Assembly (NCBI GenBank): GCA_965237465.1
Contig: OZ250138.1
Span: 1,814,643-1,878,642, forward strand
From: Dehalococcoidia bacterium
GTDB lineage: Bacteria > Chloroflexota > Dehalococcoidia > UBA6926
DNA length: 64,000 nt
Direction: 5' to 3'
Shown here: in pieces, positions 1-64,000 of the stretch
Layout of the letters: every line of letters begins with the position of its first letter
Numbering within the stretch: position 1 is the first letter of the stretch
Notes under the pieces: model-generated
Told to the model about the DNA's origin: nothing
The model's input: only the letters and a program-made list of their open reading frames with translations
Database searches by the model: none
Position numbers and translations under genes: made by a program

Positions 1-51
1 CGGCTCTCTAGTAATGTAGGTACGGCGGCACGCGGGGTTCTGACACAATAG

Positions 52-1140
52 ATGAACGGCCACCACATTAGGCTCCGCCTTGAGAGCATTGAGGAGTCGA
101 CGCTCTCCCCCTACGCGCAGCATAGTCGCGCAACGCGGGGGAGGCGCATACCCGAAGAACCGTCCTTCATGCGGACTGAGTTCCAACGGGATCGGGACCG
201 CATCATCCACTCAAAGGCGTTTCGGCGACTCAATCACAAGACGCAGGTCTTCATCGCGCCCCTCAGCGACCACTTTTCCACTCGGCTGTCTCACACGATT
301 GAGGTTGCCCAGGTTGCCCGTTCCATCGCCCGCGCCCTCAGGCTCAATGAGGACCTATCAGAGGCGATTGCGCTTGCTCATGATTTGGGCCACACGCCCT
401 TTGGCCACCTTGGAGAGGACTTCTTTGAACCCAGGCTACCCGGTGGATACCGTCACGCGCAGCAGAGTCTCCGCGTCGTTGACCTTCTGGAAAAGGACGG
501 ACGAGGGCTGAACCTGACGTGGGAGGTCAGGCAGGGGATCCTGAACCACTCCAAGGGTCGAGGCAGCCTCCAGCCCATTCGTGCAGCCGACGAGGAGATG
601 TCGCTTGAGGCGCAGATCTGCCGCCTTAGCGATGCCATTGCATACGTCAACCATGACCTGGGCGACGCCCTTCGCGCTGGCGTCATTCGCGATGATGACA
701 TCCCCGTCCATGTGCGGAAGTTGCTTGGCGACCGTCACGCGGAACGCCTGAACACCATCATTGGCGACCTCGTTGAATCGTCGTGGGCCGTGACCGGCGA
801 GGACGGCGCGCCACCCAATGGAGAATCTCCGGCCATAGTAATGAGCCAACCGGTTTTGCAGGCCGTGATTGATCTGCGGGAATATCTTTTCGACAACGTT
901 TATCTCGCCGCCGCGCGTGATCAGAATGAGAAGCCGCTACGGATCCTGGAGACCTTGTGGGACGCCTTTACGCGTTCACCCCATCTCATCCCGGAAGGCT
1001 ACGCGAGGCCGGATGACACGCCTGAGCGCAGGGCAGTCGATTACATCTCCGGCATGACAGACCAGTTTGCCGAGTTGACGGCCGCCCAATTGCAGGAAGG
1101 TCGAGCTCTCAGCCCGCCCATTGCCGAGGTGGCTCTGTGA
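52..1140 (+). CDS. dgt: dGTP triphosphohydrolase-like HD-domain phosphohydrolase
   Basis: 362-aa ORF with an HD-domain signature (RLSHTIEVAQVARSIA ... HDLGHTPFGH) and the C-terminal DYISGMTDQFA motif typical of the dGTPase family. Its stop overlaps the next start (GTGA at 1137-1140). Confidence 0.85.
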   Translation: MNGHHIRLRLESIEESTLSPYAQHSRATRGRRIPEEPSFMRTEFQRDRDRIIHSKAFRRLNHKTQVFIAPLSDHFSTRLSHTIEVAQVARSIARALRLNEDLSEAIALAHDLGHTPFGHLGEDFFEPRLPGGYRHAQQSLRVVDLLEKDGRGLNLTWEVRQGILNHSKGRGSLQPIRAADEEMSLEAQICRLSDAIAYVNHDLGDALRAGVIRDDDIPVHVRKLLGDRHAERLNTIIGDLVESSWAVTGEDGAPPNGESPAIVMSQPVLQAVIDLREYLFDNVYLAAARDQNEKPLRILETLWDAFTRSPHLIPEGYARPDDTPERRAVDYISGMTDQFAELTAAQLQEGRALSPPIAEVAL

Positions 1141-3035
1141 CCGCCGTCGACGACGTCAAGAGCCGCATCGACATCGTTGATGTCATCGGATCACGGGTGT
1201 CTTTGCGGAAGGCGGGGCGCAATTTCAAGGCGAATTGCCCGTTCCACAATGAGAAAACACCCTCGTTCATCGTCTTTCCTGATCGTGGCACGTGGCATTG
1301 TTTTGGGGCGTGCGGCACGGGCGGCGACGCCTTTTCTTTCCTGCAACGCGCGGACAACCTGACATTTTCCGAGGCGCTGACCCAGCTGGCCGACCGCGCG
1401 GGCGTCACACTGCCGGACGTGCGCCGACAGGATGAGACTCAACAACGCGAGACGGACTCGCTGTACACGGCGCTGCAGAACGCCGCCGACTATTTCAATC
1501 GAATCCTCACCTATTCCCCCGCCGGCGCCGGGGCTCTCCGATACCTTACGGAGCGAGGCATCAATGAGGAGAGCGTGAAGGACTTCCACCTGGGCATGGC
1601 GCCGAGCGGGTGGGAGGGTCTGAAACACCACCTCTCCGATTTGGGCCACTCAGAGGAGCAGCTGCTGGCCGCCGGGCTGATCATTCCCCGGGATGATTCA
1701 AACGGAGCAGGAAATTTGGGCGGCGGCTCCTATGATCGGTTCCGCGCCCGCCTGATGTTCCCCGTCCGCGACGTAAAGGGGCGTGTGATCGGCTTTGGCG
1801 CGCGGGCGTTGGATGACTCCCAGCCCAAGTATCTAAATTCACCCCAGACGCCGCTATTCGACAAGAGCGGCTCCCTCTTTGGCATTGACCGCGCGCAAGA
1901 GGCGATCAGGGCCGAGGAAGAGGTCGTGCTCGTCGAGGGGTATATGGACGCCGTGCAGGCCCACCAGTCCGGCTTTCGCAACGTTGTGGCCATCATGGGC
2001 ACCGCGTTGACAGACAAGCAGGTCGGTCTTGTGCGTCGGCTGGCGCAGCGCTATGCCCTGGCGCTTGATCCCGATGCGGCGGGGGAAGAGGCGACGCGCC
2101 GCAGCCTTGAGGGCGCGTGGAATATCTTTCAACGCGAGATCGTACGCGGCGCCGGCGCGCGGCAGGACCTATACGTCCGCCGCGAGTTGCCCAAGTTGCG
2201 GGTCATCGCCCTCCCGCCCGGAAGGGATCCCGACGACGTTATTCGTGACGATCCCGACGATTGGCGGCGCCGCGTCGCCGAGGCCACGCCGATCCTGGAC
2301 TACCTCATCAGCTGGGAGGCCGGTCGGCCTGAATCGGTCACGTCCGAGGGGAGATTGGCTGCCGTCAATCGCATCTTCCCGCTGATCACAGCATTGGAGA
2401 ACACGTTTGAGCAGCAGGAAGCTTTCAGCAAGCTGGCGAGCGCGCTCAAGATTGACGAAAGCACTCTCGAGGCGGCCGTGGGGCGGCCGGCAAACCGCCG
2501 ACGCGCGCGCCCTGCCAACGGCCGGGCCGCTGACGCATCCGCGGATATCCCAGCGAGCGCCCTTGATGACAACCGCAGCGATGCTCTTGAGGAATATCTC
2601 CTAAAGCTGATGTTGGAATACGGCGATGAGATTACTCAGGCATGGGAACGACTTGGCCTGCCTGACCTGCCCATTGAGTGCCTCTGGGATCCGGTTAACG
2701 TGGAACTGCGGCGTGTTTTGACCTCCGGAAGCGCCGTCGAGCAGGCGGAGGCAATCGTCAGCAGCCAGGCGGAGCGTCTGAGAAACGCGTTGCCGATGCG
2801 GCTTGATGGCCGGGAGTTGGGACGGGCGCTGAGCGACATTGTACGGAGACTTCTGGAAAGACAGCTCAAGAGAGAGGAACTGGAGGCCTCGCTGGCCGTT
2901 GATTCACTTTCAGAAGAAGAGGGCGGCGCAATACAGGCGCTGTCGGATGAGATGCGAGGACAATTCGAGGAACGCCTTGAAAGGCTGCGCGCCGTGCAAA
3001 TCGACAAGTGGAGCAGGAATAGCCGCACAAGCTAA
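1137..3035 (+). CDS. dnaG: DNA primase
   Basis: 632-aa ORF with an N-terminal CHC2 zinc finger ([25 protein letters not shown]) and a TOPRIM core ([11 protein letters not shown] ... LDPDAAG). Classic position upstream of rpoD. Confidence 0.95.
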
Positions 3036-3103
3036 GAGTCGCAATCGAATCGCATAGGGCGGGGCGGCCCAACGTAGAACGGGGAACGGTAGAGGAGACA
3101 CGG

Positions 3104-4615
3104 ATGACCTGGCAATCAAACATCATCAACTTTGGTAGAGAGGGCACAGGGACCATCGCGAAGAATGTCACGGATGGCGTTGTCACGCTGGAACCGGCGT
3201 CCGCGCAGGAGCTCATCAGCGCTCTGCCGCAGACGAATAAGCCGCCGGTCGAAGAGGATTGGCCGACATCCCGCGAGCAGTGGGAAGAAGCGGCGCGCAT
3301 TGAGGCCGAAGCTGAAGCTGAGCTTGCGGATGCAGAGTCCCTTGATGACCCCGTTCGCATGTACCTCCGTGAGATTGGCCGTGTCGACCTTCTCAACGCG
3401 CGGCAGGAGAAGGAGCTTGCCCGCCGCGCGGAAGGATGGAAAGAGCTGCAGGCGCTTGAGGTCCGGCTCAGGGGAACCACTGGTCGCAGACCCAACATTG
3501 CTGATCTCTCCATCCACCTCCTCCAATGTCTGTCCACCCACGTGGAGCTCGCCAACATGCTCATCGAGCGCATGGGACTTGAAACCCCGTGCACGCTGCT
3601 GACGCTCAAGGAAGCTCCTGAGGCGGCGAAGGTCATCGACATTGAGATGCACCATGAGATGGCTCAAGAGCTGGCGGAGCAACTAGGCCGTGAGCCGGAG
3701 GATGTTGAGCGCGAAATCATTGAGATCTCCCTTGAGCGCTGGCTTCTGCCCACGCCCCTCATCGCTGCCTGTGCGCCGTCTCTCACCCTTGAGACGATTC
3801 CTCTCTATCTCGGCACTCAGGACATCCAGGAGGCAGCGAAACTGACGGATCAGGACTGCCGCGACTATCTGGACGAGATTCGAAGGCAGGGGGAGCGCGC
3901 CCAGCGCCGAATGACAGAGGCCAATCTGCGGCTCGTTGTCAGCGTCGCCAAGAAGTACATCGGGCGTGGCATGAATCTTCTGGACCTGGTGCAAGAGGGA
4001 AACATCGGACTAATCCGCGCCGTTGAGAAGTTCGATTACCGCAAGGGATTCAAGTTCTCCACGTACGCAACATGGTGGATCAGGCAGGCCATCACGCGCT
4101 CCATCGCCGATCAGGCGCGGACAATCCGCATCCCGGTCCATATGGTGGAGACCATCAACAAGCTGCTGCGTGAGAATCGACGCCTCGTGCAGGAGCTGGG
4201 TCGAGAGCCAACGACTGAGGAAATCGCTGTGCAGATGGAGATCACTCCTGAGCGAGTCCGGGAAATCCTTAAGATTTCGCAGGAGCCGGTCTCGCTTGAA
4301 ACACCCATCGGCGAGGAAGAGGACTCTCATCTCGGCGACTTTATCGAAGACAAGACGGCGCTTGCCCCGGCGGACGCCGCATCCTATCAGCTTCTGAAGG
4401 AGCAGATCGGCAGCGTGCTCGACACGCTGAGCGGACGGGAGCGGCGCGTGCTGCAGCTGCGCTTTGGGCTTGATGACGGCAGGAGTCGCACGCTTGAAGA
4501 AGTAGGGCGGGAATTCAGCGTCACCCGCGAGCGCATTCGGCAGATAGAGGCCAAGGCCCTGCGAAAGCTGCGGCATCCCACGCGCAGCCGACGCCTCCGG
4601 GATTTCCTCGCCTGA
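3104..4615 (+). CDS. rpoD: Primary RNA polymerase sigma factor (sigma-70 family)
   Basis: 503-aa ORF with region 2 ([37 protein letters not shown]), region 3, and region 4.2 ([30 protein letters not shown]). Confidence 0.95.
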
Positions 4616-4676
4616 GACATTGCCGCCCAATCCAATCTATCAGCACTAAACGACTGCGCCTGGAGGCAGCGAATTC

Positions 4677-5132
4677 GTGACAGAACTGTTTGACACCCTG
4701 GATTCAGATATGAAGCAGGCGATGCGAGATCGCGATAAGACTCGCCTGTCCGCCATCCGCATGATTCGCAGCGCCCTGCAAAACGCGCTCATTGCCAAGG
4801 GCCCTGACGGCTCGATTGACGATGCGGAGGCGGCAGACGTGCTTGCGCGTGAAGCGCGGCAGCGACGCGAATCAATTGAGGAGTTCCGCAAGGCCGGGCG
4901 TGACGAGACTATACCCGAGCAGGAGCAGGAACTCGCTGTCGTGCTCGCGTATATGCCGCAACGACTATCCCGTGATGAGATTGCCGAGGAAGCGCGAAAG
5001 CTGATCTCGGAGCTCGGCGCGCGGGGTCCTGGCGATCGTGGTCGGGTCATGGGTGCCATCATGCCGGTCATGCGTGGCCGGGCCGACGGGCGCGACGTGG
5101 CGGATGTTGTCCAGGGACTGCTGACGCAGTGA
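4677..5132 (+). CDS. GatB/YqeY domain-containing protein
   Basis: 151-aa ORF (GTG start). The pattern L..D.K.AM...D..RL..IR.....I.......L.D.EV..VL is typical of YqeY-like proteins. Confidence 0.8.
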   Translation: MTELFDTLDSDMKQAMRDRDKTRLSAIRMIRSALQNALIAKGPDGSIDDAEAADVLAREARQRRESIEEFRKAGRDETIPEQEQELAVVLAYMPQRLSRDEIAEEARKLISELGARGPGDRGRVMGAIMPVMRGRADGRDVADVVQGLLTQ

Positions 5133-5145
5133 GAGCCACTCTGCT

Positions 5146-5865
5146 GTGACGGACAACATGGCGCGCTGCGCGGTGATCGTTTTTCCCGGAACGTGGAGTG
5201 ATGCCGACTGTCATCACGTACTGGACGAGGTTTTTCGCGTTCCGGTCGACTATGTGTGGCACAAGGAGAACGATCTGTCTTCATATGACATCGCCATCCT
5301 CCCGGGCGGCTTTGCGCATGGAGATTACCTTCGCCCGGGAGCCATTGCCCGCTTTTCTCCCGTTATGGATGGCATTCAGCGCATGGCGGAGGAAGGCAAG
5401 ACCGTTATCGGGATATGCAACGGCTTTCAGGTGCTGTGCGAGGCCGGCCTACTCCCTGGAGCGCTTCTCCGCAACGCCCACCTGCAGTACCGGTGTGAGT
5501 GGACGAATCTCCGCGTGGAAAACACAGCGACTCCCTTTACGAACATGGCGGATGAAGGTAGCGTGCTGCGCGTGCCGATATCGCACGGGGATGGCAACTA
5601 CTACGCCGATCCGGACACGCTGGCCGCGCTGGAAAGCAACAACCGAATCATATTCCGCTACGCCAGCCCTAACGGCGACGTAAGCCCCGAATTCAACCCG
5701 AATGGCTCACTGGGTAATATTGCCGGCATCGTCAACGAAGGACGCAACGTCCTTGGCATGATGCCGCACCCGGAGCGCTGCTGCGAGCCTGAACTGGGCG
5801 GTGTCGATGGCAGGACGATATTTGCCTCGATGCTGAAGCATGCCGGCCTGCCCGTCATCGGCTGA
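5146..5865 (+). CDS. purQ: Phosphoribosylformylglycinamidine synthase, glutaminase subunit PurQ
   Basis: 239-aa ORF with class I amidotransferase motifs LPGGFAHGDYLR, GICNGFQVL (nucleophile Cys) and MMPHPER. No purS or purL is adjacent. Confidence 0.9.
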   Translation: MTDNMARCAVIVFPGTWSDADCHHVLDEVFRVPVDYVWHKENDLSSYDIAILPGGFAHGDYLRPGAIARFSPVMDGIQRMAEEGKTVIGICNGFQVLCEAGLLPGALLRNAHLQYRCEWTNLRVENTATPFTNMADEGSVLRVPISHGDGNYYADPDTLAALESNNRIIFRYASPNGDVSPEFNPNGSLGNIAGIVNEGRNVLGMMPHPERCCEPELGGVDGRTIFASMLKHAGLPVIG

Positions 5866-5889
5866 GCGCGTGACCACGTCTGACACTGC

Positions 5890-6336
5890 ATGAGTGACCC
5901 GACCATAGGCGTCATTGTTGCCCTGATGGCTTCCGTGTGTTGGGCGGTTGGGTCGATACTTGTCCGGCTGGGCATCGACAAGGTCAGCCCGCCCTCTGCC
6001 ACGTTCTTTTCTATCCTGTCCGGGTTTTTCTTCGTTACAGCAATCGCCCTGATCATTGATGCGGGCGCGTTTCTTGAGATCTCGGCCTCAACCCTCGCCG
6101 GCTTTGCCCTCGTGGGGCTGCTGGCCTTCATGGTAGGACGACTCCTCTATTACACAAGCGTGAGCCTGATTGGCGTGGGCCGGGCCACGGCCATGGGCGG
6201 CGCAACTCCCATCGTTGCCGCCGTCCTGGCGGTGCTCTTTCTGAATGAGCAGCTGACAGTCCAGCTCGCCATTGGAATCATGGCCGTCGTCGTTGGCATC
6301 GGGTTGATCGTGTCAGGCCCGGCGCGAGAATCATGA
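5890..6336 (+). CDS. Half-size EamA/DMT-family membrane protein (single EamA domain)
   Basis: 148-aa hydrophobic ORF with 4-5 predicted TM segments and an EamA-like pattern. Its stop overlaps the next ORF start (ATGA at 6333-6336). Confidence 0.7.
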   Translation: MSDPTIGVIVALMASVCWAVGSILVRLGIDKVSPPSATFFSILSGFFFVTAIALIIDAGAFLEISASTLAGFALVGLLAFMVGRLLYYTSVSLIGVGRATAMGGATPIVAAVLAVLFLNEQLTVQLAIGIMAVVVGIGLIVSGPARES

Positions 6337-6842
6337 CGGCAACACGAGCGCCGGGCGAATCCGGGACTGGCGACCCCACGAAGGGCAGGATCGCGCGGCT
6401 GCGGGGCCCGGTGCTCTACGGCACGCTGGCATCGCTCCTGTCAGTTACGGGCTATGGAAGCAGCCAGGTGGTTGCGCGCAGTCTGCTCACGGGAGACACG
6501 CCGCCGCAGGTCGGTTCGGCCGTCACGCTTTTTGTTGCGATGCTGCTCCTGGGCGGGATGAGCGCGCGCAGCATGAAAAAGGACATCCGGGCCCCCAAGC
6601 GCGCCATTGCGTGGATTATGCTCGCGGGCATTCTGGCATCCACCGGCGCCTATCTCAGCTTTATCGCATTGTCCTTGGCGCCGATCGTCCTGATTTCGCC
6701 ACTCGTGGCTGTCAGCCCGCTCGTGACGTTGATCCTGGCCGCGATATTCTTGCGGCAGGTGGAGAAAATCACCATTCGGATTGTCCTCGGCGCCTGCCTC
6801 GTCGTCGCCGGCGTCATCCTTGTCATTGTGGGAAACAACTAG
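6333..6842 (+). CDS. Half-size EamA/DMT-family membrane protein (single EamA domain)
   Basis: 169-aa hydrophobic ORF, translationally coupled to the preceding half-size DMT ORF. Confidence 0.7.
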   Translation: MTATRAPGESGTGDPTKGRIARLRGPVLYGTLASLLSVTGYGSSQVVARSLLTGDTPPQVGSAVTLFVAMLLLGGMSARSMKKDIRAPKRAIAWIMLAGILASTGAYLSFIALSLAPIVLISPLVAVSPLVTLILAAIFLRQVEKITIRIVLGACLVVAGVILVIVGNN

Positions 6843-6873
6843 CGCAGCGAGCACCGCGTCCAATGGGGTTGAA

Positions 6874-8295
6874 ATGAACGAAAGAGACTTTCTGCTTGAG
6901 ATCACACAGATCGTCAGCCGGGATCGCGTCATAACGGATGAGCAGGTTCTTGATGACTACGCGAGCGATGCGCTCCCTTCCGGCCGCCCGGGCGGCCCGG
7001 AGCACGTTCGTCCGCTGGCCGTTGTGCGTCCCCAGACGACGGAGCACGTGGCGGCCATCCTTCGCGCCGCCACCGCCGCGGAAGCGCCGGTTGTTCCTTA
7101 CGGGGGCGGCACCGGCGTTATGGGCGGAGCGGCGACCATCCGGCCCGGAATCGTCCTCGACATGGGCAGCCTGAACCAGATTATTGACGTAAGCCTCCAG
7201 AATGGCATCGCGACAGTGCAGCCGGGAGTAATTCTCGCTGATCTGGACGCGCTCTTGCAGCCGTACAGCTTCTTCGTTGGACATGATCCATGGAGTCAGC
7301 CCATCGCAACCTTTGGCGGTGCAATATCCACCAACGGCGTCGGCTATCTTGCCGCCAAGTACGGCCCCATGGGTAGGCAGGTTGTCGGGCTTGAGGCGGT
7401 GCTGCCGACGGGCGAGATTGTGCGGACGCGCAACCTCAGGCGCTCCGTGGCGGCGGGTCTGGATCTAACGAGCCTGTTCATCGGCACGGAAGGCGTCTTT
7501 GGCGTCATCACGGAAGCGACGGTCCGCATTTATCCGGAATTGGAAGAGCGCCGACACTACGCCCTGGAGTTCGATAGCTTTCAGCAGGGTTTCATGGCGA
7601 TCGAACGCATTTTCGCGGCAGGCCTTGTTCCCGCGATGGTCGATTTTGCCCAGGAGGATGAAAGTGAGGACGGCGGAGCTCCCATCCTGGCGGACGGTCC
7701 CGGCCGCTCCGTGCTGCATCTCAGCATGGAGGGCGGCTCCACTGAACTTGACGCTCATCAGGACGCCATTTGGGACGTCGCAGTTGACCTTGGCGGGCGC
7801 GACCTCGGCCCGGAGGTGGCGCAACCGTTTTGGGAGGAGCGCCACACGTCGGGTGAACGATACCGCGATGCCCGCTTGGCCGGCCAACGCCATCCGTGGC
7901 GAGACGGCGCCGGAAGGGCGGGCAGCTACATCCACACCGCCGTGCCCGTGTCTCGCGTGCTGGACCTACGGTATGAGGCGATCCGCATGTTTGAGGACGC
8001 CGGCCTCCGGGTCACCGAGTGCGCGATCTGGGGCGAGCCGGAGATGTTCTCCATCATCGCGATTGATCCGCTGGCAAGCCCGGACGGGTGGGAGCGCATG
8101 AGAGAGACCTCCGATGCGATGATCACGACGGCTATAGGCATGGGCGGCACTATCGAGTACTGCCATGGGGTCGGCGTCCGGCTGAGCCACCTTATGCCGG
8201 CCGAGCTGGGGCAGGGCGGCGCGGCGCTTATGCGGGACATAAAGAAGGCCGTTGATCCGTCAGGCATCATGAACCCCGGCAAGTTGCTGGACTAG
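6874..8295 (+). CDS. FAD-binding oxidase (GlcD / FAD-linked oxidase family)
   Basis: The track ORF runs 6781-8295. The internal ATG at 6874 (MNERDFLLEI...) is preferred because it avoids overlap with the upstream gene. It has an FAD-binding PCMH-type pattern (VVPYGGGTGVMGG) and a C-terminal GTIEYCHGVG..DP.GIMNPGK. Confidence 0.85.
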   Translation: MNERDFLLEITQIVSRDRVITDEQVLDDYASDALPSGRPGGPEHVRPLAVVRPQTTEHVAAILRAATAAEAPVVPYGGGTGVMGGAATIRPGIVLDMGSLNQIIDVSLQNGIATVQPGVILADLDALLQPYSFFVGHDPWSQPIATFGGAISTNGVGYLAAKYGPMGRQVVGLEAVLPTGEIVRTRNLRRSVAAGLDLTSLFIGTEGVFGVITEATVRIYPELEERRHYALEFDSFQQGFMAIERIFAAGLVPAMVDFAQEDESEDGGAPILADGPGRSVLHLSMEGGSTELDAHQDAIWDVAVDLGGRDLGPEVAQPFWEERHTSGERYRDARLAGQRHPWRDGAGRAGSYIHTAVPVSRVLDLRYEAIRMFEDAGLRVTECAIWGEPEMFSIIAIDPLASPDGWERMRETSDAMITTAIGMGGTIEYCHGVGVRLSHLMPAELGQGGAALMRDIKKAVDPSGIMNPGKLLD

Positions 8296-8331
8296 AGGCT
8301 TACCCTCTGACAAGAAGACCGTACAGAGTAA

Positions 8332-8349
8332 CCCGCCGTAAAAGGCGGG
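8332..8349. terminator. Stem-loop between convergent genes (CCCGCC-GTAAAA-GGCGGG)
   Basis: 6-bp GC stem with a 6-nt loop, lying between the stops of the FAD oxidase gene and the minus-strand lipoprotein gene. There is an A/T-rich flank, but no long U tract. Confidence 0.45.
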
Positions 8350-8386
8350 CCCAAAGAACAGCGATAGAGATGCGCAGGCGGACCGC

Positions 8387-9244
8387 CTAGGGCCGGATTC
8401 CTCTCAGGAGCGTTATCGGAAACTCAAGAGAGATGTCCGGCAGGCCGGGATTCCCCACACCGTCCGCGGGGAAGAAATCCGCTTTAAGGGTATACGCGCC
8501 GTCAGGCGCGCGGTCACGCTCCGCAGAGCCTGTTCCGGGAGCGGTCAGATCCCACACAACCTCCAGTTCCCTTGCCTCGCCCGGTTCAAGCACCTCGGTC
8601 ACCACCTGCGGGAACGAATAGCCCTCATATTCCTTGGGCGTGTACCCCTTTTCACGAAGGGGGATTAGCCTGAGAACCCCTTGCGGTTCGCCGGCCGGCC
8701 GGGGCGGCCTCGGCAGCGCTATCCATATGGGAACAGCCGGCTCATCCTCGCTCCATCGTACGAATGACGCCGGTTCGTCTGACACATTCTCCACCCGCGT
8801 CCGGGCCCGCAACTCCAGTCGCCCCCGATATATCGACGGCCCGAAGATATCCAGCCTCGCATGAAAGGTGTTGTTCCACGTTGCTTCCCTGACTGTCCAC
8901 CATGTCTCAGGCTCAGGCGTGGGTGTGGGAGTTGGAGGAATAGGCGAGGCCGTCGGCGTCGGTGTCCCAGTGACTGTCTCCGTCGGTAGTGCGGCAACTG
9001 TGGGGACGACTGTTGCCGGAGTGGCGGAGGCGGGAATGCCGGTCGAAGAGATTGTGGTCGCAGTGGGGGATAAGGTCGCGGAGCCCTCGTTGTTGCAGGC
9101 GGCGAGCGCTATGGCCAGAATTCCAACAATCAGAAGATGGACAGTATAGGGGGCAAAAAGCGAACGCCTACCGTAGTGCCGAGTCTGTTTCACACACGCC
9201 CCATGAATGCGATGCGCTCTGTGGCGGCAAGCCCGCCGACACAT
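8387..9244 (-). CDS. Hypothetical secreted lipoprotein with a Thr/Pro-rich linker
   Basis: ORF with a hydrophobic signal ending in a lipobox-like IALAAC, then a T/P-rich low-complexity linker, then a ~170-aa C-terminal domain of unknown function. The true start is probably internal (GTG at 9193). Confidence 0.55.
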   Translation of the reverse strand: MCRRACRHRAHRIHGACVKQTRHYGRRSLFAPYTVHLLIVGILAIALAACNNEGSATLSPTATTISSTGIPASATPATVVPTVAALPTETVTGTPTPTASPIPPTPTPTPEPETWWTVREATWNNTFHARLDIFGPSIYRGRLELRARTRVENVSDEPASFVRWSEDEPAVPIWIALPRPPRPAGEPQGVLRLIPLREKGYTPKEYEGYSFPQVVTEVLEPGEARELEVVWDLTAPGTGSAERDRAPDGAYTLKADFFPADGVGNPGLPDISLEFPITLLRGIRP

Positions 9245-9338
9245 TAACTATACTGTGCGCCCCTGTCCCTCGCTATACCGCTGCTATACTGGATGCTGAC
9301 CAGCCGAGGCCCAGCACGGAGGCAAGGACACCAGCACA

Positions 9339-11096
9339 ATGCCGCCCTTCCGCGTTGCCCTGGCGCAGATTAACCCCACTGTCGGCGATATTCCCGGCAA
9401 CACGCGCCGCATCATTGAGGACATTCAGCGCGCGAAGGAATACCAGGTGGATCTTGTAGCCTTCCCGGAGCTGTGCATAACCGGCTACCCGCCGGAAGAC
9501 CTCCTCTACAAGGATTCATTCCTGGATGCGGTTGGCGACGCTCTGCATGAGGTGTTCGAGGCCTCGCGCGGCATTGCGGTCGTCGTGGGGTTCCCGGAAC
9601 GCGTCGCCCTGCCGGATTGCCCGGAGCAGATCTACAACTCCGCCGCGGTCATTCACGACGGAGAGCTTGCCGACGTGTACCGCAAGATCTTTCTTCCCAA
9701 CTACAGCGTCTTTGATGAGGAACGCTACTTTGAGTCCGGCGATCGATGCCCCGTCTACCGCATCGGCGATGCGCTTATTGGAGTGAATATCTGCGAGGAC
9801 ATCTGGATCGATTCAGGGCCAACGACTGTTCAGCGCACTGCCGGCGCGCAGATCGTCATCAACATCAACGGCTCGCCGTACTACCAGGGGAAGCGCGCGG
9901 AACGGGGCGATATGCTGCGTGAGCGGGCGGCGCAGAACGGCATCTTTCTCTGCTACGTCAACATGACAGGCGGCCAGGATGAGCTTGTCTTTGACGGAGC
10001 GAGCATGATCCTTGATCCGCAGGGGGCCCTAATTGGCGCGGGCCGCCAATTTCACGAGGATCTGGTGGTCGCGGATCTCAACCTGAGCCAGGCGGACGCC
10101 ACGCCGCAGATTGCGGCCATAGATGACACAGACCCGGCCATCAGGCGATGGGCGCAGGCCGATGTCCGGGACATCTCACCGGCGCCGTCTGCGATTGGAG
10201 AGCGTCCTGCGCTCCCGGCGAGAGACATGCCCGACCCCCTCCACCCGGTTGAGGAGGCCTATCGCGCTCTCATCCTTGGCACGCGCGACTACGTGCACAA
10301 GAGCGGATTCTCCCAGGTGGTTATCGGCCTCTCCGGCGGCATTGATTCCGCGCTGACGGCGGCTGTCGCGGCGGATGCCCTCGGCCCCGAAAATGTGCTT
10401 TGCCTGGCGATGCCGTCGCGATTCACGGCGGACCGCAGCGTGACCGACGCGCGGCTGCTCGCCGAGAATCTTGGGATCGGCTTTGACGTGATCGCAATTG
10501 AGGACGTTGTCGCGGCCTATCGCGATGGACTGAATCCGCTCTTCGCGGGCACGCAGGAGGGCGTGGCGGAGGAAAATATCCAGGCGCGCGTGCGCGGCAA
10601 CCTGTTGATGGCCATCTCAAACAAGTTTGGCAAGATTGTGCTTGCCACCGGCAATAAGAGCGAGTACGCCACCGGATACGCAACGCTCTACGGCGATATG
10701 GCGGGCGGCTTCGCCGTCATCAAGGATGTGCCCAAGACACTCGTGTATCAGCTATGCAATTGGCGAAACGAGGACGCAGGTCGCGACATCATTCCACAGG
10801 CGATTATTGACCGGCCGCCGACGGCGGAGTTGCGTCCGGATCAACTCGATATGGACTCTCTCCCACCCTACGACATCCTTGACCCCGTGCTTGAGGCCTA
10901 TGTAGAGCGAGACTGCTCCCCCGCGGACATGGTGAACAAACTTGGCTTTGCCAAAGACGTTGTGAATCGCGTCGTCATGCTTGTTGACCGAAGCGAATAC
11001 AAACGCCGCCAGGCGGCACCCGGCATAAAGATCACCGAGCGCGCCTTCGGCAAAGACCGCCGCCTCCCCATAGTCAACCGCTACAAGCCGGTGTAG
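9339..11096 (+). CDS. nadE: Glutamine-dependent NAD+ synthetase (CN-hydrolase domain plus NAD synthetase domain)
   Basis: 585-aa ORF with an N-terminal nitrilase-like domain (FPEL..TGYP, NICEDIW) and a C-terminal PP-loop (GLSGGIDS). Confidence 0.95.
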   Translation: MPPFRVALAQINPTVGDIPGNTRRIIEDIQRAKEYQVDLVAFPELCITGYPPEDLLYKDSFLDAVGDALHEVFEASRGIAVVVGFPERVALPDCPEQIYNSAAVIHDGELADVYRKIFLPNYSVFDEERYFESGDRCPVYRIGDALIGVNICEDIWIDSGPTTVQRTAGAQIVININGSPYYQGKRAERGDMLRERAAQNGIFLCYVNMTGGQDELVFDGASMILDPQGALIGAGRQFHEDLVVADLNLSQADATPQIAAIDDTDPAIRRWAQADVRDISPAPSAIGERPALPARDMPDPLHPVEEAYRALILGTRDYVHKSGFSQVVIGLSGGIDSALTAAVAADALGPENVLCLAMPSRFTADRSVTDARLLAENLGIGFDVIAIEDVVAAYRDGLNPLFAGTQEGVAEENIQARVRGNLLMAISNKFGKIVLATGNKSEYATGYATLYGDMAGGFAVIKDVPKTLVYQLCNWRNEDAGRDIIPQAIIDRPPTAELRPDQLDMDSLPPYDILDPVLEAYVERDCSPADMVNKLGFAKDVVNRVVMLVDRSEYKRRQAAPGIKITERAFGKDRRLPIVNRYKPV

Positions 11097-11117
11097 GGGA
11101 AGAGACGCCTAGGCGCC

Positions 11118-11896
11118 TCAGAGCGCCTGCTCCGCATAGCGGTACAGGCGAGGGAGGGCGCCCTGCCGGAGTCTGAACTTTGTCCCGTGGTTGTGCCCTG
11201 TTCGCGCGTCGAAATCGATGTAAACATCGCCGGACTCCATCGCTGAGATGAATCCCTCTATATTGAATCCCTGCAAGGTGTAGACGGAGTAAATGCGGAA
11301 CTGTTCCGATCCCCGCTTCTTCTCCGAGTCAACCTCGACATAAACGGTGTTCAACATCTTCGATGAGACCTTAAGCTCTAAGTCCTGCAATGGCCAATAC
11401 GGTTGAGGGTCGAGCGCCCCGTGGCCCACGCGCTGTGCGACCGTCTCGAGCCAGTCAGCGTGTCGCGCTTCCACAAGACCCGCCTCGAATTGAACGGCGA
11501 TACGCTGACTGGCGCGGTCCACGATAATTCGAAAACCCCCCGGTCAGACCAATTCGTTGCGCGGATCGTTTGGCGGAAGCTCATCTCGCCCTGCCACCCT
11601 TCCGCCGGCCAACCGTAGTGAGGCAACAGAAGCCGCGGGATGATGCGGGCGGGTCGGGGATGCGGTTCGGCGTGTAAGAGCGTGATCAAGCTTGAACTGC
11701 CACGCCGGTGACTCTTGAGCTCCCATTGGGACGTATCGGCTATGGGGAGATTGTTGTCAGGGAATCCGAGGAGCTGTTCGATAGTGTTGCCGACGCCGCC
11801 CGCGCTGCGTGGCCGCACACTATCTATCCATCCTCGCGCCTTAATCTCCCGGAGGAGTTCGATCAATTGCTCGCGGCTTATCCGGCGCTGGACCAC
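11118..11896 (-). pseudogene. MvaI/BcnI-family type II restriction endonuclease, frameshifted
   Basis: Two overlapping minus-strand ORFs (11378-11896 and 11118-11522) together cover an MvaI/BcnI-like protein. The N-terminal part is SREQLIELLREIKARGW..GGVGNTIEQLLG..DNN...D...WELKS. The C-terminal part is EQFRIYSVYTL...GDVYIDFDARTGHNHGTKFRL. The frames switch inside a run of 6 C (plus strand) at 11536-11541. Confidence 0.8.
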
Positions 11897-11914
11897 CTTG
11901 CGTCCTCTGCTGTC

Positions 11915-12808
11915 CTAAAGCGGCTTGCGGAAATCCAGGATGTACTCGAACGTCGTGCCCATTGTGATGTAGTTGCGCGGCCATCCAAAGATGCCGACTC
12001 GATTAACTATGTTCGTTCTGTCCCAAATGATCGTATTGCGGAACTGATAACCGGCGCGCCGAAGAGCTTCGATGATGGAAACGTGGATCGTTATTCGCTG
12101 ATCCTCCCACCACATATCCGGCACGTTGATGACACAGTGCGCGCCTGGCCGAAGTAGCGGCAAGATATTGCAGAAGATGGCCTCCATCTCTTGCTCGTAT
12201 TCAGCGATTGCGAGAGTACCCAGATCCCGCGGGTCCTGCGAGTACTGTTCAACTTGCTGGAACTGATCGTTCTTCCGCGAGCGTCGGCTCTTGTTTAGCC
12301 TTGGCCGGTTCAGCAGATTTGCGTATGGAGGCGACGTAAATATTAGTGCCACCCGCTCATCTTGCAAGTGACGGTTAATGTCTCTCGCATCCTCCTGAAA
12401 GGCGGTCTGGTAAGGCGATTCGGCGCTGTTCATGCCAAGGCGACTCTTGCTGAGAGAGATATATTCGTCAGAAAGGTCAAAACCAAGGGCGTTTCGCCCA
12501 GTGTCTTGCGCCGCCACCAATGTCGTGCCGCTGCCCACAAATGGGTCGAGAACCAGCTCGCCAGTGTGCGTAAAGAGTTCAATAACGCGGGTGGCCAGGG
12601 AAATCGGGAATGTAGCGGGGTGGACCTTTTTATCGCGGATGTCGCGACCATTGTAGTTGAACCGCCAGACCCCCAGTTGATTCTTTAGCCATTCCTTGGC
12701 AGTCAGACAGTTAAGGTGATTTGTGGGACAGTCGCACGTGCGTTGTCCGCTGATGTCGAGGTAGCTGTCTGGTTGAACCGTCTCGGGAGCTCTGGTAACG
12801 GTCGCCAT
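11915..12808 (-). CDS. Site-specific DNA methyltransferase, probably N4-cytosine (SPPY motif)
   Basis: The internal ATG at 12808 (MATVTRAP...) is preferred. It has the SAM-binding motif VLDPFVGSGTT and the catalytic motif IFTSPPYANL. It lies 19 bp upstream (in its own orientation) of the MvaI/BcnI-like ORF, and its GC content looks lower than that of its neighbours. Confidence 0.85.
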   Translation of the reverse strand: MATVTRAPETVQPDSYLDISGQRTCDCPTNHLNCLTAKEWLKNQLGVWRFNYNGRDIRDKKVHPATFPISLATRVIELFTHTGELVLDPFVGSGTTLVAAQDTGRNALGFDLSDEYISLSKSRLGMNSAESPYQTAFQEDARDINRHLQDERVALIFTSPPYANLLNRPRLNKSRRSRKNDQFQQVEQYSQDPRDLGTLAIAEYEQEMEAIFCNILPLLRPGAHCVINVPDMWWEDQRITIHVSIIEALRRAGYQFRNTIIWDRTNIVNRVGIFGWPRNYITMGTTFEYILDFRKPL

Positions 12809-12886
12809 ATCCGTACCTACCTCTCTCTCAATTCCATCGTCAATGTAGCAGACGCAACCGCGCTGCGGCCACCCGGCGCATAGCAG

Positions 12887-12898
12887 GAACGCACGTTC
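12887..12898. promoter_or_regulatory. GAAC-N4-GTTC palindrome (weak LexA-box-like candidate) in the methyltransferase/nifS divergent intergenic region
   Basis: Sequence GAACGCACGTTC, about 80 bp upstream of the methyltransferase start. One such core match is expected by chance in a window this size. Confidence 0.25.
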
Positions 12899-13012
12899 TA
12901 TAACATACACGATACAGCATCCCGCCCGCATCCCTTTTCAACCTATAATGGGCGCGCAGCCAACCAGTTTGAGCGGGCGCGCCTTCTTGCGTACGCCTGG
13001 TGGGGCGGGAGT

Positions 13013-14209
13013 GTGATGACTATCTATCTTGATCACGCGGCCACGACGCCTGTTGATTCGCGGGTCGTGGAGGCTATGCTGCCTTTCTTTTCGGGCGCCT
13101 ATGGCAACCCTTCGAGCATCTACGGACTGGGACAGGATGCCGCGAGGGCCATTGATACGGCGCGTGACCAGGTCGCGGCGGCGCTCAACGCGCGTAACGC
13201 AGACATTGTGTTCACGGGCGGGGGCACCGATTCGGACAACATTGCCCTGCGCGGCGCAGCCTATGCTCTCCGTTCGATTGGCAATCACATCATCACGACG
13301 GCCATTGAGCACCATGCCATCATCCATACCTGTGAATGGCTTGAGCGCTTTGCTGGATTTGATGTCACGTATCTCAAGCCGGACGGAGAAGGCGCGGTTA
13401 CGATCCAACAAGTGGCGGAAGCAATCACGCCGGCGACGACGCTTGTGTCCGTAATGTATGCAAACAACGAGACGGGAACAATCCAGCCGATAGCGGACAT
13501 CGGCGCGATTGTCCGCGATGCTGAGAAGGCCCACGGACATCGGATTGTTTTTCACACCGACGCCGTTCAGGCCGCCGGCTGGCTGGACCTGGACGTGCAG
13601 GCGCTTGGCGTGGACATGCTCAGCCTCTCAGCCCACAAGTTTCACGGGCCGAAGGGCGTAGGCGTCCTGTTTCTTGATCGCGACGCCCCGTTTCACGCGC
13701 AGACGATGGGAGGCAGCCAAGAGCGCAACCGACGCGCCGGAACAGAGAACACGGCGGGAATCGTCGGGGCGGGCTATGCGCTTCATCTGGCTGAACAGGG
13801 GCGAGCTGAAGTCACGCCTCGCGTGGCCGGACTCGCCGAGCAACTTTGCGAGGGCATCCTGACCCGCATCCCCGGTGCGGCGATCAACGGCCCGCCAATC
13901 GGCAACCAACGCCGCCTGATCAACAACGTGAACGTCTCATTCTCCGGCGTGGAGATTGAATCCGTCCTCATCAACCTTGATCTTGCGGGCATTGCCGTCT
14001 CATCCGGCAGCGCCTGCACGTCCGGATCAATTGACCCCTCGCACGTCCTCGCCGCAATGGGCAAGTCAGGCGAGATGGCCCGAAACAGCCTTCGGCTTAC
14101 CCTGGGACGCGACAACACGGAACAGGAAATAGATCGCGTGCTGGACGTCCTGCCAGACATCATTGCTCGGGTGCGCGCCCTCAACGCTCGTTCAGGACGC
14201 GGCCAATAG
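13013..14209 (+). CDS. Cysteine desulfurase (NifS/IscS class V aminotransferase)
   Basis: 398-aa ORF with the PLP-lysine motif SLSAHKFHGPKG and the catalytic-Cys loop SSGSACTSG. Confidence 0.9.
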   Translation: MMTIYLDHAATTPVDSRVVEAMLPFFSGAYGNPSSIYGLGQDAARAIDTARDQVAAALNARNADIVFTGGGTDSDNIALRGAAYALRSIGNHIITTAIEHHAIIHTCEWLERFAGFDVTYLKPDGEGAVTIQQVAEAITPATTLVSVMYANNETGTIQPIADIGAIVRDAEKAHGHRIVFHTDAVQAAGWLDLDVQALGVDMLSLSAHKFHGPKGVGVLFLDRDAPFHAQTMGGSQERNRRAGTENTAGIVGAGYALHLAEQGRAEVTPRVAGLAEQLCEGILTRIPGAAINGPPIGNQRRLINNVNVSFSGVEIESVLINLDLAGIAVSSGSACTSGSIDPSHVLAAMGKSGEMARNSLRLTLGRDNTEQEIDRVLDVLPDIIARVRALNARSGRGQ

Positions 14210-14265
14210 GGCCGCCGAGCCCAGGATTGCCCTCGCAGGGGGCGCCGCGCCGCCGCAAGCTCTCC

Positions 14266-14940
14266 CTAAAGTGATTCGGCCTGCATCGAAAGGCGGATGA
14301 TCTGGTCAATAACCTGGTCTACGCTCAGGGTGTCCGTGATCACGCGATGCGAGCCATCCGTCGGCCTCAAGGGTGAGTCGGCTCTTTCCGCGTCGCGTCG
14401 ATCGCGATCTTGCAGGGCAGCTAGCACCGTTGGGTAGTCGGACTCTATTCCCTGACGCTGTTCGTCTTGCTGCCGCCGCAACGCCCGCGCCTCCGCGGAG
14501 GCGTCAAGAAAAATCTTGATCGGAGCGTCCGGCAACACAACAGTGCAAATGTCTCGCCCAACCATGACGATGCGCCCGGCCGCCTCGTTCGCCATGGCAC
14601 GCTGTTGCGAGACCAGCGCCCGCCGGACTCCCGAATACGCGGCGACGCGGGACGCCATCATTGATGCGTCCGGCGTGTGGACTCGATCCCCTATGTCTTC
14701 GCCGTCCACCGTGATGCGGGCGTCGTCGATGTCCATCCGCGTCCCTGTCGCAATGCTCGTGAGGGCGTCTTCGTCTTCCGCCGATAGGCCCGCCCGAAGA
14801 CCCAGGAAGCCGACGGCGCGGTACATGAGGCCCGTGTCAACGAATGTCCAGCCGAGTCTCTGGGCGACGCCGCGCCCCACGGTCGACTTTCCGGACGCGA
14901 CAGGCCCGTCAAGCGCAATTGGGCCGCGCGCGGCAGGCAT
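14266..14940 (-). CDS. cmk: Cytidylate kinase
   Basis: P-loop IALDGPVASGKST, plus the TGLMYRAV and VMVGRDI motifs. The internal ATG at 14940 is preferred. Confidence 0.9.
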   Translation of the reverse strand: MPAARGPIALDGPVASGKSTVGRGVAQRLGWTFVDTGLMYRAVGFLGLRAGLSAEDEDALTSIATGTRMDIDDARITVDGEDIGDRVHTPDASMMASRVAAYSGVRRALVSQQRAMANEAAGRIVMVGRDICTVVLPDAPIKIFLDASAEARALRRQQDEQRQGIESDYPTVLAALQDRDRRDAERADSPLRPTDGSHRVITDTLSVDQVIDQIIRLSMQAESL

Positions 14941-15030
14941 ATCCCTGGCCTCCCTGGTCATGTGGAGGCGGCCCACAAGTCATCATGGCGACGGGTCTGC
15001 TCCCGGCCCGATGCTATATTGTGAGCAATT

Positions 15031-15528
15031 ATGAACTGGTTTGACTTCGTCATCCTGGGATTCATGGCCGTCCCGATGGCGCTCGGTTTTCGGATCGGTC
15101 TGATCCGGGCGCTATCTACCCTGGCTGCCGTTGTCGTGGGCGTATTCCTTGCCACGCGGTTCTGGAGGCAGGCCTCTGACTTTGTCGGCGCCGTGATCAC
15201 TGATGAAAATATCGCTGGCATTGCCGCATTCATCCTGATTATGGTTGGAACGATCCTGGCGGCGTGGGCGGCTGCCGCCTTTGTTCGTCGCGTTGTCAGC
15301 ATGCTCCTGCTGGGCTGGGTGGACAAGCTGGGCGGCGTCGCTTTTGGGGCCTTGGTGGGGGCATTGGTCGTCTCGGCCATCATCTGGGCGCTGGAGTCAT
15401 ATAGCATCCCGGGCCTTGAAAGCGCGATGAAAGAATCAGTTCTGCATCCCGCCTTCAGCCTCTTCGTGACAATCCTGCATAAATTCTCCGGCGAGGTAGA
15501 TATCGCACGCGCCATTACTGGTGGATAA
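15031..15528 (+). CDS. CvpA-family membrane protein
   Basis: 165-aa ORF with 4 TM segments and the N-terminal MNWFDFVILG pattern typical of the colicin V production protein family. Confidence 0.7.
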   Translation: MNWFDFVILGFMAVPMALGFRIGLIRALSTLAAVVVGVFLATRFWRQASDFVGAVITDENIAGIAAFILIMVGTILAAWAAAAFVRRVVSMLLLGWVDKLGGVAFGALVGALVVSAIIWALESYSIPGLESAMKESVLHPAFSLFVTILHKFSGEVDIARAITGG

Positions 15529-15530
15529 TA

Positions 15531-16166
15531 ATGGGCGCAGACACTATTGGGGCGCGGACGAGAGAAATGGAAACTCACACTGGGGGATCAAAGGCGCGGC
15601 ACGATGTCGTTCGTGTCTTGAACTCCGCTGTGCTTGTGCTTAACGGGAACTTTGAGCCTCTGAACGTCACCAGAGTCAGGCGCGCCCTGCTCCTCCTCAT
15701 TCGCGGCAAGGCGGAGATGATTGAGAACGGTCGCGGACACCTTCAAGCCGCAACGACATCGCTTGAGGTCCCCTCCGTGATTCGGCTGGCCACGTATGTA
15801 CGACGCCCGCCCCCACCACAGCGCCTCACTCGACGCGAGGTGTTCACGCGGGATCGCAACCTTTGTCAGTATTGCGGCAAACCCGCCAAGGATCTCACGC
15901 TTGACCACGTCGTGCCGCGGCATCGAGGCGGCAAGAACACGTGGGACAACATTGTGGCGGCTTGTGTGCGTTGCAACCATCGAAAGGCGGGGCGCACGCC
16001 TCAGGAGGCTGGCATGAATCTGCTCAGCGTCCCGGCCCTGCCGCGCCCGAATCCCTATCACCCGTTCTATCGATTCCTTGGCGCCAATGAGAGCTGGCGC
16101 AAGTTCTTTCCTGAGCCGCGACGGGAGTCGCGAGCCCAATCCGGCGGCGATTTCGATACGCCATGA
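15531..16166 (+). CDS. HNH endonuclease
   Basis: HNH/zinc motif CQYCG...LTLDHVVPRHRGGKNTWDNIVAACVRCNHRK. The start is uncertain (alternative ATG at 15567). Confidence 0.8.
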   Translation: MGADTIGARTREMETHTGGSKARHDVVRVLNSAVLVLNGNFEPLNVTRVRRALLLLIRGKAEMIENGRGHLQAATTSLEVPSVIRLATYVRRPPPPQRLTRREVFTRDRNLCQYCGKPAKDLTLDHVVPRHRGGKNTWDNIVAACVRCNHRKAGRTPQEAGMNLLSVPALPRPNPYHPFYRFLGANESWRKFFPEPRRESRAQSGGDFDTP

Positions 16167-16203
16167 GATATTCTCGCTGCATGCGACTCGCACGGGCTGA
16201 CTA

Positions 16204-17415
16204 ATGACCGGCAGCGATGACGTTACACCCGCAGCGCCGGATCCGAGGCTCTCCCGAACCAATCAGAATCTCTGGAACGCCTTCATTGGCCATGCGCGCG
16301 CCAAGCGACTCTACAACTCGTACGCGTCCAAGGCGATGCTGGATGGCTATCCGGAGATCGCAGAGGCCTTCCTGAGGGTCGCGCGCGCTCCTGACTCATT
16401 CCCGGTCAATATCCTTTCGGCGGTGGATGAGCTGAGATCCACGCAGGAGAACCTGCAGTCCGTCGTTCAGAACCACGCCTATGACACGGATACGCTGTAT
16501 CCACAGATGCTTGCGGAGGCGGAGGCAGAGGGCCGCGCGGATGCAATCGATCGCATCAGGCAGGCCATGGAACGGGATCAACATGATCTCCAGATTCTTC
16601 GCAGCGCGCTAGCGACAGAGGGCTGGGAGGGCGGCGGTGCGCGGGTTGCAGAGCCGCCGACAGAGGGCGAATCCGCCGAATTTGTCGACGAGGAGATGGC
16701 GCGGGCGACGGAGGAAATCCTCGGCGCCAGACAGCGCGTTTCCTCAATCGGACGCATCAGAGAAGTTATATTCGGGATGCAGGACGGCCTTATCAGCACC
16801 GCCGTCCTCGTTTCATCCGTGTACGGGGCGACGCAAGACAGCTTCGTCACCATCATCGCCGGTCTTGCCGGGGGCCTCGGGGGCGTCGTTTCCATGGCGA
16901 CGGGCAGCTACCTCTCCTCCCACGCGGAGCGTGAGGTCAAGCTGGCGGAGATCTCCAACGCCTCAAGCGATTTCTATGAGGCGCGGTCCAATGTCCTTGC
17001 GCGGCTTGTCGTGCTGCTTCGCAACGATGGTCTCTCCGAGGAAGCGGCTGTCCTCATTGCGGAGACTCTTGGGCAGAGTGAATCGGCTCTCCTGAACACC
17101 GTCATTGAAAAGGGTCTGGGCCTTTCCGCGGACATTGATACTGTCCCGTGGAAGGACGCCCTGGCCATGGGCACATCGTTCTTTGTGGGCGCGGCGATCC
17201 CAATCGCCCCATATATCTTCCTTCAAGGCGTATTGGCGGTCTGGACATCGCTGTTTGCGACTGGGTTCAGCCTCTTTATCATGGGCGCCGGGAAAACAAG
17301 ATTCACGCGGCGGAACCCTGTCATATCAGGCCTTGAGATTCTGGGCATCGGAATCGCCTCCGCCGTTCTGGGTTACACCCTTGGGTCCGTGATTCCGATG
17401 TTGTTCAACGGGTGA
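16204..17415 (+). CDS. VIT1/CCC1-family iron/manganese transporter with an N-terminal ferritin/rubrerythrin-like domain
   Basis: The C-terminal half has the VIT1 pattern (REVIFGMQDGLISTAVLVSSV plus TM segments). The N-terminal ~140 aa form a rubrerythrin-like four-helix pattern. Confidence 0.75.
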   Translation: MTGSDDVTPAAPDPRLSRTNQNLWNAFIGHARAKRLYNSYASKAMLDGYPEIAEAFLRVARAPDSFPVNILSAVDELRSTQENLQSVVQNHAYDTDTLYPQMLAEAEAEGRADAIDRIRQAMERDQHDLQILRSALATEGWEGGGARVAEPPTEGESAEFVDEEMARATEEILGARQRVSSIGRIREVIFGMQDGLISTAVLVSSVYGATQDSFVTIIAGLAGGLGGVVSMATGSYLSSHAEREVKLAEISNASSDFYEARSNVLARLVVLLRNDGLSEEAAVLIAETLGQSESALLNTVIEKGLGLSADIDTVPWKDALAMGTSFFVGAAIPIAPYIFLQGVLAVWTSLFATGFSLFIMGAGKTRFTRRNPVISGLEILGIGIASAVLGYTLGSVIPMLFNG

Positions 17416-17462
17416 GCCGTTTAAGTCTGTGTCAGAATTGCGCTACACTGCGAGGCGCCGTC

Positions 17463-17468
17463 TATAAT
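17463..17468 (+). promoter_or_regulatory. Candidate -10 box (TATAAT) for the ferredoxin gene
   Basis: Perfect TATAAT about 60 nt upstream of the ATG. The only -35-like hexamer (TTGCGC, 17438-17443) sits at a long 19-nt spacing. An RBS (AAGGAG) precedes the ATG. Confidence 0.35.
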
Positions 17469-17526
17469 GAGTGACGAGGCGGGCAGAAGCCGCCGCAAAG
17501 TCCAGATCGTAAGGAGCTAAACGCGC

Positions 17527-17772
17527 ATGGCCTACATCATTGCAGAGCCCTGCATCGACCTGAAGGACGCTTCCTGCGTGGATGTGTGCCCAGTCGACTG
17601 CATTCACACAACCGACGAGGACAATATGTACTTCATCCACCCGGATGAGTGCATTGACTGCGCGGCGTGCGAGCCAGTGTGCCCAGTGACGGCCATCTTT
17701 GAGGAGAGCGACCTTCCTGAGGAATGGAACGACTTCATTCGCATCAATCGCGAGTGGTTTGATAACCAGTAG
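17527..17772 (+). CDS. fdxA: Ferredoxin (7Fe, FdxA type)
   Basis: 81-aa ORF with cluster motifs [14 protein letters not shown] and [12 protein letters not shown]. Confidence 0.9.
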
Positions 17773-17836
17773 GTCGATCTTCCTGACCGTACTCCAGCGT
17801 CCGCGTTAGCGTCGCAGCACGCGACCCTGGTCGGCA

Positions 17837-18625
17837 TTAGTCCTCAGGCTTCTGTAGGAGCAAGAAATACTCGTGGTTGCCCTTTGGGCCGGTGAGGACT
17901 GATTCCCGAACGCCGAGCACGCCCAGGCCATTGTCGATTGCCCAGAGGGCAATACTTCCGATAGTCCGCGCGCGCGCCGCAGGCGATCTGACGACTCCGC
18001 CGCGGCCAACATCGCTGCGTCCAGACTCAAACTGCGGCTTAATGAGGGCCAGAATGCGCCCCCCCGGCGACAGCGCGTCCATGGCGCTCGGCAGGACCAG
18101 GCGCAGCGAAATGAATGAGACGTCGACTGTGGCAAGATCGGCGCGCTCCTCTATGGGTAGGGGATGACGCGCGTTTCTCCTTTCCATCGCGACAACGCGG
18201 TCATCTGACCGCAGTTTCCACGCCAACTGGCCGTAGCCGACATCAACTGCGTAGACCCGCGCCGCGCCGCGCTGCAAGAGGCAATCCGTAAAGCCGCCCG
18301 TGGACGCGCCGATGTCAATACACACGGCATCACGCGGCGAGACGCCAAAGGAGTCCAGGGCCCCGGCCAGCTTGTTGCCGCCGCGACTGACGTATGCCGG
18401 GCCGGGCGTGATTGATAGCGCGGCGTTGGTGTCCGTCAAGGCCGCCGGCCGCGTTGCGAGGCCATCGTTTACGCGGACGCGTCCGTCCGCGATCATCTCC
18501 TGCGCCGCCTCTCGACTCTGCGCTAGACCGCGCTTGACGAGCAAGGCGTCCAGCCGCGATCGCCCGCGGGGCGGCTTGATGGCTCCGGTTGTTCGGTCGC
18601 TGCCGAGTTTCTCTTGGCGGCGCAT
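17837..18625 (-). CDS. tlyA: TlyA-family rRNA (cytidine-2'-O)-methyltransferase
   Basis: N-terminal S4-like RLDALLVKRGLAQSREAAQEMI, plus an FtsJ-like domain (DIGASTGGFTDCLLQRGA). Confidence 0.9.
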   Translation of the reverse strand: MRRQEKLGSDRTTGAIKPPRGRSRLDALLVKRGLAQSREAAQEMIADGRVRVNDGLATRPAALTDTNAALSITPGPAYVSRGGNKLAGALDSFGVSPRDAVCIDIGASTGGFTDCLLQRGAARVYAVDVGYGQLAWKLRSDDRVVAMERRNARHPLPIEERADLATVDVSFISLRLVLPSAMDALSPGGRILALIKPQFESGRSDVGRGGVVRSPAARARTIGSIALWAIDNGLGVLGVRESVLTGPKGNHEYFLLLQKPED

Positions 18626-18667
18626 GTCTCGCCTACAGTATCATTTGCACATAGGGATGGAGGATTC

Positions 18668-19630
18668 ATGGCCAAAGGCCCGTCGGAGGGATCAGCGGGG
18701 ATAGTGACCTTAACGAGGCGAGGGGGACTCGCATCGTATCCCTTCGCCGTGGCCCGTCTTGTGCGTCCCAAGCAGTGGACCAAGAACGGGCTCCTGCTCC
18801 TTCCGTTCCTCTTCACGCTCAACATCAATTGGGATTTTGGCGATCCCACGGGGGCTTTTGGCCTCCTGGGCTGGGCTGCGCTCGGCGCCGGGGTCTACTG
18901 CATCCTTTCCGGCGCGACGTACATCGTCAACGACATCATTGACGTTGAACGAGATCGCGCTCACCCGACGAAGCGGAATCGCCCTGTGGCGGCGGGCGAC
19001 ATCGGCGTCTCTACCGGCGCCGTCACCGCGGCGGCCCTTCTGGTCATCGGCGTCGGCGGGGCATTCTTGATGAGCGCGCCGATGGGCCTAGTTGCAACCG
19101 GATACGTCGGCCTGACCCTGGCTTATTCACTGCTGCTCAAGAACCTGATGATTGTGGATGTCATCGCCGTCGCGGCGGCGTATGTCATGCGTGTCCTGGC
19201 TGGCGCTGTCGCAATTGATGTGCCGATCTCGCCCTGGCTCTATCTCTGCACGATCCTCGGGGCGCTGTTTATCGCCATCATCAAGCGGCGTGCTGAGGCG
19301 GAACTGATGCAGGAGGACGCGTCAAGTCACCGCGACACCCTCAGCGAGTACACGCCCGGGCTCTTGAACCAGATGATGGCCGTCGTCGCGCCATCCACGG
19401 TCATGGCATACGCCCTCTACACCTTTACGGCGTCAAACCTGCCGGACGAGATGATGCTGACCATACCCTTTGTGATTTACGGCCTATTCCGTTACACGTA
19501 CCTGGCTGATGCGCGCCGAATGGGCGGGGCTCCTGAGCGTGTTCTGCTTGAAGACAAGCCCATGCTCGTGACGGTCATCGCGTGGCTTGCCGCCGTCCTG
19601 GCCATCTTGTGGCTCTTTCCGCGGCCCTGA
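18668..19630 (+). CDS. UbiA-family prenyltransferase (decaprenyl-phosphate phosphoribosyltransferase-like)
   Basis: Multi-TM ORF with the Asp-rich motif NDIIDVERDRAHPTKRNRPVA. The ATG at 18668, preceded by GGAGGA, is preferred over the track start at 18614. Confidence 0.8.
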   Translation: MAKGPSEGSAGIVTLTRRGGLASYPFAVARLVRPKQWTKNGLLLLPFLFTLNINWDFGDPTGAFGLLGWAALGAGVYCILSGATYIVNDIIDVERDRAHPTKRNRPVAAGDIGVSTGAVTAAALLVIGVGGAFLMSAPMGLVATGYVGLTLAYSLLLKNLMIVDVIAVAAAYVMRVLAGAVAIDVPISPWLYLCTILGALFIAIIKRRAEAELMQEDASSHRDTLSEYTPGLLNQMMAVVAPSTVMAYALYTFTASNLPDEMMLTIPFVIYGLFRYTYLADARRMGGAPERVLLEDKPMLVTVIAWLAAVLAILWLFPRP

Positions 19631-19648
19631 CGGGCTGCCATCAGAGGC

Positions 19649-19677
19649 GTGTCGCGAATGTCCCCGGTTCGCGACAC
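19649..19677 (+). terminator. Stem-loop downstream of the UbiA-family gene
   Basis: GTGTCGCGAA - 9-nt loop - TTCGCGACAC (10-bp perfect stem), 19 nt after the stop. No U tract. Confidence 0.45.
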
Positions 19678-19780
19678 GGCGGGTTGAGCGTCCTGCCCCC
19701 GCGTGCGTATGATTGACGGCGCATAGTGATGCCCTGTCGTGGTCTGCTGTGCGGGTTCAGGCGTTGAAAGGGGGTTCGTG

Positions 19781-20389
19781 ATGGCCGCGCCGTCTTCATC
19801 GTATCGCGTCAGTATTCGCTCAGAACCTCCGCAAAAGGGACACGTGTCCCAAACGTGGGTTAGGGACGTGGTTCGACGGGCGCTCAGCGGGGAAGAGGCG
19901 CCGGAAGGCGGGCGCGTCGAGGTGCTTCTCGCCGGAGATGACACTGTGTCAGAGTTGAACGTCCAATTTCTCGGCGAGGACGGAACAACGGATGTCCTGT
20001 CTTTTCCGGCCAACGATGCGGACTATGACGCCGATGCGCCGGATGACGACGCGTGGCCGACGGGCGCAGACCTCGGCGCCGACAATGAAATCGGCCAGCT
20101 GGTCGTTTCCATCCCCCAGGCTGCGAGGCAGGCGGAGGCGACGGGCCTGTCCCTCGCTGATGAGGTTGCCCACCTTCTCGTGCATGGAACTCTGCACCTG
20201 CTCGGCCACGATCATGAGTTGATGGAAGATGAGGCAGCGATGCGCGCCCGCGAGGATGCGTTGCTCATGCAGATTATTGGCCGGCCGGTTCATGGCACGG
20301 AGCCGATGGCCTCCTCCCATGCAACGAACACGGGCGCAGGCCACGGACGCCAGTTCGGAGCCGGGATCGTTACGGGGACTTCCTCATGA
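19781..20389 (+). CDS. ybeY: rRNA maturation endoribonuclease YbeY
   Basis: Zinc motif HLLVHGTLHLLGHDH. It also has an acidic insertion and a C-terminal extension. The stop overlaps the dnaX start (ATGA). Confidence 0.85.
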   Translation: MAAPSSSYRVSIRSEPPQKGHVSQTWVRDVVRRALSGEEAPEGGRVEVLLAGDDTVSELNVQFLGEDGTTDVLSFPANDADYDADAPDDDAWPTGADLGADNEIGQLVVSIPQAARQAEATGLSLADEVAHLLVHGTLHLLGHDHELMEDEAAMRAREDALLMQIIGRPVHGTEPMASSHATNTGAGHGRQFGAGIVTGTSS

Positions 20390-22167
20390 CGACCGGAGCC
20401 TCTCGAAACCCCGCTCACCAGGTTCTGTACCGCAAGTGGCGCCCGCAGACGCTTGAGCAGGTCGTTGGGCAGGAGCACATCACTCGAACGCTGTTGAATG
20501 CGCTGGGGCAAGATCGGGTCGGCCATGCGTATCTCTTCACAGGACCGCGCGGCACGGGCAAGACAAGCACGGCCCGCATCCTGGCGAAAGCCATCAATTG
20601 CGAGACGACAGGCGGAACAGGCGAGCCATGCAATGGGTGCGGCGCTTGCCGTGAGATTACGGATGCCTCATTCCTTGACCTCGTTGAGATCGATGGTGCG
20701 TCAAACCGCGGAATTGATGAGATTCGTGACCTCCGTGAGAAGGTGCGCTTCATGCCCGCGCGCGGCCGTAAGAAGGTCTACATCATAGATGAGGTCCACA
20801 TGCTTACGGCGGCGGCGTTTAACGCCCTCCTCAAGACCCTTGAGGAGCCGCCGGACCACGTCGTCTTTCTTCTCGCGACGACTGAGCCCCACGCCGTTCC
20901 GCTGACCATCGCGTCGCGCTGCCAACGATTCGACTTCCGGCGCATACCGGAGGAAGACGCAACAACCCTGCTTGGCGGCATCGCTGAGGCAGAGGGCTTC
21001 TCCATGGATTTGGAGGCGTTGCAAACGGTGGTCAAGGCCTCCGGCGGCAGTCTCAGGGACGCTGAAAACCTCCTTGAGCAGCTGGCCCTCACGGCCGGCG
21101 CCGATGCGTCCGCCAATGACGCCCGACGTATCTTTGGCGTTGCAGGCTCCAATCGCGCCCGTGACCTCATTGAGGCGCTGTTGGTTGAGAAAGACCTCGC
21201 CGCCGCCCTGCGCGGCCTGTCCGCACTACAAGCGGCGGGAGTCGATATGCGCCAGATACACAGAGAGCTTGTCAATGAGATGAGGACGCTGCTCCTTGTC
21301 AGGGCGGGCGCCGCGGATGTCCTGGACCTCTCGGTGGATGACCTTAACGACCGGCGGAGGCAGGCGGATCGGATTGAGCTTCCAGTGATCCGGCACGCGC
21401 TTGGGCAACTCGCGCCGCTCAACGTGGCAAGCGGGAGTCCGCCGCTACTGCTGGAGATTGCCTTCGCCGGCATTTCGATAGCAGGAACAGCCCCCGCCCC
21501 CACGCCGGAGAATGACCGGAGTGAAGCCCCTGCCCAAGCTGAGGCGGATACAGGTGGCCGCTCGCCAACTCGATCGGCGCAGACTGCCGCGCAACCAAGC
21601 CGCCCGCCAACGCGTCCCGCGCAGCCGGCCCGGCCCGCCTCGCCTGCGGCAAACACTCCCGGCTCGCCCCGTGCAGAAAGCCCCCCGTCCCAAACGCCTG
21701 ACTTCCCGCCGGAGCGCGGCGTCTCAGGCCAGGTGGCCATGCGACAAGGAGAGCAGGCGCCGGACGCGCCGCTGATGGCCGGTGACGGGGAGCTTACATT
21801 TGAGATACTTCAAGAGCGATGGAAAGACCTCGTTGACGGCCTTCGCGGCGTGGGTTCGAGCGGCAATGTCGATGCCTATCTCCGCAGCGTGTCGCGCCCG
21901 ATCGCCATTGAGAACAATGACACCATTGTCATAGGGTTCTCGCATGACTTTCACAAGAACAAGATTGACGATCCGAAGTATCGGCATCTGGTTGAACAAA
22001 GATTCGCGCAGCTGCTCGGCAAGCACTACACGATTCGCTGCGAGAAGGTGGACAAGGAAGAAGCGCGCGGACATCTGGTCCGAGCGGCCCAGGCGCAGGG
22101 AGCCCAGGTCATTGGCGGCGGCGAATCCGCCGACGACGGCGGGCCTGATCAGGAATCGGGAGGATAG
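20386..22167 (+). CDS. dnaX: DNA polymerase III subunits gamma/tau
   Basis: AAA+ motifs FTGPRGTGKTS and IIDEVHML, a Cys4 zinc module (CETTGGTGEPCNGCGAC), and a Pro/Ala-rich linker. Confidence 0.95.
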   Translation: MTTGASRNPAHQVLYRKWRPQTLEQVVGQEHITRTLLNALGQDRVGHAYLFTGPRGTGKTSTARILAKAINCETTGGTGEPCNGCGACREITDASFLDLVEIDGASNRGIDEIRDLREKVRFMPARGRKKVYIIDEVHMLTAAAFNALLKTLEEPPDHVVFLLATTEPHAVPLTIASRCQRFDFRRIPEEDATTLLGGIAEAEGFSMDLEALQTVVKASGGSLRDAENLLEQLALTAGADASANDARRIFGVAGSNRARDLIEALLVEKDLAAALRGLSALQAAGVDMRQIHRELVNEMRTLLLVRAGAADVLDLSVDDLNDRRRQADRIELPVIRHALGQLAPLNVASGSPPLLLEIAFAGISIAGTAPAPTPENDRSEAPAQAEADTGGRSPTRSAQTAAQPSRPPTRPAQPARPASPAANTPGSPRAESPPSQTPDFPPERGVSGQVAMRQGEQAPDAPLMAGDGELTFEILQERWKDLVDGLRGVGSSGNVDAYLRSVSRPIAIENNDTIVIGFSHDFHKNKIDDPKYRHLVEQRFAQLLGKHYTIRCEKVDKEEARGHLVRAAQAQGAQVIGGGESADDGGPDQESGG

Positions 22168-22173
22168 AAGCCG

Positions 22174-22479
22174 ATGATGAATCGCAACATGATGCGCCAG
22201 ATGCAGCAGCTCCAGACCAAGCTGGAGAAGGCGCAGAATGAGTTGAATGACATGACCGTTGAGGGCACGGCGGGGGGTGCCGCCGTCACGATCGTCATGG
22301 ACGGCCATCAGAATGTCCGCTCAGTCAGCATCGCGCCGGAGGCCGTCGATCCGGACGATGTGGAGACTCTTGAAGACCTCATCCTGGCTGCGGTCGGCGA
22401 CGCCAACCTGAAGGCCAAGGACCTCGCCAACAATCACCTCGGCGCCATCACCGGCGGTCTCGGTCTCCCGAAGTTTTAA
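22174..22479 (+). CDS. ybaB: YbaB/EbfC nucleoid-associated protein
   Basis: 101-aa ORF with MQQLQTKLEKAQNEL. Conserved dnaX-ybaB-recR synteny. Confidence 0.9.
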   Translation: MMNRNMMRQMQQLQTKLEKAQNELNDMTVEGTAGGAAVTIVMDGHQNVRSVSIAPEAVDPDDVETLEDLILAAVGDANLKAKDLANNHLGAITGGLGLPKF

Positions 22480-22559
22480 CGATGCGGCGTATCCGGCGTG
22501 GTGAATCGCCTTTCGCTTCGCAGCGCGGCGCCTGATTCTATTCCCAGCTCATTTTTGAG

Positions 22560-23180
22560 ATGACTTCCACACCTCAACCGCGCGGCACGCCGGTCGAGTC
22601 CGTTGCCCAGCTTATTGAGCAGTTGAACCGGCTGCCGGGCATTGGCCCTCGCAGCGCCCAAAAGCTCGCCTATCATCTGATTCGCGCCCCCAAAGAGGAT
22701 GCGCAATCGCTCGCCAACGCGCTCCTGCTCATGGTTGATACCGTGAAGTTCTGTTCCGTCTGCCAGAACGTGACACAGACCGATCCCTGCTCTCGCTGTT
22801 CCCAGCCCGCGCAAGACCAATCCATCATCTGTGTAGTGGAGGAGCCGCTGGACGTTGTGGCAATCGAGCGCAGCGGGGCTTTTGCAGGCCGCTATCATGT
22901 CCTGCACGGGCTCCTTTCGCCGATGGACGGCGTCGGGCCGGATCGGCTCCGAATCCGCGAACTGCTTGAACGCCTCCGGGGCGACACCGTCAAGGAGGTC
23001 ATCATTGCCACCAATCCGTCCCTTGAGGGCGAGGCTACGGCAATGTACATCCAGGCACTAATCGGGCCCCTCGGCGTCAAGGTCACACGACTTGCCCGCG
23101 GCCTGCCCTCCGGCTCCGACCTCGAATTCGCAGACGCCGTCACCGTAGCCCGCGCTCTCGAGGGTCGCCAGGAGTTTTAG
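22560..23180 (+). CDS. recR: Recombination protein RecR
   Basis: HhH (LPGIGPRSAQKLAYHL), a C4 zinc finger (CSVCQNVTQTDPCSRC), and a Toprim domain. Confidence 0.95.
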   Translation: MTSTPQPRGTPVESVAQLIEQLNRLPGIGPRSAQKLAYHLIRAPKEDAQSLANALLLMVDTVKFCSVCQNVTQTDPCSRCSQPAQDQSIICVVEEPLDVVAIERSGAFAGRYHVLHGLLSPMDGVGPDRLRIRELLERLRGDTVKEVIIATNPSLEGEATAMYIQALIGPLGVKVTRLARGLPSGSDLEFADAVTVARALEGRQEF

Positions 23181-23411
23181 GCGTTCGCTGAGCGTTGGGA
23201 TGTGTGGCCGGCGTTGGCCGTGCGCCTTGTCAGTCGGCAGCCTACATGATTCTCAGGGCGTCCCTCCGGCTGGATGAGATTGGCGCCCAACAACTGATCT
23301 GCTCGCCTTGCCGTCTGGCGGCAGGCTAAGCCCTGAAAGGCTCTGGGGTGTATCCTTTTTTCTGGCGCACCGATGGATGCCGCGTCCTGCGGCAGTAAGG
23401 AGATGCCCCGA

Positions 23412-24248
23412 ATGCCAGACATCCTCTATGAGAAGAATAGCGATGAACACTACGCCATTTTCACTCTCAATCGCCCGGACCGCCTGAACGCCATCGGCGG
23501 GGGGCTCATGGCCGGGCTTGTCACGGCCATCGATGATTTCACTGAGGATCCCGCGATGCGCGTCGGTATCATCACAGGCAACGGGCGCGCCTTTTGCGCA
23601 GGGGCAGACATGCGCGAGGGCTCAGAGCGTGATGCAGCCACCCAGGCCCTCGCTGCGCGGCGCGATGCCGGGGAGATCACGGCTGAGGCCTATGAGGCCG
23701 AAGTTCGCGCAATTGCGCCCACGGTGGGGGTTCGATTTGATCTCTTCTCGCCCAACCCCAAGCCATTCATCGCTGCCATCAACGGGCTGGCCGTGGGCGG
23801 CGGGATGCACTTCGTCATGGACTGCGATATACGCGTCGCGTCAACGGAGTCATACCTGGGCCTGCCGGAGCCAAAGCGAGGCATCGCGGCAGGATATGGC
23901 AGCCAGTACCTTGGGCGGATGATTCCGCCCGGCGAGGCCATGTACTACCTCCTCACGGCGGCGAATATTCCCATTGATGAGGCGCAGCGTCTCGGTCTCG
24001 TTCATGAAGTGCTAGCGCCGGAGCGACTCATGGAAAGAGCGGTTGAGATCGCGCGGCTGATCGCGGAAAACGCGCCGATGGCGGTCCGAGCCTCCAAGGC
24101 AATGGCCCTATTCCAGCGTCGCCATGAGCAGGAAGCGCTGCGCGAATACTCCGCCGGGTATAGCTCGAACGTAATGGGGTCAAATGATGTCATTGAGGGA
24201 CGGCGGGCATTCGTAGAGAAGCGAGCTCCGCAATGGACCGGGACGTAG
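23412..24248 (+). CDS. Enoyl-CoA hydratase/isomerase (crotonase) family protein
   Basis: Crotonase patterns FTLNRPDRLNA, FCAGADM and INGLAVGGG. The ATG at 23412 has the better spacing to the AAGGAG at 23397-23402. Confidence 0.85.
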   Translation: MPDILYEKNSDEHYAIFTLNRPDRLNAIGGGLMAGLVTAIDDFTEDPAMRVGIITGNGRAFCAGADMREGSERDAATQALAARRDAGEITAEAYEAEVRAIAPTVGVRFDLFSPNPKPFIAAINGLAVGGGMHFVMDCDIRVASTESYLGLPEPKRGIAAGYGSQYLGRMIPPGEAMYYLLTAANIPIDEAQRLGLVHEVLAPERLMERAVEIARLIAENAPMAVRASKAMALFQRRHEQEALREYSAGYSSNVMGSNDVIEGRRAFVEKRAPQWTGT

Positions 24249-24273
24249 CCGCGCGGGGCCGTCGCCGCGCCCC

Positions 24274-25074
24274 ATGACCTCCAGACCCCCCGCAACGTTC
24301 GCAAGATCGACCCTCTATTGGGCCGACGCAATTGTCCTGCGCCACAGTGACCTTGGCGAGGCGGATCGCCTCGTAACGCTCTTCACGAACCAGCACGGCA
24401 AGCTGAGGGTCACTGCGCGCGCGGCGAGAAAGGTCACCAGCAAGCTGGGCGGGCATATTGAGCCGCTGACCAGGGCATCGCTACAGATCGTGCGGGGCCG
24501 TAGCCTTGACACTGTTACGCAGGCCCAGGCGACAGAGGTGTACCCTACCATCCGCGGGGATTTCTTCACCCTGCTGCACGGCCTCCACATGGCTGAGTTG
24601 ATTGATCGATTCACCCAGGAACAGGAGCCGCAACCGACGCTCTTTCAGTTGATCCTTGATGCGCTGCGCAGGCTGGATGCCGGAGTTCCGCCCGAACCCC
24701 TGGCGAGGGCCTTTGAGGTTCAGATACTGGGCATGGCGGGCTTTCAACCCATCCTGGATCGCTGCGCGTCCTGCGAGATGGAACTGACGGAGGACAGTGG
24801 TCCCGTCTTCTTTAGCGCCCAGTGGGGCGGCGCATGTTGCGCCAGGTGCCGATCATCCCAGCCGGACTGGACCCGCCCAACGCCCATGCCGACGCTTCGA
24901 GATCTGCGTCTCCTCCATTTGCATGGCCTTGACGGCGCGGTTCAGTTGTCCTCTCACGAATCGAACTCGGCGGAGCTTGAGGCTTTGCTGCGCTGGTACT
25001 TGCGCTATATTCTTGATGCGCCGCTTGACACGGCCGTGATGCTGGATCGCTTTCGGGCGAGCGCTGTAATTTAG
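24274..25074 (+). CDS. recO: DNA repair protein RecO
   Basis: 266-aa ORF with an OB-fold N-terminus (IVLRHSDLGEADRLVTLFT...GKLRV) and a C-terminal Cys4 zinc motif (CASC...CARC). Confidence 0.85.
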   Translation: MTSRPPATFARSTLYWADAIVLRHSDLGEADRLVTLFTNQHGKLRVTARAARKVTSKLGGHIEPLTRASLQIVRGRSLDTVTQAQATEVYPTIRGDFFTLLHGLHMAELIDRFTQEQEPQPTLFQLILDALRRLDAGVPPEPLARAFEVQILGMAGFQPILDRCASCEMELTEDSGPVFFSAQWGGACCARCRSSQPDWTRPTPMPTLRDLRLLHLHGLDGAVQLSSHESNSAELEALLRWYLRYILDAPLDTAVMLDRFRASAVI

Positions 25075-25571
25075 CGACTGCCCTGATCCCGACGCCGGCG
25101 TTCCCCGATTGTCACGGTGCCGTAGCTCAGACGTTTGATGACCTGGGCGATGATGATCTGAGCGGGGATCAGGCCTACCAGCAAAATGAGGCCCAATAGC
25201 TGGAGGCTGCCGAATGACGGGCCGTTTTGCGGCGGGTCGGCTCCGCCTGCCACCGCAGAGCAGCTCACTGCCAGTAGTATCAGGCCCGCCATCTGAGCCA
25301 TGCCGACGATGAGCCGCGTGGCCTGCATGCCCTTGACGGCCAGGTCACGGCCCTTCCACGGGACAAGGCGTTGCTCTGGAGGGGGTCTCAGGCCGCCTTC
25401 CGCATGGCATTCGGGACATCTGTAGATTGCCGCTGTCAGCGGCGTGCCGCACGTGGAGCAGCGGCCTGAGACCCCCTCCTGCCCCGTGATGACGATGCGA
25501 CACGCGGGGCACCGAGGCGTCAGCTCATGCCCGCATTCGCTGCACGTCCACGTGCGCTTTTCAGTCGCCAT
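25071..25571 (-). CDS. Zinc-ribbon domain membrane protein (hypothetical)
   Basis: The N-terminus has four CxxC pairs (CSECG..CPAC..CSTCG..CPEC), followed by two hydrophobic segments. Its stop overlaps the recO stop (convergent genes). Confidence 0.55.
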   Translation of the reverse strand: MATEKRTWTCSECGHELTPRCPACRIVITGQEGVSGRCSTCGTPLTAAIYRCPECHAEGGLRPPPEQRLVPWKGRDLAVKGMQATRLIVGMAQMAGLILLAVSCSAVAGGADPPQNGPSFGSLQLLGLILLVGLIPAQIIIAQVIKRLSYGTVTIGERRRRDQGSR

Positions 25572-25603
25572 TGCCTATCTGTTGTCCCTTCGCTGACAGG
25601 CTG

Positions 25604-26017
25604 CTATGACGCCGGCGACGGCATCTGAACCCACGTCTCCGTCGTGAGGGTCTGGGCCACGATCTTTCCCGTGTCCTCCTGGATTATTGTCCCCTCGGCA
25701 ATGGCGAATCGACTGCCCTTGTTGACTATTTTCGCCTCGGCGCGCAGGGAGCCGGGCTGGCCCGGGCGGATGAAATTCAGCTTCATTTCGATTGTGGCGT
25801 GCAGCTCATTCGGCTCCAGCAGGCTGTCCATGGCGTGGTGAATCGTAAAATCCATCAACGCCATTATGACGCCGCCCGCCACGCGCGGGTTGTCGTCCGC
25901 GTGCAGCACATGGCGTTCCGTCTTCATACGGGCGGTCGCCTTGCCGCCCTCTTTCTCGGTCAGCACCGCGCCCATCCACTCCGTCATGCGCGGCATCTCC
26001 ATCTTCTGCTCGGTCAT
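25604..26017 (-). CDS. PaaI-family (hotdog-fold) thioesterase
   Basis: Pattern G.....HGG....L.D......A plus a C-terminal hotdog strand pattern. The internal ATG at 26017 (MTEQK...) is preferred over the track start at 26119. Confidence 0.7.
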   Translation of the reverse strand: MTEQKMEMPRMTEWMGAVLTEKEGGKATARMKTERHVLHADDNPRVAGGVIMALMDFTIHHAMDSLLEPNELHATIEMKLNFIRPGQPGSLRAEAKIVNKGSRFAIAEGTIIQEDTGKIVAQTLTTETWVQMPSPAS

Positions 26018-26079
26018 GTGCGTCTCCTCGGACGGCGGTTGGGTCCGCCCGCCCGTCTCGTTCATTTTCGTTATCATAC

Positions 26080-27993
26080 GTGACAGAGCGAGACCCCAAA
26101 CGAATGCAGGAACAATCATCCTCTCTTCTTCTCTGGGTCCGGCGCGCCGCAGCGATCCTTCTGGCCATGGTCTTTGTCCCGGTGCTGATTATCGCGATCG
26201 CGTTCTCAGGAGGACGATCCGCCGCCGTTGCCCCGGATTTCTGGGTCGAGCGTCTGCAGGAGGCGGATTTCTACACATTCATCCACGATCCCTTTGTGTC
26301 TTACATCCTTGATGAGGCGTTCGATGAAACTGACGAACCGCGTCTGCTGGCTCTTGAACCCTTCAAGGACGACATCGCCGAAGCCGTTCGTATTGGCATT
26401 CCGCCCAGGGATATCCAGCAAGTCACCGAAGACGCCATCTACTCAATGTGGCCGTACCTGACCGGCGAAAGCGAAAGCTTTGAGGTCAACGTCGCTCTTG
26501 CTGCCCGAACTCGCATCGCCCTGGAGAGTCTGGCCGAGAGCATTCGCACTGCGGATGGCGCCGCTTACGATGCCGCATTCGAGGACCTCGTCACACTTAT
26601 GGCGGAACAGCTTGATGAGGAGTTGGACGAGCTGCCAATAGTCGCTGATGTATCGCAGGAGGACACGGAAGCATACGTCCGGGAAATCGCGACAAGAGAG
26701 TGGTTGTTTGGTCAGATGGCCAACGCGATAGACCAGAGTGCGCCGTATGTCATCGGCGACGTGGACGAGCTGGAGATCACTATCCCCGTCAGCGAACGCG
26801 CCGAGGCCATAGACTCCGTCATGACCGACCTCCTCACCGACCCTGATCTGGTGGCCGACGTGGCGGAGCAATCGCTCACTCTCGTGTTGACCGGCTACCT
26901 GCCTGCGGACCCCATAGAGATTCCCGGATTGCCGGCCCTGACAGCCGATTCGCTGGCTACCGTCATTCTGATGTCAATGTCGCCGTCGGAAATGACCGAG
27001 ATGACGCGCATCGTCGTCGGCGACTTCGCCGACTACGCAACGGGGCAGTCGGATACGTTTGGCGGCGCCGACGCCCGCATCATCCTTGCGACTGCCCGGG
27101 ACAACGTCCCTGGCCTTATGGCGCAGCAGGCGGACGATGCGCTCGCCGGACGATTTCGTGAATTACCGGTCTGCGAATCCATGGGCATCCCGTCGGTCAC
27201 CGTCATGCCTCTGGACATGGCCCAGGCTCTGCCTGCCTGCGTAGCTGAGGGGTTAACGTATAAGCAATACAAGGCCGCCATAGGCCTGGACCTGGAACAG
27301 CTTGCCCGTGACGAAGTTGTTCCCTTGATTCCTCTCAATTTCACCATCGACGAAGGCATCATCCGATCAGAAATGGACCCGGCAATCATTGAGCGTATCG
27401 ACGAGATGCGCGGCTGGATGACGGACGGGTATTCCCTGGCGGTCCATGAAGTCTTCATGGAGGGTGTGCCGGAGGACATCGATATTCTCCGGGAGACGAT
27501 CAGGGACGGCATATTGTTCACTGAGGCGGACTTTGAGGATGCTTTCGGCGCAGATCCGGATGCGGATGTCCTGAGGTTAACAGTTTGGGCTTCCGATGCC
27601 GGACAGATCCTGGTTTGGCTGCCCTCAATCCTGTTGCTCGTCATCCTGGCGTTAGTGGGCGGTCGCGGATGGGACGGACGCCTGACGTGGGCCTCAGTGT
27701 CGCTGGGCATTGGCGCCGGGTTGGCCTGGATCGGCGCCGCCTTCCTGCTGGATCGCGTCCTTCGGCCTATCCTGACGACGGGCCTGGATGCCTGGCTGTC
27801 GGAAGGCGCGACAAATGTCGTTCAGCGCGAATTCACTCTGAGAGTCAACACATTTGCAGACGGCATCCTCTCCAGCCTGGCGGACAGCATACAGTCGCAA
27901 GCCCTCCTGATACTGCTCATAGCCGGCGTAACATTGCTCGTCGCCCGCCTCCTGGCCGCGGATTCCGTGGGCCGCCGTCCCTCCGGCCGTTGA
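26080..27993 (+). CDS. Hypothetical membrane protein
   Basis: 637-aa ORF with one N-terminal TM, a large acidic extracytoplasmic region, and a C-terminal cluster of TM segments. No family recognised. Confidence 0.55.
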   Translation: MTERDPKRMQEQSSSLLLWVRRAAAILLAMVFVPVLIIAIAFSGGRSAAVAPDFWVERLQEADFYTFIHDPFVSYILDEAFDETDEPRLLALEPFKDDIAEAVRIGIPPRDIQQVTEDAIYSMWPYLTGESESFEVNVALAARTRIALESLAESIRTADGAAYDAAFEDLVTLMAEQLDEELDELPIVADVSQEDTEAYVREIATREWLFGQMANAIDQSAPYVIGDVDELEITIPVSERAEAIDSVMTDLLTDPDLVADVAEQSLTLVLTGYLPADPIEIPGLPALTADSLATVILMSMSPSEMTEMTRIVVGDFADYATGQSDTFGGADARIILATARDNVPGLMAQQADDALAGRFRELPVCESMGIPSVTVMPLDMAQALPACVAEGLTYKQYKAAIGLDLEQLARDEVVPLIPLNFTIDEGIIRSEMDPAIIERIDEMRGWMTDGYSLAVHEVFMEGVPEDIDILRETIRDGILFTEADFEDAFGADPDADVLRLTVWASDAGQILVWLPSILLLVILALVGGRGWDGRLTWASVSLGIGAGLAWIGAAFLLDRVLRPILTTGLDAWLSEGATNVVQREFTLRVNTFADGILSSLADSIQSQALLILLIAGVTLLVARLLAADSVGRRPSGR

Positions 27994-28125
27994 TTCTCCT
28001 GGACTTTGCGGCGCGGCATCGACAGAGGCCCTCTCACGAGCATGCTAGGTCGGGCTCGTCGCGCCTCATGTAGAATCGCAGGAAGGAACGTGCCGGATTG
28101 CGTCCTGCGTCATAATTGAAGCGCT

Positions 28126-28575
28126 TTGCTAAAGACTGGCGATCAAGCCCCCGACTTTGCCGTTTCGCTCGGCTCCGGAGGGCGCTTTACGCTCTCGGAT
28201 CACAGGGACATCAACGTCGTGCTTTTCTTCTACCCGCTAGATTTCTCGCCGGGTTGAGCCGTGGAAGTGGGCGCGTTCTGCGACTCTTACGATGACCTGA
28301 GCGCCAGGAACGCAATCGTCATCGGCATCAGCCCGGGCAGCGTCGATCGGGTCAGGCGCTTTGGCAACGCCATCGGCGCCAATGTCGGCCTTGGCAGCGA
28401 TTCGGCGGGGGAGGTTCGCCGCCTCTATGACGTGCAGCGCCGGTTTGGCCTGGGAACGTCGTGTGTCACCTATGTCATTGACGGCGAAGGCGTGATCAGT
28501 GGCGTCTTTCACAATGAAATCGACATGGGCTCCCACGTCCGCAGCGCTCTGAGCACACTCCAGGAATTTTCATAG
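28126..28575 (+). CDS. Bcp-type peroxiredoxin with an in-frame TGA at the peroxidatic-Cys position (candidate selenoprotein; alternatively a pseudogene)
   Basis: The reading frame from TTG 28126 translates as (M)LKTGDQAPDF...VVLFFYPLDFSPG-[TGA 28255-28257]-AVEVGAFCDSYDDL...GISPGS...YVIDGEGVI. This aligns along its full length with Bcp/AhpC-TSA proteins, and the TGA falls exactly at the C of the Pxxx(T/S)xxC motif. Confidence 0.6.
28265..28288 (+). promoter_or_regulatory. Candidate bacterial SECIS-like hairpin downstream of the in-frame UGA
   Basis: AAGUGGGCGC-GUUCU-GCGACUCUU. The upper stem is CGC/GCG with apical loop GUUCU, starting 18 nt after the UGA. The lower stem is AAG/CUU plus one G-C pair, with internal mismatches. 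Hand-folded only. Confidence 0.3.
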
Positions 28576-28774
28576 ACCTGCGCCGCCTCCGCGATTGAGG
28601 TCCGGCTGCGGGCTGAACAATGCTGGGCCATCAATGTTCATGGACATGGCGCTCCCTCAGCGATCAGGGGACGAATCCGGGCCGGCGAAGCGTAGGCCCT
28701 AGATTCTCATGGATTTGCCGCTGTCGAGGCCTCTTCCATTTGCCGGGGTTTCCGGGCAATACAATTAGCGGCGT

Positions 28775-28804
28775 TTGACGAAAGTCGCTCAGGCGTGCTA
28801 CCTT
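28775..28804 (+). promoter_or_regulatory. Candidate lexA promoter (TTGACG - 18 nt - TACCTT)
   Basis: Good -35 at 28775-28780 and a weak -10 at 28799-28804, immediately upstream of the LexA box. Confidence 0.4.
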
Positions 28805-28814
28805 CTTATGAGCG

Positions 28815-28828
28815 CGAACATGGGTTCG
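28815..28828. promoter_or_regulatory. LexA operator (Cheo-box type, CGAAC-N4-GTTCG)
   Basis: CGAACATGGGTTCG, 47 bp upstream of the lexA start. It matches the Gram-positive-type SOS-box consensus CGAACRNRYGTTYC/G. Confidence 0.75.
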
Positions 28829-28874
28829 GCCAAAAGAAGGCCGAGCAGAGGACACTAGTTAGGAGACCAGAGTC

Positions 28875-29507
28875 ATGGTTGAGCAATTGAGGCCCCGTCA
28901 GCGAGATATCCTTGAGTTCATTGGCCAATTCCTGGACGACAACGGCTATCCGCCCACCGTTCGAGACATCCAGAACGGCTGCAACATTTCGTCCACAAGC
29001 GTCGTTGACTACAATCTGAAGGGGCTTGAGCGCAGTGGCCTCTTGCGCCGCTCGCGCGAGGTCTCCCGCGGAATTGAGCTTGTGGGGAGGCGTGACAGGC
29101 ATATTCGGATCCCGGTGCTCAGCACAATTGCCGCCGGCCAGCCGCTGCCTGTCTTTCCGAGCGATGTTGCTACCGCAATTGAAGAGGACTCAGTCGACAT
29201 CGAACCTGAAATGGCGGGGAGCCGCGAGCGCCTCTACGCCCTGCGGATCAAGGGAAATTCCATGATCGACGCGCTGATCCGCGATGGCGACATGGTGGTG
29301 CTCGAGGCGCAAGAATCCGCCGAGCCTGGCGAGATGGTGGCGGTCTGGCTGGTGGACGAGGAGGAAGCAACGCTCAAGCGCTTTTTCCCGGAGGGCGGCA
29401 AAGTCCGCCTACAGCCTGAAAACTCCACTATGGAGCCCATCTACGTGGACGCCCGAAACGTGCAGATCAAAGGCCGGGTTGTAGGCGTCATACGCCACGT
29501 TGACTAG
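28875..29507 (+). CDS. lexA: LexA repressor
   Basis: N-terminal wHTH (LRPRQRDILEFI...GYPPTVRDI) and a C-terminal S24 peptidase with Ser (KGNSMIDA) and Lys (ATLKRF). Confidence 0.95.
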   Translation: MVEQLRPRQRDILEFIGQFLDDNGYPPTVRDIQNGCNISSTSVVDYNLKGLERSGLLRRSREVSRGIELVGRRDRHIRIPVLSTIAAGQPLPVFPSDVATAIEEDSVDIEPEMAGSRERLYALRIKGNSMIDALIRDGDMVVLEAQESAEPGEMVAVWLVDEEEATLKRFFPEGGKVRLQPENSTMEPIYVDARNVQIKGRVVGVIRHVD

Positions 29508-29526
29508 CCCTTCTGCTGAAACATTG

Positions 29527-29554
29527 GCGCCCTGAGCTAGCTAGCTCAGGGCGC
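29527..29554. terminator. Perfect 28-bp palindrome / hairpin downstream of lexA
   Basis: GCGCCCTGAGCTAG|CTAGCTCAGGGCGC, 20 nt after the lexA stop. No U tract. Confidence 0.45.
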
Positions 29555-29650
29555 GCCCTGGCGCTGACAGGCTTACACTGGCGCAATTATTGCCGAAGCC
29601 AGTTGCCCTTTAGAGGGCGAGACGCATCGGCGCTATGGAGCGCTCCTGGT

Positions 29651-29687
29651 GAAAAGCAAAAACGACCGGCCTCTTCGAGGAGGCCGG
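29651..29687 (-). terminator. Intrinsic terminator for the small desulforedoxin-like gene pair
   Basis: On the minus strand: CCGGCCTC-CTCGAA-GAGGCCGG, followed by TCGTTTTTGCTTTTC. It lies 68 nt downstream of the stop at 29755. Confidence 0.7.
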
Positions 29688-29754
29688 AAACTCGGTTGGA
29701 TTTCGCCCTGTAAGGGCAGGCCCGGCTTCTAGATCCAAGCGGACCCGGGTGTCG

Positions 29755-29898
29755 TTAGTCTGCGGAGGGGACGCGGCGCTGCCCCTGCAGCTCCATTTCC
29801 TTGTCGCAGCAGTTGATCACGGCGTCGGAAGCCTTCGTTGCGAGCACCTGCGTGCCGCATGTCTCACACTCATACCGCTTGCCAAGCTGGATCGCCAC
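29755..29898 (-). CDS. Small desulforedoxin-like (CxxC...CC) metal-binding protein
   Basis: 47 aa from GTG 29898, preceded by GGGGAGGA: (M)AIQLGKRYECETCGTQVLATKASDAVINCCDKEMELQGQRRVPSAD. The Cys pattern and spacing match the desulforedoxin fold. Confidence 0.7.
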   Translation of the reverse strand: MAIQLGKRYECETCGTQVLATKASDAVINCCDKEMELQGQRRVPSAD

Positions 29899-29951
29899 TG
29901 TGATTCCTCCCCAATTATGCGCGACTAGCGTCGCGCCCCGAAGACCTCTGG

Positions 29952-30068
29952 TTACTTCTGCGCCATCGTGGATCCGTGGCACGTGAGGTCACCGTCGCCG
30001 CCTTTGGTGACGACAACCTCAACGCCACAGGATGCACAGCCGTACCGCTTGCCCATCTGGTTCGCCAT
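29952..30068 (-). CDS. Small desulforedoxin-like paralog (CxxC...CH variant)
   Basis: 38-aa ORF absent from the ORF track: MANQMGKRYGCASCGVEVVVTKGGDGDLTCHGSTMAQK. It is preceded by GGGGAGAAAGGG and is a paralog of the downstream ORF (MGKRY.C..CG..V..TK). Confidence 0.6.
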   Translation of the reverse strand: MANQMGKRYGCASCGVEVVVTKGGDGDLTCHGSTMAQK

Positions 30069-30162
30069 GTCTCAGACCCTTTCTCCCCACATGAATAGCC
30101 CAACAACACATGATTGGAGCGGGCCGCGACGTCTTCGTCCGACGTTGCGGCCTCGGAGGTCA

Positions 30163-30192
30163 ATTATAGCCGCGCATTCTGAAAGTCGTCAA
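30163..30192 (-). promoter_or_regulatory. Near-consensus sigma-70-type promoter (TTGACG - 18 nt - TATAAT) for the small-protein operon
   Basis: Minus-strand -35 at 30192-30187 and -10 at 30168-30163. This leaves a ~90-nt leader containing a 12-bp hairpin (30122-30152). Confidence 0.6.
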
Positions 30193-30254
30193 ACCGAGGC
30201 AAGCTGCCGAGCTTCCGTTTGCCTTGATCGATTCTTGCCGCCTGATGCGTCCCT

Positions 30255-30596
30255 TTGGACACTGGATCCACGGTGCGCCGGGCGGCTCATGCGAGTACTA
30301 TGGCGGTTATGAGGGAAGACTGGAACGCTGCCTACGCGTTGGTCGGGATCATGATCGGCCTGAAGATCGTTCTGGGCCTGGTCATTTTTGTGTTCATGCC
30401 GATCGGGGAATCGGCCTCACTGTATACAGTCGTGCACCTGAGCGCCATCTTTGGCCTCATCCCGCTGATTGCGCTCTTCGGCGGCGGGGCGCTGTTCTGG
30501 TGGCGTGTGGTGCGACTTCGAATGCGCAGGCGCGAGTTGCTGCGCCTTGAGTGGCAACTGGAAGAGGACGAGCCGCAGCACAACGCCGCCACATAG
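30255..30596 (+). CDS. Small hypothetical membrane protein
   Basis: ORF with two or three hydrophobic segments and a basic/acidic tail. The likely start is the internal ATG at 30300 or 30309. Confidence 0.4.
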   Translation: MDTGSTVRRAAHASTMAVMREDWNAAYALVGIMIGLKIVLGLVIFVFMPIGESASLYTVVHLSAIFGLIPLIALFGGGALFWWRVVRLRMRRRELLRLEWQLEEDEPQHNAAT

Positions 30597-30627
30597 GCGG
30601 ACTCCTTCGCGTTCGGCCTTCCCCTCC

Positions 30628-31713
30628 TCACTCAGCCGCCATAACGTAGCAGCTTGACGCCTTGATGACGGCCCACATGCGGGCCCCCTGAGTGATTCCC
30701 AGTTGCGTGACAGCCCGCCGCGTGACGTGGGACACAAGAGTGAGTCCGCCGCCGCAGTCAAGCGTGACGCCATGGCCCGGCGCATGTGGCTCAACTGCCG
30801 TGACGGTTCCCTCAAGCACGTTTCGCGCGGACAGCCCGCTCGGCGCATCCCGGGCCAGGATGATGTCCGATGCCCGGATGCCGATCGACACCTCGTCGCC
30901 TTCCCGCGCCTCCGCCAACGGCGTTTCCAGGTACGTTTCGGAATCGCCGACCCGGCACACCATCTCCCCGTCTTCCGCCTGAATGCGATGCACGCGCAGA
31001 CGCAGCACGTTTTCCACGCCTGCGAGTCGGGCGATTCGAGGAGATGCCGGCTGCCGCAGAGTCACGATGGGGTCACCCTCGGCCACGGTTCGGCCGCCGT
31101 CAACGATCTGCACGCGATCGGCGAGCGCGAGCGCCTCTTCCGCATCGTGCGTCACCAGGATGACGGGGACTTGCGACGACATGAGCGCATCGCGTATTTC
31201 CTGGCGCACCGCACGACGTAACTCCGGGTCCAACGCCGCAAACGGTTCATCGAGCAGCAGAACGCTCGGCTGTATGGCGAGGGCTCGTGCGAGGGCGACG
31301 CGTTGACGCTGTCCTCCGGATAGCTCCCACGTCCGCCTATGTTCCAGGCCGCCAAGGCCCAGGGCGCCAATCAGCTCCGTAGCACGTCCGCGAGAGTCGC
31401 CGCGGGGCAGTCCATAGGTGATGTTGCCCAACACCGTCAGGTGTGGAAACAACCCGTATTCCTGCGGCATGAATCCGACGCCCCGCCGGTGAGGCGGCGT
31501 CCAGATTCCGGTTTGGTGATCAAAAACGACATCGCCGTCCAGCTCAATGTGGCCCTCTGCGGGCCGCGTCAGTCCGGCGATTGTGCGCAGGGTGAGGGAC
31601 TTTCCGGCGCCGGAGGGTCCGTAGAGGGCCATGACGGCGCCCGGCTCGGCGCGCCAGGCAATGTCCAATGTGAAGTCGCCAACCTGATGCCGGACCCACC
31701 CGTTCGCGCTCAT
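30628..31713 (-). CDS. modC: Molybdate ABC transporter ATP-binding protein with a C-terminal TOBE domain
   Basis: Walker A GPSGAGKS, signature LSGGQRQRVALARA, Walker B LLLDEP. The ATG at 31713 overlaps the modB stop (ATGA). The upstream part of the 457-aa track ORF is a read-through artefact. Confidence 0.9.
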   Translation of the reverse strand: MSANGWVRHQVGDFTLDIAWRAEPGAVMALYGPSGAGKSLTLRTIAGLTRPAEGHIELDGDVVFDHQTGIWTPPHRRGVGFMPQEYGLFPHLTVLGNITYGLPRGDSRGRATELIGALGLGGLEHRRTWELSGGQRQRVALARALAIQPSVLLLDEPFAALDPELRRAVRQEIRDALMSSQVPVILVTHDAEEALALADRVQIVDGGRTVAEGDPIVTLRQPASPRIARLAGVENVLRLRVHRIQAEDGEMVCRVGDSETYLETPLAEAREGDEVSIGIRASDIILARDAPSGLSARNVLEGTVTAVEPHAPGHGVTLDCGGGLTLVSHVTRRAVTQLGITQGARMWAVIKASSCYVMAAE

Positions 31714-32525
31714 TGAAGCCGCCCCGCCGGAAGCGATGCTCGTGATGCAACGACCGTCAGCACGAGCAGGACGAGAAGCGAAGCGGCAAGGAGCATCACG
31801 GCCAACGCGAGGGCCGCGCCGACGTCGCTTTCCATTGCGCTCAGGATTGCCAGCGGCATTGTCTGAGTGCGCCCGATAAAGTTCCCGGCGAACATGATCG
31901 TCGCGCCGAACTCGGAGAGCGCCCGCGCCCATGACAGCGCCAGACCGCCAATGACGGAAGGCCAGGCTAGGGGAAGCGTCAGACGCCAGAATGTCCGCCA
32001 AGGCGACATGCCTAGGGTCTGGGAAATCTCCTCCAACCCCGTCGGGACGCTCTGAAAGCCCAGCTTTGCGGCGCGAATATAGAACGGCGCGGAGACGAAT
32101 ATCTGCGCGATGACGACGGCGGCCGTTGTGAAGGGCAATGTGACTCCCGCATCCTCCAGCAGGCCGCCAAGGTAGCTCTGCCGTCCGAACGCCATGAGCA
32201 TCGCCAGCCCCGCCACGACAGGCGGCAACACGAGTGGCAGGTCAATAAGCACGTCCGCAATGCGTCCTCCGGCGCCGCCTCGTCGCGCAAGATAATAGGC
32301 GATGGGCGTTCCAATTGCGACGATGATGACCATACTGACCGCGCTTGTCGCCAGCGAAAGACGCAGCGCGGTCGCGGCGATTTCGCTTGTGAGGCTTGTT
32401 GAGAGGCCGCCTGAGAATGCCCGAATGATCAGCGCGGCGAGCGGCAGGCCGATGAACGCGATGTAGATGCCCGTCATCACTCCGCCGGCGGGGAGCCACA
32501 ACCTCCGTGAGCCAAAGGGGTTCAT
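31710..32525 (-). CDS. modB: Molybdate ABC transporter permease
   Basis: 271-aa ORF, multi-TM, with an EAA-like loop (ARALSEFGATIMFAGN). Confidence 0.9.
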   Translation of the reverse strand: MNPFGSRRLWLPAGGVMTGIYIAFIGLPLAALIIRAFSGGLSTSLTSEIAATALRLSLATSAVSMVIIVAIGTPIAYYLARRGGAGGRIADVLIDLPLVLPPVVAGLAMLMAFGRQSYLGGLLEDAGVTLPFTTAAVVIAQIFVSAPFYIRAAKLGFQSVPTGLEEISQTLGMSPWRTFWRLTLPLAWPSVIGGLALSWARALSEFGATIMFAGNFIGRTQTMPLAILSAMESDVGAALALAVMLLAASLLVLLVLTVVASRASLPAGRLQ

Positions 32526-33373
32526 TGTCGCGCCTCAGATGTCGCGGGAGCGGCGTCGTTCACGAGTGATTCGGGCGGTGGCAAGAATCCGTGCTGTTGA
32601 AGAATCTCCTGGCCGCGGGCTGAGTGGAGGTAGTCGAGGAAGCGATAGGCAAGGATGGCGTCCTGCGCGCTTGCGAGAACGGCTGCGGTGTAGGCGATCT
32701 TCGCCTGGGCGGAGGCCGGGAACTGAATTGCATCAAGCTGCGCGCCCCGCGCATCGGTCTGATACACGAATCCGGCATCAGCCTCTCCAAGGGAGACCTT
32801 TGCCAGAACGCTCCGCACATTAGTCTCCTCAGACACTATGTTGGCCAAGACGGCCTGCGAATACCCGGCGCCAAGGCCGGGCATGGAGTCCAACGTTGCC
32901 AGGGCTTCACGCGCGTACGCCCCGGCGGGCGTCTGCGGCAACGCGATGACCAGCCGCAAGCCGGGCTGGGCCAGATCCGCAAGTCCCTGGAGTGTCCGGC
33001 CTGAATCGGCAAGCGCTACGACGAGCTTATTCGAGGCAAAGGCCCGGGGCTCGCCTGACAAGAGACCGGAGTCCGCCGCCGCTTCCATTTGTCGCCAATC
33101 AGCCGCCAGGAACAGATCGGCCTGCGCCCCCTGTTCCAACTGCGCGCGCAACAGCGCGCTGCCCGCGTAGTGCGTCTCTATGCTTATCCCTTCCCGCTCT
33201 GATTCAAAGGCGGTCCCGACTTCCTGAATGGCGTCTGTCAATGAGGACGCCGCAAAGACGACGAGCGTGGACTGCCCGTTCCCGCCCGCGCCGCAACCGG
33301 CTGAAAGAAAGACAAGCAGGAGCGGCAAGGCCATAGTACGAATAAGGCTCAATTTGCGTGAAGGGCTCGTCAC
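32522..33373 (-). CDS. modA: Molybdate-binding periplasmic protein (lipoprotein)
   Basis: Signal/lipobox (LVFLSAGC), a ModA-like pattern (VFAAASL..A), and operon context with modBC. Confidence 0.85.
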   Translation of the reverse strand: MTSPSRKLSLIRTMALPLLLVFLSAGCGAGGNGQSTLVVFAASSLTDAIQEVGTAFESEREGISIETHYAGSALLRAQLEQGAQADLFLAADWRQMEAAADSGLLSGEPRAFASNKLVVALADSGRTLQGLADLAQPGLRLVIALPQTPAGAYAREALATLDSMPGLGAGYSQAVLANIVSEETNVRSVLAKVSLGEADAGFVYQTDARGAQLDAIQFPASAQAKIAYTAAVLASAQDAILAYRFLDYLHSARGQEILQQHGFLPPPESLVNDAAPATSEARQ

Positions 33374-33512
33374 GGTACTGACTTATTCTAACCCGCGCTA
33401 ACAGAGGCGGGCCGAAAGCGGCGCGATAGTCGGGCTCTTGAACGGACAACGCCGACCTTGTCTCCTGCGTCTGCGTTCGCATCCGACTAGCATGGTCTTG
33501 TATCATCTGGGC

Positions 33513-34298
33513 ATGGCGACGCAGGTGCTTTCATGGAACGTCAACGGCTTGCGGGCCGTTCATCGAAGGGGACAGTTTCTGGACCTTCTTGAGGAGGCGT
33601 CGCCGGATATACTCTGCATTCAGGAGACAAAATCGAGACCGGATCAGCTGGCGAAGGAATTGCTGGAGGTTCCGGGTTACTCCGCCCACTTTAGTTCCGC
33701 AGAGCGGGCTGGGTACTCCGGCGTCGGCGTCTATAGCAGGGTGGAGCCTCAAAACGTATCGCGGACCTTTGGGCCCGATGACAAGTGGGATAGCGAAGGC
33801 CGCGTGCTGGCGTTGGATTACGGCGAATTCATACTCTACAACGTGTATTTCCCGAATGGCCGGTCCTCCAAGCAACGCCTCGCGTACAAGATGGAGTTCT
33901 ATCAAGCCTTCCTAGAGCACATTGATGCGGAACGCAAGGCGGGACGAAACGTCATTGTGTGCGGCGACGTGAATACGGCGCACGCGGAGATTGATCTGGC
34001 GCGCCCGGTGGAGAATCGAAAGACCTCCGGATTTCTGCCGGAGGAACGAGAGTGGATGGACCGGCTGTTTGAGCGTGGTTTCGTCGATACCTTCCGCAGA
34101 TTCGTGCCGGACGAGAATGGCCACTACTCGTACTGGGACACCATGACTCGCGCCCGTGAGCGCAACGTCGGATGGAGAATCGACTATTTCTTCGTCAATT
34201 CGGAGATGATGGACAGCGTGTCCAACGCATTCATCCGGCCGGACGTCATGGGATCCGACCATTGTCCCGTTGGTCTTGAGTTGTCATTGAATCTATAG
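33513..34298 (+). CDS. xth: Exodeoxyribonuclease III
   Basis: SWNVNGLRA, CIQETK, GDVNTAH and SDHCPV motifs. The internal ATG at 33513 is preferred. Confidence 0.9.
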   Translation: MATQVLSWNVNGLRAVHRRGQFLDLLEEASPDILCIQETKSRPDQLAKELLEVPGYSAHFSSAERAGYSGVGVYSRVEPQNVSRTFGPDDKWDSEGRVLALDYGEFILYNVYFPNGRSSKQRLAYKMEFYQAFLEHIDAERKAGRNVIVCGDVNTAHAEIDLARPVENRKTSGFLPEEREWMDRLFERGFVDTFRRFVPDENGHYSYWDTMTRARERNVGWRIDYFFVNSEMMDSVSNAFIRPDVMGSDHCPVGLELSLNL

Positions 34299-34346
34299 CG
34301 GTCCTTATGCATCGCGCTGGAGTTCAATCTCCGTTACCGTAGGCGC

Positions 34347-35840
34347 ATGACTGCCTTTTCAAGCAGACCGCTCCACCACGTCAGGCGCACCAAGATAATC
34401 GCCACCATTGGCCCCGCGTCCGAAGATGAGGCGACCCTGACGCGGCTGATAGAGGCCGGCGTCGATACATTCAGGCTAAATTTCTCCCACGGAACGCTGG
34501 AGAGCCACGCCGAGGCCGTGCGGCGTGTGCGGCGCATCTCAGAGCGGTTGGGAAGGGCTGTCGGCGTCCTTCAAGACCTCCAGGGGCCCCGGCTCAGGAC
34601 TGGCGCCCTTTGCGGCGGCAATCCGGTTTTCCTTGAGACGGGAAAGCCTCTCGTCCTGACGACGAATGATTGGCCGGAAGGCACTGCGGACAAGGTGGGG
34701 ATCAATCATGCACAGCTGCCGCAGGACGTGAGGCCGGGCGACCGGCTGCTGTTGGCGGACGGCGCGCTGGAGCTTGAGGTAACCGGCAGCGATGAGACGG
34801 ATATCCAAACCATCGTGAGGCACGGGGGAGAGCTTGGAGAGCGCAAGGGAATCAACGCCCCCGGCGTCCCGCTAAGCGTCGTTTCGCCAACGGAAAAGGA
34901 CCGGGTGGACATCGCCCATGGCGTCTCCATGGGCGTGGATCACATCGCGCTCTCTTTTGTGCGGACACCCGAGGATATTGAGGCGACGCGGCGCATCCTT
35001 ACGACGCTTGGCGCGCCGCATGTTCCCATCATCGCAAAGCTTGAACGCGCGGAGTCCCTCGCCAATCTTGACGACATTCTGGCCGTTTCTGACGGCGTTA
35101 TGGTCGCGCGGGGCGATCTGGGGGTAGACCTCGGCGTGGAAGTTGTTCCGATGTTCCAGAAGAGCATCGTTCACGAGGCGAATAGGGTGCGCGTCCCTGT
35201 CATCGTCGCCACGCAAATGCTGGAGTCAATGATCGGCAACCGGCGTCCGACGCGCGCAGAGGCCTCGGACGTGGCCAACGCGCTGTTGGATGGGGCCGAC
35301 GCCGTCATGTTGAGCGCTGAAACGGCGATCGGGCAGTACGCCGTCGAGTCGGTGAGAACGATGGTGCAGATTATTCGCGAAGTAGAGACAAACGAAGAGT
35401 ATGAGGCGGTGTCCCTGCGGGCGGCCTCGGATGACCCCTCGCCAAGCCCGGATCGCAAGATCGCGCACGCAGTGGTGGGGCTGCTTGCCGATCTCAGGGC
35501 TGCGGCCCTCATTGTATTCAGTTCCGATGATTACATACCGCGACTGCTCTCATCAGAGCGTCCGCGCGCTCCCGTCATTAGCTTCACGGACAGCCGGGCT
35601 CTGTATCGCCGTATGGCGCTCCTGCACTCCATTGAACCGCAACGCGGACGATTCTTCGAAGACACGGATGAACTTGTGGAATACATGCTGTCCGCAGCGC
35701 TGGCGCGAGGTCTGGTGTACGTTGGCGAACAAGTCGTCGTTGCCCGGCTCGCGCCGCATGACGATCTCAGACTGCCCAGCTTCATCACAGTTCTTGAGGT
35801 TTCAACGGACCTGCATCTGCGCTCATACGGCGCCCGCTGA
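34347..35840 (+). CDS. pyk: Pyruvate kinase
   Basis: RRTKIIATIGPAS, NFSHG, MVARGDLGVE and ATQMLESM motifs. Confidence 0.95.
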   Translation: MTAFSSRPLHHVRRTKIIATIGPASEDEATLTRLIEAGVDTFRLNFSHGTLESHAEAVRRVRRISERLGRAVGVLQDLQGPRLRTGALCGGNPVFLETGKPLVLTTNDWPEGTADKVGINHAQLPQDVRPGDRLLLADGALELEVTGSDETDIQTIVRHGGELGERKGINAPGVPLSVVSPTEKDRVDIAHGVSMGVDHIALSFVRTPEDIEATRRILTTLGAPHVPIIAKLERAESLANLDDILAVSDGVMVARGDLGVDLGVEVVPMFQKSIVHEANRVRVPVIVATQMLESMIGNRRPTRAEASDVANALLDGADAVMLSAETAIGQYAVESVRTMVQIIREVETNEEYEAVSLRAASDDPSPSPDRKIAHAVVGLLADLRAAALIVFSSDDYIPRLLSSERPRAPVISFTDSRALYRRMALLHSIEPQRGRFFEDTDELVEYMLSAALARGLVYVGEQVVVARLAPHDDLRLPSFITVLEVSTDLHLRSYGAR

Positions 35841-35881
35841 TCCTCTCGGGAAGCCCGCCCGTGGCATTGCATACAACCTTC

Positions 35882-35909
35882 TTGACTTGCCAATGCGCTG
35901 TCATATGCT
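35882..35909 (+). promoter_or_regulatory. Candidate greA promoter (TTGACT - 16 nt - TATGCT)
   Basis: Hexamers at 35882-35887 and 35904-35909 in the pyk-greA intergenic region. Confidence 0.35.
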
Positions 35910-36083
35910 GACAGTGGTTGGGGGGCACGCGCAAGAACGCGTGCTTCAGGGGCAGCCGCCGTGAGCCGCTTGGCAGTGAATTCAGGTTCGTGCGAGAGCA
36001 AGAGCGGAACTGACTGCCCAGGACTGGCGGCAACCATTTTTGCGCGTGTCTGCTATGCGCCCGCAACACAAGGAGCGATCGCA

Positions 36084-36554
36084 ATGGCGCAGAAGGAAAC
36101 GTATCTCACCAGGGAGGGCCTGGCCAAGCTGGAGGGGGAACTTGAGCACCTTCGCTCGGTTCTTCGCGTCGAGGCGGCTGAGCGGCTCCACAGCCTGAAG
36201 GAACTCACCGGCACTGAGGACAACGCCGACTATGAAGACGCCAGGATGGATCAGGCTTTCGTGGAAGGCCGCATTCTGGAGCTTGAGACGATTCTCAACA
36301 ACCCGGTGATCATAGAGGAGCGCCACGCGGAGGGCGGCGTCGTCCGCATCGGCGCGCGGATCACGGTTCGCGATGAGAGCGGCGAGGTGGAGACGTACAC
36401 GTTGGTAGGCGTCGCGGAGGCGGGCGCCATGCAAGGACGCATCTCCAATGAGTCGCCAGTCGGAGGCGCCGTCCTCGGCCGCAAGGTCGGAGACACCGTA
36501 AACGTCGCCGTACCGGATGGCACGCTGGTCTACACGATTGTGGCCGTTGAATAG
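36084..36554 (+). CDS. greA: Transcription elongation factor GreA
   Basis: MAQKETYLTREGLAKLEGELEHL... coiled-coil with the acidic tip DNADYEDA, plus a C-terminal globular domain. AAGGAG precedes the ATG at 36084. Confidence 0.9.
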   Translation: MAQKETYLTREGLAKLEGELEHLRSVLRVEAAERLHSLKELTGTEDNADYEDARMDQAFVEGRILELETILNNPVIIEERHAEGGVVRIGARITVRDESGEVETYTLVGVAEAGAMQGRISNESPVGGAVLGRKVGDTVNVAVPDGTLVYTIVAVE

Positions 36555-36599
36555 GTCAAGGGGCCGGAAGCGCGCCGCTGGGCCGCGGGCGGCGTCATA

Positions 36600-38105
36600 A
36601 TGCCGCCGGATGAGGCGCACGCCCCTCGGGAGCTGGAAGGGGATCCGCTTTCTGCGCCCCGCATCGCCAAGCTTGATCGCCTTCGAGAGCAGGGCCTTGA
36701 CCCCTATCCCCGCCGCGTCACGAGGACCCACTCTGTTGCAGAGGCCCGGGCGCTCATGGAGTCCGAGGCCGGGGAAAGCCAGCGCGTCGCGATTGCGGGG
36801 AGGCTCATCACCATCAGGGGCATGGGCCGACTTACATTCGCGACCATTCGCGACGGGAGCGGACAGATTCAACTGAGCTTCGCACGGGACACGCTTGAGG
36901 AAGCGGAGTACCAGAACACCAAGAACCTCGACCTGGGCGACTTTATTGGCGCGGAGGGCACGCTGTTTCGCACACGGACGGGGGAGATAACGGTGTCGGT
37001 GGCTTCTTACGCCATGCTCGCAAAGGCGCTGCGTCCCCCGCCGGAGAAATGGCACGGACTCCGCGACGTTGAGCAACGATACAGGCAGCGCTATCTGGAT
37101 CTCATGGCCAACTCCGAGGTGCGCGACATCTTCCGCGCCCGGAGCATCATCGTCTCCGCCATTCGCCGGTTCATGGAGGATCGCGGTTTTCTGGAGGCGG
37201 AGACGCCCATCCTTGTGCCAATCCCCGCCGGCGCCATGGCCCTGCCGTTCATCACGAGGCACAACGCTCTTGACCGGCAGTTGTATCTGCGCATTGCGAC
37301 GGAGCTCAACCTCAAGAGGCTGCTTGTCGGTGGGTTTGACAAGGTCTTTGAGATTGGCCGTATCTTTCGGAATGAGGGCATTGACGCCTCGCACAACCCG
37401 GAATTCACGACTATGGAGTCCTACGAAGCCTATGCGTCATACGTGGATGTCATGGAGATGGTTGAGACGCTTGTCCACTCGCTCTGCGTCTTAACACGCG
37501 GCCAGCCCACTGTGGAGTACGAGGGCCACACAATCGATTTCACGCCGCCGTGGCAACGCGTCTCCCTCATTGACGCCATCAAGGAATGGAGCGGGATTGA
37601 TCTGCTGGATGATGAAATGCGGACGGCCGCAGGTCTTCGCCGGGCGATGCGTGATTTTGGTCTGACGCCTGCCGAGGACACCTCTTGGCCACAGCTCGCC
37701 GACAAGCTCATTGGCGACCTGGTTGAGCCTCGCCTTATAGAGCCGACTTTCCTCACCGATTACCCAATTGAGATGACGCCCCTCGCAAAGGCCACCGCCG
37801 ATGATCCGAGACTCGTTGAGCGATTCGAGGGATTTGTGGGCGGCATGGAGATTGCCAACTCCTTCACGGAGCTGAATGACCCGCTGGAACAGGCGGCAAG
37901 GCTGCGAGCCCAGGAGGAGAATCGCCGGGAATTCGGCGAAGAGGACTTTGACCGGCTCGATGAGGATTTTGTCACTGCAGTTGAGCACGGAATGCCGCCC
38001 GCCGGCGGCCTCGGCCTCGGTATAGATAGGGTTGTCATGCTCCTTACTGGCCAGTCGGCCATTCGGGAGGTGGTCCTGTTTCCCCAACTCCGCAACATTG
38101 AATAG
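36600..38105 (+). CDS. lysS: Lysine--tRNA ligase (class II)
   Basis: OB anticodon domain plus class II motifs (FRNEG.D..HNPEFT, GGLGLGIDRVVML). Confidence 0.95.
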   Translation: MPPDEAHAPRELEGDPLSAPRIAKLDRLREQGLDPYPRRVTRTHSVAEARALMESEAGESQRVAIAGRLITIRGMGRLTFATIRDGSGQIQLSFARDTLEEAEYQNTKNLDLGDFIGAEGTLFRTRTGEITVSVASYAMLAKALRPPPEKWHGLRDVEQRYRQRYLDLMANSEVRDIFRARSIIVSAIRRFMEDRGFLEAETPILVPIPAGAMALPFITRHNALDRQLYLRIATELNLKRLLVGGFDKVFEIGRIFRNEGIDASHNPEFTTMESYEAYASYVDVMEMVETLVHSLCVLTRGQPTVEYEGHTIDFTPPWQRVSLIDAIKEWSGIDLLDDEMRTAAGLRRAMRDFGLTPAEDTSWPQLADKLIGDLVEPRLIEPTFLTDYPIEMTPLAKATADDPRLVERFEGFVGGMEIANSFTELNDPLEQAARLRAQEENRREFGEEDFDRLDEDFVTAVEHGMPPAGGLGLGIDRVVMLLTGQSAIREVVLFPQLRNIE

Positions 38106-38216
38106 CGGGAAGATGTCACTCGCGACGCTCAGCGGCTCTCGTAGCGCCAGACCCCGTCTGCAAGCCCTCGCCCGTCGCCAACTACGGCAACTGTCGACGA
38201 GAGGCGCGTCCGCGGA

Positions 38217-39920
38217 GTGATTCAGGCGGCGCGGATTCTTGCGCTCGTGCTGCTCGCATCCTTTGCGGCTATTGCGTGCAACGGAGACGGTTCGCCTGAC
38301 ACGTCCGCGCCGCCAGGTGATGGGGCCGCCATCCCGGATGCCAATAATCCGCGATATGGCGGCGTTCTTGTGCTGGCGAATCGCGGGGACCCGCCTGCAG
38401 CATTCGACCCCATGCGAACGTCAAGCATTGCCCTCCACCATACGGGAGGCGCGATTTTCGGCCCCGGAAACCTTGTGCGGCGATGCCGCCAGAACATGTA
38501 CCTGGTCTGTCCTGACCTCGCTTCCGACTGGACCGCAAACCCCGGCTATACGGAGTGGACCTTCACTATCCGACCGAATGTTGTGTGGCATGACGGCGAA
38601 CCCTTTACCGCGGAGGACGTGGAGTTCTGGTACACGCTGGCGGGCAAGGGTTGGGAGGCGGAGGACGGCGGCGTCCGCGCTCCCGCGTACTTTCGCGGCG
38701 ATCTGGGCGATGTCCAGGCTATAGAAATCCTGCCGTTTGACCGCATTCGCATCACCCTGGCCGAGCCAAATCCGCACTACCTGTCCGTACTCGCCAATCC
38801 GCGCTTGCGAATCGCCCACCCCAAGCACGTGATGGAACCGCTCATCCTCGCCGGCGATCTCAGCGTGGCCCCTCTGGATATCGGGGTAGTGGGCACGGGC
38901 CCATTCAGGCTTGAGCGATACGATCTCGGGAGCCTGATCCGCGTTGTACGAAATGAGGACTATTGGGACTCCGGGCTGGCGGGCGAATTGCCCTACCTCG
39001 ACGGGATCGACTTCGTCATCATTCCGAGTCCTGCGGCCATGGACGCGGCGTTTAGGACGGGGCGCATCGACGGAGGCGCGCGAGGAGAGGGCCACTATCT
39101 GACCACGGAACGACAGGCGGCCATCGACAGTCAGCTCGGCACGGAAGATGTCTACTACGCCGAGATGCAGGGCGGCATGTTTCGGCTGGGTTTCAACGTG
39201 CTCAAGGACGGCCCATGGCAGGATGCCCGCGTGCGCCAGGCGATCTCACTTTGGATAGACCGCGAGGCGGCGATTCCAACGGTGCTGGGCGGATTCGGTT
39301 ACATATCCCCCACGTTCAGCCCCGCCAACCCCTTTACGTCCGCGGACTTCACGACGTGGCAGCGATTCAATCGGGGCGCGTTGGGGGAGAGACGCGAGGA
39401 GGCGCGCGGCCTGATGGCGGAAGCGGGCTTTGAGGACGGATTCACGATGGGCTACCTCTGCCGCGCTCGCCTCACGCCGCGGTGCGAGTTTCTCCATAAT
39501 CAGTTGGCCGGGCTCGGAATCGACCTGACGATTCGGCTGGTGGACGAGGCGGAGTGGAATCGCGGACGCGTGAGCCTCGACTACGATTCCCAACCCGGCT
39601 CCAACTTTACCTCTCCGATACCTGAGGGGACGGAGACGGCATATGGCGTTTACAGCAGCTTTCCTGACGCCTACGCCAAGCACGAGGATGCTCGAGTGAC
39701 GGAGCTCTACGGGAGGCTGCGCGCGACGCGCACGCAACGACAACGCGTTGACGCCTGGCGCGAGCTTGAGAGCTACATCGTACGGGAGCAGACCTACGTC
39801 GTGCCCATTGCGGGCACCGTGCAAGTGGTGCCGTACCGGACGTATGTCAAGGGGCTGGTTATTCCCCCGGAAGACGGCCACACTCACACGGATTTCGCCA
39901 CAGTCTGGCTGGACAAGTAG
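38217..39920 (+). CDS. ABC transporter substrate-binding lipoprotein (family 5, peptide/nickel type)
   Basis: 567-aa ORF (GTG start) with a lipobox (FAAIAC). Its size and sequence pattern fit the SBP_bac_5 family. Confidence 0.85.
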   Translation: MIQAARILALVLLASFAAIACNGDGSPDTSAPPGDGAAIPDANNPRYGGVLVLANRGDPPAAFDPMRTSSIALHHTGGAIFGPGNLVRRCRQNMYLVCPDLASDWTANPGYTEWTFTIRPNVVWHDGEPFTAEDVEFWYTLAGKGWEAEDGGVRAPAYFRGDLGDVQAIEILPFDRIRITLAEPNPHYLSVLANPRLRIAHPKHVMEPLILAGDLSVAPLDIGVVGTGPFRLERYDLGSLIRVVRNEDYWDSGLAGELPYLDGIDFVIIPSPAAMDAAFRTGRIDGGARGEGHYLTTERQAAIDSQLGTEDVYYAEMQGGMFRLGFNVLKDGPWQDARVRQAISLWIDREAAIPTVLGGFGYISPTFSPANPFTSADFTTWQRFNRGALGERREEARGLMAEAGFEDGFTMGYLCRARLTPRCEFLHNQLAGLGIDLTIRLVDEAEWNRGRVSLDYDSQPGSNFTSPIPEGTETAYGVYSSFPDAYAKHEDARVTELYGRLRATRTQRQRVDAWRELESYIVREQTYVVPIAGTVQVVPYRTYVKGLVIPPEDGHTHTDFATVWLDK

Positions 39921-39954
39921 GCGGGGCGCTGTTGCTCATGCTGCGTGGCGGGAG

Positions 39955-40200
39955 AGTATAGAAACCCACGGCAAACGAAACCGGAGTATAGGTCTGGCGC
40001 ATAAGTTATACTTTGAGTGGCAATAGTATAGAAATATGCACCGAACGATACGGGAGTACAGGCCCGGCCGGCGAGCTATACTCTGAGCGTGGAAAGTATA
40101 GAAAATCGCGGCGAACGAAACTGGAGTATAAGTTGAGGCCACGAGTTATACTCCGAGCTGAAAAAGTATAGAAACCTCTGATGAACGAAACGGGAGTATG
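39955..40200 (+). repeat. Tandem array of 3.5 structured 70-bp repeats (units start at 39955, 40025, 40095, 40165)
   Basis: Each unit is AGTATAGAAA-N8-GAACGAAAC-N-GGAGTATA-N13-AGTTATACTYYGAG-N7. Conserved blocks alternate with short variable blocks. The region is locally AT-rich in a GC-rich genome. The array ends 8 nt before the fic GTG start. Confidence 0.9.
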
Positions 40201-40208
40201 GATTCACC

Positions 40209-41366
40209 GTGCAACGCCTGAGGGCCAGTCCGGCTGGACGTCTCGTCCCGATCAATGAGGGCGGATCTGCATTCGTCCCCAACCCGCTGCCGTCAGAAGC
40301 GCCCATGGAAGCCGAGTTGGTTGTTGCGCTTGACGCCGCTGCCCGCGCCGTCGGCACGTTAGCCGGCGTCGGCGAGACCATGCCCAACCCGCATCTACTC
40401 TTACGGCCGTTCATACGCCGCGAGGCCGTCCTGTCGTCCCAAATTGAGGGAACAGTCGCCACGCTCTCGGACGTAGTCGCGTCGGAAATGCAGACACGGC
40501 CCCGCCAGGATGGCGACGTGGCCGAGGTGCGCAACTACGTCATTGCCCTGGAATACGCTATTGAGCGGCTCGAGGCCCTGCCGATCTCGTTCAGGCTGGT
40601 CAACGAGATTCACGAGCGACTGATGCGCAGCGTCCGCGGTGAGGAGAAGTTGCCGGGTCAATTCCGAGACACCCAGGCATATATCGGCGCGCCGGGCTCC
40701 GGGATTGGGGACGCACGGTTTGTTCCTCCGCCGCCCGCGCAGCTGCGCGACCTCTTCTTCGACCTCGAGGCCTTCATCAATGAGCATCCAGGCCGGATGC
40801 CTCCTCTCATCCGCTGCGCCCTCATGCACTACCAGTTTGAGGCGATCCACCCCTATCGCGACGGCAACGGGAGGACCGGGAGACTGCTTATAACGCTGTT
40901 CTTGCTGCAGAGCGGCGTGCTGCCGCAGCCGTTGCTCTACCTCAGCGCCTACTTCGAGCGTGATCGGCAACGCTACTACGATGAGTTGTTCAACGTCAGC
41001 ATGACCGGCGACTGGGCCAGGTGGATTCGCTATTTCCTTACCGGAGTGGAGGCGGAGGCGCGCGACACCGTGGAGCGGATTCGGAGCATGCGCGCACTGC
41101 AGGACGGATGGCGCGACATGCTGCGTCGTCGAGGCGAGTCCGCCAACGGCCTGCGTCTGCTTGACCATCTGTGCGCGTCGCTCGTCACGAGCGCGCCGTA
41201 CGCCTCCACATATTTGGGCATTACGGACGCGGGGGCGCGCAGAGTCCTTGACCGCCTGGTTGATGCGGGGATTGTGCGCCGACTAACCACCTATCGGCCC
41301 AATCTGTACATGGCGCAGCGGCTTATCGACGAGATCGAACGCCCAATCGCACTAAAGCAGGAATAG
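40209..41366 (+). CDS. Fic-family protein (Fic_N plus Fic core plus C-terminal wHTH-like region)
   Basis: Fic active-site motif HPYRDGNGRTGR and the N-terminal auto-inhibitory-type motif SSQIEGT. GTG start at 40209. Confidence 0.9.
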   Translation: MQRLRASPAGRLVPINEGGSAFVPNPLPSEAPMEAELVVALDAAARAVGTLAGVGETMPNPHLLLRPFIRREAVLSSQIEGTVATLSDVVASEMQTRPRQDGDVAEVRNYVIALEYAIERLEALPISFRLVNEIHERLMRSVRGEEKLPGQFRDTQAYIGAPGSGIGDARFVPPPPAQLRDLFFDLEAFINEHPGRMPPLIRCALMHYQFEAIHPYRDGNGRTGRLLITLFLLQSGVLPQPLLYLSAYFERDRQRYYDELFNVSMTGDWARWIRYFLTGVEAEARDTVERIRSMRALQDGWRDMLRRRGESANGLRLLDHLCASLVTSAPYASTYLGITDAGARRVLDRLVDAGIVRRLTTYRPNLYMAQRLIDEIERPIALKQE

Positions 41367-41446
41367 TCGAGCCGCGAGTGCCGCGAGCAAAGGCGCAACC
41401 GGTCGCGGATAGTCGCCCTGGTTGGGTGATGCGGTAGCCTCTTTCT

Positions 41447-42409
41447 ATGGTCCGATACATCGGTCTGCGGCTGGCGCTGTTTGTTCCGACGCTCCTGCTT
41501 GCCTCGGTTGTGATATTTGCCGTTCTCCGCATCCTGCCCGGAGATGTCGTCGATGTCGTCCTGGGCGGGTCCGGTGAGGTTGCGCATGACCCGGAGCAGG
41601 TGCGGCGCGCTCGGGAGGAGCTGGGGCTGGATGACTCGCTTATCGCCCAGTACGGCGGGTGGCTTGCGAGCATGGCGACGGGCGACTTTGGCGGTAGGTC
41701 ATTCGCTAGTCGTGAGCCGATCTCGTCCCTCGTGTGGCGTCAGCTGCCGGTTACCATGCAGCTGGCGGGGTACACGTTGACGCTTGCCGTCGCGGCTGCA
41801 ATTCCGCTTGGCGTTGCGGGGGCGGTTCGCAACGGACGCTGGCCGGATTACTTTGTGCGCCTGTTTGCGATTGGCGGGCAGGCCGTGCCCGGTTTCTTTC
41901 TTGCACTGGTATTGCTGATGGCGCTGGTTCTGAGTGCGGGATGGTCGCCGCCCGTTATCTACGCGCACGCATGGCAGGATCCGCTTCGGCACGTTCAGAT
42001 GATGGCTTTGCCGACGCTGATTCTCGCGTGGGGCTACGCGGCGTACCTGACTAGGATCACCCGCGCCGGCGCTCTTGATGTTTTGGGCCAGGATTACATC
42101 CGGACAGCGCGCGGCAAGGGTCTCTCGGAACGAATCGTCCTCTTTCGTCACGCCCTACGCAACGCGCTCATTCCCGTGCTGAGCGTCGCAGGCATCCAGG
42201 CGGGCGCCTTGCTCAGCGGCGTCGTTGTCCTGGAGTCGATATTCGGGCTGCCCGGCATCGGTCGCGGAATTGTCGATGCCGTCTCTACCCGTGACTACCC
42301 CGTCGTGCAAACATACGCCACGCTGTTCGTCTTCATCATGCTGGTCGTCAATTTGTTAGTTGATATCCTCTATGCCGTCCTTGATCCACGCATCACATAC
42401 TCCGACTGA
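41447..42409 (+). CDS. ABC transporter permease (DppB/OppB-like)
   Basis: 320-aa ORF with 6 TM segments and an N-terminal MVRYIGLRLALFVPTLLLASVVIFAVLRILPGD pattern typical of peptide permeases. Confidence 0.9.
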   Translation: MVRYIGLRLALFVPTLLLASVVIFAVLRILPGDVVDVVLGGSGEVAHDPEQVRRAREELGLDDSLIAQYGGWLASMATGDFGGRSFASREPISSLVWRQLPVTMQLAGYTLTLAVAAAIPLGVAGAVRNGRWPDYFVRLFAIGGQAVPGFFLALVLLMALVLSAGWSPPVIYAHAWQDPLRHVQMMALPTLILAWGYAAYLTRITRAGALDVLGQDYIRTARGKGLSERIVLFRHALRNALIPVLSVAGIQAGALLSGVVVLESIFGLPGIGRGIVDAVSTRDYPVVQTYATLFVFIMLVVNLLVDILYAVLDPRITYSD

Positions 42410-42490
42410 GGCTGCGGCTCTGGGCGAAGCATGCCGCTATCAGGCTGCAGCTACTCGACGCCATGGATCTGTCTGTGAGGCGCGAAGGCC

Positions 42491-43360
42491 ATGATGGCCT
42501 CGACGGGCCGACCACCGGCTGTTTCGGCGAGGCGTAGATTTGGGCGCATGATCCGACGGCATCCAGTCGGCGCGATCGCGCTTGCTGTCTTGCTCCTTAT
42601 GGCGGCGGCTGCGCTCTTTGCGGACCTGGCGACGGCGTATGGCCCGCTTGACACTGATGAGCCGAGCGCGTTGCTTCCCCCTTCCGCGGATCACTACTTC
42701 GGGACGGACCGATTCGGGCGGGACGTGTTTAGTCGCGTCCTGCACGGCGCGCGGCTGTCCCTGACCATTGGCCTGGTGTCCGTGGCGGTTGGAACTGTGA
42801 TCGGAACGGTGATCGGCATCGTCTCGGCATACTTTTCAGGGCTGACTGATCTGCTGGCGCAGCGCGTTGTGGACACGATGATGGCCTTCCCGAGTCTGCT
42901 GATGGCGCTCCTGCTGGTCGCTGTTCTGGGTCCATCCCCGAACAGCGTCATCATCGGGATTGTTGTGGCGTTCGTTCCGCAGGTGGCGCGAATAGCGCGG
43001 GCGCAGGCTCTGGTGGTCAGGGCGGAGCCCTACGTCATGGCGGTGGAGGCGATGGGCGCCGGGCCCGTCCGCGTCATGGTTCGCCACGTGCTGCCGAATG
43101 CGATTGCGCCCGTCATCATCCACGCCACCGGATTCATGGAGGGGGCCGTGCTGACGGAGGCCACGCTGAGTTTTCTTGGTCTGGGGACGCCGCCCCCTGA
43201 TCCATCTTGGGGACGAATGCTGAAGGAGGGCTCAGAGGGTTTTCTGGAGGCAGCGCCGTGGTTGACGCTCTTTCCCGGCCTGGCGCTCACTTTGTTGGTG
43301 TTCTGCGTTGCATTGATTGGGGATGCCCTGCGTGATGTGCTTGACCCGCGTCATCGGTGA
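42491..43360 (+). CDS. ABC transporter permease (DppC/OppC-like)
   Basis: 289-aa ORF with HYFGTDRFGRDVFSRVLHGAR typical of DppC/OppC permeases. Confidence 0.9.
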   Translation: MMASTGRPPAVSARRRFGRMIRRHPVGAIALAVLLLMAAAALFADLATAYGPLDTDEPSALLPPSADHYFGTDRFGRDVFSRVLHGARLSLTIGLVSVAVGTVIGTVIGIVSAYFSGLTDLLAQRVVDTMMAFPSLLMALLLVAVLGPSPNSVIIGIVVAFVPQVARIARAQALVVRAEPYVMAVEAMGAGPVRVMVRHVLPNAIAPVIIHATGFMEGAVLTEATLSFLGLGTPPPDPSWGRMLKEGSEGFLEAAPWLTLFPGLALTLLVFCVALIGDALRDVLDPRHR

Positions 43361-43411
43361 CTCCGGGCGCTGCGTTATGCTGCCAACACGGCAAAGCGGC
43401 TGCCACCCCAG

Positions 43412-43843
43412 TTGCCAAAGAAAGGACTGTGTAACACGGTGGACGTCATAGAGGCTGAATTCAACAGTTACTTCGCAAACTGGGACATCCTGCTGCCGCA
43501 GTCGACCATCGCTGCCAGGCGGCGCGGCAAGATCGTAGCGGGCGGCTGGACAATTTGGTTCCTGTTTGGCGTCGAGGGCGAGCGAGAATTTCTCGACTTT
43601 TACGCGATGCACCGCATGACAAACGATCGCCGCCTACGCCTTTATTCCGACGGTTCAGGCGAGGGGCTGAGGACTCTCGCCCAGGGAATACAGTATCCCC
43701 GCGGGGCCACGGCGGAGGATGAGGCGCGAATCCAAAAAGACCATTACGAACGAAACCGTGGCATTGCCGAAATGCTGGAACGTAAAGGCTTTGGCATTGA
43801 GGGCGACGAGCACATGAGCACTCAACTCCTTCGGTTTATGTAG
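43412..43843 (+). CDS. Hypothetical protein
   Basis: 143-aa ORF (TTG start, or GTG at 43439) with no recognisable family. It sits where ABC ATPase genes would normally follow the permeases. Confidence 0.4.
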   Translation: MPKKGLCNTVDVIEAEFNSYFANWDILLPQSTIAARRRGKIVAGGWTIWFLFGVEGEREFLDFYAMHRMTNDRRLRLYSDGSGEGLRTLAQGIQYPRGATAEDEARIQKDHYERNRGIAEMLERKGFGIEGDEHMSTQLLRFM

Positions 43844-43945
43844 ACGACACCACCCGAAGAACGGCCGGAGCGCGGGGAACCGTCCTAACCGGCAATTGGC
43901 GCGCCATCGGGTTTGTGGGCCTCGCTGCGTTATGCTGCCACTAAT

Positions 43946-44656
43946 ATGACCGAGCACGATGACGCAATCGTTCAGGACGAGCCGCGGGGCGGGACACTCT
44001 ACGTCGTCGCCACTCCGATCGGAAATCTTGAGGACATCTCCGCGCGCGCCCTGCGCATCCTTGGCGAAGTTGACCTTGTAGCCGCTGAGGATACACGGAC
44101 GACGCGCAAACTCCTGACGCGGCACGGCATCAGCGCCCGACTGGTTAGTCTCTTTGACGCCAACGTGAGGCGACGGCTGCCCGGTCTCCTCAAGCACCTC
44201 GCCGACGGCAAGGATCTTGGCCTCGTCAGCGAGGCCGGCACGCCGCTTATCAGCGATCCCGGCGTTGAGCTGGTTCGAGCCGCAGCAGCAGCGGGGCACG
44301 CGGTGATACCGATACCGGGGCCGACGGCTATTGCCGCTCTGCTCTCAGTCGCCGGGATGCCTGCCAACCGGTTTACATTCCTCGGCTTCTTGCCGCGAAA
44401 AGCGGGTGAGCGACGCCGACTCCTTGAGCAGGTCGCTGCCCATCCGTGGCCGTTTGCGATCTACGAGTCGCCTCATCGGCTCCTCAAGTCGCTTGAGTTC
44501 TTGCGAGAGGAACTAGGCGACCGGGATATCGTGATTGGGCGAGAGCTGACCAAACTATATGAAGAATCCTTCCGCGGAACATTGACGGAGGCCATTGACC
44601 ACTTTCAGCGTCCCCGCGGTGAATTCACGATAGTCGTGGCCGGCGCAGACAAGTGA
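43946..44656 (+). CDS. rsmI: 16S rRNA (cytidine1402-2'-O)-methyltransferase
   Basis: TLYVVATPIGNLEDIS.RAL..L and DAG.P.ISDPG patterns. The internal ATG at 43946 is preferred. Confidence 0.9.
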   Translation: MTEHDDAIVQDEPRGGTLYVVATPIGNLEDISARALRILGEVDLVAAEDTRTTRKLLTRHGISARLVSLFDANVRRRLPGLLKHLADGKDLGLVSEAGTPLISDPGVELVRAAAAAGHAVIPIPGPTAIAALLSVAGMPANRFTFLGFLPRKAGERRRLLEQVAAHPWPFAIYESPHRLLKSLEFLREELGDRDIVIGRELTKLYEESFRGTLTEAIDHFQRPRGEFTIVVAGADK

Positions 44657-44686
44657 GAGCTGCCTCTCCGTGGAGGCGGCATGCGC

Positions 44687-45580
44687 CTAAGGGAAAGACA
44701 CGAATTCCGGCCCGTATTTCTCCAGCCGTTTGGCCATGACTCGGATCGCTTCCGGTTCATTGTCAACGAGTATGTAGCTCCGGTTGTAACGCGCTGCCGC
44801 CTCGCCCGTCGTGCCGCTGCCGGCAAAGAAGTCCAGCACAACGTCTCCGGGGTTTGAATGGACACGTACAATGCGTTCAAGAATGCCAAGGGGCTTTTGG
44901 GTTGGGTAGCCAGTCTTCTCTTTGGCGTTAGTTCCGACGATGGTGTGCCACCACACGTCCGTCGGCGTCTTGCCCCGCGCCGCTTTGTCCGGGCCGACAA
45001 GCCCCGGCGTCATGTATGGGATGCGATCCATCTCGTGGTAGTTGAACGTATAGCGCTTGGGGTCTTTCCCGTACCAGAGGATGTTGTCGTGCTTGGCGGA
45101 CCAGCGCGACTTTGAGCGCGCTCCGTAGTCGTACGCCCACACGATCTCGTTGATGAATGCGTATCGCCCGAAAATCTCATCCAGCAGAACCTTGCAATAG
45201 TGGACCTCGCGATAGTCAACGTGCAGGAAGAATGAGCCTTTGGGCTTGAGCACCCGCGCAGCCTCGCGAATCCGGGGTTCAAGAAACCCGAGGTAATCGT
45301 CGAAGCTGTCCTGGTAGCCTGTCTCCCCGACCTGCTCGGTCCGATAGCGCCGCCCCTGAAACCCCACGCGGTCGCCGCTGGCCTCATCGCGGACCGTGCG
45401 GATCGACTCGCGCGTTTGCGTATGCCCCGTGTTGAATGGCGGATCAATGTATATCAGGTCAACAGAACTGTCGGCGAGGGTCCGCAGCGCGTCCAGATTT
45501 TCGCCAAAGATGACCTTGCCGAACTGAGCTTGAGGCACCGTCGGGATCGTCTCGGTAGCTGACAATTCGCGCCGCGTCAT
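44687..45580 (-). CDS. Beta-class DNA methyltransferase, probably N6-adenine (DPPF motif)
   Basis: Motif IV IYIDPPFNTG lies near the N-terminus and motif I VLDFFAGSGTTGEAA near the C-terminus. The ATG at 45580 is preferred. No endonuclease gene is adjacent. Confidence 0.85.
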   Translation of the reverse strand: MTRRELSATETIPTVPQAQFGKVIFGENLDALRTLADSSVDLIYIDPPFNTGHTQTRESIRTVRDEASGDRVGFQGRRYRTEQVGETGYQDSFDDYLGFLEPRIREAARVLKPKGSFFLHVDYREVHYCKVLLDEIFGRYAFINEIVWAYDYGARSKSRWSAKHDNILWYGKDPKRYTFNYHEMDRIPYMTPGLVGPDKAARGKTPTDVWWHTIVGTNAKEKTGYPTQKPLGILERIVRVHSNPGDVVLDFFAGSGTTGEAAARYNRSYILVDNEPEAIRVMAKRLEKYGPEFVSFP

Positions 45581-45654
45581 GCCGCCTGCCCCCGTGCAGT
45601 CTGTTCGAGCTGCGTCGCTTGTTACTCTACAGCGACAAGCCCTTTCCCGGCCCT

Positions 45655-46671
45655 TTAGTAACGCCTCTCCACTACGAAATCTATGATTTCCATTAGGGAC
45701 TGGTGCGCTGCGTTGACGGGGCGGTTGATGGCGCCAAGCGCTTCGCGGGCTCGCTGCGCCAGTTCTTCTGCGATGACATAGGAGGCTTCCACGGAGCCGG
45801 AGGCCCGTATGAGGCCGAGAGCCTCCTCTACGCACTCCTCTTTCTCCGTAACGCTCATCGTGGCGCGCTTGTCCCTGAGTTGGGCGAAAGGCCCCTTCTC
45901 GGTCAGCTCCGGGTGATCTTTGATGTAGAGCAGGGCGGGGAGGGTCAGCACGCCGCCGCGCAGGTCCGAGCCGATGGGCTTGCCCACCTCTGCAGCCTCG
46001 CCTTCGAGATCCAGAATGTCATCGATGACCTGGAAAGCGGTGCCCAGGCTCATTCCGTATTTCGTGACAGCATCAATCTCCGCCTCGGTCGCTCCTCCGA
46101 GGACGGCGCCGGATACGGCGGCTGTTGTGAACAGGGAGGCCGTCTTTCGTTCCACTCGGGCCCAGTACTCTTGCTCGCCGCCGTTCAAATCAAATGCCTG
46201 CTGAATCTCCCGCAGCTCGCCGTCCGCCAAGAGGCGAAGCGTCCTCGAAAAGAGGGTGATTACACGCACGTTATTCGTCGCGCACACCATTTCCGCGGAA
46301 CTGGCAAACAGGTAATCGCCCAGCAGCAACGCGACGTCGTCGCCGTAGCGAGCGTTGATGGTTGCGGAGCCGCGTCGCATGGAGGCGTTGTCGACGGAGT
46401 CATCGTGGACGAGCGAGGCGGTGTGGAGCAGTTCAACGGCTACCGCCATGGAGATATGGACGTCCGGATCAAATGTAAACAGATGACCGGCGAGGAGCGT
46501 GACGGCGGGGCGCGCCCGTTTGCCCGGCGTGGCCAGGATGTACCGAAGCAACTCGTCCAACCAGGGGAAGTCATCCTCGCCGATCGTGCGAAGGCGACGC
46601 TCCACCTTCGCCATGTCCGACTCAATCAAGTTGAGGAAGGAGGGTTGCTGGGATGATGTCGTGCTGGTCAA
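45655..46671 (-). CDS. Polyprenyl diphosphate synthase (trans-IPPS, long-chain type)
   Basis: First and second Asp-rich motifs: LVHDDSVD and FQVIDDILD. Confidence 0.9.
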   Translation of the reverse strand: MTSTTSSQQPSFLNLIESDMAKVERRLRTIGEDDFPWLDELLRYILATPGKRARPAVTLLAGHLFTFDPDVHISMAVAVELLHTASLVHDDSVDNASMRRGSATINARYGDDVALLLGDYLFASSAEMVCATNNVRVITLFSRTLRLLADGELREIQQAFDLNGGEQEYWARVERKTASLFTTAAVSGAVLGGATEAEIDAVTKYGMSLGTAFQVIDDILDLEGEAAEVGKPIGSDLRGGVLTLPALLYIKDHPELTEKGPFAQLRDKRATMSVTEKEECVEEALGLIRASGSVEASYVIAEELAQRAREALGAINRPVNAAHQSLMEIIDFVVERRY

Positions 46672-46714
46672 AGCTTAAGAGCCAATCCTCAGGGCAAGCG
46701 GCAGAGCGCATGTT

Positions 46715-48394
46715 TCATTGTGGGCTGTCCGCTCCGAGGTTGGCCATCTCCCGCGCGAGAACCTGTTCCTCATCGAGTTTTGCAAAGAGGGCAGTCGGTT
46801 GAGGGAGTTTCGTACCAGCCGCCGGAGGCTCGGCCGTCCATCCTGCGTCCTCGACGCGCCCGGGCAGGCCCAGCATCTCATGCAGTTTCTGGGAACTGAA
46901 GGGCAGGAACGGCGTGAAGAGAGTCTTCAGACCGGTGATAACGCCGATGATCGCCGCCAGTGTCCGCGCGGTCTCTTCCCTGTCGTCGCGGATTGTTCGC
47001 CACGGCGCGCGATCGTCCAGGTAGCGATTGCCCGCCTGCGCCAGGCCCATTGCGACCCCAAGGGCGGCTCGGAATCGACATGCCGATATGTGTTCAGCCG
47101 ACTCGTTCAGAGCCTCATTCACCCTCGCGAGCAGCGCCCCGCCGGCCTCATCCGGCTGAGCATCCGGGACGACGCCGTCGGAGAATCGCTGGAGAAATGT
47201 GAGCGAGCGATGCACGAGGTTGCCGTATGTGCCCACCAACTCCGTGTTGACGCGTCGCACGTAGTCCGGCCATGTGAATTCGGAGTCGGAGGTCTCCGGC
47301 ATGATCGCGGAAAGCACGTACCTGAGCGCATCCGGATCATAGTTGGCCAGGTACTCTGGGACCCATACTGCCCAGTTGCGGCTGGTTGAGAGCTGGTGGC
47401 CCTCCAGGTTCAGGAATTCGTTGGCCGGCACGTCGTCGGGCAGCGCCAGGTCCTCTCCGTAGGCCATGAGCATGGCGGGCCAGATGATTGTGTGGAACGT
47501 GATGTTGTCCTTGCCGATGAAATAGTATGCCTTGGCGTCCGGGCCCCACCACGCCCGCCACGCCTCCGGATCCTTCTTGATCTCTTTCGCCCACTCCACG
47601 GACGCAGACAGGTAGCCAATAACGGCCTCAAACCAGACGTATATCCGGCGGTCCTCCCAGCCATCAAGCGGCACGGGAATGCCCCACTCCAGGTCGCGTG
47701 TATAGGCGCGGTCCCTGAGTCCCTGATCGAGAAAGCCGTTGGTGAAGTTGAGAACCTGCGGGCGCCAGTTCGTCTTGCCGCTCAGCCACTCCTTCAATCG
47801 TTCTTCAAATGCGGAAAAGCGCATCATAAAGTGCGTTCGAGTGCGGAACTCAGGCTCGGCGCCGTCGATGGAGCTGCGAGGATTTATGAGTTCCTGCGGG
47901 TCCAGCGTCCTGCCGCAGCCGTCGCATTGATCGCCGCGAGCCCCGTCAAAGCCGCAATTTGGGCACTCTCCGACGATGTAGCGATCCGGCAGGTATCGAT
48001 TCTGAGTGGGACTGTAGGGCACCTCGTTGGTCGATTCATAGAGCAGGCCCTTTTCATAGAAGCGCATGAAAAAATCCTGCGAAATCCTGAAATGGTTCTC
48101 TGTTTCAGTAGTCGTAAAGAGATCCCAGGAGATGCCGAGGCCCTTCCAGGACTCCAGAAAACCTTCATGGTATCTATCATGCACCTCGCGCGGACTGACG
48201 CCCTCCCGGTCCGCCCGCAGCGTAATGGGCGTGCCGTGCGCGTCTGAGCCGGAGACCATCAGCACGTCATTCCCCTGCAGCCGGTGAAACCGCGCAAAGA
48301 TGTCCGCGGGCAGATATGCGCCCGCGATGTGGCCGAGATGGAGCGGTCCGTTGGCGTACGGCCACGCGACCGCTATGAGAATTGGTTGTGGCAT
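46715..48394 (-). CDS. metG: Methionine--tRNA ligase
   Basis: HLGH (HIGH-type), a zinc knuckle (CPNCG...CDGCG), and a KMSKS-like region. It lacks a C-terminal tRNA-binding appendage. Confidence 0.95.
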   Translation of the reverse strand: MPQPILIAVAWPYANGPLHLGHIAGAYLPADIFARFHRLQGNDVLMVSGSDAHGTPITLRADREGVSPREVHDRYHEGFLESWKGLGISWDLFTTTETENHFRISQDFFMRFYEKGLLYESTNEVPYSPTQNRYLPDRYIVGECPNCGFDGARGDQCDGCGRTLDPQELINPRSSIDGAEPEFRTRTHFMMRFSAFEERLKEWLSGKTNWRPQVLNFTNGFLDQGLRDRAYTRDLEWGIPVPLDGWEDRRIYVWFEAVIGYLSASVEWAKEIKKDPEAWRAWWGPDAKAYYFIGKDNITFHTIIWPAMLMAYGEDLALPDDVPANEFLNLEGHQLSTSRNWAVWVPEYLANYDPDALRYVLSAIMPETSDSEFTWPDYVRRVNTELVGTYGNLVHRSLTFLQRFSDGVVPDAQPDEAGGALLARVNEALNESAEHISACRFRAALGVAMGLAQAGNRYLDDRAPWRTIRDDREETARTLAAIIGVITGLKTLFTPFLPFSSQKLHEMLGLPGRVEDAGWTAEPPAAGTKLPQPTALFAKLDEEQVLAREMANLGADSPQ

Positions 48395-48511
48395 GCGCGT
48401 CTGATAACTATTCTAGCGGCCAACAGCCCCGGACGGGGGGCGATCCGCGTCAGATCACCGATAAACGCAGCCCATGCGTGGCGCCATCGTTGCCTCTGAT
48501 GCCGCCCATGC

Positions 48512-49747
48512 TCAACCGCAAATGTCTGTGGCCGTCAGCGCCAGGACACGCGCGCAGGTCAGAACCTTGTCGATGGAAATCGTCCGCTCCGTGTTGGCGG
48601 TGGCGCCGTAGACGATTGTCGTAGAGCCGCCCCGCGTGAACCATCCGGCGTCCGTCCACGCGTACGAGCCTGGGTCCTGCGGGCCAACCCGTTCAGGGCG
48701 CTGGCCAACAACGTCAGTGTGCCTCCGCGCCACGGTCTGCGGCAGCATGTGATCCGTCGGCACGTCAATGCCGTGGCCGGGGACCTTCATGCTGCGCCAG
48801 TCTTCCGTGTACGTGGCGGGCGGCGGAGCGATCTCAATCTTTGCGTCCGGATTTTCCGCGCGCACACCCTCAAGAACGCGATCAAGGTCTGCCTGCGTCA
48901 GCTCCCAATCCTGGCCTGGGACGCCTCGAACCTCGACGATGATGGCGCAATAGTCAGGCACGTATGACGCTCGCCACTTGAGGAAGTCCGTGCCAATGCC
49001 CCCGTTAATCCCGCCGACGATGAGACGCGGCAGGCCGGGCACGGCGTCATGGGGCTCAGCGGAGAATTCCACGGTGTCAAGCGCTTGAATGACGTCGGCC
49101 ATAACGTTCACGGCGTTCACGTGGGGGACGCGATGAACCATGCCGATCCAGGCGGACTCGCCGGTGACGGTGATGACGTATTGGCAGGCGCCGGAGTGGA
49201 TCGTCCGGACATCGAGATCGGACGGCTCGCAGATGATCGTGTAGTCTGCCCCGATGCCGCGTTGCACGAGGTCATACACGCCCACGCCGCCCTGCAGCTC
49301 GCCCACGACGCCGGTGAAGTACAGATCACCCCGCAGCTGCGCGCCGGAGCGGTGCACGGCGACCGTTGCCGCCGCGGCTGCCGAAACGCCGGCCTTCATG
49401 TTGACGAGGCCGTGGCCTGTTAGCCGCCCATCCTCCTCATGGCAGTCCCACGGGTCCAGCGGGTAGTTCAACGGGACAGGATCAATGTCCAGATGGCCGT
49501 TTAGCATGAGGGACGCGCCGCCGCCGCTGCCCGGAATGCGCACGACGAGGTCCGGCCGACCCGGCTCGTCTGACACGTCGATGAGTTCTGCAGGCAGTCC
49601 GCGTTGCTCAAACCACCCTGCAAGGAACCGCATGACCTCCGCCTCCCCGCCGGAAAAGCTCCGGTAGGACTGCAGGTCCTTCATCAACTGGACGATCTCA
49701 TCCCTATCGATGCCCTCAAGCAGCCGGCTTTCGTTGTTTGACGCCAT
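48512..49747 (-). CDS. M20-family metallopeptidase (ArgE/DapE/ACY1-like)
   Basis: 411-aa ORF with LNGHLDIDPV and GELQGGVG patterns and M20 domain organisation. Confidence 0.8.
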   Translation of the reverse strand: MASNNESRLLEGIDRDEIVQLMKDLQSYRSFSGGEAEVMRFLAGWFEQRGLPAELIDVSDEPGRPDLVVRIPGSGGGASLMLNGHLDIDPVPLNYPLDPWDCHEEDGRLTGHGLVNMKAGVSAAAAATVAVHRSGAQLRGDLYFTGVVGELQGGVGVYDLVQRGIGADYTIICEPSDLDVRTIHSGACQYVITVTGESAWIGMVHRVPHVNAVNVMADVIQALDTVEFSAEPHDAVPGLPRLIVGGINGGIGTDFLKWRASYVPDYCAIIVEVRGVPGQDWELTQADLDRVLEGVRAENPDAKIEIAPPPATYTEDWRSMKVPGHGIDVPTDHMLPQTVARRHTDVVGQRPERVGPQDPGSYAWTDAGWFTRGGSTTIVYGATANTERTISIDKVLTCARVLALTATDICG

Positions 49748-49830
49748 GTCATCCTCCCCGGAGTCATCCTGCGTACAGTGGCTACGCAGGGCCTGCGTGG
49801 CTGGTCATTGGGCACTACTATAGAGGCGTC

Positions 49831-50517
49831 ATGGGAAATCGGTCACTTGCATCCGCAGCACTCCATATCTCGACGCAAGCGGCGTTTCGATTGGGAGCGC
49901 GCTTGACGGTGCGGGGCAGGGAGAATGTCCCCGCTGCGGGACCGGTGATCATCATCGCGAATCACACGCATAACGCAGATCCAGCGTTGATCAACGCCAT
50001 CATGGCGCGGCCTGTCATCTTCCTTGCAAAGAGGGAGCTGGTTACGGGCGGGGGCGCGATTTCGCGGTGGGTGGTGAGGAACTATGGAGTGATTCCGGTG
50101 TCGCGGGGTCGACCGGATCGCGATGCGCTCAAGATGTCGTCTCGGGTTCTGAGAGATGGTGGGATTCTCGGCATGTTTCCGGAGGGGACGCGCAGTCGTG
50201 ACGGCTCGATGAGCGAAGCGAGCCGGGGCACGGCGTACCTTGCCGTGACCTCGGGCGCTCCTGTCCTGCCGATTGGAATCGACGGCCTTTACAAGCTGAC
50301 CAACAACCCGCTACAGGCGGGACGACGCCCCCGCATCACCGCGCGCATAGGCGAGCCATTCGAGCTGCCGGGCGCAACAGATCAGGAGTCACTTCAACGG
50401 GCCACGGACGAAATGATGCGGGCGGTGGCCGCGCTATTGCCTGAGCAAATGCACGGCTACTATAGCGAGAGCGAGAGGTCGCATAATCCGGCGCGCGTGA
50501 ACGCGAGCGAAAGCTAA
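49831..50517 (+). CDS. plsC: 1-acyl-sn-glycerol-3-phosphate acyltransferase
   Basis: Acyltransferase motifs NHTHNADP (HX4D) and FPEGTRS. Confidence 0.85.
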   Translation: MGNRSLASAALHISTQAAFRLGARLTVRGRENVPAAGPVIIIANHTHNADPALINAIMARPVIFLAKRELVTGGGAISRWVVRNYGVIPVSRGRPDRDALKMSSRVLRDGGILGMFPEGTRSRDGSMSEASRGTAYLAVTSGAPVLPIGIDGLYKLTNNPLQAGRRPRITARIGEPFELPGATDQESLQRATDEMMRAVAALLPEQMHGYYSESERSHNPARVNASES

Positions 50518-50527
50518 AGGATTTCCC

Positions 50528-52390
50528 ATGGGCGCCATTATTGGCTACGTCGGTAATCGCGAGGCGGTGCCGGTTCTTCTGGATTCGCTTTCGCGGGTCA
50601 AGAATCACGGCTATGACAGCGCGGGTGTTGCAGTGCGTGATCCTGACGGCTATTTCAACGCCGTCAAGACCGTGGGTCGTCTTGATGTCCTGGAGGGCGC
50701 CCTGTCAGAGGAGGCGCCCCTGGGCCACATCGGCCTTGGCCACACCCGCTGGCGCACTCATGGAGCCATAGCCAGTGAGAATGCCCAGCCTCACCTTGAT
50801 TGTCACGCCCTGCTTGCCGTCGTAGCAAACGGCATAGTTGAGAACCACGTGGAACTCAAGCTTGCGCTGCGGGGACGCGGCCACCGATTTCTGTCGCGAA
50901 CAGACGCTGAGGTTCTGCCTCACCTCATTGAGGAGGAGCTGCTGATGGCGGGGCCGGGAGGAGAGCTGGAGGCGGCAGTTCGAGCGGCGCTGGCCCGGGC
51001 TAAGGGCGCGATTGCGCTGGTCGCAGTAAGCGCCGAGGAGCCGGAGACGATTATCGCGGCGCGCAGCGGCTATGCCAGCCAACTCGTGGTCGGTTGGCGC
51101 GGCAATGAGGCAGTCGTCGCAAGCGAGGTTCCGGCCATCTCGGCTATAGCGGACGACATCGCGTTTCTCGCTGCGGGAGAAATGGCCACGGTTACGCCGC
51201 GGAGCGTCGCTTTCAAGACCCTCATCGCCGGGCGCGATATCGCAAAGCGAGCTATCAAGCTAGCGGAGGATCCCCTGGCTGCGGCGCGCGGCGGCCACAT
51301 GACATTCATGATCAAGGAAATTACTGAGCAACCGGAGGCCTGGACGGATGCCATTCGAGGGCGCGTGGATTTTGAGGATCTTTCCCTGACCCTCGGCGAG
51401 CTGGACCCCATTCAGGAGGCCCTGGGGCGCGTGGAACGCGTCGTGCTAACAGGTTCCAGCTCATCGCTCTACGCGGCGCAGGCCGGTCGACTCTATATCG
51501 AGGAACTGACGGATCTCCCGTGTCAGGTGGACGTTGGGTCTGAGATCCTGTTTGGCGACTTTGAGCTTGGCCCGCAGACGCTGCTGATTGGAGTGACTCA
51601 ATCGGGCGAGACGCTGGATACATTGAGGGTTCTCACTCATGCATCCGAGCTGGGTTCGCCAACGCTTATCGTTACGAATGTTGAGAACTCAACGGGGGTG
51701 CAGATGGCGGACGCGGTGCTGCCGGTGCGCGCGGGCCTGGAGGCGGGCGTCTCTTCGACGAAATCATTCACGACTGCCGTGCTCGCGCTCTACCTGGTGG
51801 CAATGCGCCTGTCCCAACTGAGGCCGGCGAGCGAAGGCGATCCGGTAGCTGTTCGGCTGAATGACCTGGGAAAGCTCGCGGGATTCGCCAATTCAATTCT
51901 TGAGGACCCATCGCCCCTAGCTGCGTTGGCGACGCGCTATGGCAACAGGCGTGACGCGATTTATATCGGTCATGGCCGTATGTACCCCATCGCGGCTGAG
52001 GGGGCCTGGAAACTGATGCAGCTGGGATATATTCACGCCACGGCGTATCCCGGATCAGAACTGACGCATGGGCCGATTGCGCTGATCCACGGCGATGAAA
52101 CCCCTGTAATCGCCCTTGCTCCTCGAAGCGCCGAGTATAGCCGGATGGCCTCCGCGATTCGTCTGGTCAAGGAGGGTGGGGGCGTCGTCGCGGCCATCCT
52201 GACAGAGGGGGATGAGGAGCTGGCCCGCATCGTCGACCACCCAATATTCATACCGGCGGATGCGCCGGAGTCGCTGCTGCCGCTTTTAGCCTCGGTGCCG
52301 TTGCAGCTATTCGCCTACTATGCCGGCATTCAGCAAGGCAATGAGGTTGACGAGCCGCGGAACATCAGGCGAATTGAGGACTTTGTCTAG
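50528..52390 (+). CDS. GlmS-like protein (Gn_AT_II-like domain plus two SIS domains) lacking the N-terminal catalytic Cys
   Basis: 620-aa ORF collinear with glutamine--fructose-6-phosphate aminotransferase (HTRW.THG, NGI.EN, TQSGET.DTL, VSSTKSF, THGPIALI). However, it begins MGAIIGY instead of MCGI(I/V)GY. Confidence 0.8.
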   Translation: MGAIIGYVGNREAVPVLLDSLSRVKNHGYDSAGVAVRDPDGYFNAVKTVGRLDVLEGALSEEAPLGHIGLGHTRWRTHGAIASENAQPHLDCHALLAVVANGIVENHVELKLALRGRGHRFLSRTDAEVLPHLIEEELLMAGPGGELEAAVRAALARAKGAIALVAVSAEEPETIIAARSGYASQLVVGWRGNEAVVASEVPAISAIADDIAFLAAGEMATVTPRSVAFKTLIAGRDIAKRAIKLAEDPLAAARGGHMTFMIKEITEQPEAWTDAIRGRVDFEDLSLTLGELDPIQEALGRVERVVLTGSSSSLYAAQAGRLYIEELTDLPCQVDVGSEILFGDFELGPQTLLIGVTQSGETLDTLRVLTHASELGSPTLIVTNVENSTGVQMADAVLPVRAGLEAGVSSTKSFTTAVLALYLVAMRLSQLRPASEGDPVAVRLNDLGKLAGFANSILEDPSPLAALATRYGNRRDAIYIGHGRMYPIAAEGAWKLMQLGYIHATAYPGSELTHGPIALIHGDETPVIALAPRSAEYSRMASAIRLVKEGGGVVAAILTEGDEELARIVDHPIFIPADAPESLLPLLASVPLQLFAYYAGIQQGNEVDEPRNIRRIEDFV

Positions 52391-52456
52391 GGCAGCCGCC
52401 AGCGAAACGCGCCAGACGCCGGGGCGTCCAGTGACGGTGGAGCGGCGAGAGCCGCT

Positions 52457-54868
52457 TTAGACGAGAATCTTCGACTCGACCAATTCGCGTACGTCTGACT
52501 CCGAGTAGCCTAGCAGCTCCCGCATAACGTACTCATTGTGCTGACCGAGGCCCGGGGCGCCCATGCGGATGGCGCCAGGAGTGTCCGACAACGAGGCTCC
52601 GAATGACGCATGCCTCAATGCGCCCCACTCAGGCTCCGGGTGATTGACCGTGACGACGTACCCGCGGGCATTCAGAGCCGGGTCAAAGAACGTGTCCTCC
52701 GTGGTCTGGCACGCCGCGGCGGGCACGCCGTGGCGTTGAAGCGTAAACATGACCTGTCGCGGCGTCAGTGTGCGTGTCCAGTTGGAGAGTTCTTCGTCCA
52801 ACGCATCGCGGTTCGCCAGACGCTCCTCCGGTGTTGAGAAGCGAGCGTCCTGAGTCCATGCAGGAACCTCGCCGCGCGGGGGCGTCATGGCCCGCGCCAG
52901 CCCTTCCCATTCCTCCTGCGTGTGGCATGCGATGACGCACCATGCATCGTCTCCCAGACACAGGTAAGCATCGTGCGGGGCGGCATAGTCCCGCCGATTG
53001 CCCGCCGGCTCCTGGTTCACGCCGTTGACGTAGTAGTCCAGCAGGGGCACGCCGAGGGCATTGGCCTGGGCCTCCACTTGTGAGACCTCGATGTGCTGGC
53101 CCTGTCCGGTCCGTTGCCGGTGATAGAGGGCGGCCTGCAGCATGAAGCCGGATTGCCCTCCGACGAAGAAATCCGCGTAGTAGACTCCGCAACGCATGTC
53201 GGGCGTCGATTCCGGATGACCCCAGAGGTGCGTGACGCCTGAGGCGGTCTGAGCCTGCAAGCCGAAGAGGACGTGGGAAGCAAACGGGCCGGTGCTGCCC
53301 CAGCCCGGCATGCTCATGTAAACGATGTCAGGCTTGACGGCGCGAATGCCCTCGTAGTCCAGACCCCACCGATTTAGCGCCCCGGCCGCGTAGTTTTCAA
53401 CCACCGCGTCGCTCGTGGACGCCAGTTTGCGGACAATGGCCTGTCCGTCGGTGTGATGCAAATCCACGGTGATGCTCATCTTGTTGCGATTGAGTTCAGG
53501 ATGCATCGGCAGCAGGCCGGTGATACGCGACGCGGGGTCAAACAGGGACGACTCAATCTTGATGACTTCGGCGCCAAAGTCGGCCACCTGGCGCGTGCCG
53601 TACGGTCCCACCCAGATACGTGTTAGATCAGTGACGCGCACGCCTTCCAACGGCAGGCGTCCGTTGCCGGGGTGGGCCATGGGCGCCGAAGACGAGGCCG
53701 GAAACGGAGCAGCCACGGCCTCCGCCAGAACCTCATCAGTGTGCTGTCCGAGCGTTGGGGCAGGGCGACGCATCGCCCAGGGAGTTTCGCTCAGCCGCCC
53801 GGTTGGGCCCGGAAGCCGGTATGCGCCGACCACGGGGTGCTCAACGTCCTGGAAATAGTCGCGGAAGAGCAAATGCGGATTGTTGGCGAGGTCCGCAGGC
53901 GTGCTGACAGGCGTCGCGGGGATGCGGCGGCTCTGCGCCTCCTCAACGGCCTGGGCGACGGTCTTCGAGAGAAGGAACTCCGTCGCAATCCCATTGATGA
54001 ACTCAGCATTCTCGCTGCGGACACTCAAATCCTTGAACATCTCATCCTGGAGGACGGCGTTCTCAGTCCATTCCCCGAATGCCTTGAACTGGCTGGGCTG
54101 AATTGGCGAGAAGCCGATCCAACCGTCGCTGCACTCGAAAACGCCGGTGCCGCCTCCGGCGCCCGCGCCCGGCCGCTGAGCAATCGTGCCGTTGTAACCG
54201 TACTGGGAGACGATAAACAGGATGTTGGCGATGGCCTCCTGCATTGAGACATCGACATGTTGGCCTGCGCCGGAATGCTCCCGCGAAAACAGGGCGTTCA
54301 TGATGCCTATCGCCGCGTGCGTTCCTGTCACGGAGTATCCAAGAAACGCCGGCGACATGACTGGTTGACGCTCCGGATCACCCTGCAGCATCATCAGGCC
54401 GCCCATCGCCTCTGCGTGCAAATCCGTGCCCTTGTAGGAAGCGAACGGGCCCGTCTGCCCATACGGCGTCACCGAGCACACGATCAGCCGAGGGTTCGCA
54501 GACCGCAAAGCCTCTGATCCCAACCCGATCCCGTCCATGTAGCCGGGCGTGTTGGTTTCTATCAGGACATCGGCGGATTGGGCGAGTTGGCGGACTTGCT
54601 CCTGTCCCTCCGGCGTCGTGATGTCCACGAGCGCGCTGCGCTTGTTTGCGTGAAACGCGTGGAAGACGAGGCTACGCTCGCCGTCGACGACGCCGCCGGC
54701 GAAAGGAGGCAGTCGCCGGGCCGCGTCGCCATCCGGGCCTTCCAGCAACGTGACCGTCGCTCCAAAATCCGCCAGCAGCTTTGATGCGTACATAGACGGC
54801 ATCCCGCCCAGGTCAAGGACGCGCAGGCCATCAAGGGCGCCGGGTTTCAGTGTCGTATCCGCCGTCAT
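52457..54868 (-). CDS. Fusion of two class III (CaiB/BaiF/Frc-type) CoA-transferase modules
   Basis: 803-aa ORF. Module 1 starts LDGLRVLDLGG..YASKLLADFGATV. Module 2 starts LEGVRVTDLTRIWVGPYGTRQVADFGAEVIKIE after a short Ala/Pro/Ser linker. Confidence 0.85.
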   Translation of the reverse strand: MTADTTLKPGALDGLRVLDLGGMPSMYASKLLADFGATVTLLEGPDGDAARRLPPFAGGVVDGERSLVFHAFHANKRSALVDITTPEGQEQVRQLAQSADVLIETNTPGYMDGIGLGSEALRSANPRLIVCSVTPYGQTGPFASYKGTDLHAEAMGGLMMLQGDPERQPVMSPAFLGYSVTGTHAAIGIMNALFSREHSGAGQHVDVSMQEAIANILFIVSQYGYNGTIAQRPGAGAGGGTGVFECSDGWIGFSPIQPSQFKAFGEWTENAVLQDEMFKDLSVRSENAEFINGIATEFLLSKTVAQAVEEAQSRRIPATPVSTPADLANNPHLLFRDYFQDVEHPVVGAYRLPGPTGRLSETPWAMRRPAPTLGQHTDEVLAEAVAAPFPASSSAPMAHPGNGRLPLEGVRVTDLTRIWVGPYGTRQVADFGAEVIKIESSLFDPASRITGLLPMHPELNRNKMSITVDLHHTDGQAIVRKLASTSDAVVENYAAGALNRWGLDYEGIRAVKPDIVYMSMPGWGSTGPFASHVLFGLQAQTASGVTHLWGHPESTPDMRCGVYYADFFVGGQSGFMLQAALYHRQRTGQGQHIEVSQVEAQANALGVPLLDYYVNGVNQEPAGNRRDYAAPHDAYLCLGDDAWCVIACHTQEEWEGLARAMTPPRGEVPAWTQDARFSTPEERLANRDALDEELSNWTRTLTPRQVMFTLQRHGVPAAACQTTEDTFFDPALNARGYVVTVNHPEPEWGALRHASFGASLSDTPGAIRMGAPGLGQHNEYVMRELLGYSESDVRELVESKILV

Positions 54869-54918
54869 TCCATTCCTCCCGCCGACTAGTCCGACATCGG
54901 GCCCACAGGCCCATGCTC

Positions 54919-57315
54919 TTACGCCAGCGCTCCCTCACGATGCAGCGCCTCAACCTCTGAGTCTGTCAGGCCCAGAATGTCCCGGAGGACCAGATCATTG
55001 TGCTGACCGAGGGCCGCGGACGGCATTCGAGAGCCTCCAGGGGTTTCTGACAGGCGCACGGTGACGCCCGGCTGCTCCAGGACTCCCCAGTCCGGATGGT
55101 CGAGGGTATGAATGTAGCCGCGCTCCCGCAGCTGGGGGTCCCAATAGAGACCCTCGCCGGTCAAGACGGCCGTCGCGGCCACTCCTGAGCGCTGCAGCAG
55201 GTGCATTATCTGGCGCGGCGTTTGCGTTCGCGTCCACTCGGACAGAGACCCATTGAGTGCCGACTCGTTCTCCTTGCGCCCGGCCTGTGTGGCATACGCT
55301 GGTTCGAGCGCCCACGCGGGACTGCCGATGGCCTCGACGAGGGCTTGCCATTCCGCGTCGCTCGAGCACGATATGGCGCACCACGCATCGTGTCCGCGAG
55401 CAGGAAAGATTCCGTGGGGAGCATGTACAAGATGGCTGTTTCCAGCCGGCTCGCCGGGCCGGCCGTTGATGGAGTAGTCCAGAAAGGCCAGTCCCATTGT
55501 GTTGCCGACGGCTTCCACCTGCGCCACCTCGACGTGCTGGCCCCGCCCCGTCTGCGCCTTGTGATAGATGGCAGCGAGCGTGCCGAGGGCAGTGAGGCTG
55601 GCGACAAGGAAATCGGGATAATCAAACTTGCATCGCGCGTTGGGCTCCGATTCCGGATGCCCCCACGTGTAGCTGAGGCCGGACGCGGAGACGAGATTGA
55701 ATCCGAATGCCACGTGATCGCGCATTGGACCCTCGCTCCCCCACCCGGGCATGGAGACCTGGATGATGTCCGGATTCACCTTTATGAGCTCTTCGTAGCC
55801 GAGTCCGAATCTGTCGATGACGCCAAGCGCAAAGTTGTCGATAACGACATCCGACACGGCAGCGAGGCGCCGGGCGATGTCTCGCGCCTCATCCTTGTGC
55901 AGATCCAGGGTGATCCCCAGCTTGTTCCGATTGAGGTCTGCGACGTAGGGCATGGTTCCCACTCGGTTGCCGGTGTCGAAGAGCGAGGATTCGACCTTGA
56001 TGACCTCCGCGCCGTAGTCGCCCAGGAGTCGTGTACAGTACGGACCGGCCCAAACGCGGGTAAAGTCCAGAACCCGGATGCCTGCGAGCGGCAGTGTGGG
56101 GGAGACGTCATCCGAACTGCGTCCGTTGTCTGCTGCGCCCGCGGGCGCAGGCTGTCTCGTCGCCTCATCTGCGTGCTCGTTAAGAAGCGGCGCGCAGCGC
56201 GGCGGCGCGATCGGCGTCTCCGCCATTCGGAATGGGGCGCCGGGCAGCGCATGAGGGCCGATCTCAGGGTGATCGACAGTCGTGAAATAGCCTCGTTCCG
56301 CAAACTGCGGATTGTCGGCGAAATCGCCGGGCCGGTTGACCGGGGCGGCGGGCAGCCGCCGCGCCTGCGCCTCGCGCACGAATTCGTCGACGGTGAACTG
56401 TTCGATGAAGGGCGCAACGAGGGAATCGATGAACTGCATGTTCTCGTCCTGCCGGGCATCGATGGGGAGCCAGAACTCATCCTGCAACGCCGGTTCGCCG
56501 ACCCAATCAAAGAAGGCCTTGGCTTGCGGGGGAAAGAGCACGGCCAGGCTGACCCAGCCGTCCTTGCAGCGGAAGATGTTGTACGGCGCCAGGTTGCCGC
56601 TCGCCCCGATGCGTTCGCCGATCTCTGACGTGGCGGAGTAGCGAATGATCTGGAAGAAGATATTGGCGAGGACTTCCTGGATGGATACTTCAACGTGCTG
56701 TCCCCGGCCTGACCTCCGCCTGGCCATCAGCGCATAGAAGACGCCGTGCGCGGCGTGCAGGCATGCAAGGACGTAGGCCTGATCCAATGGCGCTGCCGCA
56801 GGAGGCTGTTCATTGTCCCCCTGTATGGTCATCAGGCCGCTCATGGCGATGGTCTGGAGATCGCCCCCTCGGTAACTGCCATACGGACCGGATTCACCAA
56901 AGGGCGTGATGGAGAGTGTGATCAGTTTGGGATTCGCGGCGCGTAGCTCGGAATCAGAGAGGCCAATCGACGCGAGATAGCCGGGCTCATAGCTGTCCAG
57001 AACCACATCGGCGGCGCGCGCCATCTCCAATAGATTTTGACGGCCCTCAGTCGTGGCGAGATCAATGACGACGCTTGTCTTATTGGCGTTATACGCAAGC
57101 CAACGGAGACTGCGGTCCGGTCCGGGCTGATCGCCCGCGAAAGGAGGCATGAATCGGACGGGATCGCCGCCCGGCGGCTCGATCTTGATCACATCCGCGC
57201 CCAGGTCGGCCAGCAGACGCCCGGCGTATTGGCCGGCCAGGCCGCTGAGGTCCAGGACGCTTATGCCTGTCAAGACGCCCTGAGTACGGCCCTCACGATC
57301 TGTCGAGTTTGTCAT
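54919..57315 (-). CDS. Fusion of two class III CoA-transferase modules (paralog of the downstream gene)
   Basis: About 799 aa from the ATG at 57315. Module 1 is LTGISVLDLSGLAGQYAGRLLADLGADVIKIEPPGGD. Module 2 is LAGIRVLDFTRVWAGPYCTRLLGDYGAEVIKVE. Confidence 0.85.
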   Translation of the reverse strand: MTNSTDREGRTQGVLTGISVLDLSGLAGQYAGRLLADLGADVIKIEPPGGDPVRFMPPFAGDQPGPDRSLRWLAYNANKTSVVIDLATTEGRQNLLEMARAADVVLDSYEPGYLASIGLSDSELRAANPKLITLSITPFGESGPYGSYRGGDLQTIAMSGLMTIQGDNEQPPAAAPLDQAYVLACLHAAHGVFYALMARRRSGRGQHVEVSIQEVLANIFFQIIRYSATSEIGERIGASGNLAPYNIFRCKDGWVSLAVLFPPQAKAFFDWVGEPALQDEFWLPIDARQDENMQFIDSLVAPFIEQFTVDEFVREAQARRLPAAPVNRPGDFADNPQFAERGYFTTVDHPEIGPHALPGAPFRMAETPIAPPRCAPLLNEHADEATRQPAPAGAADNGRSSDDVSPTLPLAGIRVLDFTRVWAGPYCTRLLGDYGAEVIKVESSLFDTGNRVGTMPYVADLNRNKLGITLDLHKDEARDIARRLAAVSDVVIDNFALGVIDRFGLGYEELIKVNPDIIQVSMPGWGSEGPMRDHVAFGFNLVSASGLSYTWGHPESEPNARCKFDYPDFLVASLTALGTLAAIYHKAQTGRGQHVEVAQVEAVGNTMGLAFLDYSINGRPGEPAGNSHLVHAPHGIFPARGHDAWCAISCSSDAEWQALVEAIGSPAWALEPAYATQAGRKENESALNGSLSEWTRTQTPRQIMHLLQRSGVAATAVLTGEGLYWDPQLRERGYIHTLDHPDWGVLEQPGVTVRLSETPGGSRMPSAALGQHNDLVLRDILGLTDSEVEALHREGALA

Positions 57316-57425
57316 CGCGTCCCCTGCGCCCGGTGGGCATTGTCTGAAGGATGATCCGGCTCGCGCCACGGCAAATGAGGCCATGCGGTCGGACACTCGC
57401 AAGCGTAGCAGGATGAGCTAGGCCG

Positions 57426-58955
57426 TCAAGAGTAGGAGGTAATCGGCTGCGCCAATATCCAGAGGCTGATCATCGTGTAGCCGACCATCAGGATCGACAT
57501 CGCCCTCTGACTTCGCAGGGCCGCGTCATGCGCCCCGAAGTGCCTCAATGCCGTGATGTGCGCCAGGAATACGGCAATCACATGCCCGATGACGATAGAG
57601 GCTATGGCGAGGATCCACACGAATCTGGCGTTGACGATTGCAATATTCACGCTGTAGTCGGCGGTCTGAAACAGATCCCACCCGAATCCGAATGGATCAG
57701 ACGCCAACGGGATGATCAACTGGCCTTGTATGAGCAGATAGGAGAAGAAGTGGGCCAGATGGTAGGCAAAGGCGATTGGGATGAGAGAGAACACGAAGAG
57801 TCGCGCTGCGGTGAGGGTCTTGCCTGGCTGATCAGGCCCCGAACGCGCTATGATCGCGCAGAAACCCAGATAAGCCGCCACAAACAGCCCTGCAAACAGG
57901 AACAGCCCGATGGTATTGGTGACCATCAACGCCGTCAGACTCCACTCTGAGAATGTCGTGAACGCCCAGAGCAGCAGCTCCTGCCAAGGAGGCGTCTGGG
58001 AGAAACCGTCAAACGTCACGGTAGAAAGAAAGATCACGACGAGGAACATAATTGATGGAGAAGCCTGGGCGCCATGAAGAAGTCCAACGCCCGGAGGCCG
58101 CAGAGACACCTCGCGCATGTTGGGGGGCGCGGCGCGGAACGCTTCTACGTCGTCGATGGTTTCAGTCTGTCCGTCCTGCCGGACGACTCGGAGTTCAAGG
58201 GGAGCGAATCTGGCCAGGAATCCAAAGAGTATTGAAAAGACCTCGCCGTTGCGTAGCCATTTCTCGGCGCCAAAGAGCGCCATGCCCCACCACGTCACCA
58301 GCGCGTAACCGGCGATTGCAATGGCCAGAGTCCCCGGATCGTCGGAGCCTTCATAGGCGATCTCAAACCAGGCAAACAGACAGAAGAGGATGACGGCCGG
58401 CCACGCCCCCCACTTTTCCGGGTATGCCGTCGGCTCCTGTCCAAAGGACAGGCCGCCCGGCACGAAGCGTCTCGCAGCGTTATCCATCCACTCGAACGAC
58501 GTGCGCAGGGGATTGATGAGCGCCCAGACATTGCCGATCAGCGCAGAGGCAAAGGCCAGGCCCACCCACCAATAGACCCACACCAGCGTCGGAGCGATGT
58601 TGGCCGAGGCTCTCTGCGCGCCAAGGCCGCCGGCGACGAGGGCCAGCACGACGAGCAACAACGTCGCGGAGCGCAGTCCGTTCAGTACCGGCGACGACGC
58701 GAGGACCCCAAGAGGCCTCCAGGAGAGTCTCAGGCGTGGATAGTCAAAGGATGCCTCAGGATTCCGGAGAAACACCGCTACGGCGACAAATGACAGAGCG
58801 ACCGTTAGGCCGGCGCCCGTGATGTACAGCGAAAGCGGAACGGGCAGATCGTATCGCTCGCCGAATCCGTGGGCAAAGGCGGTCTGAGGCCCAATCAGGG
58901 CGAGCGCCGCAACTGCCGCTGTTGCGACAAGTAATCGTCGAGAGCCGCGGATCAT
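57426..58955 (-). CDS. Hypothetical polytopic membrane protein with a cleavable signal peptide
   Basis: 509-aa ORF with a signal peptide ending AFA followed by HGFGERYDLPVPL, then more than 10 hydrophobic segments. No family recognised. Confidence 0.55.
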   Translation of the reverse strand: MIRGSRRLLVATAAVAALALIGPQTAFAHGFGERYDLPVPLSLYITGAGLTVALSFVAVAVFLRNPEASFDYPRLRLSWRPLGVLASSPVLNGLRSATLLLVVLALVAGGLGAQRASANIAPTLVWVYWWVGLAFASALIGNVWALINPLRTSFEWMDNAARRFVPGGLSFGQEPTAYPEKWGAWPAVILFCLFAWFEIAYEGSDDPGTLAIAIAGYALVTWWGMALFGAEKWLRNGEVFSILFGFLARFAPLELRVVRQDGQTETIDDVEAFRAAPPNMREVSLRPPGVGLLHGAQASPSIMFLVVIFLSTVTFDGFSQTPPWQELLLWAFTTFSEWSLTALMVTNTIGLFLFAGLFVAAYLGFCAIIARSGPDQPGKTLTAARLFVFSLIPIAFAYHLAHFFSYLLIQGQLIIPLASDPFGFGWDLFQTADYSVNIAIVNARFVWILAIASIVIGHVIAVFLAHITALRHFGAHDAALRSQRAMSILMVGYTMISLWILAQPITSYS

Positions 58956-58969
58956 TGTGCGATAGGCCC

Positions 58970-59761
58970 TCAGGGGCGCACTTCAAGCGTGGCGATAACC
59001 CGCTCTGCAGCTGGAGGCGTCTCTGTCGAATCCTCGGTGGACGTGACGTTCATGTTGTGTTCGCCCTCGGCGGCGGGTGGTTCCTCCTCCATGTCGTGCG
59101 AATCGGCCGGCTCGCCAGGCAGCATGAGCGTCGTTGTATCTGAGGCGTCATAGGCGCAGTGGTTCGCGTCATTGAGCGTTGCCTCAAAGACGCGTTCACC
59201 GCCGCCTGCGAGAGGCAGCGACAAGCTCGGCTGGGAATACATGCCGTAGTCGACGCCGTCGATGGCGAGATGCCAATGCGCAGCGCCGCGCTCCAGTGCA
59301 AAATCCTCGACTTCAACCTCGATGATGACTCTGCCCTCAGTCATGGCCTCTGCGGCGCGAATGGAGACGCTTGGCATTGGCTCGCCAGGCGCCGGGAATG
59401 CGCGGCAGTCATCGCCGCCAGTGTGGGCGTGGTCCTCGTCTATTGCATGGACTGTGATGTTGAAGCGTCCCGTCGCATTTGCCGTGAAGGCCATGTCGTA
59501 TATCCGGCCTGTCCCAAGGTTCATCTCAATGTCATAGCCGTGGAGATGAACGAGGAGGGGCGTATCCGTCTGCCAACTGAGCGTGACGGCGTCGCCCTGA
59601 TTCACAGAGAGTTCAGACTCGCCGGCAAGCTCGCCGCCCTCGAGAGTCATGGCGAATGACTGATCCTGCGGCTCGCTGCCGCCGCACCTCGAAGCCAGCG
59701 CAACTATTGCAGTCACGACAAGCAAGAGGGCCATAAGAACCGTGTGGTGGGGAAGACGCAA
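58970..59761 (-). CDS. Cupredoxin-like secreted (lipo)protein, hypothetical
   Basis: Signal/lipobox-like ALASRCGG, then a beta-sandwich-like segment (VNQGDAVTLSWQTDTPLLVHLHGYDIE...FTANATGRFNITVH), a second domain, and an acidic tail. The likely start is TTG 59761 (GGAGG 8 nt upstream) or ATG 59734. Confidence 0.5.
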   Translation of the reverse strand: MRLPHHTVLMALLLVVTAIVALASRCGGSEPQDQSFAMTLEGGELAGESELSVNQGDAVTLSWQTDTPLLVHLHGYDIEMNLGTGRIYDMAFTANATGRFNITVHAIDEDHAHTGGDDCRAFPAPGEPMPSVSIRAAEAMTEGRVIIEVEVEDFALERGAAHWHLAIDGVDYGMYSQPSLSLPLAGGGERVFEATLNDANHCAYDASDTTTLMLPGEPADSHDMEEEPPAAEGEHNMNVTSTEDSTETPPAAERVIATLEVRP

Positions 59762-59905
59762 AGACAATACCTCCGATGGCGCTAGCACAATTAAATGTAC
59801 GGCATGCCGTATAACGCGCAAGACGGCGGCGAGGTTGCCTGCCGGGACAGCTGTCTTGCTTGGCGACGCGCCGGCGGCCAACCGAGCGGGAAGGCCCGTT
59901 GACTG

Positions 59906-60742
<837 letters not shown>

Positions 60743-60796
60743 GGGAGTTGCTCCCTGGCGTCCGGCCGCGACGAGTGCGCCGACGGCCCGCGTTCA

Positions 60797-61180
60797 TCAG
60801 TAGTAGCTGTGAGCCTCGATGCGGTTCGTCTTGGACACGATGCGGTTGCGGGCATCAACGCGAACGACGCGGGGCGTGACGCGGCAGGCATCCTCTTCAG
60901 ACATTTGCATGAAGTGGAGAATGATGATGAGGTCGCGCTCCCGCACAAGGAGTCCGGCGGCCCCGTTGACGCAAATCTCTCCGGAGCCCCGCTCGCCCTC
61001 AATGGCGTAGGTTTCAAGGCGGGCGCCGTTAGTGATGTCCAGGACCTGGACGAGTTCATACGGGAGGATGCCCGCTGCGTCCATGAGATCGCGATCAATG
61101 GTGATCGATCCCTCATAATCGACGTTCGCTTCGGTCACCGTGGCCCTGTGTATCTTGCCGGCCAGCATTGTGCGCATCAT
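60797..61180 (-). CDS. panD: Aspartate 1-decarboxylase
   Basis: 127 aa: [29 protein letters not shown] (Gly-Ser self-processing site). The ATG overlaps the upstream stop (ATGA). The N-terminal part of the 232-aa track ORF is spurious. Confidence 0.95.
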
Positions 61181-62079
61181 TCGTCGTTCTGCCCTGCTTC
61201 CGGCGGATTCTCCACCAAAGCAAGGATCTCCGCCCCTTTCGTCTGATCCAGCCGCTCGTTCTCTATTGCTAGGCGAACTGTGCTGCGCGCGAGTTCGCCA
61301 TACAATGGTAATACACTCGGCATCCGAGCACGCAACTCTGCAACGTGCGCCGCCACCGTGCCCACGTCTCCCCGGACGATCGGTCCGGTCAACGCGTTGG
61401 ACGCCCCGTTGCGCTCTAGGTTTCCCATCGTTCCATGAACCAGCGGCAGCAGCGCCCGCAATGCCTGCGCATGATTGTACCCGAATTGCGACCAAAGTTT
61501 GGCAGCCTCCGCAATTGATGCGACAAGATAATTTGACGCGATCACGCCCGAAATGTGATACAAGGCCCGCGCGTCGTCGTCGATGTCTATGCCGGCGCCG
61601 CCCAGAGACGCAGCAAGCCGAAACAGCAACGCCCGCAGCTCCGGATCTCTCGATTCAATCGCGAAGGTGACCCCGGCCAGGCTCGGCGGCGTGTCACCCC
61701 CGCCGGCAAAGGTCTGCAAAGGATGGAACCCGCCGGTGACGGCGCCCTGGGTTGCCGCCGCCTCTAACGCGTCGAGTCGGACGCCTCCGGAGCAGTGCGC
61801 AGCCGCCATTCCGCTGCGCCAAGGGATGCCCTCCGCAACTGTCCGGATGGCGTCATCCGGCACTGTCAGAAAGATAACGTCAGCCAGATCTGCTAATTCC
61901 TCCGCGTCGATCGTCGCAGTCGCTCCCGGAATCTGGGACGCCGCCGCCTGCGTGCTCGCCGGGCTCCTGCTCATGACAGCAGTCACGCGATAACCCGCGG
62001 CGGCCAGGGCCGACGCAAGAGCGGATCCGACCGCCCCCGCCCCGACAATGCCGATTCGTTCCCCGGCGAGTACTGCCAT
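61177..62079 (-). CDS. Rossmann-fold NAD(P)-binding protein with a DUF2520-type C-terminus, putative ketopantoate reductase
   Basis: [13 protein letters not shown] dinucleotide-binding motif. It is translationally coupled to panD and in an operon with panB. No canonical panE is present in the cluster. Confidence 0.6.
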
Positions 62080-62083
62080 GGCG

Positions 62084-63133
62084 CTATGCCTCCTCGCCGC
62101 GCCTCGCCAGGTACTCGGCGGCAGATGGCACGCCCGCTAGGCCCGTTGCCGATTGAATGGCGTTCACAATGGCGCGTTCGACAGCGTCAGCGGCAGCTGA
62201 ACCCAGCCCAGTGAGGGCAAACGCCTCGATGGGGGGCGTTTCAGGCGGCGCTGTGGACATGACGAACAGGGTGTCGCCATCGCCCATGCCATAGGAGGGA
62301 AGGATTGCGCGGGCTATGCCGCTGTGAGCCATGATGGCGATTCGATTTGCCTGCGCAACGGTAAGCGGCGCATCCGTTGCGATGACGCCAAGGGTCGTGT
62401 TGGTCGTTGATTCACGGAACGCCGGCCCGGAACGCTGTTCATTCCACAGAATTTCGCGGGCGTTCTCAAAGCCGATTCCGCCCTGCCGGCGGCGCGGTCC
62501 CGCAAGAGTGACGTTGGTTGCCGGATCAAGGATATCGCCAACCGCGTTGACGACCATCAATGCTCCGACGCTGTACCCGGAAACAAGCTGTCGAACGGCG
62601 GATCCGAGCCCGCCCTTGATAGCTCTATCCATGCCGAGAATCTTGGCTACGGTGGCGCCTGCGCCGGCGCCGATGCTTCCTGACGGAGCGGGTAAGTCAC
62701 CGGCGTTTCTGGCGGCGGAGTATCCGTTATCGCGTCCAGGCCGTTGCGCGGCGTCGCCTATGCCGAGGTCAAAGATGACGGCGGCAGGGACGATGGGCAC
62801 GGGCCCGGAGGCCGTGGGAAACCCAATGCCCTCAGCTTCCAGATGGCTCATGACGCCGTCCGCCGCCGCCAATCCGAATGCGCTGCCGCCCGTGAGGAGA
62901 ATGGCATGGACACGCTCAACAAGCGTTCCGGGGCGCAGCAAGTCCGTTTCACGCGTTCCGGGCGCCGCCCCGCGCACTTCCACGCCTGCGACCGCGCCGT
63001 GTGGCGGCGGCAACACCACCGTGCAGCCCGTCGCGGCCCCGGCATTCGTCCAATTTCCCACGCGGACGCCCGGAACTGACGTGATTGTTCGATTCTCCTG
63101 CATCCGCGGTTCTGCTCCCCATCCCTGCGCCAT
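62084..63133 (-). CDS. DmpA/S58 (P1) family aminopeptidase
   Basis: ITSVPGVRVGNWTN...TGCTVVL and the GSAFGL pattern of the L-aminopeptidase/D-esterase family. It ends 4 nt upstream of the Rossmann-fold gene. Confidence 0.8.
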   Translation of the reverse strand: MAQGWGAEPRMQENRTITSVPGVRVGNWTNAGAATGCTVVLPPPHGAVAGVEVRGAAPGTRETDLLRPGTLVERVHAILLTGGSAFGLAAADGVMSHLEAEGIGFPTASGPVPIVPAAVIFDLGIGDAAQRPGRDNGYSAARNAGDLPAPSGSIGAGAGATVAKILGMDRAIKGGLGSAVRQLVSGYSVGALMVVNAVGDILDPATNVTLAGPRRRQGGIGFENAREILWNEQRSGPAFRESTTNTTLGVIATDAPLTVAQANRIAIMAHSGIARAILPSYGMGDGDTLFVMSTAPPETPPIEAFALTGLGSAAADAVERAIVNAIQSATGLAGVPSAAEYLARRGEEA

Positions 63134-63268
63134 GGCCCGCCGTGTTTCCTACCGCGCCTCGCGGCAGACCATCACGTCGATGTGGTTAGTCAATGCATGG
63201 AATGATACTCCGTGCGACCATTGAGCGGCGCTTGCGAGGGCGTCTGCGGCTTGGGTATGCTTGGGAAG

Positions 63269-64000
63269 ATGCTACGAGTCCTTTCGTTTTCCCTTTCGCG
63301 CGCCGCTCTGTTGGCGCTTTTCCTTGTAGTGGCCGCGGCCACGGGCATGGCGGCCTGCGTGCCCTCGGAGGAACCCACAGCCGCTCCTACTGCAACGACC
63401 ATTACTGCTCCAACGATGACGCCCGTGACGGATTTATCCGCTGCCGTCCCGATGGCGGCTGGCGAGCCGAGGAATTTCTGTGAGGAGGACGCGACAATGA
63501 CTGACAAGACCATGCGGTGGTCTCAGCCGCCGGAGATGCAGATTGATCCGACAAAGAAATACACGGCAACTCTCGAGACGGAAGTCGGCAACATCGTCAT
63601 TGAGCTTGCGGCGGACAAGGCGCCCGTCACGGTCAACAACTTTGTGTTCCTGGCCTGCGAGGGCTACTACAATGGCACGACGTTTCACCGCGTGATTGCG
63701 GACTTCATGGTGCAGGGCGGCGATCCGACCGCCAGCGGCTCCGGCGGACCTGGCTACACCATCACGGATGAGTTTGACCCCTCGCTGAGGCACGACAGCA
63801 TTGGCGTGCTTTCCATGGCGAATATCGGCCGTCCCAACACCGGCGGTGCACAGTTCTTCATCACCCTCATCCCAACTCCCTGGCTCGACGATGCCCACGC
63901 CGTGTTCGGCAAGGTGACGGAGGGGCTGGACGTGCTCCGGATCATCCGCATCCGCGACCCCGGCTCTGATCCAAACCCCGGCGCCAGCCTGCACAGCGTC
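63269..64000 (+). CDS. Cyclophilin-type peptidyl-prolyl isomerase, lipoprotein (3' end outside the window)
   Basis: Not in the ORF track because it is open-ended. Translation: [30 protein letters not shown] (lipobox), a T/P-rich linker, then [15 protein letters not shown]...[17 protein letters not shown]. The frame stays open to position 64000. Confidence 0.9.

Follow-up and report, generated by a model that had tools for sequence, protein, structure and literature searches.

A BCP-type peroxiredoxin gene from a Dehalococcoidia bacterium with an in-frame UGA, probably a selenocysteine codon, at the peroxidatic position

When a TGA codon stands exactly where a peroxiredoxin gene is expected to encode its peroxidatic cysteine, is it read as selenocysteine (Sec) or is the gene dead? 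The question is raised by a locus in the 64,000-nucleotide stretch of Dehalococcoidia DNA analysed here (referred to as the window), in which a 149-codon frame on the forward strand (28126-28575) runs to its terminal TAG at 28573-28575 with a single internal stop, TGA at 28255-28257. We favour the first answer, and put the probability at about 0.8 that the locus encodes a genuine peroxiredoxin of the BCP/PrxQ type, with UGA-44 read as the peroxidatic Sec of a PxxxSxxU motif.

The reading frame and its genomic setting

Translation of 28126-28575 gives (M)LKTGDQAPDF...FYPLDFSPG*AVEVGAFCDS...LQEFS*, in which the first asterisk is the internal TGA. The features that define the gene are the following.

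28126..28575, + strand: putative complete selenoprotein ORF of a BCP-type peroxiredoxin; it starts with TTG, ends with TAG and has UGA as codon 44 of 149
28234..28257, + strand: active-site motif P37-L-D-F-S41-P-G-U44 (PxxxS/TxxU), from the family alignment
28255..28257, + strand: in-frame UGA, putative selenocysteine codon at the peroxidatic position, with TGA at the same codon in orthologues and in other clades; the residues flanking codon 44 are ...FSPG-U-AVEVGAFCDSYDDLSAR

With the stop replaced by Cys, the window protein matches the Pfam family AhpC-TSA (PF00578) over residues 5-125 with an E value of 6.6e-26 (91.1 bits, against a cut-off of 26), and the match covers positions 2-122 of the 124 in the profile. 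The best match in the PDB is Bcp1 from S. solfataricus (PDB code 3DRN; E = 1.2e-20), and in this alignment the stop falls on the peroxidatic residue of the DTPG-C/S-T segment. The first-pass annotation of this DNA had proposed a full-length Bcp-type frame starting at TTG 28126; the near end-to-end match to AhpC-TSA, with the N-terminus in register with Bcp, is what such a frame predicts. Its placing of the TGA exactly at the peroxidatic cysteine of the PxxxT/SxxC motif is borne out by an alignment of 104 family sequences, in which column 44 holds 89 Cys and 15 TGA, position 37 is Pro in 99/104 and position 41 is T or S in 104/104.

The best NCBIfam match of the window protein is also Bcp. The equivalog model for E. 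coli Bcp (NF006960) scores 62.2 bits, below its cut-off of 140, and the model for PrxU (NF040737, peroxi_PrxU) scores 42.6 bits, below its cut-off of 270. Judged by these scores and by the alignment, the protein appears to be BCP-like, yet to belong to a separate subfamily with the signature RRLYDVxRRFGLGTSRVTYVID...FHNE. Scanning the genome collection with the window protein returned distant Cys-form peroxiredoxins only, at 25-36% identity.

The window as a whole is housekeeping chromosome and carries dnaG, rpoD, nadE, dnaX, recR, recO, lexA, the pyruvate kinase gene, greA, lysS, metG and glmS. At the locus the gene order is recO, a gene for a 166-aa protein, a 4HBT thioesterase gene, a gene for a 629-aa protein, prx and lexA. 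Of the 61 ORFs in the window, about 24 have TGA as their ordinary stop, which shows a standard genetic code without reassignment. This count speaks directly against a reading in which UGA is a sense codon (code 4 or 25). The public gene calls would suggest another way around a selenoprotein, as they report a product of 102 aa with the N-terminus MGAF... (P0027, P0076 and P0078), which would make the true product a C-terminal piece of 102-104 aa initiated at GTG 28261/28267. Such a piece is without β1-β3 and the active site and is not a peroxiredoxin, and the 43 codons upstream of the TGA are conserved across clades. Neither the sense codon nor the C-terminal fragment seems to us a credible account of the locus.

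A search of the window for a second selenoprotein gene, in the form of TGA-joined ORF pairs with high GC3, gave the peroxiredoxin and otherwise only antisense or out-of-frame noise. Split calls further downstream that resemble desulfoferrodoxin were tried as a second TGA gene and rejected; they are two separate small desulforedoxin-like ORFs.

Conservation of the TGA and selection on the frame

A protein search returned about 75 full-length homologues of 149 aa, with 52-72% identity and Cys at the column in all, together with 102-106-aa `proteins' that start just past the codon-44 column. Gene callers routinely split selenoprotein genes in two. The DNA behind the truncated calls contains five loci that are syntenic with the window, each with TGA at codon 44 and with the frame otherwise open. 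Their products are 75-97% identical in amino-acid sequence to that of the window: L041, L043 and L042 exceed 90%, L011 has 82% and L012 has 75%. The frame is exactly 450 nt in 6/6 copies of this clade, all of which lie between the gene for the 629-aa protein and lexA, and the spacers that flank it vary from 66 to 133 nt upstream and from 204 to 299 nt downstream.

TGA at this codon extends beyond the window clade. Two loci from NCBI Chloroflexi MAGs (L013 and L014; ∼47% amino-acid identity) have TGA at the same codon and are annotated as two fragments; the N-terminal segment is ∼60% identical to these Chloroflexi TGA forms, compared with ∼47% overall (a hand count on two translated sequences). 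A metagenome scan found TGA at codon 44 within an intact frame in L017, L023, L024, L025, L026, L027/L028, L033 and L037, and also gave many Cys forms. Alignment of the closest homologues at this column had been proposed as a check in the first-pass annotation, and the outcome favours Sec: TGA is present in 5/5 syntenic orthologues and in nine further, more distant homologues that represent at least four clades besides that of the window, all with intact frames, next to the 89 Cys forms. A neighbour-joining tree, drawn without support values, divides the TGA forms among at least five groups and places the window clade inside a set of Cys forms. From a Cys codon (TGY) a single mutation can give no stop other than TGA, and the observation that the stop is always TGA, and never TAA or TAG, for this reason carries no weight alone. 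The alignment as a whole shows a classic Sec/Cys pair, with an in-frame UGA aligned to a conserved redox cysteine and conserved flanks on both sides.

The main competing explanation is a pseudogene, either because an ancestral TGY to TGA nonsense mutation killed a Cys-peroxiredoxin, leaving six decaying copies, or because a selenoprotein gene was stranded after loss of the Sec machinery. The TGA is common to the six clade members, and by parsimony all of the divergence within the clade arose on TGA-bearing genes. Between the window and L012 there are 41 synonymous and 40 non-synonymous changes, compared with a neutral expectation of 1:3 (dN/dS = 0.26; binomial P = 6.5e-7); between L011 and L012 dN/dS is 0.22 (binomial P = 3e-8). 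Over the 43 codons 5' of the TGA the window and L012 differ at 17 of 126 nt; the dS values of the neighbouring genes are 0.43-0.84, and the segment upstream of the stop has diverged at a rate ∼3-5 times below that of neighbouring synonymous sites. There are no indels in the 450-nt frame in the six copies, whereas the spacers on either side vary in length by as much as 95 nt. Read from these substitutions and lengths, the comparison shows purifying selection on the whole frame, with head, UGA and tail as one coding unit, during the time that it carried the TGA. Conservation of the three parts as a unit is predicted by a selenoprotein gene and not by a pseudogene. The claim of the first-pass annotation that the TGA is not just a nonsense mutation accordingly holds up, with dN/dS of 0.22-0.26 over the deepest split (P of about 1e-7), no indels and a conserved TGA.

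Other features of the same data lean towards decay. In three of four comparisons none of the other genes among the 12 local ones has a dN/dS as high as that of prx (0.22-0.58), most housekeeping neighbours having values of 0.03-0.19 and the unannotated gene for the 629-aa protein 0.21-0.31; the exception is the window compared with L011, in which lexA has a dN/dS of 0.27 on only 15 changes. Neutrality is not rejected for close pairs (window and L011, P = 0.075). By simulation, a neutrally evolving frame would stay free of a further stop with a probability of 22%, which makes the lack of a second stop weak evidence alone. Three of the copies carry a unique change at a near-invariant residue: R113C, at the catalytic arginine, in the window, P37L in L011 and F107A in L012. 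Set against the selection over the deepest split, the frame lengths, the slow divergence ahead of the stop and the recurrence of the same TGA in at least four other clades, these points leave a pseudogene unlikely in our judgement, and a gene that is translated through UGA as a selenoprotein is the reading that we carry forward.

The five syntenic loci also bear on an element upstream of the start codon.

28090..28119, + strand: mini-ORF VPDCVLRHN*, 9 codons, present in the window and probably a non-functional element

Translational coupling of this mini-ORF to prx had been suggested in the first-pass annotation. The 9-codon ORF is indeed there; coupling is rejected because the mini-ORF is not conserved. 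A 1-nt indel shifts its frame in L041, L042 and L043, there is no start codon in L011, and in L012 it is replaced. Near the start codon of prx, conservation is limited to CATAATTGA directly 5' of the start. A promoter scan found nothing in this region.

Candidate SECIS hairpins and the selenocysteine machinery

The published model of the bacterial SECIS element (bSECIS; PMC13188914, Fig. [quoted passage not shown] According to BSepDB, 12.6% of curated bacterial selenoprotein genes are without a canonical SECIS (PMC13326102). Three structures at or past the UGA were considered.

28256..28286, + strand: best-supported candidate SECIS hairpin of the window clade, a stem of 12 pairs with a bulged G, capped by a GGCG loop; it takes in the GA of the UGA
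28269..28285, + strand: hairpin folded by hand in the first-pass annotation, with a CGC/GCG stem and a GUUCU loop, here lengthened by G-C and G-U pairs, and 100% paired throughout the clade
28291-28296 / 28318-28323, + strand: second stem, GAUGAC/GUCAUC, present in the sequence

The first hairpin is the minimum-energy fold, at -10.8 kcal/mol, and is 100% paired in all four distinct clade sequences, with five one-sided changes between GC and GU and no broken pair. Its energy, loop and stem agree with the bSECIS model, but its loop starts 12 nt after the UGA, below the range of 16-37. The second hairpin has a suitable spacing (17 nt) and a loop with G first, but its upper stem of 3 bp and energy of -6.8 kcal/mol fall short of the model. 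Compared with dinucleotide shuffles, the fold of the window is not significant over 36 nt (-10.8 kcal/mol, z = -0.67) or over 62 nt (-21 kcal/mol, z = -1.2). There are no compensatory double changes in the stems of the window clade, in which the variation is between GC and GU only. Of the structures proposed earlier, the CGC/GCG stem with its GUUCU loop is present at a spacing that is in range, but it folds no better than chance and so cannot be used as independent evidence; the second stem is likewise present. The hairpins of the window clade are best regarded as plausible candidates for its SECIS element.

Most of the TGA forms outside the window clade have a clean hairpin with a G-containing apical loop that starts 16-24 nt after the UGA. 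Hairpins that fit the bSECIS model are found in L017 (GGGAGUU-UGUA-AACUUCC), in L026 (GGGAGUU-UGGA-AACUCCC; z = -2.7), in L023 and L024 (CGCGG-AGUU-CCGCG) and in L037 (GGGCUUC-GUC-GAAGCCC; z = -2.3). The hairpin CGCGG-AGUU-CCGCG also occurs in L013 and L014 (z = -2.1 for L013), where the energy of the bare hairpin, -7.4 kcal/mol, is borderline. RNAalifold found no common structure among 13 Sec forms of all clades, the hairpins being in different registers. The mean fold energy after the codon is -13.6 kcal/mol for the Sec forms and -10.1 kcal/mol for the Cys forms, and does not discriminate between them because GC-rich Cys forms fold too. Rfam gave no match for the whole window at the gathering threshold and chance matches only in a permissive scan of 28050-28650; both results say little with regard to a bacterial SECIS.

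As the first-pass annotation had cautioned, there is no selA, selB, selD or tRNA-Sec within the 64-kb window. ARAGORN found no tRNA-Sec in the window or in 24 loci, and no tRNA gene of any kind in the window. We used the SelA of L015 as a query for the SelA of the window lineage; among the 120 best matches and the listed members of 20 clusters (∼64% identity or more), none lies on the contigs of this lineage, which are 1,987,973, 1,942,944, 1,928,147 and 1,503,894 bp in length; a negative of this scope is not evidence that the lineage lacks SelA. A tblastn search of SelA against all of the loci collected gave L015 only. In the sister lineages the genomes with the Cys form do carry selA, on a contig shared with the Cys-form gene in 3/3 cases examined (contigs of 2,532,545, 2,296,122 and 174,100 bp). 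The two genes are divergent neighbours in L015 and L044, and P0061 and P0253 are encoded on one contig, that of 174,100 bp. In BSepDB, the ten bacteria with the most selenoprotein genes include two Dehalococcoidia genomes, with 49 and 46 such genes (PMC13326102).

That no Sec machinery of the lineage was found in the window or among the SelA matches listed, and that the hairpins of the window clade are not significant, counts on the side of the pseudogene. A different way to dispense with the machinery would be for UGA-44 to be decoded non-canonically, for example by a suppressor tRNA that inserts Cys or another residue. We think this very improbable; in a milder variant, the window protein with U44, C52 and C113 would work without the catalytic Arg. 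If instead UGA-44 is decoded as Sec, as we prefer, this small-genome (roughly 2-Mb) lineage of the Dehalococcoidia would be marked as a probable selenium user.

Relation to known peroxiredoxins and the catalytic residues

Peroxiredoxins with TxxU or PxxxTxxU are an established family of bacterial selenoproteins (PMC1794560, PMC13188914); the first-pass annotation had referred to Prx-like selenoproteins reported from metagenomic surveys. PrxU of Eubacterium acidaminophilum is an experimentally verified example (Sohling et al., 2001, as cited in PMC13188914), and several independent switches from Cys to Sec have been inferred for Prx (PMC1794560, Table 1). The window protein resembles PrxU in its AhpC/TSA fold (PF00578), in having the putative Sec at the peroxidatic position of PxxxT/SxxU and in the occurrence of Sec/Cys pairs with repeated switches between Cys and Sec. 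It is not an orthologue of PrxU, however: it has 149 aa, compared with the 233 positions of the PrxU model, and it belongs to the BCP/PrxQ-like branch, with Ser rather than Thr at position -3. With the BCP/PrxQ proteins (E. coli Bcp; 3DRN) it shares a length of ∼150 aa, the lack of a C-terminal extension, and an N-terminus and PxxxTxxC motif that are in register, but it would have Sec for the peroxidatic Cys, and its second Cys is at +8 (FCD, for the Arg of FRD) and not at +5. The Cys forms of the sister lineages (for example P0001, P0003 and P0023; L015 and L044) are 60-72% identical, have 149 aa and share the subfamily signature and Cys52, but they have TGY and not TGA at codon 44 and occupy another genomic position.

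In public gene calls the gene is broken into an unannotated head of 43 codons and a `redoxin domain-containing protein' of 102-106 aa, also in NCBI records of Chloroflexi MAGs. Recognizing it as one gene would restore a complete antioxidant enzyme and would extend the peroxiredoxin selenoproteins by a BCP-like branch in which Sec/Cys switches are many. The understanding of Sec decoding and of peroxiredoxins is unchanged by it, as this kind of selenoprotein is already known.

Two further residues are relevant to the chemistry.

28279..28281, + strand: Cys52 (+8 from Sec), candidate resolving cysteine; Cys in 63/104 family members
28462..28464, + strand: codon 113, TGT (Cys) in place of the catalytic Arg; Arg in the other 103/104 family sequences and Cys in the window only

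As to what decodes the UGA, which hairpin is the SECIS element and how the enzyme works, we infer from the established biochemistry of peroxiredoxins and of Sec insertion. By this analogy, an mRNA hairpin at or just past the UGA would recruit SelB and Sec-tRNA(Sec), and Sec would be inserted. The selenolate would attack a hydroperoxide and become a selenenic acid, Cys52, on the same helix, would condense with the selenenic acid to form an intramolecular selenenylsulfide, and a thioredoxin-type reductant would regenerate the enzyme.

A resolving role for the Cys eight residues downstream (in AFCD) had been put forward in the first-pass annotation; the residue is present, but the role stays that of a candidate. 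Cys52 is confined to the crown group of the Dehalococcoidia, to which all 63 of the 104 sequences with it belong. L011 has its second Cys at +11 and no longer at +8, C52R occurring together with Y55C (FRDSC compared with FCDSY), a shift that hints at maintenance of a resolving Cys. Most of the other Sec forms are without a second Cys and, judged by this, would be 1-Sec enzymes.

The catalytic Arg is essential in peroxiredoxins. Codon 113 is CGC in the five clade relatives and aligns to the Arg of ...RITFVID in 3DRN, so that the RxTF/YxID motif with its catalytic Arg is found in the clade but not in the window allele. CGC and TGT differ at two positions, which makes a single base-calling error an unlikely source of the change, and the four closest relatives (P0121-P0124; >90% identical) keep Arg113. 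With Cys in its place, the peroxidase activity of the window allele may be impaired or altered.

One could accept the family and the clade as genuine selenoproteins and still regard the window allele as dead or drifting through R113C. The confinement of the Cys to one of the 104 sequences, the retention of Arg in the closest relatives and the two-position codon change all point this way, as do dN/dS values of 0.52 against L041 and 0.76 against L043, although the latter come from tiny counts (5-8 changes). The frame of the window allele is otherwise intact, the substitution is seen in one genome record only, and at neutral pH a selenolate has already lost its proton, so that part of the role of the Arg could be dispensable. 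A dead window allele is possible, but we are inclined to doubt it, and we retain a functional selenoprotein as the preferred reading for the window as well as for its clade. The Arg113Cys allele is a natural experiment on whether a selenolate peroxiredoxin still needs its catalytic arginine. The substitution had been overlooked in the first-pass annotation.

The split gene of the probable Sec-peroxiredoxin, and codon 113

In the NCBI records of two Chloroflexi MAGs, the UGA-containing peroxiredoxin is entered as two genes (L013, 2231–2686, and L014, 9866–10321; GCA_009838595.1 and GCA_009840355.1). The split point is the UGA itself, leaving a head of 43 or 56 aa and a remaining piece of 106 aa, which is named ‘redoxin domain-containing protein’. 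In the window gene (prx), codon 113 (28462–28464), the catalytic Arg position, is TGT and encodes Cys. Arg is found here in 103 of the 104 family members examined, the window being the sole exception; the change is confined to the window's strain and amounts to two nucleotide differences (CGC versus TGT).

Cys-form homologues and selA

In sister lineages, Cys-form prx homologues are found beside selA (selenocysteine synthase):

L015, 1828–3192 (−) and 3362–3811 (+): selA and the homologue, divergent neighbours
L044, 9264–9713 (−) and 10001–11365 (+): the homologue and selA, also divergent neighbours

A third pair, the proteins P0061 and P0253, is encoded on one 174,100-bp contig. These arrangements suggest a tie between the prx subfamily and selenium metabolism, or may reflect mere lineage synteny.

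Leader and neighbourhood of prx

The sole leader element kept in all six clade members is CATAATTGA (28108–28116), which lies 9 nt upstream of the TTG/GTG start of prx. No Shine–Dalgarno sequence is obvious in it; it may serve as a ribosome-loading signal or represent a −10-like box. The following genes lie around prx:

26080–27993 (+): immediately 5′, a conserved protein of 629–637 aa
29755–29898 (−) and 29952–30068 (−): shortly 3′ of lexA, tandem ORFs of 47 and 38 aa

The upstream protein has no Pfam or NCBIfam match and evolves fairly fast (dN/dS 0.21–0.31). The small ORFs carry desulforedoxin-like CxxC...CC/C motifs and are retained in three syntenic orthologue loci (L041, L043 and L011); their interpretation as one TGA-split gene was rejected.

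Other genes of the window

11378–12931 (−): restriction–modification pair
52457–57402 (−): tandem pair of proteins of ∼800 aa

The restriction–modification pair is apparently degraded: the ORF of the MvaI/BcnI endonuclease spans no more than positions 1–109 of its 227-position profile, and the match of the adjoining N4/N6 methylase ORF is limited to the last third of the methylase domain. Each of the tandem proteins has two family-III CoA-transferase domains (E ≃ 1e-189 and 1e-197); they are an unusual, duplicated fusion.

Follow-up and report, generated by a model that had tools for sequence, protein, structure and literature searches.

A tandem 70-bp box array upstream of a SoFic-type fic gene and its probable role as an expanded autoregulatory operator

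Directly in front of a fic gene in a 64,000-nucleotide stretch of the genome of a Dehalococcoidia bacterium (hereafter, the window), a structured AT-rich sequence is repeated with a period of 70 bp almost up to the start codon. Such an arrangement raises the question of what the repeats are for: are they DNA sites that are read by a protein, perhaps by Fic itself, an RNA that folds upstream of the message, or the residue of duplications with no function of their own? The original prediction for this locus, made from the nucleotide sequence, left two of these readings, an RNA and an operator-like array, side by side. Here, we address the question through the anatomy of the array, the predicted protein, related fic loci and the published operators of related proteins.

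Anatomy of the array and its genomic setting

The putative promoter/operator array spans positions 39955–40200 of the window, with no strand assigned, and comprises 3.5 units that start at 39955, 40025, 40095 and 40165, carrying 10 boxes of the RAGTATAR type. The phase of exactly 70 bp that had been described for four units was borne out in two ways. Tandem Repeats Finder reported a period of 70 with 2.9 copies at 39974–40174, the sole long-period repeat in the window, and the pattern AGTATAGAAA-N8-GAACGAAAC, with at most one mismatch allowed, matched at each of the four unit starts (39955, 40025, 40095 and 40165) and in none of 100 shuffled sequences.

The conserved blocks and fixed-length spacers of the original description were found exactly where they had been placed, with variable segments of 8, 1, 13 and 7 nt in each unit that, together with the blocks, add up to exactly 70. 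Box A (AGTATAGAAA) lies on the plus strand at 39955–39964, with copies at 40025–40034, 40095–40104 and 40165–40174, and is followed by the middle block RAACGAWAC (plus strand, 39973–39981, with copies at 40043, 40113 and 40183). Box B, GGAGTAYR, comes next on the plus strand at 39983–39990, where unit 1 has GGAGTATA, with copies at 40053–40060 (GGAGTACA) and 40123–40130. Box C, which corresponds to the block AGYTATACTYYGAG, is oriented to the minus strand at 40004–40017, where unit 1 has AGTTATACTTTGAG, read on the minus strand as AGTATAAC; its copies are at 40074–40087 and 40144–40157. The three occurrences of AGTATA per unit that had been counted previously, two direct and one inverted, map to boxes A(+), B(+) and C(−). 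The fourth unit is indeed truncated after its GGAG: it ends with the terminal box B', GGAGTATG (plus strand, 40193–40200), which overlaps a Shine-Dalgarno-like GGAG located 12 nt before the GTG start at 40209.

With RAGTATAR as the consensus, the three boxes of a unit succeed one another at steps of 22 nt from B(+) to C(−), 18 nt from C(−) to A(+) and 30 nt from A(+) to the next B, or approximately two, two and three helical turns; the complete 70-bp period amounts to a non-integral 6.7 turns. The inverted boxes B and C are 6–9 bp long and, at 22 bp from start to start, leave a gap of 13–16 bp. Altogether, the 10 boxes extend from −254 to −9 relative to the GTG of fic, and, of nine RAGTATAR octamers across the 64-kb window, eight fall inside the array, the GC content of which is 47% compared to 62% for the window. 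The blocks are 88–93% identical from unit to unit and the spacers 34–45%, which indicates that the units are old copies, in each of which the blocks are under selection. Elsewhere in the window, a small cluster of TATACT is present at 9249–9290, upstream of another gene.

Boxes C and A both contain −10-like elements, namely TATACT within box C and TAGAAA or TAGAAT within box A. From the end of the TATACT at 40147–40152, it is 56 nt to the start codon, and a good −10 match, read by eye, lies at a similar distance from the start in relatives (56 nt in L099, and close to this in L092 and L088). The −35 candidates are poor. Because a consensus scan of 39700–40500 found no sigma-70-type promoter, we infer the overlap between the boxes and the promoter by position alone. 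No terminator-like site was found in a scan of the same interval. Conservation of the middle block RAACGAWAC in relatives is loose, in the form of GAAAC or CAAC with N-GGAG after it; the block may extend box B or belong to the 5' UTR.

The genes for lysyl-tRNA synthetase (36600–38105) and an ABC solute-binding protein (38217–39920) precede the array; fic itself (40209–41366, plus strand, 385 amino acids) is followed by genes for two ABC permeases (41447–42409 and 42491–43360). This gene order places fic, together with its array, inside a peptide-type ABC transporter operon. In syntenic relatives, fic occupies the same place, with additional cargo that varies between genomes (an N6/N4 methyltransferase with a PD-(D/E)XK protein, a chromate transporter and, nearby, EcoRII). 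A separate antitoxin gene is absent, the gap between fic and the gene that follows it being just 80 bp.

The Fic protein and described operators of related proteins

The protein encoded next to the array is predicted, from its sequence, to be a full-length class II Fic AMPylase of the SoFic type with a C-terminal winged helix. The catalytic Fic motif HPYRDGNGRTGR at residues 214–225 fits HxFx(D/E)GNGRxxR, and the class II inhibitory motif SSQIEG at residues 76–81 of the same polypeptide fits (S/T)xxxE(G/N). The Pfam domains Fic_N (E 2e-25) and Fic (E 2e-19) were both detected, the SoFic model of PADLOC matched with E 7e-114 and covered residues 20–376, and the SoFic structure 3EQX in the PDB matched residues 24–368 with E 4e-37. 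At about 28% sequence identity to SoFic, the structural comparison by Foldseek yielded a TM-score of 0.82–0.87 over about 365 columns. The match to the CccR structure 7XUX is weaker in these terms (phmmer E 3e-19; Foldseek E 1.5e-12, TM-score 0.60–0.64).

The claim that the C-terminal part of Fic resembles a winged helix-turn-helix (wHTH) is upheld by the AlphaFold2 model (pLDDT 88), which has a helix-strand-helix-helix-wing arrangement at residues 312–368 (plus strand, 41142–41312), and the similarity to SoFic runs over the full length of the protein. In the same model, residues 340–352 (DAGARRVLDRLVD; plus strand, 41226–41264) form the putative recognition helix. We propose that the winged helix is the reader of the boxes.

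That a toxin-type gene might be held down through its own promoter region is familiar from the autoregulated operators of type II toxin-antitoxin systems such as Phd/Doc, in which toxin expression is limited via repeated palindromic sites that overlap the promoter, and the toxin Doc has a Fic-like fold. Unlike Phd/Doc, the protein in the window would combine the DNA-binding domain, the inhibitory helix and the toxin in a single polypeptide.

Closer precedents come from Fic proteins with a DNA-binding domain. CccR of Yersinia pseudotuberculosis, a Fic protein with a C-terminal HTH, leaves footprints on AGATAATCAT-N26-ATGATAATCT close to the −35 and −10 elements of its own promoter, PcccR, which the CccR dimer represses (PMC9755527). 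The window protein shares with CccR the Fic AMPylase family, the C-terminal DNA-binding domain and the repeated boxes upstream of its own gene. However, the CccR operator consists of one pair of 10-bp inverted repeats located 26 bp apart, as opposed to the 10 shorter boxes spaced by 22, 18 and 30 nt per 70 bp in the window, and CccR is a secreted T6SS effector, the sequence relationship of which to the window protein is distant.

The architecture of the window protein, with an N-terminal dimerisation helix region, a Fic core and a wHTH, is that of SoFic (SO_4266/MloA) of Shewanella oneidensis. Dimeric SoFic specifically binds the DNA upstream of its own gene, with the best binding to the first 100 bp at the start codon, and the dimer is required both for AMPylation and for DNA binding (bioRxiv 10.64898/2026.07.09.737422). 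In the published SoFic upstream sequence (approximately 300 bp), we found five ATGTCGAT boxes, three of these in the bound 100-bp fragment, and, further upstream, four GTATAGA boxes spaced by 18, 22 and 18 nt. Thus, repeated boxes in the DNA upstream of the cognate gene are another shared feature, although the SoFic box spacing (30, 39, 11 and 29) differs from that in the window, and the SoFic operator has been located to the 100-bp fragment rather than to the nucleotide.

A third relative, CbFic2 of Coxiella burnetii (PDB 8CIL), is likewise a class II Fic with a wHTH; in this case, DNA binding induces dimerisation and a switch from AMPylase to deAMPylase (PMC10628234), which shows that control by DNA binding can extend from transcription to enzyme activity. 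The binding of CbFic2 is, however, largely sequence-nonspecific and its target is a host histone, and no operator array has been described for this protein.

Given these systems, the statement in the original prediction that the element was not a described one holds for this particular layout but fails for the kind of element, which has been described for CccR. The existence of autoregulatory operators of Fic-wHTH proteins is already known, and the window protein is, as far as its sequence tells, an ordinary member of the SoFic family.

Related loci, box spacing and recognition helices

The upstream regions of orthologous fic genes, the comparison of which had been put forward as a check, retain the boxes in L001–L004 with 1.5 to 3.5 units. 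These close relatives (69–91% identity) were found through look-ups of individual proteins. L001, with a Fic protein 81% identical to that of the window, has 3.5 units in the 70-bp phase; L002, L003 and L004 (Fic 91% identical over a partial sequence, and 69%) have 1.5. All close relatives keep GGAGTATA-N14-TATACT-N12-AGTATAGAA followed by AAC-N-GGAGTRTGGAT and the start codon, and both box A, conserved as AGTATAGAA, and the terminal box B' are present in L001, L002 and L004. Between the window and L001, the blocks are 76–85% identical and the spacers 38–66%. The presence of 1.5 units in L002–L004 as opposed to 3.5 in the others suggests that 1.5 units is the minimal module and that the copy number turns over; in L001, unit 3 resembles unit 1 and looks like a recent copy of it.

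Beyond these relatives, L005 (68% identity) and L007 (60%) carry upstream repeats phased at approximately 70 bp in unrelated contexts and with other box sequences, the repeat in L005 also covering the GTG start, the Shine-Dalgarno sequence and the opening codons of the gene. In other phyla, the more distantly related fic genes are preceded by repeats of 40–42 bp or 73 bp that are made of their own palindromes. The recurrence of phased repeats at fic in unrelated neighbourhoods implies that the element travels with fic and not with its neighbours, and that its sequence is lineage-specific. Among the matches listed, those from a scan of genome contigs with a Fic alignment were all distant relatives (at most 55% identity), which served the family-wide geometry but not the close clade, and those from a scan of metagenome contigs with a single protein had at most 61% identity. 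In viral contigs, TATACT-N12-AGTATAGAA was matched once each in more than 120 contigs and in no case with phasing; these were set aside as chance matches to a 15-base AT-rich pattern.

We then asked the same of 159 fic loci from many phyla, comparing the 160 nt upstream of the start with a 160-nt control from within the gene and counting, on both strands and without overlap, the most frequent 8-mer with at most one mismatch. The best 8-mer occurred at least five times in 46 of the 159 upstream regions and in none of the in-gene controls, and at least four times in 96 upstream regions compared to 18 controls. For dereplication, greedy clustering at 70% identity into 98 clusters replaced a single-linkage clustering at 60%, which had chained most of the loci together; among the 98 clusters, there were at least five copies in 24 (none in the control) and at least four in 55 (12 in the control).

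The spacing of the boxes, calculated with the window's own cluster left out, is also characteristic. Adjacent boxes in opposite orientation show peaks at 19 and 22 nt, and adjacent boxes in the same orientation peak at 31 nt; across all same-orientation pairs, the dominant peak is at 41 nt, with further peaks at 31 and 72 nt. The steps of 22, 18 and 30 nt in the window, 70 in total, match the three-box unit of L116 (22, 19 and 31, for a total of 72), and related layouts occur in L145, L027, L113 and L139. Because this spacing is common to the family, the 70-bp structured repeat is the local form of a family-wide geometry.

Box sequences differ in step with the predicted recognition region of Fic. 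The AGTATA class is found with ITDA-GARRVLDRL, the TTGCTAAT class with SQQ-GARN.LERL, the GGAAATAA class with AYN-TVMRAI, the TATCAAAA class with TWP-TAKASVERL and the CCTTTAAT class with SFP-TVQTTIDWL. In L088, which comes from an unrelated context, the helix ITPAGARRILERL is near that of the window protein, and the box is likewise similar (GATACT/AGTATC). To judge from these sequences, the pairing fits co-evolution of the protein and its operator, with the qualification that phylogeny confounds the correlation, the box classes being clades as well. The only gene that consistently adjoins such arrays across unrelated contexts is fic.

These comparisons bear on an alternative, namely, that the array consists of neutral tandem duplicates of the promoter and 5' UTR of fic, the blocks being nothing but −35, −10 and Shine-Dalgarno elements, or leftovers made uniform by gene conversion, with no dedicated binder. 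We consider this reading unlikely. Boxes C and A do contain the −10-like TATACT and TAGAAA or TAGAAT, the L005 repeat, which takes in the beginning of the coding sequence, demonstrates that duplication of the 5' end does happen, and the differences in copy number among close relatives, along with the apparently recent copy in L001, are what this process would produce. However, gene conversion would homogenise whole units, in contrast to the observed gap between the identity of the blocks (88–93%) and that of the spacers (34–45%). Moreover, promoter elements do not account for the presence of the same octamer three times per unit in two orientations, or for different octamers at equal spacing in unrelated lineages.

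Alternative readers of the array and a proposed mechanism

The inverted boxes B and C can also be read as the arms of a hairpin, and the original prediction offered, as one of its readings, a structured RNA in which the Shine-Dalgarno sequence is sequestered. In its developed form, this reading posits a cis-acting plus-strand RNA leader, in which GGAGTATA/TATACTYY hairpins and the competition between AGUAUA and UAUACU control access to the GGAG or the stability of the mRNA. The stems themselves are as described: unit 3 forms nine perfect pairs (40123–40131 with 40146–40154), unit 1 has two G-T positions and unit 2 one mismatch. Across eight units from four loci, the B-C stem is paired in 94% of the cells, with G-U pairs of the plus strand; for the last 1.5 units, the minimum-free-energy fold contains the B3-C3 hairpin; and the lack of a terminator between the upstream gene and the array would permit read-through transcription.

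Nevertheless, a function as RNA is unlikely. When covariation in the stem, proposed as a check of this claim, was assessed by pair counting, the score of 0.210 was no better than that of shuffles (mean 0.188; 212 of 500 equalled or exceeded it), the 6-bp hairpin core being invariant, with a single double change seen among eight hairpins from four loci. The fold shows no preference for the plus strand, folding of the minus strand being no worse (z −2.8 compared to −2.0), and for the last 1.5 units the fold falls short of significance (z −1.5). The suggested Rfam search likewise spoke against this claim: no covariance model had a match within the array at any E value up to 10, and the three hits from a permissive search of 39000–41500 were at chance level and all outside it. 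In L002, furthermore, GGAG has changed to GACG without compensation in box C, and neither box A nor the same-orientation spacings of 30–31, 41 and 70–72 nt have a role in a hairpin.

If the boxes are DNA sites, they could be bound by a host or mobile-element regulator other than Fic, an explanation we regard as very unlikely. In its favour, Fic is a putative reader here, and a small TATACT cluster lies at 9249–9290, upstream of another gene. On the other side, no gene but fic consistently adjoins such arrays in unrelated contexts, the box class follows the recognition helix of Fic, and CccR and SoFic both bind their own promoters.

There is hardly any room for an RNA antitoxin of the type III (ToxI-like) kind or for a CRISPR-like array, both of which were ruled out on anatomy. 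Type III systems of the ToxIN type need an endoribonuclease toxin; here, the tandem repeats do lie directly upstream of a toxin-type gene, but the product of that gene is a Fic AMPylase, and no terminator was found between the repeats and the gene in the scan of 39700–40500. The period of 70 bp is near the combined length of a CRISPR repeat and spacer, but the array interleaves four conserved blocks with four short variable segments instead of alternating one repeat with one spacer, and no Rfam CRISPR repeat model matched it, the lone CRISPR-DR hit (18.7 bits, against a threshold of 45) being inside fic on the other strand. The earlier judgement that the layout is not that of CRISPR is therefore sustained.

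The array is probably an expanded autoregulatory operator/promoter of fic; that this Fic binds the boxes, that binding represses and where the promoter lies are points that we infer. The suggestion of an operator-like array bound by the wHTH of Fic, which the original prediction had listed among others, gains support from the SoFic-type protein, the conserved spacing, the tracking of the box class with the recognition helix and the precedents of CccR and SoFic. Several points weigh against the operator model: the scan of 39700–40500 yielded no sigma-70-type promoter, the −35 candidates are poor, the period of 6.7 helical turns is non-integral, the CccR operator has another layout, and the GAACGAAAC block is left without a role.

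Under this model, dimers of the SoFic-type Fic would bind the RAGTATAR boxes through their C-terminal winged helices, with the B-C inverted pair, 22 bp or about two helical turns apart, as the likely unit site, and with box A and the next box B adding contacts on roughly one face of the helix. Binding would occlude the −10-like TATACT and TAGAAA, together with the stretch that reaches to the Shine-Dalgarno-like GGAG, such that a potentially toxic AMPylase would repress its own transcription; with more units, there would be more sites, and the repression could become tighter and more cooperative. Self-repression of a toxin gene is, in itself, conceptually unsurprising.

A further role for the array, which we regard as improbable, is suggested by analogy with the DNA-induced dimerisation and activity switch of CbFic2 and the dimer requirement of SoFic. 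The array might serve as a specific DNA platform on which several SoFic-type dimers are loaded side by side, adjacent to their own gene, holding the enzyme as non-toxic, DNA-bound dimers until it is released on infection. If so, loss of the platform during phage infection, by DNA damage, competition or degradation, would derepress the gene and free active AMPylase, and the operator copy number would set the threshold of an abortive-infection switch.

None of the papers found describes the three-box layout of 70–72 bp, its tandem expansion to 10 boxes, the family-wide spacing rule or the way in which box classes go with variants of the recognition helix. As single-gene anti-phage and toxin modules, SoFic-type Fic proteins are widespread, the study of their regulation is just beginning, and the CccR operator is the only one mapped to the nucleotide so far. 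For roughly a hundred lineages, the present comparison predicts the exact half-site boxes and a shared spacing rule (19 or 22 nt for inverted boxes; 31, 41 and 72 nt for boxes in direct orientation), and the pairs of box class and helix translate into testable operator predictions and, possibly, a recognition code for the winged helix. The array of 3.5 units in the window would offer a natural case for the effect of operator copy number on the expression of a toxic enzyme.

Box-like motifs in the SoFic upstream DNA and in the window

The upstream region of SoFic, the Fic homologue of Shewanella oneidensis, spans approximately 300 bp and has been shown experimentally to be bound (sequence from Table S2, bioRxiv 10.64898/2026.07.09.737422). 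This DNA contains five copies of ATGTCGAT, at −137(−), −107(+), −68(+), −57(−) and −28(+), and, farther upstream, four copies of GTATAGA, at −253(+), −235(−), −213(+) and −195(−). The GTATAGA boxes are similar in sequence to the box of the window array, and their 18/22/18 spacing is the pattern typical of arrays across the fic family.

The window itself holds a second cluster of such motifs, with CTATACT, CTATACC and CTATACT located within 45 bp (9249-9290) in a divergent intergenic region, upstream of the ORF at 9339-11096. These could be ordinary −10-like elements or additional candidate sites for the Fic protein.

Between boxes A and B, the candidate operator half-sites of each unit, the array carries a conserved RAACGAWAC block (39973-39981, 40043-40051, 40113-40121 and 40183-40191), with no counterpart in the distant fic arrays compared. 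The operator model, under which fic would repress itself through predicted binding of its product, assigns no role to this block, which may be an extension of box B or a part of the 5' UTR.

Repeats and fic integrity in relatives

In the fic homologue locus L005, a repeat of 70-71 bp (3850-4010) covers the Shine-Dalgarno sequence of fic as well as its GTG and first codons (GTGCAGAG), so that at least the upstream copy examined starts a mini-ORF of about 9 codons. The boundary of this repeat differs from that of the window array, which suggests that the two sets of repeats arose by independent duplications. In the closest relative (L002 and L003), which shares 91% identity, gene calling divides fic (5001-6161 in both loci) into one ORF of 300 aa and another of 83 aa, probably reflecting a frameshift or decay. 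Only 1.5 repeat units are present there, a methyltransferase cassette having inserted upstream.

Genomic surroundings of fic

Some fic homologues are directly preceded by tRNA genes (tRNA-Thr CGT, tRNA-Met), which adjoin them at L096 (2242-2316), L122 (1848-1922) and L019 (531-607). At L019, the 3' end of the tRNA is duplicated perfectly over 28 bp, resembling an integration-site arrangement.

In the window, fic and its array (39921-41446) split an ABC transporter operon, with the gene for the solute-binding protein on one side and the permease genes on the other. Comparison with four related loci (L002, L003, L004 and L006) reveals that the cargo at this spot varies by relative and includes an N6/N4 methyltransferase with a PD-(D/E)XK protein and a chromate transporter, with EcoRII close by. 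The fic spot in the ABC operon resembles a small variable islet or defence islet.
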